A stretch of 21,294 nt of DNA from Octopus sinensis (GCF_006345805.1 NW_021823802.1:1-21294), one strand, 5' to 3'. Positions 1-21,294 are shown, numbered from the stretch's first letter. Numbers and translations are program-made. Notes: generated by a model from the letters alone, not told the origin.

Positions 1-106
1 GAAAATGCTCTGGAGTCGACATATCGACTATAATTACTGAAAGCAGTGCCCCAAACGGCTGCAATGCAATAACAGAAACCAGTTCATAAGTAAAAGAACA
101 AAAGAA
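1..106 (+). mobile_element. 3' fragment of SINE family B (cut by window edge)
   Basis: GGAGTCGACATATCGACTA (12-30) resembles GGGGTCGATTCATTCGATTA of the copy at 15801. The tail GTGCCCCA...GAAAC...AAGTAAAAGAACAAAAGAA resembles the 3' end of the LINE at 3116-3173. Confidence 0.6.
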
Positions 107-764
107 TAATGGAATATGAGAACTGCCCCTTTAAAAACTCCCTTTATGTTCTCTTTTCTGTCGCACCACTGAGACCATCAATCAATGTGCCTAAAAATGT
201 CAACCTTTCATTTGAACACTTCTTATCGTCAGGACTTAGTTTCGAGCCTTACCATTGGCTTTATTATCATGGTCTTCCCGTAAACGGCTGTCACAATATT
301 TGTTGCTGTTAAATTCTGAGAACTTCCTACCGTTACATATTGCTCAATCTGAAATGTCGAGTGTCTGGATGCCGCTGTCTTATAGCCATACTAAATGGGT
401 TGTTTTCGCACTGAGGATATGGTTAGTCCTTCGAATGAATAATGCCGTGACAATTTTCCAATTCTTCGTGTCTGCTATTGACTCTGTATATTACCAAAAG
501 CCACGCGTGTGCGACCTTTAATCATGCTGACATTTTTACCATCAATCAGATTAAAAGAGAAAAACGAAGTGCCCCTCACATACAGAACTGAATTTTCCGG
601 CATATAAATCGGATTTTTCAGACAAAAATTCACAGCCAAAAATAAAAGCAAGTCGACTTATATACGAAGAAGATTTTGAAGGCCCAAACACTCCATATGA
701 AATGCAACAGGATTTGGAAATATGGTGACGATATTTGAATGTTTGCACTACACGCTTACACTAC

Positions 765-1074
765 GTGAAGGCACATGGCCTAGTGGTTAGAGCAGCAGAC
801 TCGCGGTCGAGGAATCGCGGGTTCGAATATCAGACCGGGCGATGTGTGTGTTTATGAGCGAAAACACCTAAGCTCCAAGCGGCTCCGGCAGAAGGTAATG
901 GCGAAACTTCTTCTGACTCTTTCGCCACAACTTTCTCTCACTCTTTCCTTCTGCATCTTGCTGCTCACACTGCGATGGACCGGCGTCCCGTCCAGGTGGG
1001 GAACCTATACGCCAAGGAAACCGGGAAACCGGCCCTTATGAACCAGGGATGGCTCGAGAAGAAACAAACAACAA
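765..1074 (+). mobile_element. tRNA-derived SINE, family A, tail type 1
   Basis: A-box TGGCCTAGTGG and B-box GGTTCGAAT. Body shared with the other family A copies up to ACTTTCTCTCACTCTT. Ends in GGCTCGAGAAGAAACAAACAACA. 13-bp TSD ACG(C/T)TTACACTAC at 752-764 and 1075-1087. Confidence 0.85.
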
Positions 1075-1141
1075 ACGTTTACACTACATACTACGTCGAC
1101 TAGTATGTCGGAAAATATGCGTGTATGTGTGTATGTACGTA

Positions 1142-1346
1142 CGAAGGGGTGCTGAAAAGTTCCTGGTTTAAAAGTGTAGCGAAAGACCCAGTTGGGGGCC
1201 CAGCCTTCCGAGTTCTTTTACAGATCTTAGAAAAACTGAAGGACCGTTGCAACATATTCTGAGAGGGGAATATGTTGAATAAAATCTTAACTGATCTTCC
1301 TATATTTTCTTTTATCCAAAGGCAGGAACTTTTCAGCACACCTTCA
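1142..1346. mobile_element. Tc1/mariner-type MITE
   Basis: 24-bp terminal inverted repeats (TIRs) CGAAGGGGTGCTGAAAAGTTCCTG at 1142-1165 and 1323-1346 (2 mismatches), flanked by TA at 1140-1141 and 1347-1348. No coding capacity. Confidence 0.85.
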
Positions 1347-1550
1347 TATTTATGTATGTAAGTATACAGACACTCATTCGAAGGTGGTGACACGCTCCAC
1401 CGGTAGGAGAGCGAATGTGTTCGTTTAGGTGACCGCACACAAGCAAGAAGATTTTTAAATCATCAGCTTCGAATAAATAAGTTATACTGCATGTACTGAG
1501 TACGTTTGACAATCATATGCAAATAAATACTTACACACACACACACATAC

Positions 1551-1581
<31 letters not shown>

Positions 1582-1583
1582 TA

Positions 1584-1762
1584 GATCGTTAGCCACTACA
1601 CACATTTTTTTCTCTCCTTGTTTTTTCTGTATCCCTTTCTGTAGAAGAGCGTAGGCTCGAAACGTAAAAGACTTTTTTCTATTCCTGAGCGTTATACTAA
1701 TACATCTGTTTGTTTTGTACAGTACCTGTCTTCGTCTTTTGTTTTTTTCCGTAAACTCTCCC
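1584..1762 (+). mobile_element. Short pyrimidine-rich repeat embedded in (TA)n, possibly Penelope-like (pseudo-LTR) derived
   Basis: About 180 bp bounded on both sides by (TA)n. Contains a motif laid out like the minimal hammerheads of Penelope-like elements. The family assignment is inference. Confidence 0.45.
1635..1670 (+). ncRNA. Minimal type I hammerhead-ribozyme-like motif (non-canonical core)
   Basis: CTTT-CTGTAGA-A-GAGC-GTAG-GCTC-GAAAC-GTA-AAAG. Stem I is CTTT/AAAG, stem II is GAGC/GCTC with a 4-nt loop, helix III is a loopless AC/GT, and the triplet is GUA. The core reads CUGUAGA instead of CUGAnGA. Confidence 0.4.
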
Positions 1763-1952
1763 TATATATATATATATATATATATATAATAGAAATATTA
1801 AAATTACTAAGTCTCTCTAAAAGAGATCACGGACAGCTTTATTCTTATTTTTATAAGAATGCCATATTAGTATGGCGATAACTAATATATATATATATAT
1901 AATAACTCTCCCATATAATATATATATATATAATATAGTACATATATATATA

Positions 1953-2152
1953 CAGGGTGGCCTAAAAATAGGTTTACAGTTATTCAACTATCTCTTTCGC
2001 ATTCATATATTAACAGTTTAGATATTAATTAGGAAAAAACATGAAGCCTTATTCTATGCTAATCTAGTTAATTGTAAGAGAGAAATTTAGATGTAATAAA
2101 ATGTTCTAAAAAGTGCCTACGTGATAACTGTAAACCTACTTTTGGGCCACCG
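1953..2152. mobile_element. Tc1/mariner-type MITE (second family)
   Basis: About 30-bp TIRs: CAGGGTGGCCTAAAAATAGGTTTACAGTTAT versus the reverse complement of ATAACTGTAAACCTACTTTTGGGCCACCG (2-nt deletion, 2 mismatches). TA at 1951-1952 and 2153-2154. Confidence 0.8.
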
Positions 2153-2205
2153 TATATGTGTGTGAAATGGTGAGGACGAGAAAGGGAGGAAGCGACCGGA
2201 TGAAT

Positions 2206-2264
<59 letters not shown>
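2206..2264. repeat. (GA)n microsatellite
   Basis: Directly visible. Confidence 0.95.
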
Positions 2265-2266
<2 letters not shown>

Positions 2267-2598
2267 AGTTAAAGGCCGGATATATTTACAGTTTATAACC
2301 CGTAAGTGGATCTGCTTTGAAGCATAACGAAGAATACTTTAGAGCTAATAATTGATCCCTATCGTGCGTAATGTGTTACATCATTTGCGACTAATACTCA
2401 TTAGCAGATCTACAACAATCCAGATACTGACAGACAGACAGATAGATGGATGGATATATACGTGTGTGTGTATGCATGTATAGATCTATTTATTACACTA
2501 TCTATACAATATATATTACATAAAACATGCATAATATTTATATATATATATACTATATAAACATATATACTGCATATATAAATGTGTGTGCGCGTACG

Positions 2599-2641
<43 letters not shown>

Positions 2642-2643
<2 letters not shown>

Positions 2644-2934
2644 CACCGTGATCACCGTGACCGACCAGGCTATCAGATGTTGCTACACATCGCTGGTCAC
2701 AATGCGCTTCGCATTGTTTCAACCTTCAAATGACGCCAACCCGCTGGCTAAGCTAGCAGGCCAGCAGAAGAAAGAGTGAGAGAAAGTTGTGGCGAAAGAG
2801 TACAGCAGGGTTCGCCACCACCCCCTGTCGGAGCCACGTGGAGCTTTATGTGTTTTCGCTTAATAAACACTCACAACGCCCGGTCTGGGAAGACCGCGAG
2901 TCCGCTGCCCTAACCAATGGGCCATGCGGCTCCA
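2642..2934 (-). mobile_element. tRNA-derived SINE, family A, tail type 4, B-box deleted
   Basis: Same head and body as the other family A copies, with an ~18-nt deletion at 2891/2892 removing most of the B box. Distinct tail ending in (CACGGTGAT)x2. Sits within (TA)n. Confidence 0.8.
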
Positions 2935-2977
2935 TATATAAATATATATATATTATATATATATACATATATATATA

Positions 2978-3043
<66 letters not shown>

Positions 3044-3048
3044 ATATA

Positions 3049-3082
<34 letters not shown>
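2935..3082. repeat. (TA)n microsatellite
   Basis: Directly visible. Explains the IY-repeat ORFs. Confidence 0.95.
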
Positions 3083-3087
<5 letters not shown>

Positions 3088-3115
3088 ATGCATTTGGTAT
3101 ATATATATTCTTCAA

Positions 3116-4812
3116 TTCTTTTATTCTTTTACTTGTTTCAACCATGCGGCTGCGGTCATACTGGAGCACCACCATGGTCTAGCTGATTTCCTCAGCTCCT
3201 GTATGTGTCTTTGCCCCAACTGCTGCCCATTTGGTGTACAAGAGAGTTTGATTCCACTCCCCTCGTCTATGCTTTATGTCAGGCTGTTTGTTCATCCGGT
3301 ATTGTGGAGAGGAGGATGTTTAGTTTTCAGGACATCTACTTCCTCCGTATGCACATTTCTTAATTTTTGTGTCAGGGCATTGAAGAGCTATGGACCTTTG
3401 AACCCCAAACTATTGCAGTACCTGGTCCTGCATTTAGATGAAGTGGATGGTACCATAGGTACAATACAATGGCGGCCAGTTCTGGCAATTGTATAACACT
3501 CAATGCCAAAATTAGGTACTAGCCCTTCAAGGGTTTTCCCTATGTAGATTATTACATATTTGTCGAGCCCTCGCTCCAGGGTGTAAGGCTGCAGTTTTCT
3601 CAGTCTCCCCTGTAGCTCATCTGCTGCATTGTTCCAATCATTTTAGTGTAGAGGCGTTGGACTGCCCAAGCTCCGCTGTTAGTTTGACACTGTGATGACC
3701 ATAACTGGGAGCAGTAGTCCAGGCGGCTGAAAACAAAGGTTATCCACAGGGTCAGCATAATTTCTTTGTCTCTTGTCTTGAAGGACCTCAGTATCCACCC
3801 TTCCAGTTGTCTGAACTTTGTTGTCATCTTGGTAATGTGTATATAAAATGATGCGTCATTGCACATACTGCTCCCCAAGTCTTTCACTGCCTCTAACTCT
3901 GGGATTGTAGTGCTTTCGGGTCCTGTATATGCAGGCTGTAGTGCATTCATGAGTAGATTGTGCAGTGCTTGAAATTTTCCAGCATTAAACTGTATCCGAC
4001 CCACTTGTATATCGAATTCGAGTCCCGCTATAAGCTTGCGACGTCATCTTGATGTTTTTTTATTGCCTGCGATAATTTTGTATTATCGGCATAGCTAGTG
4101 ACAGTGGCTGTCCGAGTAACCGTAGGCATGTCTAAGAGGGCTATTATGAACATAATGGCCCCAGAACAGTTTCCTGTGGGTGGGGATGCCCCTAAGGATT
4201 TGAGTTTCCTCAGAAAGAGCAACATTGGCTGCAACATTCTGACTTCTATCTTTAATGAAGTCATGCAACAACTCTCCCAGTTTACTAGCAATTCCAAGGC
4301 CTCAAAGCTTATGACATATCATGCTGTAATCTACCTTATCAGATGCCTGATATCTGAATGGCCAAGCAGTTGTTTTAAAACCCAGATTCTTCCTGGACGA
4401 AATCCGTGCTGTGTATTGTTCAGCAGGTCATTCTCTTCTAGGAATATTGAGGCCAGACTATCAAAAACTAAAAATTGGCTTGTAGTTTTTGGCCTCTGCT
4501 CTGCTTCCACTTTTGTGAATAGAGCGTATAATGTTTTCTTATAGCTTTTTATGAAGTTTACCACTTGCAAGGAAACTTTGGAAGAGCATCTGAAGTGGTT
4601 TCGTAACATGATTACATAACTTAGGACCAGTTGCGGAGCTTGATCTCATTTCCTCTATGGCCGCTGTCAAATCTGTAATCGATGGTTGGCGCCTCTTTTT
4701 TTAGAGCAGAAGTATTTAAGAATTCAGCCGGGTTTTTTATCTGCATGTGTCCAAGAGGGGAAGAGATGACACTTCAAATTGTTCACTAAGTATCACACTT
4801 ATCCTTCCTGGG
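3116..4812 (-). mobile_element. 5'-truncated, decayed CR1-like LINE (RT region to 3' UTR)
   Basis: Minus-strand frames give ILSEQFESV, QHGFRPGR, TSYADNTKL (decayed YADD), VKDLG, WILRSFKTRD, SRLDYCSQLWS and VQR. These are typical CR1/L2-group RT and post-RT motifs. The 3' end is AAACAAGTAAAAGAATAAAAGAA. Confidence 0.85.
3600..4609 (-). pseudogene. Frameshifted non-LTR reverse transcriptase remnant
   Basis: ORF-track pieces 4331-4609, 4028-4297 and 3600-4004 are collinear RT segments broken by stops and frameshifts. The catalytic YADD reads YADN. Confidence 0.85.
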
Positions 4813-4840
4813 TATATATGTATATATATTTTTATTTATA

Positions 4841-5133
4841 CGCCCTTTTCTAGCCTAGTCAGTCTCATGGGCCCGGTTTCCCGGTTTCTATGGCGTATGT
4901 ATCCCCCCCCCCGGCTGGACGGGACGCCAGTCGTCGCAGCGTTACTCAAGAAACAGGAAGAAAGAGTGAGAGAAAGTTGGGGCGAAAGAGTACAACAGGG
5001 GTCGTCACCACCCCCTGCCGGAGCCTCGTAGAGATTTGGGTGTTTTCGCTCAATAAACAAACACAACGCCCGGTCTGAGAATCGAAACTGCGATCCTCCG
5101 ACCGCGAGTCCGCTGCCCTAACCACTGGGCCAT
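4841..5133 (-). mobile_element. tRNA-derived SINE, family A, tail type 2
   Basis: Same head and body. Shares CTGGCGTCCCGTCCAG...GAAACCGGGAAACCGG with the 765 copy but ends in GGCTAGAAAAGGGCG. Confidence 0.85.
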
Positions 5134-5146
5134 ATACATACACATG

Positions 5147-5219
<73 letters not shown>

Positions 5220-5239
5220 ATATATATGTATATATATAC

Positions 5240-5308
<69 letters not shown>

Positions 5309-5319
5309 CTGTACATTAG

Positions 5320-5358
<39 letters not shown>

Positions 5359-5372
5359 TGTACATTATATAA
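5134..5372. repeat. Compound (TA)n/(TG)n microsatellite
   Basis: Directly visible. Confidence 0.9.
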
Positions 5373-5480
5373 TATGCGTTTTAGATATATATTGTTTATA
5401 ATATTCATATTACATATATAATATATATATAATACATATTATACAAATATGTACGTATATGCGTTTGTGTATATGTTTGC

Positions 5481-5589
<109 letters not shown>

Positions 5590-5799
5590 AACAAATTAAT
5601 GCGAGAACAAACTTCGTTCTAATTGCACCAATAAAGATGAGTTGCAGTTCGGGCGAAGCGCTGATCCTTCGCTTGTTACATCCGCTTCGTTTCTCTTGCG
5701 TGAGCATATACCATTAACTGTTTCACCTCATACACTAGCAATTATTTCATATGATTTACGTAGTGTAACGTTATGTACACACATACACACACACACACA

Positions 5800-5800
5800 G

Positions 5801-5858
<58 letters not shown>
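5800..5858. repeat. (CT)n microsatellite
   Basis: Directly visible. Confidence 0.95.
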
Positions 5859-5860
<2 letters not shown>

Positions 5861-5937
5861 TCATATACACACACTTACACGGAAAGGATTATATAATTAT
5901 GAACGTCTGGATTTCAATTATACTGTATGGTAGTTCA

Positions 5938-6321
5938 GTGGAGGCGCAATGGCCCAGTGGTTAGGGCAGCGGACTCGCGGTCATAGAATCGCGGTTTCGA
6001 TTCCCAGACCGGGCGTTGTGAGTGTTTATTGAGCGAAAACATCCTAAAGCTCCACGACGTTCCGGCAGGGGGTTGTGGTGATCCCTGCTGTACTCTTTCA
6101 CCACAACTTTCTCTCACTCTTACTTTCTGTTTCTGTTGTACCTGTATTTCAAAGGGCCGGTCTTGTCACTCTCTGTGTCACGCTGAATATCCTCGAGAAC
6201 TACGTTATGAGTACACGTGTCTGTGGAGTGCTCAGCCACTTACACGTTAATTTCACGAGCAGGCTGTTCCGTTGATCGGATCAACCGGAACCCTCGTCGT
6301 CGTAACCGACGTAGTGCTTCC
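5938..6321 (+). mobile_element. tRNA-derived SINE, family A, tail type 3 (full length)
   Basis: A-box TGGCCCAGTGG and B-box GTTTCGATTCC. Long tail with hairpin GTTCCGTTGAT-CGG-ATCAACCGGAAC (6266-6291). Likely TSD ATGGTAGTTCA at 5927-5937 and 6324-6334. Confidence 0.9.
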
Positions 6322-6651
6322 TAATGGTAGTTCAATTATACTGTATGGTACTGTATCTAATTATGAGCGTCTGAATTTCAATTATACTGTATGCAGTATA
6401 TCAGGCTCTTCCTACGTGTTACAAGTCTCTCGAAGTCGTAGCTGTAAATTTGCTGGATGATTGGCATTTCACGATGAAGTTCAGCCCTCTTCATAGATTT
6501 AATCTGCATCATAAACACAGATCGTTGATATTTGGATTATGTACCAACACCATCAAAGAAATTTTTACGAAAACCGCTCACAAAAATAGACCAGTATATG
6601 AGAGGGAACGCCTTTGTCTACGACACTAATACGCGTACTTCTAAAAACTTC

Positions 6652-7105
6652 GGATCTTTTCGGTTTGAACGGCAGTTTATTCTAGCGGTGTCATATGAAA
6701 TTGTCACCCATAATTATGACCCTAGTATCGATCTATTGCATTTCAATCTGTTTTAGTGTTAGGGTTAGTTAGGGTTAGTTAGGGTTAGAGTTAGGGCTAG
6801 GGTTAGGGGTGGGGGGAAGGGTATCTTTTTTCTTTACAAATGTAAATAAACCCAATCTGTTTCTTAAACGAGGGACATATCATACGGCACAGAATATTTT
6901 CCCCTCAATAGACGTCATTGATTGGTTGAAATTTCAAAAATTGAAGAAAAACAACAATAAATATCTTACAAACTATAGAATTTTCTCAATAAAGCCAAGA
7001 GAAAAAGATGTTTTATAAACACATTCTACCAGTATACGAAGATTAAAAGTGTTTAGTTACGTGGAAATTATTTTTAAAAAACTGCCGTTCAAACCGAAAA
7101 GATCC
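6652..7105. mobile_element. MITE with 8-bp TSD and GG termini (Merlin-like), carrying TTAGGG repeats
   Basis: Perfect 27-bp TIR GGATCTTTTCGGTTTGAACGGCAGTTT. Perfect TSD AAAACTTC at 6644-6651 and 7106-7113. A second copy lies at 19291. The superfamily call is inference from the GG ends plus 8-bp TSD. Confidence 0.85.
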
Positions 7106-8310
7106 AAAACTTCTACAACTTAAAAACAAGAACCAGTTCTTACAACAACTAAGGTCTCTAGGGTTAGTTAACCATTTATAATACAAAAATCATTCTGATT
7201 TTAATGAGGTTGAAAGCAGTACAAATTCGTTTATATATTCTGAGAAAATTAATAATGTAAATGAAATAGACCCTATCAAATATTAGAAAGCTTTTAACGA
7301 TAATATCTTTAATTTTTTTTTTAAAGTCAACTTCTCAATCTTCCAATGACAATAATTGAGAAGTTAAATATATAATGAATGAGATTAGATAAAAGGATTA
7401 AATGCCGACGTAAACGAGAAACTGTTATCACATCCAAGGATCACAGATACGATTTTGATATCAACCCTAAATTGGATTCATAAACCAAGCCAAAATAGAA
7501 GATGAGTTTAATATCAATCCTAGATTTAGACTTACAAATATAACTGGAATATCAGCAGAGTTCATCACTGAAAAGATTTCAAGCAAGATTAATGAGAAAA
7601 TTGAAAATGGTGATTTTACGATAATGGATTAATAGTGACGGTGTTCAAGCTCATTAAATATAACGTAACTCTAGGTTTACCCAGCTAAAAATTGTAGGTG
7701 TCTATTCATGTATGACTCCTTCTTTCGTCCATAAGATATAAAATTATACAAAAAGGTAAGTGGAAAATTAGAGAGAAAAGTCTTATATTAATGGAACAAA
7801 AGAGATGCACTTTATGCACCGTAGCGAATGCTACGATATTGCAATATACAAAAGCCTCTGATTCTCAGACTATCTGAAAACCAGAACATTTCGGACATTG
7901 TAGGCATTTCTCCAAATTTCTATTGAAGTTCTGGCATCTCACTAATCCTTCTCAGTTATTACTTATTCTGTATCTCCCCCGCCAACTAACTCATTGCTAC
8001 TCCTTTCGTGTGTCTCGTGTCATTTGTTAAATCTATCAGCTCTTTCTTTGTTTTGCGTAGAACTTTGATTGCAAAATTCAGCTTCACCTTCTGGTCATCT
8101 CCTGGAGATAAGGAAGAGGTGCTCACCTTCGAAACTTTCAGAGCCGCGTCTAGTGTTTCTTCCCCCACCCAACCACCTTTCTTTTAACAGATTTCTCCCC
8201 TCTTCTAGGAAGAAAGCGTTTAAATGATTTTTAATATGACGTCTAGCAACATGACATTCCACTATGAACGACCAGTCGTAAGACATTTCATGCCAGATCA
8301 TTTTATGATT

Positions 8311-8702
8311 AAGGCGGTGAGCTGGCAGAAACGTTAGCACGCCGGGTGAAATGCTGAGCGGTATTTCGTCTGCCGTTACGTTCTGAGTTCAAATTCCGCC
8401 GAGGACGACTTTATCTTTCATCCTTTCGGGGGTTGATAAATTAAGTATTAGTGAAGAAATAGGGTCGATATAATCGACTTAATCTGTTTGTCTGTCCTTG
8501 TTTGTTCTGTGTTTAGCCCCTTGTGGGTAATAAAGAAATAGGTATTTCTTCTGTCTTCACGCTCTGAGTTCAAATACCGTCGAGGTCAACTTTGCCTTTC
8601 ATCCTTTCGAGATCGATAAATTAAGTACCAGTTGCATACTGGGGTCGATCTAATCGACTGGCCCACTCCCCCAAATTTCGGGCCTTGTGCCTAGAGTAAA
8701 AA
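8311..8702 (+). mobile_element. SINE family C, dimer (head + 2 units)
   Basis: Head AAGGCGGTGAGCTGGCAGAAACGTTAG and B-box GTTCAAATTCC (8387-8397). Units start GGTATTTC at 8360 and 8541. 16-bp TSD AGATCATTTTATGATT at 8295-8310 and 8703-8718. Confidence 0.9.
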
Positions 8703-9851
8703 AGATCATTTTATGATTTTGTAGGATCACAAGAACTTGCATGTCCATTGTAGCCGCACGGAACGAAATAATGCCAAAAGATCACAAGACCATCGACCAA
8801 CATCCCAAATTGAGTTACGAAAATACCCAAGAGCTGGGGTCAACACCGTTACCTATATATTATATTTTTAACGGTAACCCTCGTGTTTTTATCCGAAAAA
8901 CTGTCGAGTTATTCTCTGGGCAGGTTTGTGACGAACTGACTCAGAGTATCTGTTTCAAAAATAACATATATTTGTGATTAATGCTTTTCTTCTCTCTGTG
9001 TAGCAGGCCTCGTTCTATCTGTCAGTGAGGATTTCCCCAAAAGATTTTTTTCATGAATACAAGGAATGTCCCAGCAGTTTCTTTCATTTGTGCGTAAAAT
9101 ACACCTACTTTCGTTTTCAAATATTGCTAGCATGCATGCTGTCATTCTTTCATCTAAAATCTTCGTGCTTTTAACTCGACTGTTGGAAGTAGTTTGCAAA
9201 AGGTTGAAATTGCTCTTTCATTCAAATTTATATCGTTACTTTTATTTAACAAAGTTTGTGTGTAGGTGGGGGTTGTTGTTGTTGCTGCTGATGCTGTTGT
9301 TGTAACTACTGTTATCGTTTTGTTTCCCTTTTCGCTTCGGTTGTTTAAATCAATATTATTATTATTATTATTGTTATTTGCCACAATGTTATTTATTTTC
9401 TCCGCGTGGGTCTGTTTGTTCTGTGTTATAAGCCTTCATGTTTTATGTTTTCTGTTTCTTTTTAAATTATTCAAACGTTCTTTTGCTTTTCACGATCGTT
9501 TGACTGGAGGGCGTACTTGTTTATATTAGTAAAAGCCATTACTGCGGCGAGCACCTCTTCCGCTGCTACGCGCATGCTTGAGAACAGATAAGCGAAGGAA
9601 ATTTAAAGCGTCGGAAATGTCGTTTGACGAAACATGGCAAGAAAAGACGACATTTTCTTGCTTCTCTTTGTGATACTCCCACGCGTTACGACACATAGAT
9701 AATAATCAGATTTTTCAAAAACAAATAGACAGAATCTAATCCATAAACAGAAAAACAAGTAAACACGTTTTTCAAGAAGAAGACGATAAGGAAGAACCAT
9801 TTTTACAATGGCCCTCATGACCATTGTAGAAAGGATTCTTATGAAAGTTTG

Positions 9852-9917
9852 AGAGAAGGAATAAGTCGATTACATCAATCCACCGCTTGACTGGTTCTTA
9901 TTTTATTGACCCCGAAG
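9852..9917 (-). mobile_element. Diverged SINE family C fragment
   Basis: AAGTCGATTACATCAA...CTGGTTCTTATTTTATTGACCCCGAA matches the unit core in antisense. Confidence 0.6.
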
Positions 9918-9950
9918 GCGAGAAATGGAAGAAAATTTGAAGAAAGAAGG

Positions 9951-9996
<46 letters not shown>
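9951..9996. repeat. (TAA)n microsatellite
   Basis: Directly visible. Confidence 0.95.
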
Positions 9997-9997
<1 letters not shown>

Positions 9998-10502
9998 TGA
10001 TTGGAAGTGTTATCATGTACATTGTTTTGTCTTGGTATAAAAGATGGGCTACAGTAAATATTCTGCTCAATACCACAGATTTGCTTGTCAGTTGTTTGAC
10101 CTTAACCAGTTGAGCATGTCCCTTAGTGGCTGACGATATGTGCATCTCCGATCACGAGCAGAAGTAGTGGGGGGAGCATCATAGCCATGTGTTGAGAAGG
10201 ATTCTTTGGGGTTTGAATAATTCACCTCTGGAAACATGGGTGTTTCGTTCAACGTCCTTAAACAACCCTATTCAGGGACCTTTTGAGCGGGATGGGTACT
10301 CGATCTGAAGAAAATTCTAACTGGGCTCCACCTGCAAGGTCATGTGCTGTTTATCTTGATATGAGATCACCATGTCGCGCATATATGGTTGTGATGCATG
10401 TGCCTGGTGTACCCTTATCAGACGGGTAGTTATGATGGGTATACTGGGCTTCGTATATTTTACCCCAGTGTCACTTTGATGGCATGAACTGCTCGCTCAC
10501 TC
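9997..10502. mobile_element. Unclassified ~505-bp element bounded by (TAA)n on both sides
   Basis: Complex, higher-GC, apparently non-coding block with sharp edges at TAA tracts. No TIR or Pol III box found. Mobile status is inferred. Confidence 0.45.
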
Positions 10503-10533
<31 letters not shown>

Positions 10534-10573
10534 GTAATAATAATAATAGTAATAGTAATAATAATAATAACAA
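10503..10573. repeat. (TAA/TAG/CAA)n microsatellite
   Basis: Directly visible. Abuts the 3' tail of the minus-strand SINE at 10579. Confidence 0.9.
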
Positions 10574-10578
10574 CAGTG

Positions 10579-10783
10579 ATTCAAATTTTGGCACAAGGCC
10601 AATAATTTCGGGGGAAGGTAAGTTGATTACATCGACCACCCAGGACGTGAATGGTACTTATTTTATCGACCCCGAAAGTATGAAAGGCAGTCAACCCCCG
10701 ACGGAATTTGAACTCAGAATGTAATGACAGACGAAATGCCGCTATGCATTTTGGCCGGCGTGTTGACGATTCTGCCAGCTCAC
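10579..10783 (-). mobile_element. SINE family C, monomer with terminal tail
   Basis: Head GTGAGCTGGCAGAATCGTCAAC, B-box GTTCAAATTCC, the unit core, then tail GGCCTTGTGCCAAAATTTGAA running into (TAT)n. Confidence 0.85.
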
Positions 10784-11006
10784 ACCACAACACACACACA
10801 CACACACACACCACTCATGACTGTGTATGTGTGTACGTGTGTATCTAAGTGTGTGTGTGTGTGTGAGCGCTTGTGTATAAGAAAAGTATATTTACTAACA
10901 GAAGATATGCTATTAAAATAAATTATCTTTTGCATACCATTTTTTAAATCACTCTGTCGCCCTAATGAAATTCTTTACACACATGCATACACTCACACAC
11001 TGACAA

Positions 11007-11050
<44 letters not shown>

Positions 11051-11792
11051 TCAGTGTGATCTATATACTTTTATAGAGAGTGAGAGAGTTGTGGTAAATA
11101 TATATAGAGAGGGGGAAGTTTACCATGAGAAAACCGAAAACTGGATGATACAAAAATGTATGGAGATATTTTCTGTTGGTGTCACAGATATTGAAATTTT
11201 AAAATAAAGAGAAAAATTTCAAATTTGGTATATTGATATACTTTTTGATGCTGAATCCTACTTTGTGGTTCAGTTATGCCAAAAAAATAACTGCAGGAAA
11301 ATGTTACAGAGGTTTAAAGTTTGGTCATTTTTACCGAATCAGAAAACGGGATTTGTAGGTGTTAGCTGTGATAAAACGAAAGTAAACATGAGAAGACGAA
11401 ATTTTAGATAAAACAAATACACATAGAGAGGAATTGATAAAGAGTTTGGTAAATTATAGAGACAGTTTGATAATGAATGATACAGAGAAAGCAATTTATA
11501 GATCTAAAAAGTGAATTATTTCTCGTAGAAAATTACATATATATTTTTTTATTATAATTTACGGACGACATTGTCTTTGAAATGCAGATTTCGAAAATGA
11601 AATTCGTTTTTCTCGATAATGCGTAGTTACAGAGCATTTCGGATATATATATATAAATATGCGCACACACTAAATAAATGCTAGTGTATGTGGTTATGCC
11701 TGTGTGTTTTAATATTTGAGGGAATAAAATCCAAAACTTACAAGGAAAAAAATTCAATTTAGAAATACTAAATCAAATTTCACACAATATAA

Positions 11793-12109
11793 TATATATA
11801 TAAAAATTATCAAAAAAAACATCTTTTATCAATTCAAAATGAACAATTAAATTACACCATCAAGAAAATTACATATAATAGAAATATTGACATTAAAATA
11901 ACAATAGAATGTCAAAGATTAAGTAAATTGCAAAAAAAAAATAATAACTTTTATTATCATTATTATTTTTTTTTTTGCAATTCACTTAATCTTTGACATT
12001 TTATTGTTATTTTAATGTTAATATTTCTATTGTTTGTAATTTTCTGGATGGTGCAATTTAATTGTTCCTTTTGAATTGATAAAAGATGGGTTTTTTTCTA
12101 ATTTTATAT

Positions 12110-12114
<5 letters not shown>
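11793..12114. repeat. Long imperfect palindrome (~155-bp arms, ~12-nt spacer), foldback/MITE-like
   Basis: 11793-11947 is the reverse complement of 11960-12114 at roughly 90% identity (e.g. CATCTTTTATCAATTCAAAA / TTTTGAATTGATAAAAGATG). Flanked by (TA)n. Confidence 0.85.
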
Positions 12115-12143
<29 letters not shown>

Positions 12144-12144
<1 letters not shown>

Positions 12145-13516
12145 TGTATGTGTCTTCTATCTTATATATTCCCTACTGAGGAAGGACCCGGTTTCCTAAC
12201 AAAGATACAAGGCTCCAATCTTTGGGGTGCAGTTAACACAGACAAATTCACATTTGGAACTTGAGAAAAGTCTTGCATATTTTTATTGTTCCACTCACTA
12301 ATGTACGAATCAGCTGGTCAATTTCTATTTCTGAAATCCCGGTTTATCCAGATTCTCCTTCAAGCATTTACTAACTCCAATTATTATTGGTATGAAGCTG
12401 GAGGTTTCGAAGCAGTTGTTCATAGATATCTTCTTTTTCTTTGATTTTCAAAGAGATATTTATATCTGTAGGGCAGCTAACCTCTATAATGGTACACACC
12501 TTTTCCCCTCTGTCCCAAACAATATCCGGCCTGTTATGCTTACATTTGACAGAAGTTTTGATGGGAATATTCCACTAGTATTCCTTGAGTTGGTGTTTAT
12601 TAATGTATTCCATAACAGCGGGACTTTCTAAATTTATTTCAGGACAGTCTTTTTTGCGGACGGCATGGTAAATTGTTTTAGCAACAACATCGTGCTGCAT
12701 AGCAATGTAATACTGTGACGACATTTTAGGACGGCTGTTAATCACATGCGTAATGGCTTCCACAGAAACTTGACATAGCCTACACATACGGTTGTACCTT
12801 GGGATTACAAGTGCGTCACTTTCTCTCTCGTTCACCAGGTACTTTGTGGGAATCTCCCGTTCTTGGATTGCAAATGCATAGCCTTCAAAGTGTGATGTGA
12901 TGTAGTGGTCTTGTGTCCATGAGAGGCTGCGCTTCGTGTCAATTCTACCGTCTTCTTCAAGCCTCCGGGCAACATACCCATAGATGGTCTTTTTTTTTCT
13001 TTGTATGCTGAGTGCTTTCCATCCAGGTCTTCTCTAATGTAAGAGAGCCCAGCTGTTTTGGAGCTGTATAGGAGATCATCAGGAAGAGAGTGTTTCTTGA
13101 AGAGTTCATGCCAACTCGTACAATGTTGCTCACTTCACTTTTCAGGACTGCATTAATATATTTATTTTTTTCTGCTGTTGTTTAGCAGATGCTGCCTGAG
13201 TGATACCATTCGGCATTCGAAGGCCGTCTGCCACCTTCATTTCTTCTTAGGTAAAGCCTGTCAACATTACTGTTTCCATGGAAGTTCCCAGTTGTCAGAA
13301 CCTTGCATGTTTTGATATCTATGGGGTGGAATTCCTCTACAGGCCAATCAAGTATCCCAAACGTTGGGATCAGCACTGGTACTGCAAATGCAGTTCTGTA
13401 TATTATGCTGTTCTATGTACTGGGATACAAGTTGATATGTGGGTATTTTCAGGTAAGGTCTTAAATTTCAGGCTGGCAGTACTATAGGTTTTTCTCCGCT
13501 CTATGTACAAATGCAC
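12144..13516 (-). mobile_element. 5'-truncated decayed R4/Dong-like non-LTR retrotransposon (RT C-terminus, CCHC knuckle, RLE endonuclease)
   Basis: Minus frames give AFAVPVLIPTFGILDW, IDIKTCKVLT, VDRLYLRRNEGGR, CRLC..VEAITHV, QHDVVAKTI, WNIPI, HNRPDIV, IIEVSCP and GTIKICKTFLKF*. This is the motif order of RLE-encoding LINEs. Many stops and frameshifts. Confidence 0.85.
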
Positions 13517-13517
13517 A

Positions 13518-13793
13518 CGCCGAGGTCGACTTTGCCTTTCATCCTTTCGGGGTCGATAAATTAGGTACCAGTTACGCACTGAGGTCGATATAGTCGACTT
13601 AATCCGTTTGTCTCTCCTTGTTTGTACCCTCTGTGTGTAGCCCCTTGTGGGCAGTAAAGAAATAGGTATTTCGTCAGTTCTTACGTTCTGAGTTCAAATT
13701 CCGCCGAGGTCGACTTTGCCTTTCATCCTCTCATCCTTTCATGCCTTTCATCCAAAACATTTAGTGCCTTGTGCCAAGAGTAGAAACGAATAA
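13518..13793 (+). mobile_element. SINE family C, headless dimer with rearranged second unit
   Basis: Starts inside unit 1 at CGCCGAGGTCGAC. Junction AAAGAAATAGGTATTTC is present. The second unit has CTTTCATC reiterated about four times, then the terminal tail GCCTTGTGCCAAGAGTAGAA. Confidence 0.85.
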
Positions 13794-14574
13794 TGTTTAT
13801 GAGTATGTGTAGATGTTAGTGCTGTTAGTGTATTTAATTGTTGTTCTCGCCGAGCAAGTTTTCCAACCCACTACGACTGTCTCTCTTTATTTATTTCTTG
13901 TTATTTGACAAGTATGTATGCGTGCTTGTCCGTTCTTGCTTTTATTATTTTTGTTTATGTCGTGCAAATTTGTATTTCGAGATATGAGATTTTTTTGTCT
14001 TTATACTTTTGAGTGCATCTGATTGTTTCATTACCATTTACCTAGTTGTTGTATTTTTTCTTTTGTTTTATTTTGTTAGTCTTTTTTAAAAAATTATCCT
14101 CTTCGTGTATTCGAAGATTTCACGTCTTGTTTTGATGAAGTGTCCCCCTCCCCCCCCCCCCCCGTGCTTCTCATTTTTTTTTTTTTTTTGTCAACATCTT
14201 CCACCGTTCTTCAAGTAGAAGAAAATCTGCTGAATATTGACTATTTTGATTATTGAAAACAAAGAAATTAATATAAAATGTCGTGCGAAAGACAAATCTT
14301 CCGTCTACCCCATTATCGGTACAGACATCTTGACGTACCGAATTTCTTTGTAAAATCTTCCAAAATGAAAAGTTTTTAGCGGAATTCTGGTTTACGCACC
14401 TCATATATAACGCCTCATAACTTTTTTTTATGTTTTGAAATTTTCAAAACAAGTTTTGCGAATTTCTGTTTTTACAGGAATTCATACGATCATGCAAAAA
14501 AAACTCTTTTTGTGTGTATGATTTAAGGGTTATTTAGCTGTTATTTTTAGCATATTTCACAACCAGCTGATACC

Positions 14575-14978
14575 TATTTCTTTACTACCCACAAGGGGCT
14601 AAACACAGAGAGGACAAACAAGGACAGACAAACGGATTAAGTCGATTAGATCGACCCCAGTGTGTAACTGGTACTTATTTAATCGACACCGAAAGGATGA
14701 AAGGCAAAGTCGACCTCGGCGGAATTTGAACTCAGAACGTAGCGGCAGACGAAATACCTTTTTCTTTACTACCCACAGGGGGCTAAACACAGAGACGACA
14801 AACGGATTAAGTCGAGTATATCGACCCCAGTGCGTAGCTGGTAATTAGTTAATCGACCCCGAAAGGATGAAAGGCAAAGTCGACCTCGGCGGAATTTGAA
14901 CTCAGAACGTAGCGGCAGACGAAATACCGCTAAGCATTTCACCCGACGTGCTAACGTTTCTGCCAGCTCGCCGCCTTA
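14575..14978 (-). mobile_element. SINE family C, dimer
   Basis: Head at 14978-14930 plus two units. 14-bp TSD AACCAG(C/T)TGATACC at 14561-14574 and 14979-14992. Confidence 0.9.
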
Positions 14979-15484
14979 AACCAGTTGATACCGTCTACGT
15001 TTCTTTATCATTCTGACATATATTAATCTATTTTCAATATTTTTCCCCACATAAACACATTTAATGGAATCATGATGCACCCAAGGGTGCTCCATTGCTG
15101 GGATTGAAAGAAAATATTCATATTGTTTGTATTTTAAACTTTTTTTTATTCGAAAAAGAGTGGAATTTTTAGGATTTGTGGGGGAGGAGGAGGAGGTGTT
15201 TAAAAACTTCTTTTAAAATTTTTTCATAGTCGTGTGAAATTCTCGAGTATAGAGCACAAATCCGCAAATTCTTTTCTGAAAATTCCAAAACATGAAAAAT
15301 TATGAGTGACTATATAGGGTGCTTAGACCAGATTTCCACCATTTTTTTTTATATCTAGTAAAACCTTTATAATTATACAAATCTACCGGCGCCGTCACGG
15401 GGGACGTTTGCATGCAAACAAAACATAATAATTATTCGTTCTAATATAGCACAATGCCTGAATTCTGATTTGGTAGAGACAGCT

Positions 15485-15645
15485 GATTACATCAACGCCC
15501 AGAACTCGACTCTTACTTTTTTTATCGACTTCAAATGGATAAAAGTTTGAGATGATCTCGGCTGCATTTAAACTCAAAACGTAGAGCCCTGGAAGAAATA
15601 CTGCTAAGCATTTTGTCCGACGCACTAATGATTCTGTCAGCTCAC
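15485..15645 (-). mobile_element. Old, diverged SINE family C monomer
   Basis: GTGAGCTGACAGAATCATTAGTGCGTCGGACAAAATGCTTAGCAGTATTTC head and degenerate core. Confidence 0.7.
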
Positions 15646-15800
15646 TGATTTTACGTGCACCAGGATAGACCATTGAAATATATACCGACAACAGAATAAG
15701 CATTAACATAGGGATTACAAACGCCTGAGGATGTAAAACAAAGATACATGAAAACGCGGTGAGAGCAGAACGTTATACAATTAAAAAGTTTTTATCATTA

Positions 15801-16280
15801 GGCACAGGCGTGGCTATGTGGTATGAAGCTTGCTTCTCAACCACATAGTTCCGGGTTCAATCCCAGTGCATGGCACCTTGGACAAGTGTCTTCTACTATA
15901 GCTTCGGCCGACCAAAGCCTTATGAGTAGATTTTGTAGGCGGAAACTGAAAGAAGCCTGTCATATATATATATATATATATATAATTTTTTCTATATTTA
16001 CCTCCATCATTGTTTGAATTACATAGTAGTGGTTTTTCTCTAATTTATATATATATATATATATAGATAGATAGATAGATAGATAGATAGAAATAAGTGT
16101 GTGTGTGTTTCTTTGTGTTTATGATTGTGCCCCAGAATCGGTTGACAAGCCTCGTAACTTAGCGGTTCAGCAAAACAGTCCGATAGAATAAGTACAAGGC
16201 TTTAAAAAATGAGTATTGGTGGAGGGGGGGTCGATTCATTCGATTAAAAGCTCTTCAAAAACAAGTGAAGGATAAAAGAA
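15801..16280 (+). mobile_element. SINE family B (CORE-like) with internal microsatellite
   Basis: A-box TGGCTATGTGG, B-box GGTTCAATCCC and CORE-like ACCTTGGACAAGTG. Internal (TA)/(TAGA)/(GT) tract. The 3' half is CTTAGCGGTTC...GAATAAGTAC...GGGGTCGATTCATTCG...AAACAAGTGAAGGATAAAAGAA. Confidence 0.75.
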
Positions 16281-16358
16281 CCCCAATGCCCAACTGGTAC
16301 TTAGTTTATCATTCCTGAAAGGATGAAAAGCAAATTCAGCCTCGCCGGATTTTACTTC
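16281..16358 (-). mobile_element. SINE family C core fragment
   Basis: ACTGGTACTTAGTTTATC..CCTGAAAGGATGAAAAGCAAA matches the unit core in antisense. Confidence 0.6.
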
Positions 16359-16387
16359 AACAACAACAACAACAACAATAATATAAT

Positions 16388-16448
<61 letters not shown>

Positions 16449-16467
16449 CACAACAACAACAACAATA

Positions 16468-16502
<35 letters not shown>

Positions 16503-16516
16503 AATAATAATAATAT

Positions 16517-16550
<34 letters not shown>

Positions 16551-16590
16551 TTAATAATAATAATAATAATAATAATATAATATTAATAAT

Positions 16591-16621
<31 letters not shown>

Positions 16622-16652
16622 TTAATAATAATAATAATAAAATAATAATAAT

Positions 16653-16691
<39 letters not shown>

Positions 16692-16722
16692 TTAATAATA
16701 ATAATAATAATAATAATAATAT

Positions 16723-16762
<40 letters not shown>

Positions 16763-16784
16763 TTAATAATAACAACAACAACAC

Positions 16785-16818
<34 letters not shown>

Positions 16819-16827
16819 TTAAATAAT

Positions 16828-16858
<31 letters not shown>

Positions 16859-17044
16859 CAACAACAACAACAACAACACAACAACAATAATAATAATAAT
16901 AATAATAATATATAATAATTTAATAATAATAATAACAACAACAACAACAACAATAATAATAATAATAATAATAATAATATTAATAATAATAATAAAATAA
17001 TAATAATAAAATATTAATAAATAAATAACAACAACAACAACAAC

Positions 17045-17078
<34 letters not shown>

Positions 17079-17118
17079 TTATAACAATAACAATAACAAT
17101 AACAATAATAATAATAAT
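16359..17118. repeat. ~760-bp (TAA)n/(CAA)n compound microsatellite
   Basis: Directly visible, with recurring TATT interruptions. Confidence 0.95.
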
Positions 17119-17698
17119 CCGTTCTACTATAGACACAAGGCCTAGAATTTGAGGTAGAGGATAGTCGATTACATCGACCCCAGTGTTTCACTAGTACTTA
17201 ATTTATCGACCCCGAAAGGATGAAAGGCAAAAGCGATCACGGCGGAATTTGAACTCAGAACGTAGCGACAGACGAAATACCTATTTCTTTACTACCCACA
17301 AGGGGGTAAACACAGAGAGGACAAACAAGGACAGACAAACGGATTAAGTCGATTACATCGACTCCAGTGCGTAACTGGTACTTATTTAATCGACCCCGAA
17401 AGGATGAAAGGCAAAGTCGACCTCGGCGGAATTTGAACTCAGAACGTAGCGACGGGCAAAATACCTATTTCTTTACTACCCACAAGGGGCTAAACACGGT
17501 GGGGACAAATAAGGACAGATAAACGGATTAAGTCGATTACATCAACCCCAGCGTGTAACTGGTACTTATTTAATCGACCCCGAAAGGATGAAAGGCAAAG
17601 TCGACCTCGGCGGAATTTGAACTCAGAACGTAACGGCAGACGAAATACGGCTAAGCATTTCGTCCAGCGTGCTAATGATTCTACCAGCTCGCCGCCTT
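17119..17698 (-). mobile_element. SINE family C, trimer ending in terminal tail
   Basis: Head at 17698-17650 and units with a 184-bp period (CTATTTC at 17281 and 17465). The last unit ends GGCCTTGTGTCTATAGTAGAACGGA followed by (TTA)n. TAA tracts lie on both flanks. Confidence 0.9.
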
Positions 17699-17912
17699 AA
17701 TAATAGTAATAATAATGGTTTCAAATTTTATCATAACAGCGATAATAACAACAACAACGACTAGCGGGACACATTTCTAATATGGTGAATAAATTTATAT
17801 GGAACATCATAACATTGTTTCATTTATATTAAAGATTGCGATTGTGCCTGAAATTTCCTTCCATAGTTTCAAGAGTGTTAAAAGCACAACACTCAAACAC
17901 ATTGCATCAAAC

Positions 17913-17913
17913 A

Positions 17914-17955
<42 letters not shown>

Positions 17956-18078
17956 CAGCAGCAGCAGCAGTAGTTGTTGTTGTTGTTGTTGTTGTTGTAA
18001 CAGTAGTTTTAGTAGGAGGAGGAGAAGCAGGAAGCGGACTATTAGTTGTGATGGTGGTAGAGTTGATTGTGGTAAAAT

Positions 18079-18118
<40 letters not shown>

Positions 18119-18242
18119 TGTAGTAGTTGTTGTTGTTGTTGTTGTAACAGTAGTTGTAGTAGTAGTCGGAGAAGGAGGAAGCGAACTATTAGTTGTGATG
18201 GTGGTGGTGGTAGAGTTGATTGTGGTAAAAGTAGTAGTAGTA

Positions 18243-18288
<46 letters not shown>
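17913..18288. repeat. Compound trinucleotide repeat (GTA/GCA/GTT/GGA/GGT) with a duplicated ~120-bp module
   Basis: GTAACAGTAG...GGAAGCG(G/A)ACTATTAGTTGTGATGGTGGT...AGAGTTGATTGTGGTAAAA occurs twice (~17995-18078 and ~18140-18230). Confidence 0.9.
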
Positions 18289-18801
18289 TTCTGTTATTGT
18301 ATTACAATGCTGAGTAACGGCAGACTGTGCGCACTCTGTTATATCTCGAAGGAACGTCCATTAACATCGATGAAGTTAACGGCCATGAAAACGAAAATCA
18401 ACGTTTGACAGACAGCTTTTGATTTGTAATTAATGCATTTATTTATTTAATGTTATTGCTCTGTGCCTATTATTGTAAGTTATGCATTTGCAAATAGTTT
18501 GTACTCAATTTCTAACTGATCAGAGACAAAGCATAGCAAACTATGCAAATGAAAATCATATTATTCGGTCGAAAGTTAAAAGAGGAATATGTTCTGTGTA
18601 TTTGATGCAAATATATGTACGAAAATGGATCGAGCGAAGTTCCGCAGCGCCAGAAATAAGTAAACCAGCACCCAATAAAAACGATGTCGATTTACTTAGA
18701 GAGCTTGGCGCTTCAATTCCCGAAAATGAAACAAAAGACAATGTATAAATGCATAATGTAATAAATGAATAAAATGTATGAAACGAATACTTTCCCATAC
18801 T

Positions 18802-19186
18802 GTGTGGAGCACTCCGTCAGTTACGGACGATGGAGGGTTCCGTTGATCCGAATCAACGGAACAGCCTGCTCGTGAAATTAACGTGTAAGTGGCTGAGCAC
18901 TCCAAAGAACATGTACCCGACGTAGTTCTCGGGTATATTCAGCGTGACACAGAGAGTGACAAGGCCGGCCCTTGAAATACAGGTACAACAGAAACAAAAA
19001 AGTAAGAGTGAGAGAAAGTTGTGGTGAAAGAGTACAGCAGGGATCACAACCATCCCCTGCCGGAGCATCGTGGAGCTTTAGGTGTTTTCGCCCAATAAAC
19101 ACTCACAACGCCCGGTCTGGGAATTGAAACCGCGATCCTACGACCGCGAGTCCGCTGCCCTAACCACTGGGCCATTGCGCCTCCAC
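18802..19186 (-). mobile_element. tRNA-derived SINE, family A, tail type 3 (full length)
   Basis: Collinear with the 5938 copy in the opposite orientation. Flanked by a 41-bp direct repeat at 18761-18801 and 19189-19229 (1 mismatch). Confidence 0.9.
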
Positions 19187-19290
19187 GTATAAATGAATAA
19201 AATGTATGAGACGAATACTTTCCCATACTACATACATACTTTACAGCTACACTCCATCCCCAAGAGCGTAGGCTGGCAAATATACACTTT

Positions 19291-19721
19291 GGATCTTTTC
19301 GGTTTGAACGGCAGTTTTTTTAATATAATTTCCACGTAACTAAACACTTTTAAACTTCGTATACTGGTAGAATGTGTTTATGAAACATCTTTTTCTCTTG
19401 GCTTTATTGAGAAAATTCTATAGCTTGTAAGATATTTGTTTGTTTTTTTTCTTCAATTTCTGCAATTTCAACCAATCAATGACGTCTACTGGAGGTGAAA
19501 ACATTCTGTGCCGTATGAATATGTCCCTTGTTTAAGAAACAGACTGGGTTTATTTACATTTGTGAAGAAAAAAAAGATACCCTCCCCCCCACCCCTAACC
19601 CTAACTAACCCTAACCCTAAAACAGATTGAAATGCAATAGATCGATTCTAGGGTCATAATTATGGGTGACAATTTCATATGACACCGCTAGAAAAAACTG
19701 CCGTTCAAACCGAAAAGATCC
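19291..19721. mobile_element. Second copy of the Merlin-like TTAGGG-bearing MITE (inverted relative to 6652)
   Basis: Perfect 30-bp TIR GGATCTTTTCGGTTTGAACGGCAGTTTTTT. Flanks TACACTTT / TGCACGTT (6/8 match, decayed TSD). CCCTAA repeats at 19593-19620. Confidence 0.85.
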
Positions 19722-19886
19722 TGCACGTTCGTATCTGGAGAGAGAATAGCTCGAACCTGGAAGCAACTTTGAATCCAAACAGAATTGCAAATTTTAGATA
19801 CACTAAACAAAAAAACCAAGACATCAGATTTAGAAATAGAAAATTTAAAAGAATTTTATTTGAAAATACAAGCAAAGAACAAATAA

Positions 19887-20427
19887 GTATATTTCTTTAC
19901 TACCCACAAGGGGCTAAACACAGAGAGGACAAACAAGGACAGACACACGGATTAAGTCGATTATATCGACCCCAGTGCGTAACTGGTACTTATTTAATAG
20001 ACCCCGAAAGGATGAAAGGCAAAGTCGACCACGGCGGAATTTGAACTCAGAACGTAGCGGCAAACGAAATACCTATTTTTTTTACTACCCACAAGGGGCT
20101 AAACACAGAGAGGACAAACAAGGACAGACAAACGGATTAAGTCGATTATATCGACCCCAGTATGCAACTGGTACTTATTTAATCGACCCCGAAAGGATGA
20201 AAGGCAAAGTCGACCACGGCGGAATTTGAACTCAGAACGTAGCGGCAAACGAAATACCTATTTCTTTTACTACCCACAAGTGCGTAACTGGTACTTATTT
20301 AATCGACCCTGAAAGGATGAAAGGCAAAGTCGACCTCGGCGGAATTTGAGCTCAGAACGTAGCGGCAGACGAAATACGGCTACGCATTTTGTCCGACGTG
20401 CTAACGTTTCTGCCAGCTCGCCGCCTT
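19887..20427 (-). mobile_element. SINE family C, trimer
   Basis: Head at 20427-20380. TACCCACAAG at 19901, 20086 and 20271 gives a 185-bp period. The head-proximal unit has an internal deletion at 20280/20281. 13-bp TSD AAAGAACAAATAA at 19874-19886 and 20428-20440. Confidence 0.9.
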
Positions 20428-21223
20428 AAAGAACAAATAATTAAAAGAACAAATAATTAAAAGAGCAAATAATTAAAGACTGGAAACGTAAAGAATATCC
20501 AAAGAGGACCCCCCCCCCCACTATTCCCTGTTTGATGCTAATGCTGTCAACTAATTTACTAAAACAGGAGTGGTATGTGATGACAGCTAATCATCGTTTG
20601 TGTCGGTTTAACATCAATGCTGTATGCAAAAAGATTACAACCAACCAACTGCCGGCTGTTACATTCACTGCTCCGATACGGTAGAGAAATTAGCATGAAA
20701 TTAAGTTTTTTGTTTTTTTTTTTTTGTAGGAGTGATGGTTTAAAAAAATATAACAATTCATTCTTGAAGAGAAGAAAATATAAATCAGAGGAATCGTGTC
20801 AGATAAAGAGACAGAAATTAGAAAATTAGACTAAACACAGACTTACAAACAGTTTGAAATTAGACAGTGTAAAAAAACATGTATACAAGTAAAAGAACGG
20901 GTTACGACGCATTAGATTAATACTTAAAAGAGATTTACATGCCAAAAATAAGTTAATAGGTATCATTATTCGAGCTATTTCAGAAATAAATTAAGTTATA
21001 ATATTCTTAACAGAATAACAAACTATTAGATTAGGAAATAGACGGTGCAACAAGAAAAATAATGACTCTATTTTGAAATGCACAAAATCCGATACAAAGT
21101 TATTATATTTATGATGAATACAAGGAAATCTTCCGTAACAAGGAAATCGTAATAAAATATCTACTGAAGGTAGTCAAAGAGATGTAGACAAAATAGAATG
21201 AAACTAATACAAGTATCTGAAAT

Positions 21224-21294
21224 GGAAGCACTCATCGGTTACGACGACGAGGGTTCCGGTTGATCCGAATCAACGGAACAGCCTGCTCGTGAAA
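21224..21294 (-). mobile_element. 3' end of SINE family A tail type 3 (cut by window edge)
   Basis: GGTTCCGGTTGATCCGAATCAACGGAACAGCCTGCTCGTGAAA matches 18836-18876 except for one extra G. Confidence 0.85.

What the first reader, a model, noticed from the sequence alone, without database searches (positions are those of the whole stretch)
8295..20440. Concatemeric SINE: one Pol III head plus 1-3 tandem ~184-bp units, retrotransposed as whole multimers
Seen in sequence: family C occurs as monomer (10579), dimer (8311, 13518, 14575) and trimer (17119, 19887). Every extra unit restarts at the same point, GGTATTTC, between the A and B boxes. Clean TSDs bracket the entire multimer at three loci (16 bp at 8311, 14 bp at 14575, 13 bp at 19887), so unit number varied in the template RNA or during reverse transcription and is not simply post-insertion satellite growth. 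Inference: possible mechanisms are repeated template jumping, multimeric master loci, or rolling reverse transcription of a circularised unit RNA, as proposed for retrozymes. I do not know whether this has already been described for this family.
Basis: partly seen in the sequence, partly recalled or inferred. Interest (0 to 1): 0.75.

Follow-up and report, generated by a model that had tools for sequence, protein, structure and literature searches.

The report
Multi-unit octopus SINE copied as a whole
An octopus short retrotransposon (SINE) occurs here with one promoter-bearing head followed by two or three ~184-bp copies of its own body and tail, and these were inserted as whole multimers; this is real, but it is a form of complex SINE already described in another mollusc, not a new mobility mechanism.

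Summary
The window, from an octopus genome, carries five multi-unit copies of one SINE. Each has a ~49-nt head, then 2-3 units of ~184 bp. All seven unit junctions are in the same register (…GTAAAGAAATA|GGTATTTCG…).

Target-site duplications (TSDs) bracket the whole multimer at 8311 (15-16 bp, perfect) and at 14575 (13/14). The one at 19887 (13 bp) is less clean.

New findings:
- The linker L that ends each internal unit is a genuine retrotransposition 3' end. Head-unit-L monomers with their own TSDs exist in O. sinensis and O. bimaculoides.
- The unit is therefore a whole SINE minus its first ~49 nt, broken in the anticodon-stem region of a weak tRNA-Arg-like head.
- At least one multimer mixes two families (8311: an L-type unit plus a T-type unit).
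- The "monomer" at 10579 belongs to an older T-tailed lineage.
- Related contigs carry other head-to-tail junctions.

Best reading: a complex SINE, created by an RT-linked joining event. It is transcribed from its single head through terminator-free units and retrotransposed whole. In-register changes then alter unit number.

TSDs do not exclude unit gain after insertion, and two units of the 19887 trimer look like a later duplication. There is no ribozyme, so the rolling-circle/retrozyme reading is rejected.

The closest precedent is the TSD1-(SINE)n-TSD1 arrays of the clam S. broughtonii. Interest is moderate.

The parts
8311..8703 (+). E1: dimer. Head 8311-8359, L-type unit 8360-8540, T-type unit plus A6 8541-8703. 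TSDs (A)GATCATTTTATGATT at 8295-8310 and 8703-8718.
   Evidence: 15 nt perfect; unit 2 groups with O. bimaculoides T-type monomers
10574..10790 (-). E2: older monomer, head-unit-T tail, followed on its 3' side by (ATT)n (window 10503-10573). It is 76-81% identical to the multimer units.
13520..13795 (+). E3: 5'-truncated dimer. It starts inside unit 1 at CCGAGGTCGAC. L-type unit 13520-13664; second unit 13665-13795 with an internal deletion and a T-like end. No TSD found.
14575..14979 (-). E4: dimer ending in L. Head 14929-14979, unit 1 14759-14928 (14-nt slippage deletion in L), unit 2 14575-14758. TSDs AACCAGCTGATACC at 14561-14574 and ACCAGTTGATACC at 14980-14992. In sense orientation the 3' TSD copy begins GGTAT, which is also how a further unit would begin.
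17119..17700 (-). E5: trimer. Head 17650-17700, L-type units 17466-17649 and 17282-17465, T-type unit 17119-17281. Its 3' tail is the 742-bp (AAT)n array at 16377-17118.
19890..20429 (-). E6: trimer ending in L. Head 20379-20429, unit 1 20259-20378 (65-nt internal deletion), units 2 and 3 at 20074-20258 and 19890-20073. Candidate TSDs AAAGAACAAATAA at 19874-19886 and 20428-20440, inside a 16-bp minisatellite.
15485..15650 (-). Old, diverged monomer of the same lineage (head, unit and T-like tail reaching down to about 15430). Shows that the ancestral form has one unit.
14929..14979 (-). Head of E4, used as the reference head. It has about 20 nt of leader, then an A-box-like TAGCACGTCGGG, then the 5' arm of a predicted 13-bp hairpin. 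The repeated unit starts at the first base of the 3' arm, which is nt 28 of the weak tRNA-Arg(TCG)-like cloverleaf.

Best explanation
Family C is a SINE transcribed by RNA polymerase III.

**Anatomy**
- A ~49-nt 5' part: leader, an A-box-like motif, and the 5' half of a degenerate tRNA-Arg-like structure.
- A B box.
- A conserved body domain.
- One of two related 3' tails: T (…GGCCTTGTGCCTAGAGTAGAA plus (ATT)n or A-rich sequence) or L (65 nt, ending …CCCTTGTGGGTAGTAAAGAAATA).

**Origin (inferred)**
In the lineage of this window, an L-tailed copy became joined at its exact 3' end to a second copy lacking its first ~49 nt. The left side of the junction is the element's own retrotransposition terminus. 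The event was therefore most likely linked to reverse transcription. Either the partner LINE's enzyme jumped from a partly copied RNA to the 3' end of a second SINE RNA, or a 5'-truncated copy inserted at the tail of an existing one.

**Spread**
- The composite kept one complete promoter (A box in the head, B box in unit 1).
- It has no run of four or more T on the sense strand. Polymerase III can therefore read through all units (inferred).
- The whole RNA is copied into new sites by target-primed reverse transcription, which leaves 13-16-bp TSDs (shown for E1 and E4).

**Change in unit number (inferred)**
Unit number then changes in register, by one or more of three routes:
- template switching between identical units during reverse transcription;
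- unequal recombination in source copies or after insertion;
- initiation at an internal L tail of a longer RNA.
For: **Junction and TSDs**
- Seven junctions in one register.
- TSDs around whole multimers: E1 15-16/16, E4 13/14. Chance of such a repeat is 0.66% per random interval.

**L is a true 3' terminus**
- Head-unit-L monomers carry their own TSDs: a 16-bp TSD at L004 14396-14640 (O. sinensis) and an 11-bp TSD at L003 40605-40897 (O. bimaculoides).
- E4 and E6 end at the same L end as the internal junctions.

**Units differed at birth**
- E1 unit 2 groups with T-type monomers (support 90/91).
- E1 unit 1 pairs with the E5 T-type unit (89/84).
- Identity within an element (91-96%) is no higher than between elements (up to 96.2%).

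**Heritable subfamily structure**
- The two trimers, E5 and E6, share head variants (GGAC instead of GGGT) and C as the first base of unit 1. The dimers E1 and E4 share the alternative states.

**Read-through and promoter**
- No T run of four or more on the sense strand of E1-E4 and E6. Only 2.9% of shuffles of E4 lack one.
- Relaxed ARAGORN finds a tRNA-Arg(TCG)-like cloverleaf. It places an A-box-like motif in the head and the B box in the unit.

**Incomplete copying**
- E3 is 5'-truncated, as expected from incomplete reverse transcription of a multimer.

**Recurrence and precedent**
- Related contigs show other L-to-truncated-head junctions: L005 and L009 in one shared register, and L006-L008.
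- The same architecture is published for a clam (PMC11481361).
Against: - Only five multimers were available.
- None was found in about 122 kb of O. bimaculoides and O. sinensis sequence, which holds 11 head-bearing copies. A genome-wide series could not be built, and the species of the window is unknown.
- No source (master) copy, transcript or partner LINE was identified.
- The tRNA-like call appears only at an 80% threshold. It is absent from default ARAGORN and from Rfam.
- Antisense T-runs are also few, so the lack of terminators is only modest evidence.
- The junction links L both to L-family and to T-family units. Under a single origin this needs extra recombination close to the junction.
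Confidence: 0.6

Rival explanations
1. Each multimer is assembled anew at its own insertion. The LINE reverse transcriptase copies a SINE RNA up to a fixed point: position 49, the top of the predicted hairpin, or a processed RNA 5' end there. It then jumps end-to-end to the 3' end of another L-tailed SINE RNA, once or twice, and finishes on a full-length RNA that supplies the head.
For: - The left side of every junction is the normal 3' terminus of the element.
- Units of different families are combined in E1.
- The junction occurs both as L|L-family and as L|T-family. This is easier to explain if the breakpoint is set by mechanism.
- The break lies exactly at the loop/3'-arm boundary of a 13-bp hairpin that pairs in 91% of cells across six copies.
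- Other junction types in relatives show that such joining recurs.
- End-to-end template jumping is an established property of non-LTR reverse transcriptases (own knowledge: R2 and L1 biochemistry).
Against: - Seven junctions show no added or missing bases. Template jumps usually leave some heterogeneity.
- Covariation in the hairpin is not significant, and its fold z-score is only -1.5.
- The trimers share head variants that the dimers lack, which suggests inheritance.
- No free 'unit RNA' has been shown.
Confidence: 0.2
2. Only dimers are retrotransposed. Third units arise after insertion, by unequal crossing-over or replication slippage between the two units, as in minisatellite or satellite growth.
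For: - E6 units 2 and 3 are sisters (91/89) and share two private substitutions.
- TSDs would stay in place after such growth.
- SINE-derived tandem arrays attributed to recombination are documented (PMC10702118; PMC11481361).
Against: - E5 units 1 and 2 are only 91% identical, share no private changes, and are each closer to E4 unit 2.
- The third unit of E5 is of a different type (T).
- The duplication in E6 could equally have happened in a source copy.
Confidence: 0.15
3. Rolling-circle reverse transcription of a circular ~184-nt unit RNA, as proposed for retrozymes.
For: Only the regular head-to-tail periodicity.
Against: - No hammerhead or other ribozyme family matches at E<=1 across the window or at E<=10 on E4.
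- No CUGANGA…GAAA core lies inside any unit.
- Every array starts with a unique head and ends at a defined tail, and the units are not permuted.
- T-type and L-type units are mixed in one array.
Confidence: 0.03

Closest known systems
TSD1-(SINE)n-TSD1 tandem SINE arrays of the blood clam Scapharca broughtonii (Mob DNA 2024, PMC11481361)
   Same: The architecture is almost identical. The first SINE has a complete tRNA-related head. Internal repeats are truncated at one constant point in the head. The last copy has the same head truncation and a complete tail. One TSD pair surrounds the whole array.
   Different: - A different SINE and a different mollusc class.
- In the clam the internal units have truncated tails. 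Here each internal unit ends at a full, independently used 3' terminus (L).
- The clam arrays discussed in detail have more than 3 units and were attributed to recombination.
- No test of whole-array retrotransposition was reported in the passages read.
Complex (dimeric or trimeric) SINEs as defined in SINEBase, for example Alu, B1-dID and Twin (PMC3531059)
   Same: Two nearly complete SINE modules fused into a new retrotransposing family with one functional promoter.
   Different: In classical complex SINEs the module number is fixed, and often each module has its own head. Here the repeated module lacks the A-box part, and its number varies from 2 to 3 among copies.
SVA elements (VNTR region) and the quasi-oligomeric CHRS SINEs
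   Same: Non-autonomous retrotransposons whose internal tandem repeat number differs between copies that are each flanked by TSDs (CHRS; SVA: own knowledge).
   Different: Their repeat units are about 20-50 bp and are not near-complete copies of the element itself.
SINE-derived satellites of squamates (PMC10702118)
   Same: Tandem repeats built from a portion of a SINE.
   Different: Those are satellite-like arrays that grow at the DNA level. No head-plus-TSD structure is reported for them. The arrays here are short, dispersed and TSD-flanked.
Animal non-LTR retrozymes
   Same: Tandem units of about 150-400 bp dispersed in animal genomes.
   Different: Retrozymes are defined by a hammerhead ribozyme in each unit. 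None is present here.
Octopus tRNA-derived SINEs OR1/OR2 (Ohshima & Okada 1994)
   Same: An octopus SINE with a possible tRNA-Arg-like head. The OR families are cited as octopus SINEs with a conserved core. That the 'R' in the name stands for arginine is my recollection only.
   Different: Identity with OR1/OR2 is untested.

Membership tests
SINE (SINEBase definition) | Short (<1 kb), interspersed rather than tandem in the genome, flanked by TSDs | tested here: met
   Elements are 217-582 bp, lie at six separate sites on both strands, and have TSDs at E1, E4 and (less clean) E6.
SINE (SINEBase definition) | Head derived from a polymerase III-transcribed RNA, with an internal promoter | tested here: inconclusive
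   A B box (GAGTTCAAATTCC) and an A-box-like TAGCACGTCGGG are present. A tRNA-Arg(TCG)-like fold appears only at the relaxed ARAGORN threshold. There is no hit with default ARAGORN or Rfam.
SINE (SINEBase definition) | [quoted passage not shown] | not testable with these tools
   Only 21 kb plus about 122 kb of octopus DNA could be read. Head-bearing copies number 6, 9 and 2 in the window, L003 and L004.
Complex (multimeric) SINE | Two or more nearly complete SINE modules joined and propagated together by retrotransposition | tested here: met
   The unit is the SINE minus its first ~49 nt. Head-unit-L monomers exist separately with their own TSDs. Multimers are flanked as a whole by TSDs. The same junction occurs at five loci.
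TSD1-(SINE)n-TSD1 arrays (clam type) | First copy with a full head, internal copies truncated at one constant head position, last copy with a complete tail, one TSD pair around everything | tested here: met
   E1 and E5 fit exactly. E4 and E6 end at the L tail.
Retrozyme | Self-cleaving hammerhead ribozyme in each repeat unit | tested here: not met
   No Rfam ribozyme family at E<=1 (window) or E<=10 (E4), and no core motif inside any unit.
Retrozyme | Circular RNA intermediate | not testable with these tools
   Needs RNA data.
SINE-derived satellite | Long, homogenised tandem arrays of a SINE fragment that grow at the DNA level | tested here: not met
   At most 3 units. Each array has a head and a defined tail. 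Units are not homogenised within arrays.
OR1/OR2 octopus SINEs or CORE-SINE superfamily | Sequence identity to the published consensus or to the CORE domain | tested here: inconclusive
   No reference sequence is available. Alignment to a MIR consensus recalled from memory was not above shuffles. The body domain GTCGACTTTGCCTTTCATCCTTTCG.GGTCGATAAA is shared with unrelated SINE heads in L001 and L002, so it is some conserved SINE domain.

The most novel reading that the evidence does not exclude
The SINE builds its concatemers by a programmed step. Its RNA is cut, or the reverse transcriptase is halted, at the apex of a conserved 13-bp hairpin in the anticodon-arm region (position 48/49). The LINE enzyme then jumps end-to-end onto the 3' tail of another SINE RNA. 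Every insertion would therefore draw a fresh number and mixture of units (L- and T-family) from the RNA pool. That would make it a natural, sequence-defined reporter of template jumping by a non-LTR reverse transcriptase in vivo.
Probability: 0.15. Interest if true: 0.65.

Novelty: new member of a known kind. Interest (0 to 1): 0.4.

Why it matters
- It shows, in a cephalopod, how a SINE turns into a complex SINE with a variable number of modules.
- It shows that each internal module ends at a real retrotransposition terminus. This ties the origin of the junction to reverse transcription and not to ordinary DNA duplication.
- Octopus genomes are rich in SINEs. A family whose copies record both unit number and unit type could be used to measure template switching, internal initiation and post-insertion recombination separately.
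- It also matters for annotation. Such arrays are easily mis-scored as several fragmented SINE hits or as tandem repeats.
- It does not reveal a new mobility mechanism.

Tried and rejected
1. **Ribozyme/retrozyme.** Rfam with permissive thresholds on the whole window and on E4, plus a hammerhead core pattern, found nothing in the units.
2. **tRNA origin.** Default ARAGORN and Rfam were negative. Only a relaxed ARAGORN run gave a tRNA-Arg-like fold.
3. **More copies by DNA pattern.**
   - Viral and prokaryote-genome collections gave nothing.
   - The metagenome scan gave two contigs that share only the conserved body domain.
4. **More copies through pseudo-proteins.**
   - The first two protein searches gave almost nothing, and two look-ups failed.
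   - The representative search plus a profile search finally gave access to O. bimaculoides and O. sinensis chromosomes and to short Logan contigs.
   - The J1-like pseudo-ORF P0023 sits on a Logan contig and was not eligible for DNA retrieval.
5. **Partner LINE.**
   - BLAST of the T and L tails against the window found no LINE 3' end.
   - By eye there is a weak resemblance of T to the 3' region of the LINE-like fragment at about 12150-12260, but it did not reach BLAST significance.
   - Pfam gave no hit for the LINE ORF pieces.
6. **CORE-domain identity.** Alignment to a recalled MIR consensus was not above shuffles.
7. **Hairpin covariation.** Pairing is kept (91%) but covariation is not significant with six sequences.
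8. **Apparent dimer at L003 40605-40897.** Rejected as an assembly artefact: an N10 gap with the same sequence on both sides.


Full report
**1. What is there**

The window is octopus DNA. An ORF read across one of the repeats matches an Octopus bimaculoides entry at 82% identity. Related pseudo-ORFs map to O. bimaculoides and O. sinensis chromosomes.

Tandem Repeats Finder reports period 184-185 arrays at 17163-17648 and 19892-20280.

In sense orientation the elements are built from four modules:
- **H**, the head: about 49 nt, AAGGCGGCGAGCTGGCAGAAACGTTAGCACGTCGGGTGAAATGCTTAGC.
- **U**, the unit body: 119 nt starting GGTATTTCG, containing the B box GAGTTCAAATTCC and a conserved body.
- **L**, a 65-nt linker tail ending …CCCTTGTGGGTAGTAAAGAAATA.
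- **T**, another tail: …GGCCTTGTGCCTAGAGTAGAA followed by (ATT)n or A-rich sequence.

| Element | Coordinates (strand) | Structure |
|---|---|---|
| E1 | 8311-8703 (+) | H-U-L-U-T |
| E2 | 10574-10790 (-) | H-U-T-(ATT)n |
| E3 | 13520-13795 (+) | 5'-truncated U-L-U(T) |
| E4 | 14575-14979 (-) | H-U-L-U-L |
| E5 | 17119-17700 (-) | H-U-L-U-L-U-T, followed by 742 bp of (ATT)n |
| E6 | 19890-20429 (-) | H-U-L-U-L-U-L, with a 65-nt deletion in the first unit |

The junction sequence occurs seven times, always in the same register, and never in shuffles.

**2. The target-site duplications**

- E1 has a perfect 15-16-bp TSD.
- E4 has a 14-bp TSD with one mismatch.
- E6 has a 13-bp repeat. It lies in a 16-bp minisatellite and is 3 nt away from the element end, so it is weaker evidence.
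- The E5 flanks are microsatellite. E2 and E3 have no TSD.
- Random intervals in this window show a flank repeat of 13 nt or more in 0.66% of trials.

Whole-multimer insertion is therefore well supported for E1 and E4 and plausible for E6.

**3. What the unit is**

The 3' half of L aligns with T. Both end in …CCTTGTG(2-3 nt)TAG(0-2 nt)TA(A/G)AA….

I obtained 76 kb of O. bimaculoides (L003, 14 kb of it N) and 60 kb of O. sinensis (L004) by way of SINE-derived pseudo-proteins. In those loci the family occurs as monomers:
- H-U-T copies are frequent.
- H-U-L monomers have their own TSDs: TAAAGTATTGGATTAG at L004 14396-14640, and TATAAGGCCTA at L003 40605-40897.

L is therefore a genuine 3' terminus used in retrotransposition. 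The 184-bp unit is a whole L-type SINE minus its first ~49 nt.

The junction joins that exact terminus to a 5'-truncated copy. This is what an event linked to reverse transcription produces. An ordinary DNA duplication would have no reason to end at the element's own terminus. This last step is inference.

**4. Where the break lies**

With thresholds lowered to 80%, ARAGORN folds positions ~21-96 of the element into a degenerate tRNA-Arg(TCG)-like cloverleaf. The A-box-like motif is in the head, and the break is at nt 27/28, in the 5' strand of the anticodon stem.

RNAfold prefers a 13-bp hairpin (element positions 31-43 pairing with 48-60, loop UAGC). The unit starts at the first base of its 3' arm. 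The hairpin is kept in 91% of cells across six copies, but covariation is not significant.

Default ARAGORN and Rfam do not recognise a tRNA. The origin of the head is therefore only tentative.

**5. Were the units different at insertion?**

Yes, at least in E1.
- In E1 the two units are 80% identical over the shared 119 nt. The second groups with O. bimaculoides T-type monomers (support 90/91). With an intact 15-bp TSD this cannot be a duplication in place.
- In E5 the last unit is T-type. It pairs with the first (L-type) unit of E1 (89/84), which shows that bodies and tails have been shuffled.
- Among the L-type units of E4-E6, identities within an element (94.1, 91.3, 95.7, 90.8%) are no higher than between elements (up to 96.2%). 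The pattern is star-like.
- The exception is E6 units 2 and 3. They share two private substitutions and are sisters (91/89). One unit gain therefore happened late, either in a source copy or in place.

**6. Inheritance or assembly anew at each insertion**

Points favouring inheritance from multimeric source copies:
- Seven base-identical junctions.
- Head variants shared by the two trimers (GGAC, and C as the first unit base) against those shared by the dimers.
- A sense strand without T runs of four or more in five of six elements (2.9% of shuffles of E4), which is compatible with polymerase III reading through.

Points favouring repeated jumping:
- The junction links L both to L-family and to T-family units.
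- Short contigs from other sequencing runs (organism not given) show the same kind of joining at other places. L005 and L009 share a junction of the L end to about head position 20. L006-L008 have a third junction.
- L003 65998-66590 holds three full-length T copies head to tail, of different ages.

With five multimers I cannot decide between the two. I give 0.6 to inherited composite masters with in-register changes, and 0.2 to assembly anew at each insertion.

E4's 3' TSD begins GGTAT, the first bases of a further unit. This fits priming at an internal junction of a longer RNA, but it is a single case.

**7. Rejected: the retrozyme or rolling-circle reading**

- No ribozyme.
- A single head and a defined tail on every array.
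- No permuted units.
- Mixed unit types within one array.

The defining feature of retrozymes, per the preprint read, is the hammerhead ribozyme.

**8. Distribution**

The junction is absent from all nine fetched loci. Among head-bearing copies, 5 of 6 in the window are multimers against 0 of 11 in L003 plus L004. The hypergeometric probability, computed by hand, is 6/6188, about 0.001. The multimer subfamily is therefore either specific to the window's species or locally concentrated.

**9. Comparison with what is known**

- SINEBase defines complex SINEs (dimeric, trimeric) and notes quasi-oligomeric families with variable repeat number.
- The closest published case is the clam S. broughtonii. 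Its TSD1-(SINE)n-TSD1 arrays have a full-headed first copy, internal copies truncated at a constant head position, and a last copy with a complete tail.
- SINE-derived satellites are known in squamates.
- I found no paper describing this for an octopus SINE.
- The relation to the OR1/OR2 families of Ohshima and Okada could not be tested.

**Verdict**

This is a real, well-formed multimeric SINE: a new member of a known kind. Its useful twist is that each module ends at a functional 3' terminus.

Noticed in passing
window 18761-18801 and 19189-19229: A 41-bp direct repeat (98% identical) flanks a ~387-bp SINE of another family on the minus strand, with its tRNA-like head at the right end. If this is a TSD, it is unusually long for a SINE.
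   Followed up: partly
window 19291-19320 and 19692-19721: Perfect 30-bp terminal inverted repeats (GGATCTTTTCGGTTTGAACGGCAGTTTTTT) enclose 371 bp that include CCCTAA telomere-like repeats near 19590-19620. It looks like a small DNA transposon (MITE). TTAGGG repeats also occur at 6753-6808.
   Followed up: partly
window 11803-11941 and 11967-12105: A 139-nt inverted repeat, 91% complementary, with arms 25 nt apart: a foldback or hairpin element in AT-rich DNA.
   Followed up: no
window 16377-17118: A 742-bp (AAT)n array with (AAC)n stretches lies directly at the 3' end of trimer E5. It is a greatly expanded SINE microsatellite tail. E5 also has (ATT)n-like sequence and a scrap of another T tail on its 5' side (about 17701-17745), which suggests insertion into an older tail.
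   Followed up: partly
window 20428-20477: A 16-bp minisatellite (AAAGAACAAATAATTA, 3.1 copies) starts exactly at the 5' flank of E6 and contains its putative TSD. The true TSD length there is therefore uncertain.
   Followed up: yes
window 3600-4609 (-) and about 12150-13400 (-): Two decayed LINE-like coding fragments with broken reading frames. The first has one 41%-identical database relative. Neither gave a Pfam hit when searched piece by piece.
   Followed up: partly
L003 65998-66590 (-), O. bimaculoides: Three full-length T-type copies of the same SINE lie head to tail, each starting right after the previous tail (…AGAATAT|AAGGCGG…). Their divergence differs (about 76-92% to the query), which suggests repeated insertion into SINE tails.
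   Followed up: partly
L003 40783-40797: A run of 10 N with the same 55 nt of SINE sequence on both sides mimics a dimer. It is most likely an assembly gap with redundant ends.
   Followed up: yes
L002 6380-6613 and L001 1780-1830 (metagenome contigs): The body motif GTCGACTTTGCCTTTCATCCTTTCG.GGTCGATAAA occurs behind a different, clearly tRNA-like head in L002, so it is a conserved SINE domain shared across organisms. Which named domain it is was not established.
   Followed up: partly
window 17915-18288: A long AGT/GTT trinucleotide array contains an internal duplication of about 125 bp (GGAGGAG…GTGATGGTGGTAGAGTTGATTGTGGTAAAA appears twice).
   Followed up: no
window 15800-15960 (+): One copy of a different, abundant-looking tRNA-derived octopus SINE (…GGTTCAATCCCAGTGCATGGCACCTTGGACAAGTGTCTTC…) ending in (TA)n.
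   Followed up: no
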